From contig CP068257.2 of the NCBI GenBank assembly GCA_009914755.4, forward strand, positions 24,064,001 to 24,128,000: a stretch of 64,000 bases of DNA. Direction: 5' to 3'. The notes beneath the pieces are model-generated. The model was given only the letters and a program-made list of their open reading frames with translations. It did no database searches and was not told the origin of the DNA. This DNA is from the human T2T-CHM13v2.0 reference genome, Homo sapiens. This document shows, piece after piece, positions 1 through 64,000 of this stretch; position 1 is the stretch's first letter; every line of letters begins with the position of its first letter. A program made the translations under genes and the position numbers.

Positions 1-27
1 AGGTGTGAGCTATTGTGCCCGGCCCTC
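1..27 (-). mobile_element. Alu (antisense; 3' portion cut by window edge)
   Basis: aggtgtgagc...cccggcc is the reverse complement of the Alu 5' head. Confidence 0.6.
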
Positions 28-277
28 TCCTAGCAAGTTTTAACAAACTCTGGAGAATATTGTTCATTTATTTTCTGCTATAGAAAATGTTCAGGATGAC
101 ATGCAGGTGGCTTATGAAACACCTTGGCAAACCTAGGGAGAAAAGGCAGAACTGCCTAGTTGCACATTCCAGGGAGCACCACAGAATATGCAAGAGGCAT
201 CCTTGGAGTGGTGCAGTGCAGCGAGACAGAGATATTCAATGTGAACGGATATTTATAGTATCTTTGCATGTTTTTAA

Positions 278-578
<301 letters not shown>

Positions 579-597
579 ACAAGATATTTTTAAGTTA

Positions 598-1137
<540 letters not shown>

Positions 1138-1392
1138 TCACACCTCCATTTGATAATGCAATAGGTTTGATGTAAATGGGTGGGATTTAAAAATGTTTTA
1201 TTCTCTTAATGCATTTCTTCACTCCCTCTTTAATATTATTGGAGAGCTCAGAAGCTGCAGCATTCTATCAGGGCCACTGGCAATAGTGTGTAAAATAAAA
1301 TTCTTAATTGAATTATAAATTTATAGCATATACAAGTTCTAGACCCATTGTTTTACAGCGAACATTAATTTCGGAATTTAGATTTTTAAAAC

Positions 1393-1690
1393 AATTTTTT
1401 TTTTTTGAGACAGGGTCTCACTCTGTCACCCATGCCTGGTGCAGTGGTGTGATCAAGGCTCACTGCAGCCTTGACTTTCCGGGCTCAAGCAGTCCTCCCA
1501 CCTCAGCCTTCTCAAGTAGCTGGGACTACAGGCACATACCACCACACCTGGCTAATTTTCTTTTATTTTTTGTGGAGACAGGTTCTTGCTCTGTTGTTCA
1601 GGCTGGTATTGAACTCCTGGGATCAAGGAATCTTCCCATCCCAACCTCCCAAAATGCTAGGATTACAGGTGTGAGCCACCACTCTTGGCC
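1393..1690 (-). mobile_element. Alu SINE (antisense)
   Basis: poly-T + gagacagggtctcactctgtcacc ... caggtgtgagccaccactcttggcc. Confidence 0.9.
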
Positions 1691-1828
1691 TTTAAAAATA
1701 TATTTTATGCCAAAAATAAACTTAAATATAAAATGTGTTCCTAATAATACCTACAACTAGGTATTATGTCTCATAAAATGTTTCCGTGGACATGGATTCA
1801 AAGAGATGCCCTATAATTAAGAATAACT

Positions 1829-2126
1829 GGGCTGGGTGTGGTGGCTCACACTTGCATTCCCAACACTTTGGGAGGCCGAGGCAGGAGGATCACTTGAGTC
1901 CAGGACTTCACGACCAGCCTGGGAAACATAGGGAGACCCTTTCTTTACAAAAAATAAAAAATAAGCCAGGCATCGTTGCACACACCTTTAGTTCCAGCTA
2001 CTCAGGAGGCTAAAGTAGGAGGATCGCTTGAGCGCAGAAGGTCGAGGCTGCAGTGAGTTGTAATCTCACCACTGCACTCCAAGCTGGATAACAGAGCAAG
2101 ACACTGACCAAACAAACAAACAAAAA
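1829..2126 (+). mobile_element. Alu SINE (sense)
   Basis: gggctgggtgtggtggctcacacttg ... (CAAA)n-rich tail. Confidence 0.9.
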
Positions 2127-2675
2127 GAGCGGCTCTGTCAATTAATACTTGTTCAGTGCTTCAATTTAGCCCACTTTAATGTAACTTTATGAATTGAATC
2201 CAGCTGTGGCCCCCTGCTGGTCATCAGTGAAAGTACAGACAAATAAGATAACTCTTCCAAAACTCTTGTCATCTTTATCTATAGCCTAAAATAATACTGG
2301 TCTGAGTTTTTTTAATGAGGAGTTAGTAAAAAAATTTTCCTAAAATATTGAATTAATTAAAAGTTGACTTGAATATTAGGAGTTCGTTACCTAAGAATGT
2401 TACTCTGATTTTTCATCTAGCAGAAAAATCTATCCAAGAGAAGCATATTCTTGAATATATGTTTAGGACAGAGGTTGGCAGACTACTATCTGTGGACCAA
2501 ATCTGCCCTCCCCGCCTATTTTTCTATGGCCTATGAACAAAAATGGCTTTACAGATGAACATTTACAATCTATTTGATGATAGGGCCCGCTGACTTTGAA
2601 CCCCAATTAAGAGAAATGTTATCTTCCCCAAAAGCATTCCATTTCTCTAACTAGTAGGCCTGTTTTTCAAGACTT

Positions 2676-2705
2676 TTATTATTATTGTTATTATTATTAT
2701 TATAT
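2676..2705. repeat. (ATT)n microsatellite, about 9 units with one GTT interruption
   Basis: ttattattattgttattattattattat. Confidence 0.8.
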
Positions 2706-2976
2706 TTTTATTTTATCCATAAAAATGTTTGGAAATTTGTTTGCTCTCTTGTTACTTAAGTACCTATATAGTATCCTCTTGGCCCCAAAGCCTAAAATGG
2801 TTGCTGTATGGCTCTTTACCAAAAAAGTTTGCCAACTCTTAATTTAGAAGGTATAAACGTCAGCAAGTGAAGATTAAAATTAATAAAAATAAATTAAACC
2901 CAAACTCATTTTTATATGAATCTGTATCATACCATAATAACCCTTGCATTAATGATATATACTTTTTCTTTTGTAG

Positions 2977-2992
2977 AAGAAACCTCCTTCCA
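2977..2992 (+). CDS. JAM2: JAM2 16-nt micro-exon (third-from-last coding exon), encoding (K)ETSFQ with split codons at both ends
   Basis: ttttgtag|AAGAAACCTCCTTCCA|gtaagt. Spliced to 5883 it gives ...KETSFQ-KSNSSSKATTMSEN-DFKHTKSFII* in one frame. Reading through the flanks does not give this peptide. Confidence 0.55.
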
Positions 2993-3140
2993 GTAAGTAT
3001 ACTTTCCTACAATGCATGTCTTTCTCCTATGTCAACTAATTTTCTATTAATCATCTGTTTAAAGTCAAAAGAGAGAAGTTGGGTTATTTGTGTAGGTTTA
3101 CTCTCACAAGAAGTTACTCAAGTTTATCAAGAAATACATC

Positions 3141-3555
3141 TGTATTAGGCTGTTCTTGCATTGCTGTAAGAAAATACCCGAGACTGGGTAGTTTATTGTA
3201 AAAAGAGGTTTAATTGGCTCACGGTTCTGCAAGCTGTACAATCCTGGCACCAACACTGCTTGGCTTTTGGGGAGGCCTCAGGAAGCTTTTTACTCATGGC
3301 TGAAGGCAAAGCGGGAGCAGGCACGTCACATGGCAAAAGCAGGAGCAAGGTTGGGGAGGTGCCACATACTTTTAAACAACCAGATTTCAAGAAAACTCAG
3401 TCACTATTCTGAGGACAGCATCAAGGGGGCGGTACTAAACCATTCATGAGAAATCCGCCCCCATGATTTAATCGGCTCCAACAAACCCCACCTCCAACAT
3501 TGGGGATTACAATTCAACATAAGATTTGGGCAAGGCAAATATCCAGACTCTATCA
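3141..3555 (-). mobile_element. MaLR solo LTR (THE1/MST-like), antisense
   Basis: Reverse complement of the LTR consensus TGATATGGTTTGG...CAGTCTCGGGTATTTCTTTA...ACA: window has tgtattaggctgttcttgcattgctgtaagaaaatacccgagactgggtagtttat ... ggggattacaattcaacataagatttggg ... tatca. Confidence 0.7.
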
Positions 3556-3577
3556 ACATCCCACTTCACACTTCATA

Positions 3578-3663
3578 CCTACTTGTAAATGGTAGTACAG
3601 AGAGAATGATGATTACCCAGCCTACTTGTAAATGGTAGTACAGAGAGAATGATGATTACCCAG
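3578..3663. repeat. Perfect 43-bp tandem duplication (x2)
   Basis: cctacttgtaaatggtagtacagagagaatgatgattacccag appears twice head-to-tail with 100% identity. Confidence 0.9.
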
Positions 3664-5882
3664 ACAAGAAATATGGTCACTAATTTGATTTCATAGGCAT
3701 TTGTATAAACTAACTTAAAAAAAATTTACTGTATTTTGCTAAATTGAAAATTTTCAAATAAAATTTTAGTTAACAGTCATTTTTTTATATTAATTGAATA
3801 CCAATTTTGTGCCTAACACTGTTCTAAGGAATGGGGATACAGCAGTGAACAAAACAGGCCAAAAACCCCACAAAACTCTGCCTTATGGAGCTTACATTCT
3901 AGTAGAGAAAGGCAGAAAATAAACAGGTAATACTATATAGTATATCAGATAGGGCCATTATGGAGAAAAATAAAACAAATAAGAGAATATACAATACAAA
4001 GGGTAGGAGTAGAGATTCTAATTTCAAATAGGGTGGTCAGAAAGGATCTCACTAAGTGATTTTTGAGAAAGGCCTGAAGAGGGTGAGGAAGCAAGTTGTG
4101 CAAATAACCATGAGAAGAGCGTTCAGGCAGAGGGGAGAGAGCAAATTGAAAGATCCTGAGGCCAGGCAAGCCTAGAATATCTGAGGGATGTCAGCGGGAC
4201 CAGGGTGGCTGGAACAGAATGAGAGAAACAGAGGAGATGAGCGTACAAAAGTAGCGGTGGGGGCAGATTGTAAGGAGTCCCTTTTAGGCAGTCGTGAGGA
4301 GTCTGGCTTTGGTCTGAGTAAGATAGAAAGTCACTGGAGGGCTTTAAGCAGAGGAGTGGTGTCATTTTAATTTTTCAAAACTCACACTGGCTTCTCTGTT
4401 AAGAATAAACTATGAGATGACAAAAGGTGGAAGCAGGGAGATCAGTTAGCAAACTACCACACTAAGTGAGGCAAGAGAAAATGGTGGCTGGTGCCAAAGC
4501 AGTGTTGGAGATGCTGAGAAGTGACAGTGTTTTGGATATAATGTTTTAATAACTTGCTGATCTGTTGGATGTGGGCTGTGAGAGAAGCAGAGAAATCGAA
4601 GATGGCTTCAAGGTTATGAGAAGGATGGAATTACCATTTACGGAAGTGTGGAAGATTTTAAGAGGAGAGAGTTTGGGAGTGGTGATGGGAATAAGTGGAG
4701 AGGTTGGAGTGTTTGGAATTTTAATATTTGATATGCTTATTTGATTCCAAGTAGAGGTTATCAGTAACTGAATATTCAAAATCTAGAGTTTGGGGAAATA
4801 ACTGGAAATGGAATTGTAGGAGTCATTGGTACATGAAATATGGGTGAGCTCCCCAACGCCCTGTAGTTTGTGTGTACTTGTTTTATGACTGTCCTTCTTG
4901 TATGTACAGATCTGGCAGACCTAACTTTGGCTCTATGGGCGTAGAGAGAAGATGGATGACAAACTATCTGAGGCTATGGCAGCTGGGAGTGGAGAAGATA
5001 TACTGAAGCCATGGCTTCAGACAGTTTGTCATCTCCTAATTCCTTTGAAGAATCATCTGCCATTGACTTCCTGTTCCCAGATTTCTGGCTCAATCCTGGT
5101 CTCTCAGTCTCGTAAGATCCTAATACAAGTCTAGGTTGAAGTTCAGATTATCAAGAATTAGCAGTAATAAAGCCAGTGAGTTCAGAAGGGCAGGGTAGCT
5201 GGAAAGTGTTGCTACTTCCCACCCCTAACCTCCAGGTGATTGTGAGGACTTCTGCTTTTATTGAGTGACACGAAAAGTAATTGGAAGGTTTTGAGCAGAG
5301 GGGAGACATCATCTTACGTAAGTGGGAAGGGTGACATAGCTGCAGTGAGGGAGGTTATTCTTCTATCAGTATCTCTAGCAAATCAAGTAGTAATCTGGTG
5401 GGGAATAACTTCATTCCTAGACATATGCCCTCACATTCATTAAATCTGTGGCCTTCAAAATATGTTCAATAACGAAATGGATGACTGGAACACTAGTCAC
5501 CATGTAAAACTTTTTCCACGGAAAAATAAATAAATTTTGAGATTATAATAGTCAAGCTTTCAAAATATTAAATGTTAATATATTAAATTAAAAGTTAGTA
5601 AGTCTCTGGTTTGTGTATTCCACAAAAATCTTTAGTATACTAGCCACAAGCTACATTTACGTGCACAAGGCTTCACACTGATGTTTTGTTGCATGACTTT
5701 CTCTGTGAATATTGTCTGTAAATATAAGAAATTCAGTAAGAATTGTCTTTTTTTCTACCTAAGATATATGTTCATGTTCTTGCTGAGAAAATGTATGGAA
5801 GTAAAATTAACTAAAAGAGCATATATGTTCCAGATTGGAAGTGATAATGTAGTAAATATTGTCTTTTATATTCCACAAACAG

Positions 5883-5925
5883 GAAGAGTAATTCTTCATC
5901 TAAAGCCACGACAATGAGTGAAAAT
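5883..5925 (+). CDS. JAM2: JAM2 penultimate coding exon (43 nt): (Q)KSNSSSKATTMSEN
   Basis: acaaacag|GAAGAGTAATTCTTCATCTAAAGCCACGACAATGAGTGAAAAT|gtgagt, in frame with the last exon. Confidence 0.75.
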
Positions 5926-6184
5926 GTGAGTATCTTTAAAGCATATTTATAGAATGAATATGTTTGGGGAATAGGGCAGGGAAATGAAGTAATTATATGG
6001 ACTTTGTGAATTTTCACTTTTAATACACTTTGCACCAGTGTCTATCACTGGTGTTTAAAAGGAGCTAAGTAGATGTTAGCTTCTGTACCCTGTCTAGGAT
6101 GGCATGATAAAGATACCTGGCATTTCCAATAGCAGAAGTGATCTTTAATCATATCATTATTTGTTTCATGGTATTTTCTATAAT

Positions 6185-6300
6185 TAGTCTGCCTTCTTAG
6201 TATCACTAGGTCTGGCATTATCAGCTCCCTTTGACAGATGAGTAAATTAAAACACAGGTTCTTACAGGGTAACAGTGGTGGAGCTGGGACCCAGGCTCTT
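6185..6300 (+). mobile_element. MIR SINE fragment
   Basis: ttgacagatgagtaaat ... aacagtggtggagctgggacccaggctc resembles the MIR core. Confidence 0.4.
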
Positions 6301-6397
6301 TTCTTCCCTGTAGCTTGACCAAGCAGAGTGGTTCCAGCAGAGCTGTGGTTCTAGGACTCACCTTTGGTTATGTGAAGCACTTGGAACATTTTAGGGC

Positions 6398-6765
6398 TAT
6401 GCAATGTCTTAGTCATTTGGGCTGCTATAACAAAAATACCATACACTGGGTAATTTACAAACAACAAATTTATTTTCAGTTTTGGAGGCCAGGAAGTCCA
6501 CAATCAAGGCACCAGTAGACTCAATGTCTAGTGAGAGCCTGTTCCTCATAGATGGAGACTTCCTGCTGTGTCCTCACATAGTAGCAGGGGCAAAACAAGC
6601 ACCCTCTGGCCTCTTTGGTACGGGCACTAGCTCCATTCATGAAGGTCCTGCCCTCATCACCTAATCACCTCCTAAAGGCCCCACCTCTTAATAGTATTGC
6701 ATTAGGGATTAGGTTTCAACATATGAATTTTGGGTGACACAAACATTCAGACCAGAGCACAGAAT
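6398..6765 (+). mobile_element. MaLR LTR (MLT1-like)
   Basis: ttagtcatttgggctgctataacaaaaatacc...ttttggaggccaggaagtccacaatcaaggcaccag...tcctcacatagtagcagggg...cctaatcacctcctaaaggccccacctcttaata...ggtttcaacatatgaattttgggtgacacaaacattcag. Confidence 0.55.
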
Positions 6766-7767
6766 ATCCTGTTATAATTGAAAGGAACATTTCAGAAATG
6801 TTTGAAAAGACGCAGTAATTACCTAACTCAGAGGTTTTAAGGAACATAATTTAGACACTTGGACCCTTTGTAAACACTACATTGATGCAGCAAATACCAT
6901 TGTTACTCAGATTTTGTAGCTCTTTGGATGGATATTCAGCCTTCTGGATGATTTTCTCAGGAATATAGTGGGTTGGGGCAGGGGGAGTTCCTATGGTTTT
7001 AGAGGCCTAAGTCGTTTCTTGAGAAACAAAGCATGGGTTCTCAGAAATGCTTTACTCATCTATGGCAGGAATTCTGTCAGATTTCTTCTCAGTAGAGTCT
7101 GGGGGGTGGGGTGGGGCGGGGGAGCCTGGACATCAGTATTTTAAATGCTTACCCACTTTTCTGTAAAAATTTGATTTTCAAAAACTGTTCCAGAAACTAT
7201 TACAGAATTCACCTTATTTTGTGGTTTACTACACTGAAAGCTTACTGATGTTTAATTAGGGGACAAGAAACTTTGTTCCCACCATTTTTGTGCCTACAAT
7301 TTATGGAAAGTCTTTGTTTCTGCAATTTACAGAAAGTACTCTTGGAGTGTGGAATCGAATACTCCCATCCCTCCAAACAGTATGAAGCACATTGTGGCTA
7401 AACTGAATGAACAAAAGCCATTTATTTTTTCTTTGCCTTCCTCTCAGTTGCCCTTATCAACTAACAGCTAGAGTCCCCTTCAGTTCTCTTGTGCCCTACC
7501 ACAGGGTTTCTCAACCTCAGCACTACTGATATTTTGGGCCACATCATTCTTTGGTGTAAGGTGCTGTCCTGTACATCATAGGATGTGTAGCCACAGGCCT
7601 GGCCTCCAACACCAGATGCCGGGGCATCCTCCTAACAGGATTTGTCTGCCTCTGCCTTCCAGTCCTACCTCTTTACTCTCTAGGCAAAGCTTCAGAGTAC
7701 CTTGTCTGCTAGGAGTTAGTTAGTTAATTCCCCATAAAACAAGTTTAATTAAATATATACTGGTTTT

Positions 7768-8114
<347 letters not shown>

Positions 8115-8182
8115 TCATAAGATTTATGTTTCTTTAAATATGAATTCATATATTTAAACCTGTTTTTTCTTTCTTTTCCTAG

Positions 8183-8215
8183 GATTTCAAGCACACAAAA
8201 TCCTTTATAATTTAA
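8183..8215 (+). CDS. JAM2: JAM2 last coding exon: DFKHTKSFII* (class II PDZ-binding C-terminus), stop TAA at 8213-8215
   Basis: ttttcctag|GATTTCAAGCACACAAAATCCTTTATAATTTAA. Confidence 0.8.
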   Translation, partial: DFKHTKSFII

Positions 8216-11125
8216 AGACTCCACTTTAGAGATACACCAAAGCCACCGTTGTTACACAAGTTATTAAACTATTATAAAACTCTGCTTTGTCCGACATTTG
8301 CAAAGAGGTACACGAGGAAATGGAATTGGTATTTCATTTTAATTTTCATGACTACTAACTCACCTGAACTTGCTATTTTAAACAAATAGTTCTGTCGACA
8401 CCTAAAATATAATCTGGCTTCTTGTGTCTGGACTAAGTTAAAAGAATTAAAATACTTTGTAATGTCCTGGGCTTTGGGAAATGTTAACCACGTCCTAACT
8501 TCTAGAGAACGTTACTAAAATATAACATACTGATTGTGAAGTCAATCCACAGGTCATGAAAATATAAATCAGACTCTGCACGAGAGTCTGATTTAGGGGG
8601 TCCAACAAATACTCTGACAGATGCAAAAGGAACCTCTGGTCTCATTTCTGCCAGAATCCTCTTTTCTCCCCTAATATCATCCTTATTCTGATGCTCGTTC
8701 ATCACTAACACACCCACAGAAAGGAGGAAGCGGGATGGGTCTTATGCCCAAGGATTTGCACTTTGTGTTTACTTCCATTCCTGGGAACTAAAAGCAACAT
8801 CAAAAGAAATGCCTAATGGCTGGAGCCCACAGGTGTGCACCACAGGATTTGCCTGGTGTGTGTCACTGATTTCTTCATTAAACGTAATTTAGATGGTCAA
8901 ACACAAACCCAAGTGGCTTATTTCACCCCTACTGCTGCTTGCCACTGCTTCCTTCTTGTAAGATTTCTTTGAAGAGGATCAGTGACTTTGACATCAGAAC
9001 TCACCACTGGAGCCTACACAAGTTTGCAGATACCTTTCCCTGCAGGAGTGGTGACTTCACATCTTTCTGTCTCTAAAAATTGTGCAGTGACATTCCGGGC
9101 CAAGTCCCTTAGTCAGGGGTTGACAATTCTGCTTTTGGACAAGGAGGGATGTGGAGGGAAGAAGTAATAGTCTACCAGGAAAATGAGACGAAAAAGCTCA
9201 GTATGACTCCCTGCATCTGGTACCCCTCTTGAAACACAGTGGGCACATGAGCAATGGCTCAAACGAAAAGTGGATCTAATGTGGGTTTCTCAACCGATGA
9301 ACCACAAAAGCTTCCAGCTACTATTACAATGTGAAAATTCCAATGATCCGTTTACCAGAGCAATTAGACTATGTTAAAAATTCATATCATTTGTAACTTC
9401 TTTTAATTACTGAATTGATATTAAAAACAAAATATGGCTAGGGCATGTCCTATTCTTCTGGGCAAATGTGGATGAAAAGGTCACTTGCTACCTTTGACAA
9501 CTATGAACATGATGGTTAATCTTCTTTCTTTTTTTTTTTTTTTTTTTTGAGACGGAGTCTCACTCTGTCGCCCAGGCTGGAGTACAGTGGCACAATCTTG
9601 GCTCACTGCAACCTCCGCCTCCCCTCCGCCTCCCAGATTCAAGCACTTCTCCTGCCTCAGCCTCCCAAGTAGCTGAGATTATAGGCGTGTACCACCACAC
9701 CTGGCTAATTTTTGTATTTTAGTAGAGAAGGGTTTCACCATGTTGGCCAGGCTGGTCTCAAACCTCTGACCTCAAATGATCCACCCCCATCAGCCTCCCA
9801 AAGTGCTGGGATTATAGGCATGAGCCACTGCACTGGGCAGGTTAATCTTCTTTCAAAAGAGTCTGCTCTTTCTACCCAATTGGCGAAGCAAATCCCCAGG
9901 ATTCACCGAACAAATGGATTAAGCACCCACTGAGTGCCTAGCATGTGCCTGGACACCAGGCCACCGGGAAGATGCTCCCCCTTTGACTTGTCTATGACAT
10001 GCTATGTCTCTCACCAGATCCCTTCCTGGAGGTCGGGCTTCTGTAACATGGCTCTGCCCCCAAAATAAAATTTTCACCGCGAGTCAGGGATCGGCAAACA
10101 TTTTCTGTAAAGAGCCAGAAAGTAGATATTTTAAGTCATAAGGTCCCTGTTAACAACTACTTGACTCTGCCATTGTAGCACAAAGGCAGCCACAGACAAA
10201 ACAAGCAAGTAGTCATGTCTGTGTTCCAATAAGACTTTATTTACAAAAACAGCAGGCACAGACAAGATTTGGCCCACAGGCATAGATTCCCAACTCATGG
10301 TGGTGAAGTACAGAAAAAAACACCTGTCTACAAGCTTTTGTAAGAAATCAGGCTAAATGTTACCTATGTTTTGGTTGGAAGATTTCTTTGGTTTGAGGAA
10401 TGCTTTCCTCTTGCATTGGCATGCCAAGAGGATAGATGACTCTGAAAGACGCCTCTTCAGACATACCTGTCATCACACAAGATCAACTTCTTCAGTTTAA
10501 ATGACACAAATCCATATTGTGGAAGGAAAATATGTAGTGCCTTAGCTTCACTAATAGTTGTAAAACTTCTTTTTAAGACATCAAAGGCTAGAGGATTCAT
10601 TTTATGCAGTGCGAACATCTAATAACACTCTCTGTGTCAAATATATATTGTACATTACCTTAAACTATTGTAATAGCTAGGTAAAAATCCTTGTATAAAA
10701 GAATGTTTTCCCCCACACAAAGGGCAGAGTATTGAGCACTAATTTCCTATTAAAAGTATATATATGTATCTGTGGGTCACTGGTGTCCAGACTTGTATTT
10801 GCATTTGTGTTTACTTGAGGAACTTGAACACTAACAACTGGTAAAATCCCATTGTAATTCTTACAGCATTTTGACTTTATTTTCCTGCAGTGAATTGTGT
10901 TGTGTAAAGATTAGGGCTTTAAAATCTTATTAGCAAGCTTTGTTTTGTTTTAATTATTGTTGCTGTTGTAACTAGATTTAATTTATTTTTAGTTGGAGGT
11001 TTGACCTAAGTCTGGACCAATTGATTGCTTTTCAATACAACTTTGCAAAGAACTTCCTTTTTCCACAGGTGGCTTTGTTCGATTAAAGTCTACACTAATA
11101 AAAATAGCTGAACTTGTTAAACTTT
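8216..11125 (+). other. JAM2: JAM2 3' UTR (putative extent) ending after AATAAA at about 11097-11102
   Basis: Continuous with the last coding exon. An AATAAA lies in ctacactaataaaaatagc. The extent is an inference. Confidence 0.4.
9527..9840 (-). mobile_element. Alu SINE (antisense) with 14-bp TSD, lying inside the putative JAM2 3' UTR
   Basis: poly-T + gagacggagtctcactctgtcgcc...; gttaatcttctttc on both flanks (9513-9526 and 9841-9854). Confidence 0.9.
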
Positions 11126-11399
11126 TTAGCCCCATATAACAGTGCAGGGAAAGAGTCATCCACCTATTGTTATTCATAAAACCCAGGAAACTACACCCTC
11201 TTACCTTCTGTAGCTACAAGGCTAGCTGCTGGTTAGCTGCTTAAGATTAGAATGTCATCATCTCTGGATGGCTGCCAACTTCTCAAATGCTGAGAAAAAT
11301 GCTCTGAAAATAAAAAGCAACAACTATTTATTGAACACTTTATATATGTCAGAGGTGGGGATGGATGGGGGTGAGGATGTAGAAAATCTCATTCATCTC

Positions 11400-11530
11400 A
11401 GCGATACTATAAAGTGGGTAATGTCATCATTTTGCAGATGAGGAAACAAGAGTTACTGACTTGTCAAGTTCATGGAGCTGAGGAGTGAGGAATCAGGGTC
11501 TGTGGGGACCCAGATCAGTCTGATCCAGGA
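11400..11530 (+). mobile_element. MIR SINE fragment
   Basis: ttttgcagatgaggaaacaagagttactgacttgtcaag...gagctgaggagtgaggaatcagggtctg. Confidence 0.4.
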
Positions 11531-11594
11531 TGTTTCACACACCATGTTTTTCTCTACCCCCAGGCTGACTTCCTTTTAAATTCTTTGCTGTTAT

Positions 11595-11872
11595 TGTTGA
11601 GATGGGGTTTTGCTCTGTCACCCAGGCTGGAGTTCAGTGCCGCGATCACGGCTTACTGCAGCTTTGACTTTCCAGGCTCAAGTGATTCCCCCAGCTCAGC
11701 CTCCCAAATAGGTGACACCACAGGTGTGTGCCATGCCCAGTTAATTATTTATTATATTTTTGTAGAAGGGGGGTCTTGCCACGTCGCCAGGCTGGTCTCA
11801 AACTCCTTGACTCAAGCGCTCCTCCCTCTTCGGCCTCCGAAACTGCTGGCATTACTATAGGCCTAAGCCCGG
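11595..11872 (-). mobile_element. Alu SINE (antisense, diverged)
   Basis: ttgagatggggttttgctctgtcacccaggctggagttcagtg ... ggcctaagcccggtcc. Confidence 0.85.
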
Positions 11873-11899
11873 TCCTTTTATTTATCTATTTATTTTTAA

Positions 11900-12196
<297 letters not shown>

Positions 12197-13996
12197 GAGC
12201 CCAGTCCTTTTAAATTCTTGTGCGCTTCTCTGTCACACTTTCCTTTCACCCCCAGTTATCTCTGGCCCCTCATCGCCTTCCTGGTCTCACTGCCAGACAA
12301 AATACCTTTTTGTCATGCCTTTCCCCTAACCCAGTCTAAATATCACAGTGGGCCATTTCATTCTCTTCCACTCTCCTCTCATTCTCCGAAGATGCCCAAA
12401 TCTCTAATATTATTTTGAAAAATATTGAGGCTAACCAGGATGAATGCATTTAAATCCTATCACCACCACTGCCCCCTCCTATCTCTAAATCTCTCCATCT
12501 TTAGCCTCCCATTTATTCACTGACTACATCATTCATTGTCTTATTTGATTCTTCAGTCACTACTTTCATCCTTTTATCTCAGGCTTTCAATAGCATCTCA
12601 ACGTTTATCTCCGGGAACTTCCACCCTCCAGTACCCTCTCAGTCACAACGTCAATCTCTCCAGTTCCAAAGGCTCCTTTTCCCTCTAATCTCTTCTTCCC
12701 CCCACCCCATCCATCAATTTGCCCCATTTCTCTCGAACCATGTCAACTCCCTTCTCCTTTCCCCTGGCTAAACCCTTTCACTCTTCCTTTACCTAGTCTA
12801 TCACAAAATCTAAACTCCTCAGCCTGGAATTCAAGGTTTCCCACCCATCACAGACATATCCCATCATATTGCCACAGCCTACGTATTCAGCTATATGTTC
12901 TACTAACTTCTTCGGTTGCCTCATGTACCCATTAAACTGAGCTATGGTCATTTTATCTTAACCCATTTCCCCCTCCTCTATACACTTACCTATAACACCC
13001 TATCCACCTGGAATGTTAATTCTCCTAACCACAAGACTTGTATATTCTATCTACTTATTAAGAGACAGGTCAAATTCCACCCCCTCTAGGACAGCCTTCT
13101 CTCATTTCCCCTGCTGGAAACTCTTTCTTCTCTGAATTTCCGTAACCCTTGATTCACTTACTGGTTTCTACCCCATAATAGGAATGAACATGTTTGACAC
13201 CCCTACCAATCTGGAAGCATTTTGAGAAAAGAACCATGTTTTACACAACTTTATAAGACCCAAAGAATTTAACAGCATCTAACGTGGTTGGTATTTAATG
13301 TGATAAATGAATTTTTAAAAATCAAAGGAACACTTGTCAAAGAGCAAATTTAGTATTTAACTATAAAATTTCCCCATAAATTTAGTTCAAATATTAATAA
13401 ATGATTGTATTCTGAAATATGTAATTATAATAGTTATCTAATATGTGAAGTTACAAAGTTGTTCCATGAATGAAGGCTGGATGGAAACTATTTTTCTCAT
13501 ACCAGTCTTTTAGCAATTAGACATGAATTTCCACACAGTTCTTAAGCTCTTCAAATATTTTTCCAACTTTCAAATTTTAAAATTTAATTTTTCATCTTTT
13601 GTTTTCTCTTTTTGGAACACTTTTAGTGTTAACAGTTGGTTAAGAAATTCAAGGTAAACTAAAAGCTTTCATTTGTGATACTTTCAATATTTGTTTACTT
13701 TTCAATATATGCTAAGTTTTTACTTGACCAGGTTTGAAAAAATGTACTAATTAAGACAAACTGGAGTGTAAAATGTCTTTTTACTTTCCACCAAGAAAAT
13801 GCTCTCAAAACAAGTTAAGTGTGTGTCAACAAAGGACCTGTTTACCTTCTTTGAGATTGAAAGCAGGCTGTTTCAAAGCTCCATTTCATGATCCTTTATT
13901 TTCAACTTCAAGTGTGCTATTTATAAAGTTTCTTAAAGATGGTATAAAAATAGAGATTTACCAAGAGCTATAGTTGGAGTCCTAAAGTTGCTTATG

Positions 13997-14290
13997 GTTT
14001 TTTTTTTTTTTTTTTGAAATGCAGTCTCGCTCTGTCACCCAGGCTGGAGTGCCGTGGCGCAAACTTGGTTCACTGCAGCCTCCTGGGTTCACGTAAGTCT
14101 CGTGCCTCAGCCTCCTGAGTAGCTAGGATTACCGGCACCGGCCAACATGCCTGGCTAATTTTTGTATTTTTAGTAGAGACAGGGTTTCACCATGTTGGCC
14201 AGGCTGATCTTGAACTCCTGACCTCAGTGATCTGCCTACCTCGGCCTCCCAAAGTGCTGGGATTACAGGTGTGAGCCACTGCGCCCAGCC
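13997..14290 (-). mobile_element. Alu SINE (antisense)
   Basis: poly-T + gaaatgcagtctcgctctgtcacccaggctggagtgc ... gtgagccactgcgcccagcc. Confidence 0.9.
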
Positions 14291-14534
14291 AACTTCTTAA
14301 TTTCTCATTCTCAAACTTTCTTTCCAAATATTTACTATGGAATTTAACTACTGCTGAATTGAAGTTACTGTAGGTTAAGAAACATTTTCTTTCTAAATTT
14401 TAGGATAATATATACCAAAGAGAATGAATAAAAGTTTTACAAAGACGCTATGTTCATATAACAGGATGTTAATTGGGACTTTCTCTGTTGCCTAAAGACT
14501 AGAAACAAGTATCTCACTTTCTAGGGAAAATGAA

Positions 14535-14848
14535 GGCTGGACGCAGTGGCTCACACCTGTAATCCCAGCACTTTGGGAGGCTGAGGTGGGAGGATCATTG
14601 GAATCTAGAAGTTCGAGAACAGCATGGGTGACGTAGTGAGACTGTCTCAAAAAACTGAAAAACTAGCTGGGTGTGGTGACATGCACCTGTAGTCCCAGCT
14701 ACTCGGGAGGCTGAGACAGGAGGATCACTTGAGCCCAGAAGGTTGAGGCTGCAGTGAGCTGTGATCACACCACTGCAACTCTAGCCTGGGCAAAAGAGTG
14801 ACACCTTGTTTCAAGAAAAGAAAAGAAAAAAAAAAAGAAAAGAAAAAA
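14535..14848 (+). mobile_element. Alu SINE (sense)
   Basis: ggctggacgcagtggctcacacctgtaatcc ... (A/G-rich tail). Confidence 0.9.
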
Positions 14849-15193
14849 TACATTGGGTATAAATACCCCTTCACTGTTGATGAAGAGACAGCCACCCTGA
14901 AATAATTACTCCAGTCCACCACTACTCTTTACCCTTCACCTCATCACACAGTCCATATAAGCTGAAGTGTGTATGGATGGATTTGGGATGGGAAGGAACG
15001 AGGGGATGGAAAGAGACAGAGAATGAGTTTGCCAAAGTCATAAGGAGTACTATTCCCCCAGGTCACCCCCAAAGGAAGTAAAGAGAATATTTAAGACATC
15101 ACTTGCAAAAACTGAAGGCACCTGCCAAGGAAATAGGAGCTATTTGAGCCAGTGGAAAGGGAGCTGGAAAAAAATATCAAGAAGAGGGGGAGG

Positions 15194-15682
<489 letters not shown>

Positions 15683-17100
15683 TTACCATTCCAGTGGGAG
15701 CTAAGGGGTGTTTGGAAGGGAGTTGGCATGAACCTGCCATTTAAGGGAATGGAATCTGTACAACTGGGAAGACCTCAGCCACAGGGCCCCGCAAGAACTC
15801 ATACATGCACCTTACTAGAGAGCTAGCATTTGGAAGGCTGCTACACCAGGAGCAGCAACAATCAGAGAAATAGTAAAAAACAAACAAAAAAGCCTACACT
15901 AAATGTTAAATAAGTAAAAATTGCCTAGCCTTCCTGGGTTACTATTAAAGGTAGTGCTATGTAAGTAACAGACACATGTCCCTTTCTAGTTCCCCTTACC
16001 TCTCCTCAACTCAAATTTCCTCTTCGTATAAGGACACCAGTCAGATAGGATTAAGACCTACCCTAAAGGTCTCATTTTAACTTAAAGTCCCTGTCTCCAA
16101 AGTCACATTATGAGGTATTGGAGGTTGGGCTTCAATTCAATCAAAGTATGAATTTTGGGGAAACACAATTCTTCATAACACCAGGCAAGGGGTAAAATAG
16201 CCATTTTAAATAACCACAAGGCTGAGATCATTTGTCATAATCACATAAGGTGGTTCTGAATGGTTAAGTGCAGGACAAGGAGTGACCTGGCAGGCTGAAG
16301 TGCTGCACAAAGGCCAGCATTTGCAGGGTTGGAGCAGCCTAGCCAAAAAGAGGAAGGGGCTCTGAGGAAGACGAAGCCTTGGTTAAGATCTGTGACTCAC
16401 AGCACCACGAGAGGTTCAGTTGGAAAACAGGGAGTGCTTGCCTGACCAAAATTTAAATGTAAATGCACAGCCCTGTAATATAGGGCACGAGAATAGGATG
16501 CTTCTTACAGTCAAACAGAACCCTGTTTCAATAATGAACAAAGAGACTGGGACATGCAAGCAATTCCACAGTTGTGAGACAAGTAAAAAATGTGTTATGA
16601 GATAACTGTGTTAGCTGATAAAAGGTAAAATTCAACTAAACTTTGAATGAAGAAGGAGGTAAAGAGACAGGGAGAGGAAGCATATGCAGAAAAGGTCAGT
16701 TTGTTCTCTACTGACTGGCAGTTCCAGCTGACACAAGATGGCTTTGCAGCCACAGGTAGGTGGAGGAGAGCTGTTTCAGGGGAGGTTAAAGGAAGACCCT
16801 GGGACAACTAGACTTCCTCGATTACCTTTAGATAGTGCCATAATTAGACACCCGATTCTCTGTTCCAAAGCCTGCAATTATTTAAATAAAAGTAGTTCAA
16901 CTGTTCTGTCACTGCTTAGCCACATTTGAAGAAAAGTGGGCTGTTTCTTCCTACTGTACTGCCCTCCCCAATTCCGTCTCTACACATCGTATTAATCATA
17001 TCTATGTCATTAGGAAATATTTGTAGATCTTTCAAAAAGGTATTCCCTAGCAGGTTTTGCCTTCAGCTACAGTATGCCATAATAAAAATCTATTCCCTTT

Positions 17101-17348
17101 GGCCCAGGCGCAGTGGCTCAAGCCCGTAATCCCAACACTTTGGGAGGCCGAGGTGGGTGGATCACCTGAGGTCAGGAGTTTGAGACTAGCCTGGCCAACA
17201 TGGTGAAACCCTGTCTCTACTAAAAATACAAAAATTAGCCGGGCATGGTGGCGCACACCTGTAATCCCAGCTACCCAGGAGGCTGAGGCAGGAGAATTGC
17301 TTGAACCTGGGCAACAGAGCGAGACTCCATCTCCAAAAAAAAAAAAAG
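17101..17348 (+). mobile_element. Alu SINE (sense, internal deletion)
   Basis: ggcccaggcgcagtggctcaagcccgtaatccc ... gagactccatctccaaaaaaaaaaaaag. Confidence 0.9.
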
Positions 17349-18108
17349 AACACTGTTGGCTTCACACTTTTACACTTTTAAAGAAAATCTTAAAAATCTA
17401 TTAAAGACCTATATTTATTAACACATATCAGAGATATTGTCAAATACTAAAAAGACATGGCTGCTTTTCCTTTAAAATTTACTTTTTTTAAGCCTGATTT
17501 TGACCATTAAAATATTTTTTAAAATAACTTCCTTGAGAGACAGTTATAGTCACTAAAATTTTGACCATGTCTGATATGCCACTTATCTAGAATGTATCTG
17601 CTGGAACTCTTCTTATTAGGACAAAACAACACCATAAAGTTTACTCTTTTAAAGTAAGTTCCTTTATAGAACCCCCGTCATCCCTACCTTTCCCTCATCA
17701 ATCTGAACAGAACTGTAACAGACTCTGTGATCTGCAAGCAAAGATGAGGGACCTGGGTTACTGGGAGAAAATTATTTAACATTTGAGGAGATCAAAGTTA
17801 AACACAATAGATGTTCCAAGACATATAAAAAATTACACTCAGATTTCTGAGAAAGCTATGACCAAGAATTTATAAACCATTTCTTCATGTTCTAAAGGAA
17901 GGGTAACATCCCTCCACAACAAGCAGGGTTATGTGCAAGTTGTGTCCAGTTCATCCAAGGTCTCCATCTGCTTTATTATAACCAAATGAAAGGATCTAAA
18001 AACAACTCTAACACACAGAACTCAATTCATCAAGAACACACTCAACATCACCAAATAATTTATTTGGACTCAGAATTAAAAGAACATTTGACAGTTATGA
18101 AATGCATG

Positions 18109-18178
18109 TTTATTCTGAAACTTCTAACTAGTTGTACAACTAATCCGTGACAAATTACCAGATTAATTTTACTTTATT
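18109..18178 (-). promoter_or_regulatory. ATP5PF: ATP5PF tandem poly(A) signals (AATAAA on the - strand at + 18173-18178 and + 18109-18114)
   Basis: The - strand reads TGA AGA AATAAA gtaaaatt...cag AATAAA catg. The first signal starts 4 nt after the stop codon. Confidence 0.6.
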
Positions 18179-18181
18179 TCT

Positions 18182-18219
18182 TCAGGCCTGGGGTTTTTCG
18201 ATGACTTCAAATTTGGGAT
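18182..18219 (-). CDS. ATP5PF: ATP5PF last coding exon: (D)PKFEVIEKPQA*. The exon continues as 3' UTR to about + 18090
   Basis: - strand: cttag|ATCCCAAATTTGAAGTCATCGAAAAACCCCAGGCCTGA. It joins the upstream exon in frame as gaa g|at -> E D. Confidence 0.85.
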
Positions 18220-18469
18220 CTAAGAAGAGGGGGAAAAAAGGGTCAAGCTTAGCCAAATTGCAATAAAATGGATTATGTAGAATGCTCAAGATTTAACTCA
18301 TCAATTTTCTGATTTTTTTAGTAAACACTGTTTGTAAACATTTACATAGAAATATAGCTAAACATTTATGCAACACTTTCTATGAGCCATGCATTCCATT
18401 AATTGACTTTGCATATATTATGTCATTTAACTACATATGCAGAAGATACTATAATTCTCCCCAAATGTC

Positions 18470-18610
18470 AGATGAGGAGACATGCACCAGTTAATTACTC
18501 AAGATTACACAGCTGAAAGTGATTATAAGGATTCAAGATTGGGCAGTTCGATTTCAGATCCCCACCATTTAATCACTATGTTATGTGATCTCCTATACTG
18601 CTCTTATTCT
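18470..18610 (+). mobile_element. MIR SINE fragment
   Basis: tgtcagatgaggagacatg...ttacacagctgaaagtg...gggcagttcgatttcagatcc. Confidence 0.4.
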
Positions 18611-18767
18611 AACAGCAAACATTTAGCCGGCAGCTTCTCAGGCACACGTCATGGTCCTAATAAATTCACATGTCAACACTGTCATTCAGTTCTCTAAAAA
18701 TCCAGGTAAGTGTAAATATTCTTCACTTATCCCCCACAAGAATGAATCTGTGATTTATAAGACGTAC

Positions 18768-18892
18768 CTTCAAATTTGAAGGTGGGAAATGTATTCATGT
18801 CTGCATTACCAAACATTTGCTTGAGCTTAAAAAGCTCCCTCTCCAGCTCTTGCTGATACTCTGAACTAGCATCAACAGGTCCTCCAGATGTC
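18768..18892 (-). CDS. ATP5PF: ATP5PF coding exon (125 nt): (Q)TSGGPVDASSEYQQELERELFKLKQMFGNADMNTFPTFKFE(D)
   Basis: - strand: cttaacag|GACATCTGGAGGACCTGTTGATGC...TTCAAATTTGAAG|gtacgtc. It matches the provided ORF 18727..18915(-) apart from read-through into the flanks. Confidence 0.9.
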
Positions 18893-18922
18893 CTGTTAAG
18901 TAAATGAGCAAACAAAAATTAA

Positions 18923-19280
<358 letters not shown>

Positions 19281-20949
19281 AATAGACCTTTTTAAAGCAT
19301 TCATGTAGTCAAAGAAAAGACTTCAGAAAGAAAATAAGTATTTCTACTTCAATTTCAATTCAAACTATTTTATTACGATGAGGTTTCACATAAATGAGGT
19401 ATCCTCAAACCAATCTCTAACATTCAAGGTTTCTCAGAATCACGGACACTCACTAAGTCAGAATTTCTCAGGGTCTAAGTTGCAAAAGGTGTATCGTTAA
19501 GTCTACAGGCTCTGGAGTCAAAGACTGGTCCTGTTTGAGTGTAAGTTCAACTATTCAGCAACTGCGTAAACCTGAGTAAGGCACAGAGCACTCTAAATTT
19601 TAGTTTCCACAACTAAATATGAAGGTTCTACCAAACGAGGGTGTAAATGCACACGTACCTCTAAGCACAGTGCCTGGCACACAGTGAGTACTCAATTATT
19701 ATCTACTAATATCATCTGCTTTAAGTCAGCCATCACTAAATGGCTTTTAAAGACCTTAGACTTTTAAGTTTCTACCATAGGGGTCCTATTAAAGAAGCAA
19801 ATTATTTCCTACCCTCAGAGATTTTGCAATTTCGAAGAAAAAAATTACATGTTTACAAACATTTATGCTGTAAAGGAGTGATGTGATGAGCTTCAAAGAC
19901 ATGATTTAACAAAAAGCTATTCAAGTTGAGGAAGAGATTACTTTTGCTAAGCTAATCAGGGAAAATTTCATTTTAAAAAGGTGGCATTTGAGAAACATCA
20001 GGCATCTGGGGCCAGGGTTTATTTTGAGACCTTCTAAGATGGAAAAAGCAAAGACATAGAGGTGGTAAGGGATTGGCTGTATGTGGGGAATGCTAAGGAG
20101 TCTAGATGGAAAAACCAGCAGACCCCAGATCATGGGAGGCCCGGAATGTTAAGCCTGGGAGTTTGTATTTTATTTGCCAAGCAATAAAATGACAAAATTA
20201 GACTTGTGCATTTTGGGAAAATAAATATAGCATTATGGACCAGCAGCAGGGCCAACTGGGTCTCATTAATTCTTTGAAGAAATTCTTCTGTTTTTGTCAT
20301 AAATACTACTGCCTACCTAGCAATGAACAATATTCTAAATGTAAAAAAATGTACACATGAAAATTCCTTCAAGGGTAATAACATTTTTACACATGCCTAT
20401 GATCAAAGTATACAGTCTTATTTAAGTTAAAGAACATGCACAAAAAATACATAGGTGGCTCCAATTTAAGAACTTGTTATCAATATTTCTTGTTAGAGAC
20501 CCAATTTTCTTTTAGATTAGCACTGTCCAATAGACCTTTTTGTGATGTTAGAAACGCTCTCTGTCTGTGCTGTCCAGTGTGGCAGCCACTAGCCATATCT
20601 GGCTATTGAGCACTAGAAATATAGCTAACATGAATGAGAAAATGAGAAACTGAATTTATAAATACACTTAATTGTAATTAGAATTTGAATAGTCTCATGG
20701 ATAACGGCAACCAAAATGGACACTGCGGTTCTAAATAGATCCTTCAACTAGATACTCTAATACTGGTTACAGATGGATGATGGCTATTTTAACTTTAATA
20801 TGCACTCTTGTGATAAAAAGAGGCCAGAAATCATCTACCTCCTCAACTGAATGTAAGTCTTGCTGCTTATCTTGCTTATTACTATATTCCTAGGCTCTCA
20901 CATGATGCCTAGGACAAAGCAGTCACTCAGAAGATACTTGTTCATTTCA

Positions 20950-21140
20950 CTAGCAAATACTAGGCATGCTAATGTATTGAATAATTTAATTTTTATAATA
21001 TCCTATGAAATGGGTAAGTACTACCATCATCCTCCTTTTACATATGAGAAAACTGTCCTACAGAAGTTAAACCTGCCCAAGGTCATAGAGCTAATTAGTG
21101 GCAGTGCTGGATGCCAGCCCAGGGTCTACCCTCAGAACTC
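20950..21140 (-). mobile_element. MIR SINE
   Basis: ttttacatatgagaaaactgtcctacagaagttaaacctgcccaaggtcatagagctaattagtggcagtgctggatgccagcccagggtctaccctcag aligns to the MIR consensus ...ctgccacttactagctgtgtgaccttgggcaagt... Confidence 0.6.
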
Positions 21141-23172
21141 TCCATGTGTTTGTTTGCACAAACGAATGAATGACCCACAAACAAGACTCCTTAGATATAG
21201 GGTACACCTAAGAATTCACTTCTTACTAGATAGGCTTTTAAAGACAGTTAAAATGATGCAAACAGCATCAATACTCTAATATAACACCACATTTGGACAG
21301 AAGACACTCAAAATTCCCTGACGAGTCCTGCACATCTGGTTACTTAACAGTATGATTTTTGGCAAATTCTAACTTTCAGCCTTGGTTTTCTCATATATAA
21401 AATTGGGGTAACATCTATAGGGTTGTTGTCAGAGTTTCATTACCATGTCTACAAAGCACAGAGTAACTTACTACATTTTAATCCCTTCACTATTTCTCCT
21501 CCTCAGTTTTGGCAATGGTAACACCTTTGTTAGTTACCTCGCCTCAAAAGTCAGTTTTCTTTTATTGTTCCCTCTTCTTCCTCTCCAGCAGCTCACCAAA
21601 ACCAGGCATCAGTGTTTCAATGTCTTGACTCTGTCACTTTTACATTACCACTGCTATAAAGTCAAGGTTCTCATCAACTAATGCTTAGGTTACATTTTGC
21701 TAACATGTCTGTCTTTGCTCTCTTCTCATTTCAATCCTTCCAATACCCTGGTTAAAATTATCCTCCTAATTCAGAGTAATCTTCCATCCCCACAGTCATG
21801 TTCAAAAAGCTGTAATTTCTCACAAATGCCTACCACATATCTTACTTGCTCAGTCTACAATCAAGGCCTTCCATAATCCCTCATTCTAACCCCATACCAT
21901 CCTTATACTCTTCATATACCCTATACTCCAGGGAAATAGAATTATACCATTCACCAAATATATTTTGTGCTTTCTAGCACAAACTAAGGCATTTTCATGC
22001 CTTAGTTCACACCATTCTTTCCTCCTAAAAGATACTCTCCTCTTACCCTCATTTATCTGTCCAACCTTCATACACTGATCTTTAAAACCTAGAGTAAACC
22101 CCTGGGTGTACAGGTCTACTGAAGGCCTCCTGTGGGTTTGAGAACTGTTTCATGCTATAAGGAAAATGATGTGAGTAAATTCTTCACGTTTTTTTCTTTA
22201 AACTGGGAAGATGATCCACAGTTGTCCATGAGATTCTCAAGAGGGATGAGTACCCAAACACTGCCTTCCAAGAAGCCTCTAAAATGCCTCTAGCTGGAAA
22301 GGAGTATTCTTTCCTATGAACTCCCCAAGCACCCAGCGTTTCCCTACCTTAGCACCTAACTCATTTTACCTTATATTGTATTTATTTGCTTAGAAGCTTT
22401 CTACTCCTATCGGACTTTAAGAATATTGTAAAAATGCCCTGTGGCCCATCACGGTTAATAGCCAAGTGCTTTACACACAGTAGACAACTATATGAAAGAA
22501 AATGGAACTATGAATTGGTGCGCCTCACTGTTCCTAAGATTTGGGTTTGGACCTGATGACAGCTAAGGTGGTCATTCCTTTCCAAAACTATGGTTCTACA
22601 ATTGTTTTTCTTGGACTTACATTATGTCATTTCAGAGTCTTTTGTCCTTTAATATACATTCTCAGAGATCTGTAACTATGGAAATAGCCTTTTAAAAAAA
22701 AGAGCTGTGTTTATACATTTCCCCCAAATTACAATGTCACAGAAAGGCCACTAAATTGAGGCTAAAATATACTTTGATAATATATTTTTCCCCAATTAGT
22801 TTTATGATCTTCGGCTAATCAATGTCTAAGGGAGTTACTTTTTTCAAACTTAGCTGCTAAATGATTTCCAAGACCCTATGTATTTCTATAAATTGATGTG
22901 GTTTATAATACATGACATGACAGTAAGAATGTATTTTAAACAGCAATAAATTTAGTAGGATTTTCCCTTGTAACTCATATAAAGATACAGTTTCTGACTT
23001 AAAAAAATCAAGATCCTTATCTTCTTTTTTGAGGGCACCTAATGAACCTCTATGTCAGAGATGAGCTCAGTGAAGGTCTAATACTTTCAAATACCAAGTC
23101 ATTTTTATTACCACCTTGAAACTTACATACTTTGAATATTTATATTTACACTGTAGTTATTTATTCACTTAC

Positions 23173-23336
23173 TGTCGCTTAGATTTGTATTCTCTAATCT
23201 TGTCCACAAAGAGTTTCTGTATAGGATCAAGTTCCTTATTAAATGCCACTGCTGTAACACCAATGTTCCTCCGCAAATGGACTGAGACGGCTGACCGAAT
23301 GACAGAGGAGAACCTGAAGAGCCTCTGAAGAATCAT
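23173..23336 (-). CDS. ATP5PF: ATP5PF first coding exon (ATG at + 23336-23334): MILQRLFRFSSVIRSAVSVHLRRNIGVTAVAFNKELDPIQKLFVDKIREYKSKR(Q). The exon extends 5' to + 23343
   Basis: - strand: ttttctgtaacag|aatcagcATGATTCTTCAGAGGCTC...AAATCTAAGCGACA|gtaagtg. The three coding exons sum to 327 nt, which is 108 aa plus the stop. Confidence 0.9.
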
Positions 23337-23994
23337 GCTGATTCTGTTACAGAAAACAAGCAGCAGAAACGTTAATATACTTATTATAAATCACCTCTAA
23401 ATATATCATGAGAATCAAATTCTACTAATTGCTACAGAATTACATCATATCAGATCTCAGTCTATACCTGACCACAGTTCCCTTCTCCTCCTTATTCCCC
23501 ATTGCAAGTTTTTTAGGTCTTAACCAAAAGGCTCTGGGATAATGGAACAGTTAGAAACTCAGGCCTGAAGCTTCATCAGGGTTAGAGCACAAAATGTGAG
23601 GTGAGGTATTTCTTCCCCCTTGAACTTAGTCATGGATCAGAGAAAACAGTAGAGGTAGACTGTTGCAACACTGTCCGCTCCTAACAGGAAAAGTACACTG
23701 GCCCCCAAACTAATGTACAAGGTTTCCCATACCTCAGCCGGGCATGACAACCTGAAAATGTGTACTTCACAGGCCCACAGAGGGAGAAACTGCTCTGCCT
23801 GTTACAAATGGATTCCAGCCATTTAAGAATACTGTAACAACTAAATCAAAGTCCAGAAGAACCAGCAAAGAAAAACAGCAGCCAGTCCAAATGAGCTGTG
23901 CATGACAGTGGGGAGGATCCGGCAGTCCAACTTTATCAGTGAAATAAATTGGTGAAGGAGATGGAAGTCTGAATTTTAAAAATAAGGACTTATG

Positions 23995-24341
<347 letters not shown>

Positions 24342-24535
24342 TTAAAGACTTTCAAATCCCTAGACTTCCTTAAGCTAAAATATATTACTTTCTAACTAAA
24401 ACATTTCAGTAGAGGACAATTCCTGTTGAGATTTACTTTAGTGATTTAAAGATCAAATGCAAAAAATAATCCAAATTACAACAAATAGGTACAAACAGGA
24501 ATTCTAGAAGAAAAGGAATAAAGAGGGCCAGGCAC

Positions 24536-24845
<310 letters not shown>

Positions 24846-24967
24846 TTAGTAGAATACATTTTTCTTAGATTAAGGCCGAGTCTATAAACTGACAGGGCTT
24901 GCCAAACCCCATATTGGAACGGTGACAAAAGGCTCACAATGCACCACAGCCTGGTACAATTTCTCAA

Positions 24968-25172
24968 TCTTTTTTTTTTCAGACAGGGTCTCACTCTGTT
25001 GCCCAGAATGAACACGGCTCACTACAGCCTCAGCCTCCTGGACTCATGCAATCCTCCCACCTTAGCCTCCCAAGTAGATGGGAGCACAGTTGTGTGCCAT
25101 CACACCAGGCTAATTTTTACTTTTTTTTTTTTTTTGTAGAGACGAGGTCTTGCCATATTGCCCTGGCTGGTA
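24968..25172 (-). mobile_element. Alu SINE (antisense, 5'-truncated at insertion, about 200 bp) with TSD
   Basis: poly-T + cagacagggtctcactctgttgcccag...gtagagacgaggtcttgccatattgccctggctgg. The flanks are ggtacaatttctcaatc and ggtaaaatttctgaatc. Confidence 0.85.
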
Positions 25173-25364
25173 AAATTTCTGAATCTTCAAGTGAAAATCT
25201 GATATGCTAACATGTTTCCCATGCCCTCCCCAAATTTCCTAATAGCAATACTGTCATCATCACATTGACACCGGACTTCTACTAAGTTATAATAGGACTA
25301 GTGGAAGTATACAAACTATGTTATTGGTCTAAAGTAATATAGAAATTAGATATAAGTATTTAGA

Positions 25365-25492
25365 GGCCAGGCGAGGTGGCTCATGCCTGTAATCCCAGCA
25401 CTTTGGGAGGCCGAGGAGGGAGGATTGTTTGAACTCAGGAGTTCAAGACCAGCCTGGGAAACATGGAGAGAACCTGTCTCTAAAAAATTAGA
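25365..25492 (+). mobile_element. Alu left-monomer-only fragment (FLAM-like)
   Basis: ggccaggcgaggtggctcatgcctgtaatcccagcactttgggaggccgaggagggagg...ctgtctctaaaaaatta. Confidence 0.75.
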
Positions 25493-25926
25493 GCTTGTAT
25501 TTTAAGTGACTTCATTGTTTTGTTTTTTAAATTTCATTTCTTTTGTAATTCATTTTCACTGTATTCAAAAGTGTCCACAGGAGTGGGTGTGAGAATGGCC
25601 CTTTACCACTCAGAGTTTGAGCAGCACTAGCTAGAAAACTGTAGAGTCGCACAATAGTTCTCAAAATAGGGTTGGGGGTGGGGGAAGAAGTGAGTTTTTT
25701 TCTCTCCAAGGAGACATCTGGCAATGTCTTTAGACATTTTTGGTTGTTCTCACCAAGCTGAGTGCTACTGGCTTATAATGAGTACAAAGCCAGGAATGCT
25801 GCCAAACACTATAACGACAATAACAGCCCTCCCACCCCTAAGAATTATCTGGTCAAAATGTCAATAATGCCAAGGTTGACAAACTCTGGAATGGCATGTA
25901 AAAATTATCAAAAGAAATCTACAATG

Positions 25927-26233
<307 letters not shown>

Positions 26234-26245
26234 ATCCTACAATCA

Positions 26246-26576
26246 GGCCGGGCGTGATGGCTCACGCCTGTAATCCCAGCACTTTGTTGTAATCCCAGCA
26301 CTTTGGGAGGCCAAGGTGGGTGGATCACCTGAGGTAGGGATTCAAGATCAGCCTGACCAACATGGAGAAACCCCGTCTCTACCAAAAATACAAAATTAGC
26401 CGGGAGTGGTGGCACATGCCTGTAATCCCAGCTACTCAGGAGGCTGAGGCAGGAGATTCCTTGAACCCAGGAGGCGGAGGTTGCGGTGAGCCGAGATCGC
26501 GCCACTGCACTCCTCCACCCTGGGCAACAAGAGTGAAACTCTGTCTCAAAAAAAAAAAAAAAAAAAAAAAAAAAAG
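26246..26576 (+). mobile_element. Alu SINE (sense) inserted into the tail region of the preceding Alu. It has a TSD and an internal 20-bp duplication
   Basis: ggccgggcgtgatggctcacgcctgtaatcccagcactttgttgtaatcccagcactttgggaggcc.... The flanks are gaaatcctacaatc and gaaatcctactatc. Confidence 0.9.
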
Positions 26577-26810
26577 AAATCCTACTATCAATGCAATCAA
26601 CAAAATATGCTTCACCTGACAGAATGAAAGCAAACTGTTTGAAGAAATTAAAGAATTCATAACATATCACTTTTATACCCCATCAGGGAAAAATACTTGA
26701 GAAAAGGCTACAAGCAAACAACAAATGACCTCACAAGGTCATGTGCCACTTATTATCATTCCTATGTTTAAACACACAGAAACTGAGGATTAGAAGTATC
26801 TGGTCAAAGT

Positions 26811-27098
26811 GGTCGGGCGCGGTGGCTCACGCTTGTAATCCCAGCACTTTGGGAGGCCGAGGCGGGCAGATCACGAGGTCAGGAGATCGAGACCATCCTG
26901 GCTAACACGGTGAAACCCGGTCTCTACTGAAAAATACAAAAAATTAGCCAGGCGTGGTGGCGGGCACCTGTAGTCCCAGCTACTCCGGAGGCTGAGGCAG
27001 AAGGGCGTAAACCTGGAAAGTGGAGCTTGGAGTGAGCAGAGATCGTGCCACTGCAATCCAGCCTGGGCGACAGAGCGAGACTCTGTCTCAAAAAAAAA
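26811..27098 (+). mobile_element. Alu SINE (sense) with 15-bp TSD
   Basis: ggtcgggcgcggtggctcacgcttgtaatccc...; gtatctggtcaaagt on both flanks. Confidence 0.9.
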
Positions 27099-28081
27099 GT
27101 ATCTGGTCAAAGTTACACAGCAAAATCTAACTTAACACATATATGCAAAAAAAAAAATTGTGCAATTCAATGCCACTTTCCCTTCTGGCAAACTAAGGAC
27201 ATGCTTAACATTCAGCAATAGGTTCACCCGACATTTGCTTAGCCCTAGATACTGTGCAAAGTACTTCCATATATATCCTTTCCTTGTACCCTTACAGCAA
27301 TACTCTCAAAGAGTTAAAGTGTTCTTATCCCTGCTTTACAGATGATAAAACTGTATCTAAGAAAGATTAAGCTGCACGTATTCTCACAGTTAATTTGCTC
27401 TAAGTCTGACTGCATAGATGTTACTCCTTCTGCAACACGGGTAAAATCCACTTTCATTGTTTCAATTATCCACCATGTAAGTGCCTATGATTCCCCAATC
27501 GCATTTCTAATTTTAGTATTCATCCTGAGCCCCAAATCTATCCACAGCATTCAACAGTTCTCATCTCCCTTATAAGTCCTACGAACTCATCCAAAAAACG
27601 AACACATAATCCCATATCAAAACTTGTTCCTTCTCCTTTAATCCCTTTCATTTTTTTTCACTGATTAGTGAATGCATATTGTCCACTAAAACGCAGAAGA
27701 TAGTCATTACACAAATAGCTGTGAAATACCACCTGACATAAATTCTCTATTCCAGTACCATCGGGTGCCACGAGAGCATATGATAGCGTCTGACATGATC
27801 AGAAAGACTGGGGAAGGCAACAGTAAGAAAACACTAGTCTGAGCAGAGGCCTTGTTCTGGGTGGGAGCATGGTTCTATTTATAGTGATGACTGACCGGCC
27901 AAAGGTTAGTAGGTTCGCTGCCTCTTCAGTGCATATTCCTATGAACAATCCATAAAGTCGCCTAATGAAGTGTTAGCACCATCGTTTTTAGGTGGGATGC
28001 AAACTTTCAATATTATGACTAATTTTTTCCCTCTTAATGGTACACGTTCTGCCTAAGTAGCCTAGACGCTCCCGTGCGCCC

Positions 28082-28089
28082 GGGGCGGG
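28082..28089 (+). promoter_or_regulatory. Sp1 GC box GGGGCGGG. A second, reverse-oriented box (ccgcccc) is at 28484-28490
   Basis: motif match in the CpG island. Confidence 0.5.
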
Positions 28090-28467
28090 TAGGCCTGGCC
28101 GAAAATCTCTCCCGCGCGCCTGACCTTGGGTTGCCCCAGCCAGGCTGCGGGCCCGAGACCCCCGGGCCTCCCTGCCCCCCGCGCCGCCCCGATTTGCCCT
28201 CAGAGAGGGTATCGATCTTATTTCTGGGTCTACGGCAAACTCCAAGGTCTACAAACGTAGAGGTCAGCTGTGACCCCGGGCCAGGCCGTGAAGGTCCCCA
28301 GGACACAGAGCTGCTCTCTCCTCCTAGTAAAGGTGAGAGGCAGCCCAGGCCTCGTGAAAAAACCCAGAACTGGAGTCCCAAAAGGCCACGCTGATCTAGC
28401 TACCCTCCCAGTCACCTTGCACTCAGTCCCGAGCTGCCAAAGCCTCCGCCGCCACCACCTCCGCTCT

Positions 28468-28475
28468 ACTTCCGG
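28468..28475 (-). promoter_or_regulatory. ETS/GABP site CCGGAAGT (written on the - strand; + strand ACTTCCGG)
   Basis: Perfect match to the high-affinity GABP/ETS core-plus-flank CCGGAAGT. Confidence 0.6.
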
Positions 28476-28529
28476 CCCTGGCTCCGCCCCCACACGCCTA
28501 CCCGCCATCGCAATGCATTATGGGCCGCC

Positions 28530-28634
28530 GTTTCAGTCGGTCGACGCTCACCGGACAGGAAGCGTCTCGGAGACAGTCTGCGACCGGACGGGTCTAGGTG
28601 AGACAGAAGCCAAACAGGAGGAGGAAGTGGAGGG
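28530..28634 (+). other. GABPA: Putative GABPA non-coding exon 1 (5' UTR). Candidate donors are GTGAGA at 28599 or GTAAGT at 28635. The TSS is not determinable from sequence
   Basis: The first coding exon (35137) has an AG acceptor 26 nt before the ATG, so an upstream non-coding exon is needed. The only CpG-island promoter is here. The GTAAGT lies on the + strand among the ETS motifs. Confidence 0.3.
28556..28563 (+). promoter_or_regulatory. ETS-core site CAGGAAGC
   Basis: GGAA core with a purine-rich flank. Confidence 0.4.
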
Positions 28635-28647
28635 TAAGTGCTTCCGG
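28622..28647. promoter_or_regulatory. Inverted pair of ETS sites AGGAAGTG ... CTTCCGG, with a GTAAGT splice-donor consensus between them
   Basis: gAGGAAGTGgagggtaagtgCTTCCGGg at 28621-28648. Confidence 0.5.
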
Positions 28648-28728
28648 GTCCCCTGGCACAGCCTCCGCCATCTTTTCTTCGCCTAATTTGACCCGTTCTT
28701 TTTCCCCTCCTTGAAACCTTGCTCTGTA

Positions 28729-28737
28729 CGCATGCGC
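28729..28737. promoter_or_regulatory. NRF-1-like palindrome CGCATGCGC (tacGCATGCGCtc)
   Basis: Matches the core of the NRF-1 consensus YGCGCAYGCGCR, a motif typical of nuclear-encoded mitochondrial gene promoters. Confidence 0.5.
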
Positions 28738-31700
28738 TCTTTGAGTGGCCTTTCCCCTAGTTCAAGCTCCCCTCCGAGTCAGCGTCCTGTTCGTTAGGGT
28801 TATCGAAGTGTATAAAGGTGCAGGGAAAGTGAGACTGTGTAAAACAAAGCGGATTGGGGCGTTGTGCTTCCTTGTACCTCGTGAGCCTCCGTTGCCTTGG
28901 GCGGTCGTTTTGCGCACCCTGCCGGGAGTTGTAGTCCTGGACCCGAAGGTGCCTGGGAGGCGGGAGGGGGGTTGGGGCTTCTCAGCGCCGATTCCGCGGG
29001 AAGGGCCCTGGGACCTCACACTTCTAGTCGCGGGAGCTGCAGGTCTTACCCGGAGAGACGCTGCACGTGGAGCCCTCGCCGCTGCCGTTCTCAGCCGGCT
29101 CTGGAGTGCGGGCGGGGGCGACAGGGCCGATTCCGGAGTGGGTGAGTGCGGCCGCCGGGGAGGAGGGGAGCGCGGGCCCTCGCGGGCCGGCCTCGTTCCG
29201 GGGCCTTTTCCCCCACAAGGGCCCCCCCGCGGCCGCCTCTGTGTTTTGTTTCCGCTGGTCCCCGGCGCTGTGACTCCCATTTCCGTTCGTGGAGACTTGA
29301 GGGAGCCGGGTGGGGAGGGGCGGGAGAGGCTGTGCGGGGAGCGAAGGGGAGGGGCGGGGGGCGAGCGGCCTGGAGCCCGGGGGGACCGGGCACCGCCGGG
29401 ACCCGTGCCGGACGGGTCGCCTGTCGCCGCTCCCTCCTTTCCGCGTCCCCTCCTCGCCCGTCCGCACTCCTCAGCAGTCTCAGCCTGCTCAGCTGGGATG
29501 TGGTCCTGACGCCCCCGAGATTTTAAGAGCAAAATGCAGACCCTGTCTCATCGCGGGACTCAGCGATTCACTCATTTCAAATCCGCTCTCTTTATAGAAC
29601 AACACACACCAGAATCATTTATCAGCGTATATGGTAGCCATCTGGGTTTGTTTTTTTGTTTTTAAGCAAGGAAGTAAACCAAGGAGATAACAATGGGTTG
29701 TCTACTTGGAAATTTTTTTGTGTACTAGAAGACACGCTGTATGTGCGTGTTTGGATTTAGGGACCCCAGTTTGATCAGGTTAGCGGACCGAGAGGACAAT
29801 GCCTAATATTGCATTGCAAGATGATTAGAAATTTAGAAATAAAATTCATTTCATAAGTAGTTTCCACTAATAGCAGTAGGTCTGACTCGTGAGAAGAGCA
29901 AAGATTTAGCAGGATTCACTTGAGCGAATTGTAGAACGAGGCGGTGATAACATTCTTCGGTAGTGTTATCTTGAACTTCAGAAGAAACCGCTCAACTCTT
30001 TAGCAACTGCTTGAGGGACTAGCCTGTCTCTCAGGGTTCCATCCAGGCTTTCCAAGCTTCTTTATTTTTAGACATACAGTGACGCTGAGTGGACTTCAAG
30101 TCAATTTTACCTGAATTGTGTATACAAGAGCATCTGTCATGAGGCATGTATAGTAATGAAGTAATTAAATCATGAGCTAGATGTTAGGTTGAAGCAAATC
30201 ATCAGACCGAGTACTAAATTAAAACTGTTGACTTTAGCCTTCCCTCAACTCTTTATATATAAAACTCCAAACCTACAGAAGAATTGGGGAAAAAATCATG
30301 CAGTGAACACGCAGATACCCTTCACCTGAGGGTCCCAACTGTTAATCTTTCACTGTATGTGCTTTCTCTTTTTATATTACATAGATATGTATGCTTTGCT
30401 TTTTCTTAACTGCTACCTTTATTTTTGAAAATAAAAATGTCTTTTAATTTCCTCAGACACAGAAAAGCATTTGATAACTTAGGAAAATGTGCAGTTAATC
30501 TCGCAGGTACCCCCACACTCCACTTATAATATATTGGGAACAAAATGTTCTAAGCTCTGTAATAATGCTCTCCAATGAAGGACAATTCTCAAATTTATCT
30601 GTAGTTTCAAAAGGGAATGTTACACCTATCTGTATTTTAAAAGACACTAGCCGTTCCCAGAATTTTTCGTTAAATTCAAGTTTAGTTTGTATCCCATCTT
30701 GTGAAACATTCCGAACCCCAGGTTGGATTTAATCCAGCAGAACCAGAGTGTCAAAGTATATGAAATTGTTCTGTGCAGTTCTGGCGGGGGCAGCCCTTAG
30801 ACGGAGAAACTGCAAGTAATTTTCTCTCAGTTTTCCTAAGTATTGACATAGAAGCCTGAGGAATTGGTTTCAGAAAAAGAGATAAGACTCACTCAAAAAC
30901 TGATATGAAAGATTTGGACTATTTCTCAAATCTCTGTTTTGCTTCTCTGGACTAAGCATAGAGAACCAGGAGAGAAAGAAAGATTTAAGAGACTGAGTAA
31001 TATTTTTTGACAGATCATTTAAGAAACTGAGTAATTTTTTTTTTCTCCAAAAGGGCATGGGTTTTTGTTTTGTTTTGTTTTTTCTCTATTTGGCACTTTC
31101 TAGGGATTGGTCTATAAATTTTTTGAAAGATCATAGGATAAATTTCTTTGTAGCAACTTCCTATTTTAGTGTTTATGTTAGGGGAGCCCCAGGTGTCCCT
31201 GCTGATACGCCATTAGGGCCACTTCTCAGCCTCTGGCTACATCATAATGCTTTTTTTTCTATCTTGCCAAAGTTTCCAGAAAATTTATGTTTTCTAATTT
31301 TAAAAAAATTGGTTGTGGAGATGGGAGTGGACCTCTTTATAAGCCCTGAAAATAAGTGATTTTTTTTAAGTGCTATTCTGCTATAAACCTGATTCTCACT
31401 TTTTTCTGTAGACAACAGTTTTTTATAATATATCTATTTTGTGTGGACATTATTTCCTTTTAACCAATACTGAAATTCCATAGTGTATACTTTCTCCACA
31501 TTTTCTTTGATTAATACTTTCTTAAAATAGACACTTGGATTGGCACCAGCTGTCACCAATAAAGCTGCCCTGAACATTGTCAATCAATCCTGTTAACCAA
31601 TTTGAGAATTTTTCTGGAATGCTTAGTTAGGGATGAAATTGCTGGGTTATAGGTATGAGTATGCTTGATATACTTTTCTCCAGAATGTCTACACCTGTGT

Positions 31701-31775
31701 GTACACCACATCTCCAGAGATAGGGGAATCTTATGTCCCTGCTAACTGCTCTCGTTATTTAATTTTCTGACATTT

Positions 31776-31790
31776 GCCGCCGCCGCCGCC
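31776..31790. repeat. (GCC)5 microsatellite
   Basis: gccgccgccgccgcc. Confidence 0.8.
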
Positions 31791-33184
31791 CCCTGCCCCC
31801 AACACACACATGGTATAAAGTGGTAGTTTCTTGTTTTAAATTGAACTTTTGAATGATTTGAATTTGGGCATTTCTTTGTATCCTGAGTTATTTTGGTTTC
31901 CCGTTATGTGAATATCCTTTTCCTATGCTTTAACTACTTTTCTAATTTGTCCCTTTTTTTGGTTATCAAATTCCAGGCCATTGTCTATTCCATCGTCACT
32001 TTTGGGTATTGGAAACATCTTTCCATTCTGTAGCCTGTCTGTTGAACATAAATCTTGATTTTTATGTAATCAGATTTTTCTCCTTACGGTTATGTTCTTG
32101 GAATTTTATTTAAGAAATCTTTTTCTATCCTGAGACCACAAAAATGTCCCCACCATTTTCTTCTGTTTCATAGTTTTGCCTTGTATGTTTAATCCTTTAA
32201 GGCATGTGTAGTTCATTTTATATGGTGTGAAATAGTTCTTATTCATTTATTCAACACATATTGGTGGAGTGCCTGCTGAAGGTAGTACTCTTCAGAGTAC
32301 TTTGTATATATTTGTGAACACATATTCTTGCCCTGGAAGCTTATGTTGTCCTTCAAGGTAGATCCCTACTCGGTTTCCACCTGTTTTCTTCAGCCCTCAG
32401 GATGAATTCCACAATTTTACACATAGCACCAGTTAAGGAATAGGCTTTATTGGAGAAAAGGAAGGCTTATTAGACCAGCATCAGCAAGAAAAAAAAAAAC
32501 CAAAAACAGAGGGTCTTCATTTCTTCATCATCCCCAAAAAAGCCTGCTGGAGCCTGCGCATTCTGCTAGATATGCACGTGAACAGAATCTGCGCAGTCGG
32601 CTAGATGTGCTTGTGAACGGAGCCTGCGCAGTCTGCTCCATATGCATGCGTCCATCCCAGTGGAGAACCTTACCCTTTTATTGTTCGTCCTTAAAGGGCA
32701 AGCCTGAGAGCAACCTTAATTACGTGGGAAAAATTAGATCATTTTGTATCAGGCAGTCTAGATTTGGGTGCCAGCTATTTGTCAGAAAACCAGCTACCCC
32801 ATAGTTGGAGATATTGAGAACTTAGGAGAGTTATAGCCCTTTCTAAAGTGGGAAGGGAGACTCAGTTTCTTAATGCTAGTGTAACAAATTATGCAAATTT
32901 AGTGGCTTAAAAACACCACCTGTTTATTATCTTACAGTTTTGGAGTCAGAAATATGAAGTAGGTCTCTGGGCTAAAATGAGGTGTTGCCAGTGCTGTTTT
33001 TCTAGAGCCTTCGAGGGAGAATCCGTTCCTTGTCTAGCTTTCAGAAGCTACCTGCATTCCTTGGCTCAAAGCTCCTTTCCTCCATCTTCAAAGCCAGTCA
33101 CAGCTAACCGGCAGATCTTCACATTGAATCACTCTGGCTCTCTCTTCCAATTTCCTCTTCTACTTTTAAGGACCTTCTACTTTT

Positions 33185-33482
33185 ATTTATTTGTTTCAAG
33201 AGATAGGGTCTCGCTGTTGCCCAGGAGGGAGTGCAGTGGCACGATCATCATTGACTGCAGCCTCGACTCCTGGTCTCAAGCGATCTTCTCACTTCAGCCT
33301 CCCAAGTAGCTAGGACAACAGTTGCACACCACCATGCCTGGCTAATTTTAAAAATGTTTTTATAGGAGACAGGTTCTTTTTATGTTGCCCAGGCTGGTCT
33401 TGAACTCATGGGTTCAAACAGTCCTCTCTCCTCGATCTCCCAGAGTATTAGGATTACAGGCATGAGGCACCGTATCTGGCCC
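33185..33482 (-). mobile_element. Alu SINE (antisense, diverged)
   Basis: caagagatagggtctcgctgttgcccaggagggagtgcagtggcacgatc ... ggattacaggcatgaggcaccgtatctggcc. Confidence 0.85.
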
Positions 33483-34572
33483 TAGCTGCGTTTTAAAAAC
33501 GATCACACTCTGGCCGTTGTATTGACTGAGAATAGACTGTGAGGGGACAAGAGTGGACACAGGGACCCCCTTTAGGAGATTGTTGCAGTACTCCAGGTAA
33601 GGGGTGGTGGTGGCTGTTGTACTGATATACGCAATACAGAGCCTATATTTGGACAACCATGGTTCATCCCCATCTGGAATGATACCTACTTAGGTTGATA
33701 CACCAAAACTGTGACATGGAGCCACAAGTGGTTTAGCCTCACCTCTGAATAGCGTTCGTATGAGATGGAGCTCAAAATAAGATTGCTCTATGCAAAGCAT
33801 TTGAATGCAGTGCCTGATGCTCGGCGAGTAATGGTTAATACAAATGAACATTTAAATTCTTCATTTAGTGAAATCTTGTAAGTGGGAGCACAACTCTTTT
33901 GTAAATGTCGAAATACCAAATTTAGTGGAGCGTTCCTTTTAAAGGTACGCCTCTTTTTAGATGTGGTAGTACGCTTAGAATAACTACTCAGAAGGTGCTG
34001 TGGACTGAAAGTGCGTATGGAATTCAAAGACATTCATTGACCTACTGCGAGGTAGTTAATAACAGAACCTGGTACTTAACAGTATTAACACCTCAGACAT
34101 GTCCACAAAGAAATATCTATGTATATTAGCTATTTGTGTATTCTTTAGCATTTTTAAAATTCTAATGTTTTTGTATCAGTGGTTTTAAGCAATAGATAAA
34201 AATTTTACATGGGATAATTAAAAACTGAAGTAGTGGTCTGTTTAAAATAAAACCACCTCTGAAAAAATCATTAAAAATTTTCTACTGTGTGTAATCAGGG
34301 AAATAATGTGCATATCTGTAATTTGTTACTTTGTTTTGCTGTTTTATAATATTCTTGCATTTATAAGAGACATCATTTGTACCAAATCCTAGCTGATTAA
34401 TTTGCATATCATTGTATCAGTGTGATACTTTGCAGTAAATTCTGCTACTAAGGTACAACTTTCAGCTGAATAAACATAGTTCATCTCCATGTTAAGCTTC
34501 AGGTTTGAATCTGTTATTGAGACTGAGTTGCTTTAATATAGTTAACAGACCCTTAACTTAATTTTGAGGTAA

Positions 34573-35013
<441 letters not shown>

Positions 35014-35162
35014 TAAAGACTACTTCCCCCTCTTCTGCTTGGCGTTTGCTTTTTATTTGGATTGGGTCTCTACTTCTTGTGTGTCATTTCGTTTATGTGG
35101 ATAGTTTTAAAATATCTTAAAAAGTCACTCTTGCAGGACTGATCCTTTGAAATACTCCAGCC

Positions 35163-35239
35163 ATGACTAAAAGAGAAGCAGAGGAGCTGATAGAAATTGA
35201 GATTGATGGAACAGAGAAAGCAGAGTGCACAGAAGAAAG
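35163..35239 (+). CDS. GABPA: GABPA exon 2 coding part (exon 35137-35239; ATG at 35163): MTKREAEELIEIEIDGTEKAECTEE(S)
   Basis: ttgcag|gactgatcctttgaaatactccagccATGACTAAAAGAGAAGCA...GAAGAAAG|gttggt. The total GABPA CDS across the nine coding exons is 1365 nt (454 aa plus stop). Confidence 0.9.
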
Positions 35240-36196
35240 GTTGGTGTTTCTGAATTTATCATTTTTTTTCAAAATATCAATATACCTAATTAAAACCAGG
35301 AAACAAGTCATAGTTCTTTTGGACTGTCTTTTTTTAACTGTTCTCAGTATTTTAGGGAATAATGTATTGTTTTATTTCCTCTGACTTAATGTGGTTGTAG
35401 CTGAGAGGGAAAGACAGTTTTAAACTAATGGTAGTAAAAGGGTAAATGAAATCAAAAGCAATTGCTTTCAATAGTTTTCTCCTTTGGGGCATTTGATTCT
35501 TTATTCTTTTCCTCAGCACTGGTTGCTTTAATTTCAGAAATAGTTTAATTCAACCTGAACTCATTTAACAAATATTTATGAGTAACTGTTGTAAACAACT
35601 AATTGACAAGAATATGTGAATAAATAAGATACTAATCTGCCCTTATAAAGGCCACGTTGTATTTGAGGAGACATACAGGTATATGAGTACTTACGGGACC
35701 AGTACTAAGCATAAAATGTAGTGAAAAGTGTTAATTCTTGGAATAATAGTGGAATCATACTTATTTGAAAGGAGGACAGTAGTAATGAGTTCAGAATCCA
35801 AGGAGAGAACATGGGTAGAAATAGACATTTGGGAGTCAACAAGAAGACTGAGGAAAGTAGTAGTTAATGGTCCCTATTGTACTCCGTGAAGTAGGAGGTG
35901 AGATAATAAGCTGAAAGTAAAAGGGATTGAAAAGTACTAGAGAATCTCTGTGGAGTAACAAAGGTTTAGAAGTTTCTGCAGTGGAACTGGACAAGATAAT
36001 TAAGGTTAAGGAGGATACTGAGTATTGAGAGTACAGTTGAGATTTAAAATCTTAAATTTTTAATAGAGCTTTTCAACTTGTTTATCCCAGTTTTTCCAGC
36101 ATAAGAAAGAGGGAATGCATGCTTCTGTGGAATTTCATGTATAGATATTTGTGTTAGAAATTACCCCAAAATTCAGAAACTAAAAATGCGTAACAT

Positions 36197-36513
36197 TCAG
36201 CCAGATGCAGTGGCTCATGCCTGTAGTCCCAACAGTTTGGGAGGCTGAGGTGGGCAGATCACTTGAGCCCAGGAGTTCAAGACCAGCCTGGGCAGCATGG
36301 CAAAACCCTGTCTCTACAAAACATACAAAAAAAAAAAAAATAGCCTGGCCTGGTGACATGTGCCTAAGTCCCAGCTACTCTGGAGGCTGAGGTGAGAGGA
36401 TTGCTTGAGCCCAGGAGTTCAAGGCTGCAGTGAGCCATGATTGTGCCATCGTTGTGCCATTGCATTCCAGCTTTAGTGACAGGACAAGGTGCGGTCTCAA
36501 AAAAAAAAAAAAA
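36197..36513 (+). mobile_element. Alu SINE (sense), forming an inverted pair with Alu 34700-34997 around GABPA exon 2
   Basis: cagccagatgcagtggctcatgcctgtagtccc ... ggtctcaaaaaaaaaaaaaaag. Confidence 0.9.
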
Positions 36514-37336
36514 GCCCAACATTTTTTATTGCTCATTGTTTCTCAGAGAAACCTGGGAGCAACTTACCTGGGTGGATCTGTCTCGGGTATTTCATGAGTT
36601 TGCAATGAAGCTGTCAGCCCAGGCTGCAGTCTTGTAAAGACTTGACTAGGGCTAGGGTGTCTGCGTCCAAAGTCATGCTTGAGACTCTCAGCAAGATGCC
36701 TCAGTTCCTCATCACATGACTCTCTCTAGGGCTGCTCATGGGATGGCAGCTGGCTTCCCTTAAAGCAAATGGTCTGAGAGACAGAATGGCAAAGTAGAAA
36801 GCCCCAGTGTCTTTTTTAAGTAATCTAAGAAGTGACATATCACTTTGTCTTAGTCTTCTGGTCACACAGTCCAACCCTAGTACAGTGCTGGAGGGAACTT
36901 TAAAAGGGCATGAATTTAAGAATCATTGGCAGCCCTCTTGGAGTCTAGCATGCATATATTTATACATGCATGCACACAGATGGTCCACAAAGTCTAAAGT
37001 ATGTACTATCTGACCTTTTGTGGATAGTCTAGGTTAGGCGACAGATTGGTAATTAATATGTATGACCTATGTGAAGGAGGCAGTAATTGTCGTTCACCTA
37101 ACGTAGATTTTTGCTGTGCAAGAATTTAGGTCTAGTAGTATGAGATCATCTTTTTTTTTTTTTTTTAAGAGAAATTGGTACTTTAGATATTTGAGGTCTT
37201 CCAAGGTTTAAATGATAGCAATAAAAACTTTTTAAAAATGTTTAATGTTCAGCTAGTATAAAGTAGTTCTTTAAAAATTTGTTTTAAAAGTGACATTTGA
37301 ATCTTAAGAGTAATTGTTACAAAAAAAGAAAAAACT

Positions 37337-37638
<302 letters not shown>

Positions 37639-37777
37639 CTATAGCTGAAGAGTTTGGTAAAAAGGCTTACTTAAAGTTTTTTTTTACCTTAACAAATAAC
37701 AATAGTAGACTAGTATTTTTAAATAAGCTTGTTTTTAATCATGAGGGTTCTATTTTATAAATTTTAAATGTTTTAAG

Positions 37778-37912
37778 TCAAGTGCAATGGCACACACCTG
37801 TAGTCCCAGCTACTTGGGAGGCTGAGGTGGGAAGATCAGTTGAGCTCAGGAGTTTGAGGCCGGCCTGGTGTGAACATAGGGAGACTCTCTCTAAAATTAA
37901 AATATAAATAAA
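37778..37912 (+). mobile_element. Alu right-arm fragment
   Basis: agtcaagtgcaatggcacacacctgtagtcccagctacttgggaggctgaggtgggaagatc... Confidence 0.75.
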
Positions 37913-38771
37913 TATTTTAGAAAAAAGTTTAAGCTATATACATTCATTGAATATCATGTATGTATCTCATTTTACTTGTAATTTATGTGAAAACTTGACA
38001 GATTTTTAATGCATACTGTTTTTGACAATCACAAATAAGATTTAAATCATATTTAAATTAAACATGTTGGAATACTTAATTGAATTCCACATTCACCAAT
38101 TCAGCAAATATTACTTAGTATTTGTCTATTTGGCCCTATATAAGGATTTGTAAGAGTTATGTAGGATTACTTACCAAAGATTTTAACCCTTTTGAATTCA
38201 AAGTGTGAAATAATATGAAAGAGCACTAAGACAGTTTTTAGGAAGAATATACATTTTTTTTTTAAACGTTGAGCTGTCCTGATTATAACCAGTTGTGTTC
38301 ATATTAAATTAAAGGGAAAGTCTTTTATTTAACTTATTCTATTTTTATATCTTTCTTTTTTTTTATGTGGGGAAGGGAAATTGACTAGTAGAGATGGCAT
38401 ACAGATTTTGAGGAGACAATGTGTCTTCCTTTCTGGGTCTAAAATTCTTCAAAATAACTTGAAAATGTAATGCAAATGCAAACATAATGTATGTGCAATG
38501 TTTATATGTGTACACATACACACATATGTATGTACATACATAATGAGGCATATTTACAAGGATGCTTTAAATTTCAAGCTTAGCATTTCTCTATGAAATT
38601 CAGTGTTCATTTTGGCAACACTAGTTGGTGATGAGCCACAGTATCTATGTAGAAATGACTTTTCAAAGACCAGAAATGTGTTTTGGTTTGGGATTGTGTT
38701 TTTAGCATATTGTTGCTTTGAAATCCAGGGTAAAAAATGTAACTGTTAGCACTTACATCTTTAACATTTAG

Positions 38772-38916
38772 CATTGTAGAACAAACCTACGCGCCAGCTG
38801 AATGTGTAAGCCAGGCCATAGACATCAATGAACCAATAGGCAATTTAAAGAAACTGCTAGAACCAAGACTACAGTGTTCTTTGGATGCTCATGAAATTTG
38901 TCTGCAAGATATCCAG
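38772..38916 (+). CDS. GABPA: GABPA exon 3 (145 nt): (S)IVEQTYAPAECVSQAIDINEPIGNLKKLLEPRLQCSLDAHEICLQDIQ
   Basis: ttag|CATTGTAGAACAAACC...GATATCCAG|gtaatt; in frame with exon 2. Confidence 0.9.
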
Positions 38917-39571
38917 GTAATTTTTATTTTTGTAAATTTCTATTGCAACATTTTAGTCTGCATAGGAATATTTTTTGTTAGCCTTTTCTTTATAGCTATA
39001 GACTTTATCTCTGTAAGAAGATTTGACCTGTATTACTGTAAAATTTAAGTGTTTAGAAATAAAAAGGTTTTTAAGCAAAGTTTTCTCCATTTAAAGTTAT
39101 ATTTTAAATATTTAGTACTAAAACAAATGAAACATTTGTTTTTTACTTTCACAAATATAAAACGAGAAGTTTAAATAAATTAGAATCAAAGCTTAAATAT
39201 AAGTAGTAACAGTAGGAAGCCCATTGACTTTTGAAGCTGAAGTGTATTTCTAGCCAGCTTTTAACTTCTCAAACGTATCATTTAACTAAATGATTTCTAC
39301 ATTTCTGTTTTACCTTTATTTTCTCTAACAGTAAGTTTTGGATAAGAATTTAAATATCAACTGATAGGTCCTGGAATTTATTGTAAAAGGATTTTACCCA
39401 TGGTAGTAGTATAATATGTTATGTCTGAAACATATCCCGAGTCATATTTTACAGTATGTTTTAAAGATAGGTAGTACTTTTATGTATGAAAGGTAGCAGC
39501 CTAAATAGGATTGCCCATACAGTTTTCCATGACCTTCCTTAAACATATGATTAAATACTAGAGTTTTATAC

Positions 39572-39877
39572 TTTTTTTTTTTCTTTTTTTTGAAATGGAG
39601 TCTCGTTCTGTCACCCAGGCTTTAGTGCAGTCGTGTAGTTTCGGGTCACTGCAACCTCCACCTCCCAGGTTCAAACGATCCTCCTGCCTCAGCCTCCTGA
39701 GTAGCTGGGACTACTACAGGCCGATGCTTCCACACCTGGCTAATTTTCGTATTTTTAGTAGACACGGGGTTTTGCTGTGTTGGCCAGGCTGCTCTTGAAC
39801 TCCTGATCTCAAGTGATCCGCCTGCCTTGGCCTCCCAAAGTGCTAGGATTACAGGTGTGAGCCAGCGTGCCTGGCTG
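39572..39877 (-). mobile_element. Alu SINE (antisense) with TSD agttttatac
   Basis: poly-T + gaaatggagtctcgttctgtcacccaggc ... caggtgtgagccagcgtgcctggctg. Confidence 0.9.
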
Positions 39878-41421
39878 AGTTTTATACTATTTTTATATTA
39901 ACTTAGATTAATGTATATTGTTTCATCTTCTGGATCGTTTGATTTATTTTATTCTTTACTCCTTCCCCTGCCTGCCTTGTGATATGGGTATTCTGTATAT
40001 TACAGAACTTTTTTATTAGTTTTTTAAAAATTCAAATCATCATATGCTGCTACTATTTTTAATAAGATATTGTTGTACAATAAGTTGAAGTGTTTTAACA
40101 AAATTTGTGCATTTTATTTGCCTTTTAACCATACTTTAATCTTTTCATTTCAATATAAATCTAGTAATTGGTGGTGGGTAGGGAAGATAGAGTGCCTCTA
40201 AAACTAGGGCATGTGGGAAAGTCTAGTAGTGTTACAAATTTTAGGATTTAAAGTTTTTTTCTCTTAACAATGAGAGGATGAGTTAGCTTAGTCTTTTTGG
40301 AAGACCACCTCCCATTTAATATCTGTTAATGTTAAATGTGAAATTCCTAACAGTTCCACTTCAGCAAATTATTCCTACAGAAATGCTCACTTGGGTAGGT
40401 AAAGATATATGCATGAAGATGTTCATGGCTTTGCAAAAACTGAAAACACCTCAAATGTTCCAAAAATGAGATTTGATAGAATAGAATTCGAGGTAGCCAT
40501 TAAAAACTGGTGAACTTGAGCTATATGGGCAAGGTACGTTGAGTGAAAAAAATACTTACAAAACACTCTAATTCTCTCACGTAATCTTCACATCAGTCTT
40601 TGAAATCAGCATATTTTTAGTCACATTCTGCAGATGTAGAAACAGATTTAAAGAGGTTAAATAATTTGCCCAATGTGTGGCTACAAAAGGGTATACTGGA
40701 ATTTGAACCCAGACCTCTGTGGCTCCAGAACTCTCTTCACTTGTTTGAGACGAAAAAACAAAAAACTTTTTTAAAGGTTTATAGTGAATATAACTCAGTG
40801 TCACTGGACTTTGCCTGGTTTTGCTCATATGTAAAATAAAGGAGAATCTGGACTTGATCTCTTAGTTGTCTTTCAGCTGTAACATTTATTGCTTTCTTTA
40901 TAACACTTGACCTATCCAAAATGAAAGTATGGCCTGCAGATTACCCAGGCTCTTCCAAGTTCTCAGAAAATAATAGTTGGATAAATGGTAATATTTATAA
41001 TTCATATTGTCATAGAATTCAGGGCTAGCTTTGGATCTAAGGGCATTTTGCATTACTCCTTGTCCCCCTTTCCTCCTTAAAAAGGATATGAGGACCACAC
41101 TGACATGTTCTTCATGTCAATGCAAACATACATTTCAGTCAGAAGTCTTGCTGCTTATGGTAATGCTGTGGGCTGACTTGAAAGCTGAGGGAACAACGGC
41201 TAAGTTGCACTTTTTTGAAGAGTGTTAACACAAGATCAAATACCAGGCTTGAGTTTTGTCCTTGTTCTGGCTTTTAGTGAACTTGCTAATATGTTCAGTA
41301 CCTGAGAGCTTATACTTTCAGAGTTACATTTGCCATAGCTTCTAATGGATAATACCAGTGTCCACCAGACAAGGAGAAAAAAACTTGACATTAAGACAAT
41401 TTTTAATGAAATGTATATTAA

Positions 41422-41798
<377 letters not shown>

Positions 41799-42597
41799 TA
41801 GATTCATAGTCATTTGTCATGTGTTTGTGCCATGACGACACCATCAGTTGAATTCTTGGGAATGCGAGTAGGACATGCAGCTTTATGACATGCAGACACA
41901 GTTATAAATTATGCAAGATGATTATAATGGAAGCCTGTCTTTAAGCTGATGACAGAAAGTGTCTGAAAGTCAGAATTAATGTTTTATCATCAATTTGCCA
42001 TAGTGTGAAATGCATTCTATAAGGATATATGAAGGAAAAAACACTAATACTGAAATGATATAGAATTAGGATTCAAGATATTCATAGCTAGGTTAGGTAG
42101 TAAGGTCATAAGTGCTTTAATTTTATTAACTTTATGATGAGAGATTTAGAGTAAACCCTTATCTTCAATATGTAGCATTGATTACAAGGCAGATATGACA
42201 AGAATATGTTAATATATTTAGATAAATTATCATGACTAATTAAACACTTTTACTTATTCATGACAGATATAGCATTACCTTCTACTTTAAATACATTTCA
42301 GAATGAATAATTGCCTTTTGGAATTATTTAAAATCCCAAACTAGACTCCAGAGGTAGAGAAAACTGACATGACAAATTTGGTGGTATGCTGTCCTCAATT
42401 ACTTCCTCAGTGGTGAAAATATTTTAGATTTTGGCAAAGAATTAAATATGACAAGCTAAATAATGTGTTCTTATAATTTAATTAGTATGTTCAGTAATTA
42501 AGTTCTGTTTGGTACATCCATTTATTCTAAACCAAAGGCAAGGGACTTAATCTAATGATTGCACTGAAATAATCTTACTCATTTTATCCATGGTTAG

Positions 42598-42682
42598 CTG
42601 GATCCAGAACGAAGTTTATTTGACCAAGGAGTAAAAACAGATGGAACTGTACAGCTTAGTGTACAGGTAATTTCTTACCAAG
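42598..42682 (+). CDS. GABPA: GABPA exon 4 (85 nt): LDPERSLFDQGVKTDGTVQLSVQVISYQ(G)
   Basis: ggttag|CTGGATCCAGAACGAAG...TCTTACCAAG|gtaagt. Confidence 0.9.
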
Positions 42683-43113
42683 GTAAGTTACTTTTCATGA
42701 TAGTTATTTAAAATTTTAGCTCATGTTTTTCTGATACAATTTATAAGTTTTTAGGTGTTTTCGATGGTTGTCTACATTACTTGATATGATATAATAGCCA
42801 AAATTCATGCTTTGGGTTTAGTAGTTTTATTTGACAGGGTGAAACAGATAGTACAACACATTCTACTTAGTTCAATCATAAAAGGATATATTATATGGTA
42901 GTAAATAGCAGAATCAGAGAGAGTACTGGAAGTCAGCAGGTTGCAGCTGACTTCCTAAGAGTACCTCAGCCACACTGCAGAACTGGACTGCTAAGGAAGC
43001 TGCTGCCCTGCCATGATCTGGAAAATACAACACCTGGAAGCTACCATGGTAGCTGTCACTTTAACCATGTTGCCTTTACAGTGATCCACACTAGTCAAAA
43101 AAATAGATGTCTG

Positions 43114-43408
<295 letters not shown>

Positions 43409-43431
43409 AAAAAAATAGATGTTATCTGCCT

Positions 43432-43911
43432 CAATGGTCCCCAACCTTTTTTGGCACCAGGGACCAGTTTCACAGAAGACAGTTTTTCCGTGGATTGGGG
43501 CAGGGGAATTCAAGCGCATTACATTATGGTGTGCTTTGTATCTATTATTACTACATTGTAGTGTATAGTGAGATAATTATACAACTCACCATAATGTAGA
43601 ATCAGTGGAAGCCTTGAGTTTGTTTCCCTGCAACTAGACAGTTTCATCTGGAGGTGATGGGAGACAGTGACAGAGTATCAGGCATTAAATTCTCATAAGG
43701 AACACGCAACCTAGATACCTCGCATGTGCAGCTCACAGTAGGGTTTGTGCTCCTATGAGAATTTAATGCTACCACTGATCTGACAGGAAGTGAAGCTCAG
43801 GCGGTAATGTGAGTGAAAGGGAGCGACTGTAAATACAGATGAAACTTTATCCACTCGCCTGCCAGTCACCTCCTGTTGTGTGGTCTGTGGCCTGGGGTTT
43901 GGGGACCTCTG
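43432..43911. mobile_element. Non-autonomous hAT-type DNA transposon (about 480 bp) with terminal inverted repeats and an 8-bp TSD
   Basis: 5' end CAATGGTCCCCAACCTTTTTTGGCACCAGGGACC...; 3' end ...GGGGTTTGGGGACCTCTG, which is the inverted complement. ATCTGCCT immediately flanks both ends (43424-43431 and 43912-43919). Confidence 0.75.
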
Positions 43912-45551
43912 ATCTGCCTGCTTGTCCTCTCTTAACCCTTTTCCAAATAGAAGGCTTATACCAGTGATTCTAAAGCATTGGTCACGCCTGGAACCCTAGC
44001 TGCAAAGAAATCCAACCAGTACAGTTTAGCACAGAGAGAAGAATTTGTAATAGACATAGAGTCATCCAGTCAACCTTATTCATTACAGTATTTTACTAAA
44101 CTTGTATAAGTACCCAAGTTAGAAAAGAAAATTAGGAAACTGTTTTTGGTAGGTTGAATTTTAGCTTTTTAAAATTTAGAATAATTTCATCTCTGAACAT
44201 ATATTGTTCACAATTATGTTTCACAAACCACATTTTTCTTCAGACTCTGACAATGGTAGTTACGTACTTCTGATCCTTAATTCCCTCAGGACTGATTATT
44301 GGGAATAGGAAATAAATTAGTAGTTTTTATCTTTAAAAGCCTAGTGACCTCTTGATGCAAGTATGTTTAAGAAGAGTTCGCTTAAAGCCATTAAAGTATG
44401 AAATCTAGATGAAGGATTAGGAAATAGATTTTAACAAAAAATATTTTTGATTCTGATTGTTTTTATCATGTATATTTGAAAAATGATTCTCTTTAAACTA
44501 CCTGAGAATGATAGTAGTAGTTTCTTGCAATACTGGTTTTCACAGAAGATCGAAGTTGAGTTGTGCTTTTTCTTTAAGCTGTACTTTGATTGAATTTTGA
44601 TATAGATTGTAATAGATTCAGTAAGAAACAGAAGCAGTTATGTAATATGACAGTGTCTTAGAGCTGTCATTTTAGTCTGAGGTTATTTCGTAAAGGGCTA
44701 ATTCCATTTTGAATAGATAAATAAAAGTATATCTTATAGAGAGTACTGCACACATAATGAAATAACTGTTTTTATGGCATAATTTCTTGGCTTAATTATA
44801 ATTTAATTAGGTATAATCAAATTATAATTTAATAGGTTTAAATGTGTTTTAAACTATCCAGAATTAAATCAAAATCAGAATTTTGATTTAATTCTGGATA
44901 GTTGAGGAGCCTTTGTATTAATAAATTATTTATTTTTATTTTTTATTTTTTCCATAGGAATTACAGTTCTTAACACCTTTATACTAGGAGCTTAAAATAT
45001 TCAGGATTTGGGTTTTTCTTCATCTCATTTAAAATGAAATTTAGAATTTAATGGTTAATTTAATTTAGTAAATTTGGCATAATTTTTAACACATCTACTT
45101 TGTCCTTTAAAAAGAAAAACTGAGTCAGTAAATAATAATTTTAATTTGCTTAGAAGGATTTTTTAAAATTCCAAGGATAGGTAGCTGCTCATTTATACTC
45201 TGCCTAGTCTAATTTTTATTGTTTCGTATTGGTAATTTTTATTTTTATTTATCTATTTATTTTATTGTGGTAAGAACTGGTACTTCTTTTTTTCTAATGA
45301 TGTTTATAGGTAGGGTTTGTGTGTGTGTCTTATTTTTTATAAAATTATTTTAAACTTGTAGAAAAGTTGCAAGACTAGTAAAAGAATTCTTGAATATCCT
45401 TCACCCAGATTCCCCAAATGTTAACTTTTACTACATTTGCTTTATTCGATGTAGTTTTTCTCTACCATTTGGGAACATATAAACTAAATTATTTTTTGGT
45501 GACTTCTGCGTTTTCATTTAGATTTACAATTTTTTTTTATCCACTGTTCAG

Positions 45552-45797
45552 GAATTGAACCAAAGTTAAACATCCTTGAAATTGTTAAACCTGCGGACAC
45601 TGTTGAGGTTGTTATTGATCCAGATGCCCACCATGCTGAATCAGAAGCACATCTTGTTGAAGAAGCTCAAGTGATAACTCTTGATGGCACAAAACACATC
45701 ACAACCATTTCAGATGAAACTTCAGAACAAGTGACAAGATGGGCTGCTGCACTGGAAGGCTATAGGAAAGAACAAGAACGCCTTGGGATACCCTATG
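45552..45797 (+). CDS. GABPA: GABPA exon 5 (246 nt): (G)IEPKLNILEIVKPADTVEVVIDPDAHHAESEAHLVEEAQVITLDGTKHITTISDETSEQVTRWAAALEGYRKEQERLGIPY(D)
   Basis: gttcag|GAATTGAACCAAAG...ATACCCTATG|gtaataa. It matches the provided ORF 45671..45892(+) up to the donor. Confidence 0.9.
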
Positions 45798-48333
45798 GTA
45801 ATAAAATGCATAATTCTATATTGGGTAGAATAATAGGAATTAAGCTTGACATAGAAGACACTAGGGTAAGTTATAATCTATTTTACATGTAGAGTTATTA
45901 GGATGAATGTTGATTTTCTGTATCTCTCTTTTAATTGTAACGCACATTTAAGCTCATGTGGTGGACAAATTCTGTCCTGCGTGCAGGAAATACAAAGAAG
46001 TCTAAAAAATTTCTGCTCTTAGGGTGTTGAGAGTGTAGTTGAAGAGAGAGAAGATAGATGAAAAGAGATAATTGCCATAAAAGGTAACATGTTTTTAAAC
46101 TGCCAGTAACTCTTGTAGAAGTATGCTATTGGAATCTCAAAGAGATCATAGTTGCCCTGAGGGAAAGCTGAAAAGAGTTTATTATAAATAAGATACCATT
46201 GGGCAGAGAAAGACATTTAAGACAGGAAATGTTATGTGCAAAGCTTAGACCTGGGGGTATGCATGAGTAGTGAGAAAATGGAGTGGTTAAGGAGTTACTC
46301 TGTAGCATTACAGAACTGTTTTTGATTGATGAAAATGATAATTGAAAAATGAATATGGTGGCAATATATGGCATAAGTTGGAACAGGTAGAGACTAAGTG
46401 AAGGGAAAACAGGAGCATATTATTATAGTTGTGACTGGATGATAATGTCTACATTAGCCCAGACTCCAGATGATTTCTTTGGGAGTAGCAAGGAAAAAGT
46501 GGATGAAAACAGTGATAGGACTGAGCAGATTGACAGATTTTATGAGGGTAGAGAGGGAAGATACAAGTATTGATCTAACTTCTCAAGCTTCATCTTGGTG
46601 ACTAAAACAGTAATAATCTTGATAAAAATTGGTTCCATCATCATTACATATTTAGTGAACACTACCGTACACCAGGCACCATGTTAAATGCTGGGCTTAA
46701 TTAAGATGGTGCACTATGAAGAGCATGCTTTCAAAAGCCCAGTTGGGGAAGTAGAGAAGTCTGGTATAGGAAATGTTTTTTTCAAGAGAAGGTGGATAGC
46801 ACTTGATTTTGATGTGGAAGTTTATATTCAGCTGGAGGTTAGCCAGAAAATGGTTTCAGTTATATAAGATTTGGGCTGGAGACAAAGATGTTATATGAGA
46901 CTCATTCCCACTGAATTTATATTTGAAGCTATAAAAGTCTACGTAGTCCCTGATGGAAAGCGAGAAATGGAAAAGAACACACAACTAAAGGCATATACAC
47001 TTGACCCTGTAAACATTTAGGGTTGGAGAAAAGGGAGACAAGAAATAACTGAAGAGACAGAAAGAAAGTAATAACTTATATGTATAGTGTCACTGAAATT
47101 GAGGGGAGAGTTTGGATGGTCAAGACTCTCAGATGCTGCTGAGAAAGTCAAAGAATGCTGACTGATATCTATTAAATTTGATGATCAGAGGATTATTCTT
47201 AAATTTAGACAGAAGTAACTAGAGTTGGCGAGACAAAACAGAATTATAAGAAATAGATATCTTAGAAATGGGGGCAGATGAGGAAGAATGCTGGGGTAAC
47301 AAATAAATAATACTGATCTTCCAAGAGTTGGCGGGGACCTGAGTGTATTTGTAAATGAAACAGTATTGTCGGGTTTTTGTCCTTTTTTTATTTTTTATTT
47401 TTAGAGACAAGGTTGTACCTGGGGAGCAGGGCTGATGACAGAAAGGCTGTATTGTAGAACCACTGTTTTCCCTAGGACATTTTTTTTCTTTCTTTAAACC
47501 AAACCTAAAAGATACACAGTAAATGAGAGAGCTTACCCATGGAACTGAAAGAGAGCTATGGAACCAGACAGCTAATGTAGAATTTCAGTCTGTCCCTCCG
47601 CTGCCCAGTACTGTAGCCACTAATCACACGTCAGCACTTGAAGTGTCTCTGGTCAAAATTAAGATGGGTTGTAAATGTAAAAATACCCATTAAAAGAAAA
47701 AGTATAAAATCTTTTCTAATTTTTTATATTAATTACCAGTTGAAATAACATTTGGAACATTAAGTTAAAATAAATTCATTATTAAGATGTATTTGACCAA
47801 CTTTTTAAATGTAACTATTAGAAAATTTAAAATTACATAATGGTCTGCATTGTATTTCTGTTGGACAGCCCTGATCTTGATAATTGTAGCCTTCAGTTCT
47901 GGATGTTCTTACTGCATTATTTTGATAAATACCTGTGTTCTTTTTGCTGGAACTCCTGTTGAATCTCTTGAGTTGATCTGCTGCATCTTTTTTCTTGTTT
48001 ATTTTTCATCTTACCTATCTGCACTACTTTCTGCCAGATTTTCTTGTGTTTTTAATATAACCTATCTGATTTTTAATTTACAAGGGCTCTTCATTTTTGT
48101 TTGTTCCTTTCTGTAGCATTCTGATCTTATATTGCCAATATCGTGTTTTCTCCTACTTCTCTGAGTATATTGATTATATATTTTTTTTTAACTTTTAAAA
48201 AGCTTTACCGTGGTATATCTGTTTCTTGTGGATTCTGTTTTTCTTGTGGTTTTTGTTTGTGTTGTTTTTAACCTTTCCCAAGTATCTAATTATTTTTGCC
48301 CATCTTTTCATATTTAAGAATTAATCACTTTAG

Positions 48334-48651
<318 letters not shown>

Positions 48652-48710
48652 TTAATGCGAAGTTCTGAAGGATTTGATAACTATATGCTGATAAAACGAG
48701 GCATTGACTA

Positions 48711-49026
<316 letters not shown>

Positions 49027-51564
49027 AAGAGTTTCAAACGTGTCAATATTTATAGATCTTTTTGCAGATACCTGTCAGCAGTAGAAGATAGGGGTGAGCA
49101 TTTGGGGTAGGTGTGTATGTGAATACTGTGTTGTGGAACTGGAAAAGGAAGTAGAGCAGGGAGGAGGTAGAGAAGGTGGAGACGGTCTCACTCTTCAGTT
49201 TATAGGCTTTTATTACTGGGAATTGTTCTCTCAGTGTCTGTTCGTGTCTCTCCCCATCTATTAATAAATGTTTTCCCGGTGTCCACATGTGTGGGGTGCA
49301 CTCATTTAACTGGCCCCCCAAATGAAAGAGAGACCCTGGAGGTTCTAACCACACCATCTACTTTAAATCTGTCTCCTTATTTTCAGCTTTAAGCCTCTTG
49401 CTACTCAGAACCACCATGACTTGAACCAGTGAAGGGGGTTCTGCAGGCAGGAATTCTCTCACTTCTTACTGGCATCCTCCTTGGCAAACATTTTAGGTCA
49501 TAGTTTTCCCCTCCTATGCCAAATCGATTACCACTCTGCTTATTGTCTTCAAAACATTAGATTAAATCTTTCATCCATGCCTGTCACTTTGTACTCATGT
49601 TCCTATGATTTTGCATCTTTTAAAAATTCCTTTACTGTTGTTTTACTAGAGTCTTAGAGAAAGGAGGCAGAACATGGGTGGACAATTAGTTATGTTAAAC
49701 CAGAAGTCCTGATATTTGAGAAAACAAATCAGACAAATTATATTTTTCCCTGAGTTTTATTTTTAAATTTTTATGTGAAATTAACTTTGTTTTTCTTTTA
49801 AAAGAGGTGTGTTTCAGGATAGCTTTTCTATTTAACTCTGCTTCTGTTGTTTTCAAGTAGTATAGTACTCACAGATAAGGCAACTTTCTTTTTCAGTTCT
49901 TGTCGACTTTTACCTGGGCCTTCTCCTCTTTCCTTTTCCTTGGCGTCCCTCTGCTGCTCACTTCTAGTTCCACTCTGCCAGTTTCTCCTTACTGTGGGCC
50001 ATTCTCCTGAAAGTGGTTCTTGGCTCAGTTTGACAAACACCCAGGTGCTACATTGCTTCAGCCCTTTAAATCTTAACACACACTGCAGCTATTGGATTGG
50101 GCGAAACTGCTTTTTAGCGTTGCTTTCATCTTGTCCTGTTGTACTTTGAATGCATGCTTCTTGGCTGCGCTCAGGTTTTCCTATGATCAGAGTGGGTCAC
50201 ACTTCCCTTGCTTCCCTTTGCTTTCTCCTGCACACAAGCTAAGACCATGGAGGTCTTATAGCTGTTATTGCTTTGTCTTTACCCTCTTGTATCTTGAGGT
50301 CCATGAAGATATCTTGTCACCTGGTTTTATGTAAATGTTCATGGGTTTTTGGTTTTGTTCTCCAGTCACTTTTTTATGTTTATGTGTACAATTCAGAAAA
50401 ATTAAAAAACTTTGCCACCATCTTCCTAGAATCCTCACTTAACAACTTTATGGAAAAATTTTAAAATATATATTCTGTGGCTATTAATCCTGTATTCTTA
50501 GAATGCTTGCTTTTGCCTTTTGAGGCTAGGGCACCTCTGTTCCTTTAGTCTCAAATGGAATAGTTTCAGTTTCAATAGCACTTTGCCTCTTTGAAGAACT
50601 TTTATAAAATTCTTATGTTTGATTTATTTTCACTATAATTTGCCCTCGATACCTAAATGTTATTTTTTTTCTACTTTTCTTATTGAATAGCATTTATTTA
50701 TTGGGTATATAACCAATATTATTTGAATAGATCATCTTCTTAAAGTGGGAGTACCAGAACCAAAACTAATTTAGCTAATATGTATTAAACTTACACAGAT
50801 AGAATGCTCTATTAGGTGCGGGTGATACAGCAATGTAATATTTATAGATATTGGCCATATTTTTTTATTTATGAATTCAATTAGGTAGTAAATGATAGGG
50901 AAAAGGAAAATTATTTGGATATACTCTTTAAGATTAAACAAGTGTATGAGCAAGGCACTGTTAGGTTCTAAAGATAGAATGGTTTACAAGACACATTTCT
51001 TGTATTAGTGTGTTGTGAGGGGACAGCTGAGTAAAACAGGCAATTACCATGTTTATTTATTTATTGGAAATGCATCATAAGGGTAAATGCAGGAGCAGCC
51101 AGCTTTTTACAGGAAGGAAAAGGGAGGAAAAAGGATATGGTTCATAGTTTGGAGAATAAAGCTAGCTTCTTAGAATCCCCTTTTGATTTTTTTTCAATGC
51201 AACTGCAAATTTTTTTAAACTTGGATAATTTACTTTATTCTCTCCAGAATAATCTCATATTTTATTCTTTCATTTGGCCCACTGGAGAGCAGTTTTGCAT
51301 TTTGTTTTTCTTGATACAGTTCCAGCTGAGGTTGAACCAAGTGACTGCATCAGAAATTTAGATTAAGAAATTGGAAAGGAGCTGAGGAAAAAATTACAGC
51401 ATAATTTTTTTTTTTTTTTTTTTTTTTGCTTCATATAGTAAGTTTACCTCATATACTTGGGGAAAGAAAACATCTGTGTGTATGTGTGTGTATTGAGAAG
51501 TTAACTGTAAATTTACACAGTATCTAAAATGGAACTAGGCTAAAGTGAATATTTTTCTTTCTAG

Positions 51565-51759
51565 ATCCCATACAGTGGTCCACAGACCAAGTCCTGCATT
51601 GGGTGGTTTGGGTAATGAAGGAATTCAGCATGACCGATATAGACCTCACCACACTCAACATTTCGGGGAGAGAATTATGTAGTCTCAACCAAGAAGATTT
51701 TTTTCAGCGGGTTCCTCGGGGAGAAATTCTCTGGAGTCATCTGGAACTTCTCCGAAAAT
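51565..51759 (+). CDS. GABPA: GABPA exon 6 (195 nt, PNT/pointed domain): (D)PIQWSTDQVLHWVVWVMKEFSMTDIDLTTLNISGRELCSLNQEDFFQRVPRGEILWSHLELLRK(Y)
   Basis: ttctag|ATCCCATACAGTGGTCC...CTCCGAAAAT|gtatga. Confidence 0.9.
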
Positions 51760-51954
51760 GTATGAAATTACAGTTATTTCTTTACATTGTAATTTAAGCT
51801 TAATTTTATTTCCTTGTAACTTTGTTTTCATCTTAGTTGTTTATTGATAATGATAAGTAATAAGCAATAATAATTAACATTTATTTACTGTATAATGCTA
51901 TGCTGAAAGCTCTATATGTTCTTTAATTCCTATAGTAACACCATAAGTCATTAC

Positions 51955-52100
51955 TTTGCTTATTTTTTAGATAGGAAAGTGAGGCTTTGAGAGCCCCATA
52001 AAGTCACAGCTAGGAAGTGGCAGAGCCAGGATTCAAGCCCAGGCTAACATTAGAATCCAAGTTCTTAAATCAGATGCTGTGCCCTACACTTAGCCCTCTT
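51955..52100 (+). mobile_element. MIR SINE fragment
   Basis: tttagataggaaagtgaggctttgagagccccataaagtcacagctaggaagtggcagagccaggattcaagcccaggc. Confidence 0.55.
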
Positions 52101-52350
52101 CATATATTCCATTTGTTGCCTTCTGTTTGATCAGCTCTTACATTTACTGCTCATCTAGAAACGGAAGAGATCATTTGTTTACAGGTGGCTTCCTACCCAT
52201 TCTCTTCATTATTGATGAGATTAAATCTTTTTTGAAGTCTTTACTATTAATTGAATAGAGTCTTAAGAGGGAAGGAAGTGTATGCAGCCACCTTTTGGCA
52301 TTGGAAGCCATTGGTTATAAGTTTTTCCACTTATAACTTGTAAGGCTTCA

Positions 52351-52640
<290 letters not shown>

Positions 52641-52978
52641 AGAAGTTTGGAAACTACTTGGCTGTCCAAGAAAACAAGGCACAAATGTAAATTATTTTTG
52701 CTTGAATTTTAATCCATCTTATATTTCAGTCACTGTTAAGACACCGAAAGCAACCCATTCCTTGACAGTTTTGCATATCAGAAATGCTAGCCAGACCCAC
52801 ATATTTTTCAGAACACATGACTACAACATACTCTGACTTTGCTTTTGTATCAGTTATGGATGAAAATGTTAATGATAGCATTTTGTTTTATTATATACCC
52901 AATAAGGAGAGAGCTCTGGTGGAGGGATTTTTCCACCGTAATTCAATGCTTGCAGTTTTCATTCAAGGTGCTTTCTCT

Positions 52979-53059
52979 GGCCAGGTGCAGTGGCTCACTC
53001 CTGTAACCCCAGCACTTTGGGAGTCTGGGGTGGGCAGATCACTTGAGATGAGGAGTTGA
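52979..53059 (+). mobile_element. Alu left-arm fragment (about 80 bp) flanked by TSD gtgctttctctg
   Basis: ggccaggtgcagtggctcactcctgtaaccccagcactttgggagtctggggtgggcagatcacttgagatgaggagttgaa, with a 12-bp direct repeat on each side. Confidence 0.75.
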
Positions 53060-55866
53060 AAGTGCTTTCTCTGCTGGTGAATAAGAAATGAGCTCTGGAG
53101 AGAGGCATTTCTTAATTGTTTATAATTTTATTCTTGTGAGGATTCTCCCAGATGTTTTTTTTAAGTATCTATGATACTAAAAGACTTAGTACATTCATTG
53201 TATTTGCAGCATTTATTTCCAATTTCCATTCTTACTAGATAAGTAAGTTGAATGTCCTGGTTGAAGCTTTGTCCTTGGTTTCACAGATTTCCTTCCCTGC
53301 AGAGGTTTTGAAATGAATAAGGTAGATTCTGAATTGTGAAACATGTGAGTCATGTTTATTGAAACACTTTCTTATAAGAAATCTCAAGAACACAACAAAG
53401 ATAGTGCATAGATGGTAGTTTCATTTTTCCCAAATCCACGTTTTTTCCAGTCTTTCCCAGGTCAGCTGTTTGTTGTGGCTGTCTCTTTCTGGTTCTCTTA
53501 TTGCTTCTCAAACTTTAAAGCTTATTCATAGGCTTTTCCCAGAACAGAAGTCAAAGGTGTCTTGTGTATCTTTCCATTTCCATGCAGTTGAATGAGTCTT
53601 CCTCAGAAAAGCTCTGCTCTGGAACCATTGCTTTGTCTTTTAAAGCAACAAAGTCCCACAGCCTAGATGAGTGTCTCACGGAATTTCTTGGTGATCCAGC
53701 CATGGTTCTTCACTCTGCCGGGGTAGGGAAATCCCATCTGCTTTGGAAATCTAGTGCTCAGTTCAGAATTGGGAGATGGGCAGGATGATGTGTAAGGGTA
53801 TTTCTAACAGACTTTCTAGAATTCACAAGTCTTACTTCTCAGAATAGGGTTTTTTGAGCTCAGTGTAGTTAGTACTCTGGTCCCTTCTGTAGAGAGAAGT
53901 CTGCAGCCTATCTGCGAAAGGCACTGATTCTGGGACAGAACTGTTAATAACCCAGCCTCTATTATCCATCCTCAGTGATCTCTCAAGAAGCAGCAGTACT
54001 GAAGAGGTAGGGCTCCTTCTTCAGATATTTGTATGAGATTATTCACCTGAGCCACCACCTGCCTGCAGTCCCCCCTATGTTGAAACTACATCCAAGTCCC
54101 ACTATACATGGGAGGATAATTAGGAAATGTCCCAGTACTACCAGTTCCATGATGTCCTTCTCGGTGTGAATCTCTGTCTTCTGTCACCAAAGGCAAAGGA
54201 AGTTCTCAGTTTGCTAAGGGTTTTATTTAGGAAAAATAATTGTTTTATTCCTGTAGTGTCTAATGTTTCTTCATAAAATGGCTCCATATCCCCCAGGGCT
54301 TTGCCTCTCAAGACTGCTTACTTTGTGTGTAGCAAGGATTTGGAGGTTTCAGGGAGGAATGTGATATTCAGAGTGCCTGTACTTTGAAGAGATTGGTCTT
54401 GGACCAGTCTTTCAAAAACTTTTTTTTTTTCCCCCTGTGGTCTGCCTTCTGTCTTGAGAGTTTCCAGGAAACAGACCAAACTCCAATCTGAGAATTAGGA
54501 CTTAGAAGGTGATTTTACAAGTTGATTATGCCTGTGCTGTGTGATGGTGATGCTTTCGTTTGCCTCTTTTGAGGCTAGGTTCCTTTAGTCTCAAATAGTT
54601 CCTCTTTGAGGAACTTTTATAAAATTCTGAGGAAAATTTACTACAAACATAAAGTGCGTATTTTTTTTATCAAGAGAGACCACAGTTCTGGAGGAGAATG
54701 CTCAGAACTAGGAGTCTGGATAAAACAGTGAGGTTGTCAGTTGACTGAAAAAGTAACTGTTTTGTGCACTGTGCTTTTTAAAAACATGTTTCTTTAATCC
54801 TCACAATAACCTCATGAGGCAGTAAGTATAGGTGTCTAATTTAAACTTGAAGAAGTTAATGTTGAAAGAGGTCGGTAATTTTACCAAAGTCATATAGTCA
54901 GTAAGAGCTAAGAACTAAATCCAGATCTGTCTGAAGCCAGTCCCATATAATTCTTAAGTCCTCAGTCTTCAGACCCTCAAAGCTCCCATCTGATAGGATT
55001 CTGACCTCTTTTTACTTCCCCAACCTTTTCCAGCTCTGCGTGTCTGGAACTGGATCCTGGCAAGGCACCCTTAGCGGAGTCTTCTTGGGAGCCCAGGCCT
55101 CAGTACCCAGAATGATTGCTGGAGGGTATAGTTTCAATTTCAAGAGAGAGGCATGCAATTTGTGATGGGCACAAAGTAGGCTGAAGTAATAGAGACTGGG
55201 ATGTGCAATTCTTGTGAGAGGTAAAGAATAACATCTAAGTAGGGAATAACAACAGATAAGTAATGAATGGTTCTGTAAAGCCTTATCTCAGGACCTTTAT
55301 AGTATTTTTATTTTGGGAACTATATTTTTAAATGTGAAATTATTTAGTTTAATTGAGACATTTAGGACTGCTACAATTGTGTTGAAAATTTGCTGTCTTT
55401 AAGTAGAAGCATTATAAAGCTTAAGCAGCTTTAGTCAAAAGTGGATGTTATAACAAATAATGGGAAGGAGGCCTTTTTGGTGGAGATACGTACCTAAATA
55501 ATTTAATTTTGGTGTATATTTTATCTTTGATCTGATCTTGAAGATTTCCATATTTTTACATGGCTTTATGTGGATTTCAATACAAATGTTTACATTTAGA
55601 AAACCATAGTTCTCTGCAGAACTTTACTGAACACTAAAAGACATTGGAGCTTTTCCCTGTGTTATTTCTCTTAAGGTATCTTTTCCTTTTAAAGTGACTA
55701 TCAAATATTTTTAAGGTTTTTATGCCAGTAAGTTTCAGTTCAGTGTTTTGGTTTTAATTGTGGAGTTCTTTTTAAAAGAACCATGTTTATTAAGTTGAGT
55801 TTTATTGGATTGGGGTTTTTATATTTTTGGTTTTAAATAAAAACAAAAAATTTTTGTTTTTTTCAG

Positions 55867-55920
55867 ATGTATTGGCAAGTCAAGAACAACAGATGAATGA
55901 AATAGTTACAATTGATCAAC
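55867..55920 (+). CDS. GABPA: GABPA exon 7 (54 nt): (Y)VLASQEQQMNEIVTIDQ(P)
   Basis: tttcag|ATGTATTGGCAAGTCAAG...ATTGATCAAC|gtgagt. Confidence 0.9.
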
Positions 55921-57766
55921 GTGAGTATTTGTACCTATATTTGCCCTTTTATTAATAAGAAATGTTTATTTGATACCGCAAGGTAATAAAAAGGAAAATT
56001 ATTTAAAAAAATTTTTTTTCTACACACAAAATATCTTTTGTTCTGTGGAATGAAAGCTCGACACAAGTACTTTATAAGATCCACTCATGTGTTTTTAAAT
56101 GATACGATTAACATAACAGCTTGCTTTGTATCTCAGTTCACCAAAATTTGTTAGGACATCATTTGTTTCATCTTTACTGACTGTTAATTACCAAGTTGTA
56201 AGAACAATTCTAACCACATTCATACCTGACAGAACTTTCATGCCTGATAATAACTGGATATTAGGTAGCATCCAATTGAAATATCAGTATAGGTTGGATA
56301 CAGCAGAGAAAATATTCAAGTGTCCAAAACAAACTTGAGGAGTTACAGTGGGTTTGAAATGAAGAAAAAAGGCCAAGTTAAAATAGGAAAACAAATAGTT
56401 TTCATTTGGTGGGAGTTGCAATCAAAGTATACAGTTGTATACATTCTAATGGATCATCTGTCCCATGTGGCATTTTCCAAGGCTTGAAGAGTCTACCAGG
56501 GCAAACCCTTCGCCGCCTCCACTACTTTTGCTTGGCTTTTCCCCTTTCTTTTCTCTCGCTTTGCCTTCAGCTTTATTCTTTACCTTTGATTCATCTATAT
56601 TGGGTACTGTACTTGCTAGAAGTACAGTCTAGAAGAGTCTTTTTGTTTCTCTTAATATCCATCTCCATTTTCATGTCATCTTTTCCATCTTTTACCTCAT
56701 GTTGCATTTTCTCTTGGCATGTTTGGGTTTGGGTACCACCACAGTTGCTGTCTCTTAAACATCTTTCATTAAAACATTACTGTCTAGTTTGAGAATACTT
56801 TTAAGCCTGCTGAGCTCTTTTGGGGCATTTTTCCCCCCTTTTCAGCATGCATCTTTCTTTTCCGCTTATGCCATAAGCTTTTAGCTATGTTTTACCTGAG
56901 GTACGAACACACACGTCACAAGATCATCCCAACCGGCTAAAATTTTTAATGAGGAATTTGAGATACACAAAGAAAGTATAACTAACACCTGTGTACATCA
57001 TTAGAAATAAAATTTTTTACACCAAGTATACCTGTTGTAGGTTTCATTTTCCTCTCTCCTACCAGAGAACTATCTTGAATTTTATGTTTATTACTGTCTG
57101 CATATTTTATATTTTTACCAACTATGTAATCGTAAACACTGTATAGCATTGTTTTCCACATGTTTAAACATTGTTTGTAAAATAATACATTGTACATATT
57201 ATTTTATAACTTTTTTATCATTTGAGAATTACTCATGTTGATACTTGCAGCTGTTTCATTCATTTTCACTGCTGTATCTTTTAAATGCTGTGAAAACATC
57301 ATTGAATGAATATTTGTAAGAACATGTGTGAGATGTTCGTGTCATAGGGTTTCTATCCTTTCAGCCTTACTCCAGATATTGCCAGATTCTCAAAGTGGTG
57401 GTGTGAATTCTCATTTGTCCACATTTAGTACAATATATTTGACAAACCGTTTTTATGAACAAATGTTTTAAGAACAAACATGTTTAAATACTCTCTTTGT
57501 CTAATGTGTATGCATCACTAAGTTATTTCCAAACAAGAATACTAGCTCTTACTAAGATGCACAAACTATAATGCAAGCGTTATACTTTACCATCTGAACT
57601 TTTTTGTTATTTTGTTTGAAATTGTGGATTGAGGCTTTCTGTAGTGAAGTACTTTCTTGGGGGTAATTCATAGGGCATTAGTTAAAGTGATAATGTCTTT
57701 CAGTAATTTTTTTTTTTTCCTGCTTGTATTGGAAGAAAAAAAATTTCTCCTTGTCTGTCTTTGCAG

Positions 57767-57907
57767 CTGTGCAAATTATTCCAGCATCAGTGCAATCTGC
57801 TACACCTACTACCATTAAAGTTATAAATAGTAGTGCGAAAGCAGCCAAAGTACAAAGAGCGCCGAGGATTTCAGGAGAAGATAGAAGCTCACCTGGGAAC
57901 AGAACAG
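57767..57907 (+). CDS. GABPA: GABPA exon 8 (141 nt): (P)VQIIPASVQSATPTTIKVINSSAKAAKVQRAPRISGEDRSSPGNRT(G)
   Basis: tttgcag|CTGTGCAAATTATTCC...AACAGAACAG|gtattt. Confidence 0.9.
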
Positions 57908-58151
57908 GTATTTTTGTATTTTCTTGTATTTATAAAATATATCTATCTAATTAGGTATATTTTGTTGTATTTTACTGTATGAAAAATGTGAATTTGGACT
58001 ATCCCTCTGGCAGTTTTTAGACAGCATTTCTAGAAAAACAAAAATTGTTTTTGCCATGGCTGAGATTTAAACCACGGGACCAGTTTGTTGTCTTTGCCTT
58101 GGGCTAATCTATAACACTATAGCTAATGCTTTGTTCCTCTTACCAATTTAG

Positions 58152-58344
58152 GAAACAATGGCCAAATCCAACTATGGCAGTTTTTGCTAGAACTTCTTAC
58201 TGATAAGGACGCTCGAGACTGCATTTCTTGGGTTGGTGATGAAGGTGAATTTAAGCTAAATCAGCCTGAACTGGTTGCACAGAAATGGGGACAGCGTAAA
58301 AATAAGCCTACGATGAACTATGAGAAACTCAGTCGTGCATTAAG
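58152..58344 (+). CDS. GABPA: GABPA exon 9 (193 nt, first part of ETS DNA-binding domain): (G)[63 protein letters not shown](R)
   Basis: aatttag|GAAACAATGGCCAAATCCAACTATGGCAG...GCATTAAG|gtaagc. The ETS-domain hallmark LWQFLL...KLSRALRYYY is split across exons 9 and 10. Confidence 0.9.
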
Positions 58345-61300
58345 GTAAGCCTTTATTACTTTTTTTTCTGTTATCAAAAATAGAAACTTTCTAAAAAATA
58401 GTTTCTTATTCTAGATGTAATAAGCATTGTTATGTAATGATATTAAAAACTTGTTTATGTTTTTTTCTTTACATATTAAAAAACCTTTTTAAAAAGATCT
58501 TAATAATTTCGAGGTACAGTTTTTTTTTTACAAAATTACTCTAAGATTGTTTGTTTTTATCTGATTTGAAAGCTATAATACTCTGTCCCAAAAAAAAATG
58601 TTTAATTTTTGAGGTTTTTATTATTTGCATAGATGAATTGAGTGTTAGTTTTTAATGAGTAAGCAGAAACTGTCCTCTGTTTTTACAATTACAAGCAGAA
58701 TATTGACCCATTTTCTACACAATCTGCCTAAATCTGGATATCCAATCTTTACATTGATACAAACTCTCCGTAAGTAGTATAAGGTTTTTTGACAGAAATT
58801 ACTATCAGAAATTATGCCTACTACAGTGATGGAAATTCAACAGGTACATTTAAGTATCTGAGAAGAAGGATATATAAGAATATCACGGAATTATGTCTGA
58901 TTTTTTGGGAGATTGAATATAGTAAAATAGTTCTGCAATTCACGAGTTTTTCTAAATAGCATGCTTTTACTGCTTCTTCATGTTTCACTTGGCCATTTTC
59001 ACACTGAAAGATTATAATTTAGCTCACACACACACACTCTCCCTTCCCCTTTCCATCCCTTCATCTCAGTATCCCAATATAATTATATGGAAATTTTGGT
59101 TCAGCGAGTATTCATTGTTACAGTATTACGGCCATGTAACTATTATTACATAGTTGGCTGTGATTATTTTTCTTTTCCTGAATGACCCTTTTTTTCTCAG
59201 AGTTCATGAGTAACTAAAATGTTTAGTTTTCAAAATGCTTATCCTTTACCATTCAGTCTCAAACACATTGCCAACTGTCTAAAGATTCTTCGTTTATAAT
59301 CATAATTAAAGCTGCCATTTTTGAGAGTTGATACAGATTGTATACATACAAGTCCCCTCAAAATTACAGGTAAATTGTTAGAGTTAATAATTAAGATGTC
59401 AGTTCCCCCCCAGATTGATCTAAGTTTCAGTGCAGCAACTTAGTTTAATTTGAAAAATCAAACTAAGTTTTTCATAGAACTTGAGAAGATAATTGTAAAA
59501 TTTACATGGGACTATAAAGTACCATGGTAGTCAGGACACCTGAAGATTAGCAAAGTGGAAAGACTTGTCCCACAGGATATTGAGACTGACTCTAAAGTTA
59601 CAGTAATAAGACAGTTATGCTATTTTCTCAAGACAAATAGGCCATACAGTAGAATAGGGAGCCAAAATAGAACCAGGAATATGTAAGCATTTGATTTAAA
59701 GAAATGGCAGTGGGGAGAAAACATATGAGGAAACGACCTGCTTTTCAATAATCAGTGCTGGGATAATTTACTCTCCATCTCTGGGGAAAAGTAAAAGTTG
59801 ACCTCTTGCTTATGCCGTACCAAAAATCAATTCCATGTAGCTTGTAGCTCTACATGTAAAAAGTAAAATAGAAAAGGATCTAGAAATACTTTCATAACTT
59901 CTGGTGGTAGGGAGACATTTAAACAGAATCAAAAGGACTAATTCTAAAGGGAAAGATCAATAAACTGGACTATATTTAAATTAGGAATTTCTGTTCGTTG
60001 AAAGCCTTATTAAGAGAGCCACACATGTCGGACAGAAGTATCTAGAATATCTAACCAATTCTTACAAATCAATTTTTTAATGGGCAAGAGACTTGAATAG
60101 ACACCTCAGGCTAGAGATTATCCAAATGGCCAATGAATATATGCAAAGGTGTACGGCCTCATTAGTATTCAGAGTAATGCAATTGAAAACCATAATTAAA
60201 TGGTACAACTCACCCCCTAGAGTGGCTACAATTTAAAAGATTGCCAGAACTAAGCTCTGTTGAGGATATGGAGCAATGGGAATGCTTCTACCCTTTTGAT
60301 AGGAATGTAAATTGTAACAGTTGCTCCCCTAAGCAACTGTTTCATACACATCAAACAGAGATGTACTTCTATGCCCATACACATGTTCATAGCAGATTAT
60401 TTATAACATCCAAACCCCAGAAACAACCAGATATCTATCAACAGTAGAGTGAATGAATCATTTATGGTATATTCATACAAGAATACCTTGCATTCTTGAA
60501 AACTAAGCTCCTGCTACAAACAATGACCAGTGAACCTCACAAACATAATGTTCAGTGACAGAATCCAGACCCAAAAGACCAAATTCTGTATGATTACATT
60601 TATTTAGTAAAGTTCAAAAAACAGGAAAATTAAATTTCAGTATTTAGGGATGCATGTTTGGGTGATAAAAATATAAAGAAAAAGCAGTCAAATTACTATC
60701 ATGATACAGGCTTGTGTTTACCTTTTAGAGCCAGGATTTGGGGAGTGATTGGGAGGGGACATAAAGGGGATTCTAGATGCTGGCAGTGTTCTGTTTCTTG
60801 ACCTGAGTGATACTTAACAGGTGAGTGAATGTTCACTTTGTAATAAATCACTGAACTGTTCACTTCTGTGTCCTTTTGTTTGTGTGATATATTTGCAATT
60901 AAAAAGTTTAAAAAAATACAAGTTTAAAAAAAAAGAGGGAAGAAAAGAAATCATATCCATGAAATACAGGTATTGTGTATCTTTCATTTTAGGGAGGCAA
61001 CAAGTGGAATAAATGCTACTATATACAGTTGTGTGATGCATCTACTAGATCAAAAGAAGTATTCAGTAAAATTCAAATTTATGTGTGTATATTCTTTTTT
61101 ATCACCTCTTACCAAGAAATATGATTATGCCAACTCCATTTTCCTCCTAGAATTATAAAACCTCTTTCCTTTTCCATTTTCCTTTTTTTCCCCACGTATA
61201 GTCTTACATATTAATGTAGAAATTTTTTAAAGCAATTGATATGCCTATAGCATTTTTAACTGGATGGCAAGGAATTGTTGGTTTATGAGCTGAAATCCAA

Positions 61301-62564
61301 ATTCTGTACTAATGTAATTGACATAAATGGAAACTACAAGACTGCCCAATGTGTTATATCTCTTACTGGGAAATCAAACATAACTATTTTTCTTTTGCTA
61401 TTCTGGAATTAGGGAAAGATGACAATTTCCTGTATATAGGTCAGTCCTTTCATTAATAGACTCTTGATTAAGCCAAGTGACTTTTATCCTGCTAAATGTG
61501 ATAGTTTATATCTGGTACTTTTGCAAATAGTTGTTTCTTTTATAATAGCCCTTTGTCAGTGGGCAGTGCAATTTTAAAATAAGGGCTTTGCAATCTGCCA
61601 GTCGTGGAAAGAGCTTGACTTGCCTCTTTTTCCTGTTGTTGGAATTAGCAATACATAGTGTGTGTTTAAATAAAGTCTGTTTTCCAAAGGAAACATAAAT
61701 CCAGCTCCATTTGCATCTCTATAGAATGCAGCAGTAAACTAGATTTCTAGAATGATTGCCGGAACTCTGCTTGTGTACGTTTAGAAACATTGTCTCTTTG
61801 CAATGTCCTTTACCTGTTTTTCTGTATCCTCTGTTTCTTTTAGACCTTTTCCTTAGACTTAAAGCTCCCTATTGGGCTTGGATAATTTATCTGAAATTTG
61901 GAAAGCGTTTACATAGTGAAATAATAAAGATGAAGACATGACTTCATCATATAGGATTCTTTACAAGACAGAAAAGAAGTGGAATATATGTATTAATTTT
62001 TTTTATATTATCGATTTTTATTAACATAGCTTATATTTTGTAGAGGGCTGTGTGCCAGTCATTGTATACTAAGCACTTTACAAAGATTATCCCTTTAATC
62101 CTCAACAATGATATGAGGGTATAAGCACTGTTAACCTCACTTTATAGATGAGGAATAAAAGCTTTGAGAAAATATGACTCCTGTGGTCTCAAAAATGTTA
62201 GGTTTTGAATCTTGGCTTTCTGACTCCAAAGCTCTTGTTCTTAGGCTCTTCTACTGCTCTCAAGGTTTTTTGTTTTGTTTAATAATTATTTTTAAATCAA
62301 TGTTTTATTCTAATTGTTGAAAATATGTTTTGAAAGTTTAATGTATAGAGTTTTGGAGTAGTGAGCATTGAAATTTTAGTAAATAATGTTGGGATGTTTC
62401 ATTTGATAGTAGCATTAAATATTCTACATAGCTTCAATATTAATTGCTATTGTGGCGGATGCAGTACTCTACTAGGCTTCTGCTTATGGAATAGTCTGTA
62501 AATTATTGTAAGAAGTCTCATTTATTTTTTCTGAAGTCTCTAATTTTTTTTTCTCTTTTTGAAG

Positions 62565-62793
62565 ATATTATTACGATGGGGACATGATTTGTAAAGTTCA
62601 AGGCAAGAGATTTGTGTACAAGTTTGTCTGTGACTTGAAGACTCTTATTGGATACAGTGCAGCGGAGTTGAACCGTTTGGTCACAGAATGTGAACAGAAG
62701 AAACTTGCAAAGATGCAGCTCCATGGAATTGCCCAGCCAGTCACAGCAGTAGCTCTGGCTACTGCTTCTCTGCAAACGGAAAAGGATAATTGA
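62565..62793 (+). CDS. GABPA: GABPA exon 10 coding part: (R)[75 protein letters not shown]; stop TGA at 62791-62793
   Basis: tttttgaag|ATATTATTACGATGGGGAC...GAAAAGGATAATTGA. It matches the provided ORF 62584..62793(+). Confidence 0.9.
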
Positions 62794-64000
62794 GCCCCAG
62801 GACATTCTGAGACTCCAAAGTCTTTCTTAAAATGTTTAGAGCAAGTATAGCTCTTACCTTTATTACTGAATTTGAATCTTCTTTTATTTCTAGGCTGTAC
62901 AGTCTGATGCATGATTTTTTTATAAATATTTCATACTCTTGTGAATTTGGATCTTTTTACTTTGAGCATATATTTTAGAATATGTGTATGTTAAAGGATC
63001 TCCACAATGTCTGCAGTGTGAAGGCAGGTTCATTGTGGAATAGTTTAACAGTCAGGAAGGCTAAACTGGTCAGTATTAATGTGTAGCCCTACCAAAAATA
63101 GCCAGTAGTATCTGAAAATGAAAAATAAATGAAGTATCTCTAGGAAACAGTCTGGCTTAACTATTTTTGAAAATATAACTGTTTCCCCTCTCTGCTGCTT
63201 TAGATGTTGCTTTACATAGAACCAGAAAATGGAATTTCTCAGCTAAAGCATGTGTGCCTGTTTCATCTAATCAAGCAGAGCTAAAATGTTCATACCGAAT
63301 AAATTTATATTAATAAATTACTAAACTAAGAGTATCAGGTTATTTATATATTTGCAAGCAAAGGACAGTAAGAAGTTGACTGGCAAAAGAGCAGTGCTGA
63401 AGGAGGAGATCCAGGTTTAAATCTGGCTTATTAACTCAAGCCAATTTTAAGGATTTTCTGTATAGATTACTCATGTCAGACCAAGAATTTAAATTATTTT
63501 GAGAGAGGCATTTAATTCTAATAAACCAGCTGTTATAAAAATTATAAAATGATCTCTGTTTTTCCTGTCAGAGATTTAAAAAACTGAAAAGGTATACCTC
63601 AACCCAAAAATAAAGGTTTGTTTTGGTTTGTTATGGCTTCCTTTTTTAAAAAATTACCCTGTAGTGCCAGTTTATTATGCAAAGCAGCTTATATTCCTTT
63701 GTTTCTGATAAAATGAAGACTTTAAATCAGTCAGTAGTACTTTACCTTTCAAGGCATTAGTAAATTACTTGCAAATAGTTTTAAAAGGAAAATACGACCT
63801 TTGTTATAGGCAGTCTTCTCTTTAAGACAATACTTTTCCACTTGTTTTCCTTTTCCATATTATATATGTGTATTCATATAGCTGTATACATATTCAGTTG
63901 ATCATTTTATAAACATATGAAGGCATAAAGATATACAGAAGAAAAATTATTAAACAACTCATTTTAAGATTCAAATTAACTAATTCCTGCATATATGACA
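62794..64000 (+). other. GABPA: GABPA 3' UTR (continues beyond the window end). It contains AATAAA-type signals at about 63124, 63300 and 63520 and AU-rich pentamers
   Basis: Contiguous with the terminal coding exon; AT-rich with no further ORF. The true poly(A) site is probably outside the window. Confidence 0.6.

What the first reader, a model, noticed from the sequence alone, without database searches (positions are those of the whole stretch)
28050..29530. Head-to-head CpG-island promoter shared by ATP5PF (-) and GABPA (+), carrying GABP-type ETS motifs on the promoter of the GABP alpha gene itself
The first coding exons of ATP5PF (ATG at 23336, - strand) and GABPA (ATG at 35163, + strand) diverge from a single GC-rich island of about 1.5 kb, the only promoter-like sequence between them. 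The island carries a perfect CCGGAAGT at 28468-28475 (on the - strand), further GGAA-core sites at 28556, 28622 and 28641, two Sp1 GC boxes, and a GCGCATGCGC-like NRF-1 palindrome at 28729-28737. GABPA encodes the DNA-binding subunit of GABP (NRF-2), a known activator of nuclear-encoded oxidative-phosphorylation genes. ATP5PF encodes ATP synthase coupling factor 6. The arrangement therefore wires a mitochondrial ATP-synthase subunit and its own regulator to one autoregulatory-capable promoter. I recall this being described for the mouse and human locus, so it is interesting biology but not novel.
Basis: partly seen in the sequence, partly recalled or inferred. Interest (0 to 1): 0.5.

Follow-up and report, generated by a model that had tools for sequence, protein, structure and literature searches.

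The report
Known shared ATP5PF–GABPA CpG-island promoter
This is the already-described CpG-island promoter shared head-to-head by the ATP synthase subunit gene ATP5PF and GABPA, the gene for the transcription factor that binds it; the sequence features are real and deeply conserved, but the biology is already published.

Summary
Window 28050-29530 is the only true CpG island in the 64 kb (GC 0.655, CpG o/e 0.77). It lies between ATP5PF (- strand, ATG 23336) and GABPA (+ strand, ATG 35163). Every cited motif is present within 1 bp of the stated position.

Four ETS cores sit in a 361-bp core. That is about 11-fold more than dinucleotide shuffles give (P~0.0005). All four are invariant in 7 eutherians, and ETS1 and ETS4 are exact in marsupials.

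The interpretation (a shared, GABP-autoregulated promoter) is supported by literature read here. This includes human GABPA ChIP-seq that lists the ATP5J promoter.

It is already known (Chinenov 2000; Patton 2006; Carninci 2006, all read second-hand).

Refinements:
- The island holds two conserved modules, about 28400-28740 and about 28920-29340.
- ATP5PF has at least three alternative first-exon donors (28416, 28501, 28552). Two of these exons overlap the presumed GABPA exon-1a region.
- GC boxes are not enriched beyond island composition.
- The NRF-1 site is imperfect, and its occupancy was not verified.

The most conserved piece is a pair of TTTCCG elements 31 bp apart (29242-29287), invariant in 11 mammals. 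It remains unexplained.

The parts
28050..29530 (.). CpG island, the only one in the window. It contains both promoter modules.
   Evidence: GC 0.655, CpG o/e 0.77, 123 CpG. Conserved at 77-82% over 1.2-2.3 kb in six eutherians. The other CpG-rich windows fall on Alu elements, apart from one borderline window at 32501.
23172..23343 (-). ATP5PF exon 2. This is the first coding exon, with its ATG at 23336.
   Evidence: 55/55 identical to human F6 in PDB 8h9g_L. Matches Pfam PF05511. Acceptor and donor read directly from the sequence.
35137..35239 (+). GABPA first coding exon, with its ATG at 35163.
   Evidence: Translates to MTKREAEELIEIEIDGTEKAECTEE. Downstream exons match Pfam GABP-alpha, SAM_PNT and Ets, and PDB 1awc_A. 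Exon boundaries read.
28416..28475 (-). Proximal ATP5PF non-coding exon 1. The donor is CAAG|GTGACT with last exon base 28416. The 5' end was not measured and is drawn up to the ETS1 site.
   Evidence: The N-terminal extension LWQLGTQCK of mouse isoform P0047 maps to 28442-28416. The donor GTCACCTTGCA(C) is invariant in 7 eutherians and kept in possum. GC skew is -0.47 here.
28468..28475 (-). ETS1: a perfect CCGGAAGT (GABP-type) site.
   Evidence: Only copy in the 64 kb. It lies in an invariant 16-bp run, 28465-28480, in 7 eutherians. Exact in possum and Tasmanian devil.
28484..28489 (-). GC box (GGGCGG), Sp1-type.
   Evidence: Present. Conserved in most eutherians and in possum, but changed in murids. 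The motif class is not enriched over island composition.
28509..28526 (-). ZNF143 (Staf) binding site. The - strand reads GGCCCATAATGCATTGCG, a 16/18 match to my recalled consensus YWCCCRNAATGCAYYGCG. It overlaps the upstream ATG (28518) of the MHCDGG-extended ATP5PF isoform.
   Evidence: The pattern CCCANAATGCAYYGCG occurred 0 times in 2000 shuffles. It is mostly conserved in eutherians, and its core TGCATTATGG is kept in possum. PMC3936768 uses the human ATP5J promoter 'containing an SBS consensus motif' as a ZNF143 ChIP-qPCR locus.
28501..28581 (-). Alternative ATP5PF first-exon segment. The donor is GG|GTAGGC with last exon base 28501. It is read through from at least 28581 in a human-identical (100%, source 'merc') protein.
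   Evidence: P0001 residues ADCLRDASCPVSVDRLKRRPIMHCDGG map at 100% to 28581-28501. Primate MHCDGG isoforms map to 28518-28501.
28552..28733 (-). Region homologous to a third ATP5PF first exon annotated in ground squirrel and bat. The donor is CCG|GTGAGC with last exon base 28552.
   Evidence: The P0022 and P0008 N-terminal extensions map to 28733/28704-28552 and 28684-28553. The donor was also predicted independently.
28555..28564 (+). ETS2: ACAGGAAGCG.
   Evidence: Lies in an invariant 18-bp run, 28547-28564. The GGAAG core is kept in possum.
28595..28639 (+). Two candidate GABPA exon-1a splice donors: TAG|GTGAGA (last exon base 28597) and AGG|GTAAGT (last exon base 28633). Inferred from sequence, not transcript-verified.
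   Evidence: Donor scan. Both donors are invariant in 7 eutherians. GC skew turns positive from about 28500.
28620..28629 (+). ETS3: GAGGAAGTGG (PEA3/GABP-type AGGAAGTG).
   Evidence: Lies in an invariant 17-bp run, 28616-28632. In possum it is replaced by GGAAACGGAACGGAAAG.
28638..28648 (-). ETS4: CCCGGAAGCAC. It is inverted relative to ETS3, with the cores 19 bp apart.
   Evidence: Lies in an invariant 18-bp run, 28634-28651. A 16-bp stretch is identical in both marsupials. A platypus BLAST match covers about 28622-28653.
28665..28674 (-). YY1-type site. The - strand reads AAGATGGCGG.
   Evidence: P=0.0025 against shuffles. Invariant in 7 eutherians amid drifting flanks. Present in both marsupials.
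28727..28738 (.). NRF-1-like palindrome TACGCATGCGCT (10/12 of YGCGCAYGCGCR).
   Evidence: CGCATGCG has P=0.001 against shuffles. TACGCATGCG is invariant in 7 eutherians with poorly conserved flanks. A 15-bp stretch is identical in possum. Occupancy was not verified.
28924..28935 (-). ACTACAnnTCCC motif (ZNF143/THAP11 class). The - strand reads ACTACAACTCCC.
   Evidence: P=0.0005 against shuffles. It is an invariant 12-bp run. Present in both marsupials, and in platypus with one change. The motif class is linked to bidirectional promoters in PMC3082894.
29139..29147 (+). Candidate GABPA exon-1b splice donor TGG|GTGAGT (last exon base 29141). Inferred from sequence.
   Evidence: GGTGAGT is invariant in eutherians and GGGTGAG is kept in possum.
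29237..29307 (.). The most conserved block of the island. It carries two TTTCCG elements, TGTTTTGTTTCCGCT (29242-29256) and ATTTCCGTT (29279-29287), 31 bp apart. Function unassigned.
   Evidence: It forms invariant runs of 34 and 36 bp in 7 eutherians. The two sub-elements are invariant in all 11 mammals, including platypus and echidna, with identical 31-bp spacing. No Rfam match.

Best explanation
The region is the TATA-less CpG-island promoter complex shared head-to-head by ATP5PF (- strand) and GABPA (+ strand).

It has two conserved modules.

Module A (about 28400-28740) is the core bidirectional promoter.
- ATP5PF's proximal non-coding exon 1 leaves leftwards from next to a perfect CCGGAAGT site.
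- GABPA's first non-coding exon most likely leaves rightwards, starting about 60-100 bp away.
- Four ETS sites lie between and just inside the two units, in the orientations - + + -.
- With them are a GC box, a ZNF143 site, a YY1 site and an NRF-1-like palindrome.

Module B (about 28920-29340) carries an ACTACA/ZNF143-type motif, a second conserved + strand donor and a deeply conserved TTTCCG pair. It most likely supplies the second promoter in each direction.

Proposed mechanism. GABP (alpha2beta2) binds the ETS sites and, together with ZNF143, YY1, Sp1 and probably NRF-1, drives initiation in both directions. The product of one gene (GABP alpha) therefore feeds back on its own promoter and co-regulates an OXPHOS subunit gene.

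What is shown here:
- gene identities;
- the island;
- motif positions, enrichment and conservation;
- exon-1 donors, taken from annotated isoforms.

What is taken from the literature:
- GABP occupancy;
- ZNF143 occupancy;
- autoregulation;
- the two-promoters-per-direction CAGE picture.

What is inferred:
- the exact TSS positions;
- the GABPA exon 1a/1b boundaries;
- which ETS site is bound;
- the role of module B.
For: Gene identities.

Island, and its uniqueness in the window.

Motif enrichment against dinucleotide shuffles.

Phylogenetic footprints.
- All four ETS sites, the YY1 site and the NRF-1 core are invariant in 7 eutherians, while the linker 28675-28725 and 28800-28870 drifts.
- The series CGGAAA x2 / ACTACA / CGCATGCG / AAGATGGCGG / CCGGAAG / CCGGAAG is collinear in both marsupials.

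Synteny. GABPA(-)/ATP5PF(+)/JAM2(-) is called in Apodemus, Mus, Pteropus, platypus and echidna. The other loci show a subset of these genes.

Exon-1 donors from annotated isoforms.

GC skew changes sign at about 28500-28560, with a second minimum at about 28800.

Literature.
- Autoregulation and the shared promoter: PMC2713978, PMC2077898, PMC3121118 Table 3.
- Human GABPA ChIP-seq listing ATP5J: PMC3964217.
- ZNF143 ChIP-qPCR at the ATP5J promoter SBS: PMC3936768.
- Two overlapping promoters in each direction, by CAGE: PMC2706245 citing Carninci 2006.
- Autoregulatory effects of GABPA/GABPB1 siRNA in macaque fibroblasts: PMC12037758.
Against: - No TSS data could be consulted. The GABPA exon 1a/1b assignments rest only on conserved donor consensus and GC skew.
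- The primary functional papers (Chinenov 2000, Patton 2006, Carninci 2006) are not held in the library and were read only through citing papers.
- The functional dissection was done on the mouse promoter.
- The ChIP-seq table names the ATP5J promoter. It does not resolve which ETS site is bound, and ATP5J is not in the table's 'high-signal' column.
- ETS sites are also recognised by ELK, ETS1 and ELF factors.
- ETS2-4 sit inside a 150-bp stretch that is 91-99% conserved and transcribed on at least the - strand. Their invariance therefore cannot be ascribed to factor binding alone.
- GC boxes are no more frequent than composition predicts.
- The NRF-1 site is imperfect, and no occupancy data were found.
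Confidence: 0.88

Rival explanations
1. The arrangement is two (or four) independent, interleaved unidirectional promoters that merely overlap. On this reading the two genes are not co-regulated through common elements, and the feedback on GABPA is incidental.
For: - Two separable conservation modules and two GC-skew minima.
- ATP5PF first exons that start to the right of the presumed GABPA exon 1a.
- PMC2077898 states that it is generally unclear whether divergent pairs use one bidirectional promoter or two overlapping ones (abstract).
Against: - The exon-1 donors of the two genes lie only 181-217 bp apart (28416 against 28597/28633), with all four ETS sites, the SBS and the GC box between or immediately around them.
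- Citing papers report shared, validated GABP and Sp1 sites for Gabpa/Atp5j (PMC3121118 Table 3).
- GABP and ZNF143 sites are each reported as sufficient to drive bidirectional initiation (PMC3082894).
Confidence: 0.08
2. The ETS sites are occupied mainly by other ETS factors (ELK1/4, ETS1, ELF1). On this reading the promoter is an ordinary housekeeping ETS promoter, and there is no meaningful GABP autoregulation.
For: - CCGGAAGT and CAGGAAGC are consensus sites for several ETS subfamilies (established knowledge of ETS redundancy).
- PMC3964217 reports coordinated ETS1 and GABPA binding at bidirectional promoters (abstract).
- ATP5J is not among the 'high-signal' GABPA promoters.
Against: - GABPA ChIP-seq does list the ATP5J promoter.
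- Self-regulation is stated in two independent papers citing Patton 2006.
- siRNA experiments in macaque fibroblasts show autoregulatory effects.
- Clusters of several ETS sites suit the GABP alpha2beta2 tetramer (established knowledge).
Confidence: 0.03
3. Conservation reflects RNA-level or coding constraints of the overlapping first exons (5' UTRs, upstream ORFs, splice sites). On this reading the motif matches are incidental.
For: - 28500-28650 is uniformly 91-99% conserved and is transcribed, with alternative ATP5PF exons and ORF extensions running through the SBS, ETS2 and YY1 sites.
- ETS3 and ETS4 flank a conserved splice donor.
Against: - ETS1, YY1 and the NRF-1 core are discrete 10-16 bp footprints within drifting sequence.
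- The N-terminal extensions differ between species and are interrupted by stop codons in human frames, so no protein constraint is evident.
- No Rfam family matches.
- ChIP data show factor occupancy.
Confidence: 0.01

Closest known systems
Mouse Gabpa/Atp5j (ATP synthase coupling factor 6) bidirectional promoter (Chinenov, Coombs & Martin, Gene 2000; Patton et al., Gene 2006)
   Same: It is the orthologous locus. The mouse sequence aligns to window 28114-29381 at 78% identity. ETS1-4, the YY1 site and the NRF-1 core are identical. Citing papers report validated GABP and Sp1 sites and self-regulation.
   Different: This window is the human-type sequence. The murid GC box next to ETS1 is altered (CTCCGCCTA), and the murid NRF-1 site reads GCATGCGTA. 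The primary papers could not be read here, so an element-by-element comparison with their maps was not possible.
GABP-driven bidirectional promoters in general (Collins et al. 2007, PMC2077898)
   Same: It is a CpG-island promoter with divergent genes and clustered GABP consensus sites near the midpoint. It has no conserved TATA box.
   Different: Here the regulated gene is GABPA itself, which closes a feedback loop. The two transcription units also overlap through alternative first exons instead of being separated by a clean intergenic spacer.
ZNF143/Staf-dependent bidirectional promoters (Anno et al. 2011, PMC3082894)
   Same: It contains an SBS (28509-28526) and an ACTACAnnTCCC motif (28924-28935). 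ZNF143 occupancy at the ATP5J promoter has been reported.
   Different: The two motif halves lie about 400 bp apart in separate modules and do not form one extended SBS. ZNF143 acts here alongside four ETS sites.
PREPL-C2ORF34 bidirectional promoter (NRF-2 plus YY1 cooperation, PMC2713978)
   Same: NRF-2/GABP and YY1 sites occur together in a short shared region.
   Different: It involves different genes and no autoregulatory loop. Cooperation between the GABP and YY1 sites has not been tested at this locus here.

Membership tests
CpG island (Gardiner-Garden & Frommer criteria) | Length >200 bp, GC >50%, CpG observed/expected >0.6 | tested here: met
   1481 bp, GC 0.655, o/e 0.77.
Bidirectional promoter (Trinklein et al. 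2004 definition) | Two genes on opposite strands, arranged head-to-head | tested here: met
   ATP5PF lies on the - strand and GABPA on the + strand, diverging from the island. The arrangement is conserved to monotremes.
Bidirectional promoter (Trinklein et al. 2004 definition) | Transcription start sites less than 1 kb apart | tested here: inconclusive
   The exon-1 donors lie 181-217 bp apart (28416 against 28597/28633), and GC skew flips at about 28500-28560. No TSS data are available in these tools. CAGE evidence exists in the literature for mouse.
Bidirectional promoter (Trinklein et al. 2004 definition) | Shared cis-elements that drive both directions | not testable with these tools
   This needs reporter or genome-editing assays. 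Citing papers report it for mouse.
GABP (NRF-2) target promoter | Consensus (A/C)CGGAAGT-type sites, preferably two or more for the alpha2beta2 tetramer | tested here: met
   There is one perfect CCGGAAGT and three further MGGAAGY cores within 180 bp: 4 observed against 0.35 expected, P=0.0005. All are invariant in 7 eutherians.
GABP (NRF-2) target promoter | In vivo occupancy by GABP alpha | not testable with these tools
   From the literature only. ATP5J is in the GABPA-bound promoter list from ChIP-seq in H1299 cells (PMC3964217).
Autoregulated transcription factor gene | The factor's level changes transcription of its own gene through its own sites | not testable with these tools
   Stated in PMC2713978 and PMC2077898, both citing Patton 2006. 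Autoregulatory effects of siRNA are reported in PMC12037758.
NRF-1 site | Palindrome YGCGCAYGCGCR | tested here: inconclusive
   TACGCATGCGCT matches 10/12 positions. The CGCATGCG core is exact, improbable by chance (P=0.001) and conserved to marsupials. No occupancy data were found.
ZNF143/Staf binding site (SBS) | 18-bp consensus YWCCCRNAATGCAYYGCG | tested here: met
   16/18 positions match at 28509-28526 on the - strand (sequence). The pattern occurred 0 times in 2000 shuffles. ZNF143 ChIP-qPCR at the ATP5J promoter SBS is reported in PMC3936768.
YY1 site | AAGATGGCGGC / GCCAT core | tested here: met
   AAGATGGCGGA on the - strand matches 10/11 positions (28664-28674). P=0.0025. Invariant in eutherians and present in marsupials. 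Occupancy was not tested.
Sp1 GC boxes as a distinguishing feature | GGGCGG more frequent than composition predicts | tested here: not met
   7 observed against 3.8 expected in the island (P=0.085). 1 observed against 0.58 expected in the core (P=0.46).

The most novel reading that the evidence does not exclude
The block at 29237-29307 carries two elements, TGTTTTGTTTCCGCT and ATTTCCGTT, held exactly 31 bp apart (about three helical turns). Both are invariant in 11 mammals, including monotremes. The block could be a distinct, so far undescribed control element of this locus. Candidates are the core of the distal promoter pair, or a switch that sets the balance between the proximal and distal start sites of GABPA and ATP5PF. 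It may be bound by a factor other than GABP, because CGGAAA(T/C) departs from the GABP optimum.
Probability: 0.25. Interest if true: 0.3.

Novelty: already known. Interest (0 to 1): 0.15.

Why it matters
The locus is a textbook-style example of a transcription factor gene wired to one of its own metabolic targets through a shared promoter. This couples GABP/NRF-2 dosage to ATP synthase subunit expression, on a chromosome (21) where dosage matters. That was established about 20 years ago, so confirming it adds no new biology.

The modest additions made here are useful for annotation and for designing mutagenesis, but they do not change understanding:
- a base-resolution, cross-mammal footprint map;
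- evidence that alternative ATP5PF first exons overlap the GABPA side;
- a ZNF143 site that doubles as an upstream start codon;
- an unexplained block conserved across all mammals sampled.

Tried and rejected
I worked around this through a homolog search and ten ortholog look-ups.

2. I tried to read Patton 2006 and Chinenov 2000 directly. Neither is held, so their content is cited only through other papers.

3. I tried to fix annotated TSS positions from hg38 gene extents that I remembered, by matching them to polyA signals at the convergent ATP5PF/JAM2 3' ends. No consistent offset emerged. The recalled numbers were discarded and are not used.

4. Rfam scan of 27500-30200 at E<=1 gave no match. 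A known structured RNA therefore does not explain the ultra-conserved block.

5. Supplements of the GABPA ChIP-seq paper PMC4839217 are not held.

6. Searches for NRF-1 ChIP evidence at ATP5J and for a description of GABPA exon 1a/1b returned nothing relevant.

7. The TATAAA at 28811, CCAAT at 28853 and CTTCCT at 28867 were considered as promoter elements and rejected. They lie in the least conserved linker and are not conserved.

8. TTTCCG at 29438 was rejected as a candidate site, with 0% invariant columns.

9. The monotreme CGCATGCG clusters were tested for a regular tandem repeat. Only short, partial 26-27 bp repeats were found.

Full report
**Observation.**

The window carries ATP5PF on the - strand and GABPA on the + strand.

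- The - strand ATG is at 23336. It opens an exon (23172-23336) that is 55/55 identical to human ATP synthase coupling factor 6 in PDB 8h9g_L and matches Pfam ATP-synt_F6. The remaining coding exons are at 18894-18757 and 18226-18185.
- The + strand ATG is at 35163 and begins MTKREAEELIEIEIDG.... Downstream exons match Pfam GABP-alpha, SAM_PNT and Ets. The ETS-domain exon is 60/60 identical to GABP alpha in PDB 1awc_A.

Between the two genes, 28050-29530 has GC 0.655 and CpG o/e 0.77, against 0.386 and 0.28 for the whole window. Of the other 200-bp windows that pass island thresholds, all but one borderline window (32501) coincide with Alu elements. The island is therefore the only promoter-like sequence between the genes.

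The cited motifs are all present:
- ACTTCCGG at 28468-28475, the only CCGGAAGT in the 64 kb;
- AGGAAG at 28557 and 28622;
- CTTCCG at 28641;
- CGCATGCGC at 28729-28737, an imperfect NRF-1 palindrome (TACGCATGCGCT).

There are seven GGGCGG hexamers in the island.

**Is it more than chance?**

I compared counts with 2000 dinucleotide-preserving shuffles. In the 361-bp core 28400-28760:

| Motif | Observed | Expected | P |
|---|---|---|---|
| MGGAAGY (ETS core) | 4 | 0.35 | 0.0005 |
| CCGGAAGT | 1 | 0.017 | 0.017 |
| CGCATGCG | 1 | 0.001 | 0.001 |
| CCGCCATCTT | 1 | 0.003 | 0.0025 |
| GGGCGG | 1 | 0.58 | 0.46 |

GGGCGG is also not enriched over the whole island (P=0.085). The GC boxes therefore add no statistical weight.

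**Related sequences.**

A homolog search with ATP5PF, followed by contig look-ups, gave eleven orthologous loci from ten species. These cover six eutherians, two marsupials and two monotremes. The order GABPA / ATP5PF / JAM2 and the head-to-head orientation are called in Apodemus, Mus, Pteropus, platypus and echidna. The other loci show a subset of these genes.

The island aligns at 77-82% identity over 1.2-2.3 kb in eutherians. Conservation is not uniform. It peaks at 28400-28650 and at 28950-29340, separated by a drifting linker.

Within module A the following are invariant in all seven eutherian sequences, and several are discrete footprints within variable flanks:
- ETS1 (run 28465-28480)
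- ETS2 (run 28547-28564)
- ETS3 (run 28616-28632)
- ETS4 (run 28634-28651)
- CCGCCATCTT (28665-28674)
- TACGCATGCG (28727-28736)

Both marsupials keep the same elements in the same order and orientation with similar spacing: CGGAAA x2, ACTACAnnTCCC, CGCATGCG, AAGATGGCGG, CCGGAAG, CCGGAAG.

1. A ZNF143/Staf site on the - strand at 28509-28526 (GGCCCATAATGCATTGCG). It matches 16/18 of the consensus as I recall it, and occurred 0 times in 2000 shuffles. PMC3936768 uses the human ATP5J promoter 'containing an SBS consensus motif' as a ZNF143 ChIP-qPCR locus.
2. A YY1-type AAGATGGCGG at 28665-28674.
3. An ACTACAACTCCC motif at 28924-28935. This class is over-represented in bidirectional promoters and tied to ZNF143 (PMC3082894). 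It is conserved to marsupials, and to platypus with one change.

**Transcript anatomy.**

No transcript database was available. N-terminally extended ATP5PF isoforms returned by the homolog search locate the first exons instead.

- Mouse LWQLGTQCK maps to 28442-28416. This fixes the proximal exon-1 donor CAAG|GTGACT, with last exon base 28416.
- The primate MHCDGG extension starts at an ATG at 28518, inside the ZNF143 site, and ends at 28501.
- A human-identical protein (P0001, source 'merc') reads through from at least 28581.
- Ground-squirrel and bat isoforms map to 28733-28552.

ATP5PF therefore has at least three alternative first-exon donors. Two of these exons start to the right of the region where conserved + strand donors mark the presumed GABPA exon 1a (28597 and 28633). 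A further conserved + strand donor at 29141 marks a presumed exon 1b.

GC skew is strongly negative at 28380-28560 and turns positive after about 28500-28560, with a second minimum near 28800. This fits two divergence points. [quoted passage not shown]

The GABPA first-exon assignments and all TSS positions remain inferences.

**Mechanism.**

The best-supported reading is the published one. GABP binds the clustered ETS sites of a TATA-less CpG-island promoter and, together with ZNF143, YY1, Sp1 and probably NRF-1, drives divergent initiation. GABP alpha therefore feeds back on its own gene and co-regulates an OXPHOS subunit gene.

Support read here:
- PMC2713978: NRF-2 binds the 5' intergenic region it shares with ATP5J on human chromosome 21 and auto-regulates.
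- PMC3121118, Table 3: validated GABPA and SP1 sites for Gabpa/Atp5j.
- PMC3964217, Supplemental Table 3: ATP5J is among 1,594 GABPA-bound promoters by ChIP-seq in H1299 cells.
- PMC12037758: GABPA/GABPB1 siRNA shows autoregulatory effects in macaque fibroblasts.

For NRF-1 I found no occupancy data.

**Rivals.**

- *Independent overlapping promoters.* This is partly true as a description, given the two modules and overlapping exons. But the exon-1 donors are only about 200 bp apart with all the elements between them, and shared sites are reported in the literature.
- *Occupancy mainly by other ETS factors.* This is possible in part, but it is contradicted by the ChIP and knock-down data.
- *Conservation driven by RNA or coding constraints.* This is plausible for the uniformly conserved 28500-28650 stretch. 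It does not fit the discrete ETS1, YY1 and NRF-1 footprints. The upstream ORFs differ between species and carry stop codons in human. Rfam finds nothing.

**Beyond the finding.**

The most conserved part of the island is not the CCGGAAGT module. It is 29237-29307.

- It forms invariant runs of 34 and 36 bp in eutherians.
- TGTTTTGTTTCCGCT (29242-29256) and ATTTCCGTT (29279-29287) are invariant in all 11 mammals.
- Their 31-bp spacing is identical in human, both marsupials and both monotremes.

CGGAAA(T/C) is not an optimal GABP site, so the binding factor and role are unknown. Its position fits the core of the distal promoter pair: about 100 bp 3' of the 29141 + strand donor, and about 190 bp upstream, in the - sense, of a - strand donor at 29050.

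**Verdict.**

Interest is low. The residual novelty is the uncharacterised pan-mammalian block.

Noticed in passing
window 29237-29307: This is the most conserved block of the island. TGTTTTGTTTCCGCT and ATTTCCGTT are invariant in 11 mammals, including platypus and echidna, and sit exactly 31 bp apart in every lineage checked. There is no Rfam match and no factor has been assigned.
   Followed up: partly
window 28501-28518 (- strand): The upstream ATG of the primate MHCDGG-extended ATP5PF isoform lies inside the ZNF143 binding site. The same 18 bp therefore serve as a factor site and as an alternative start codon with the first codons of the extension.
   Followed up: partly
L008 4165-4575 (platypus); L010 5640-6558 (echidna): Both monotremes carry a dense cluster of the NRF-1 core CGCATGCG on the GABPA side of the conserved block: 7 copies in platypus and 14 in echidna. 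The human island has a single imperfect site. Tandem Repeats Finder sees only short partial 26-27 bp repeats, so this is not a regular array.
   Followed up: partly
window 28992-29002: TTCCGCGGGAA is a palindromic, E2F-like element (TTCCCGCG on the - strand). It is largely invariant in eutherians (82% of columns).
   Followed up: no
window 11236-11316 (- strand) and 5881-5925 / 8183-8212 (+ strand): An alternative ATP5PF last exon (C-terminus ...EHFSQHLRSWQPSRDDDILILSS of human isoform P0021) lies about 7 kb beyond the canonical stop codon. The last JAM2 coding exons converge on it. The long ATP5PF isoform therefore probably overlaps the JAM2 3' UTR tail-to-tail.
   Followed up: partly
window 28811-28816: TATAAA occurs only in the human-type sequence, in the poorly conserved linker between the two modules. 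It is not a conserved TATA box.
   Followed up: yes
One lies only about 1 kb from the island edge. There are 31 Alu HSPs across the window.
   Followed up: partly
window 4001-5000, 12001-13000, 21501-22000, 46001-47500: These stretches show extreme GC skew in 500-bp windows (+0.39/+0.49, -0.30/-0.61, -0.44, and +0.24 to +0.42). They are probably simple or strand-biased repeats, but I did not examine them.
   Followed up: no
literature (PMC4102568): The GABPA/ATP5J promoter is among the top-20 cellular ChIP-seq peaks of the KSHV latency protein LANA in one of the two cell lines listed.
   Followed up: no
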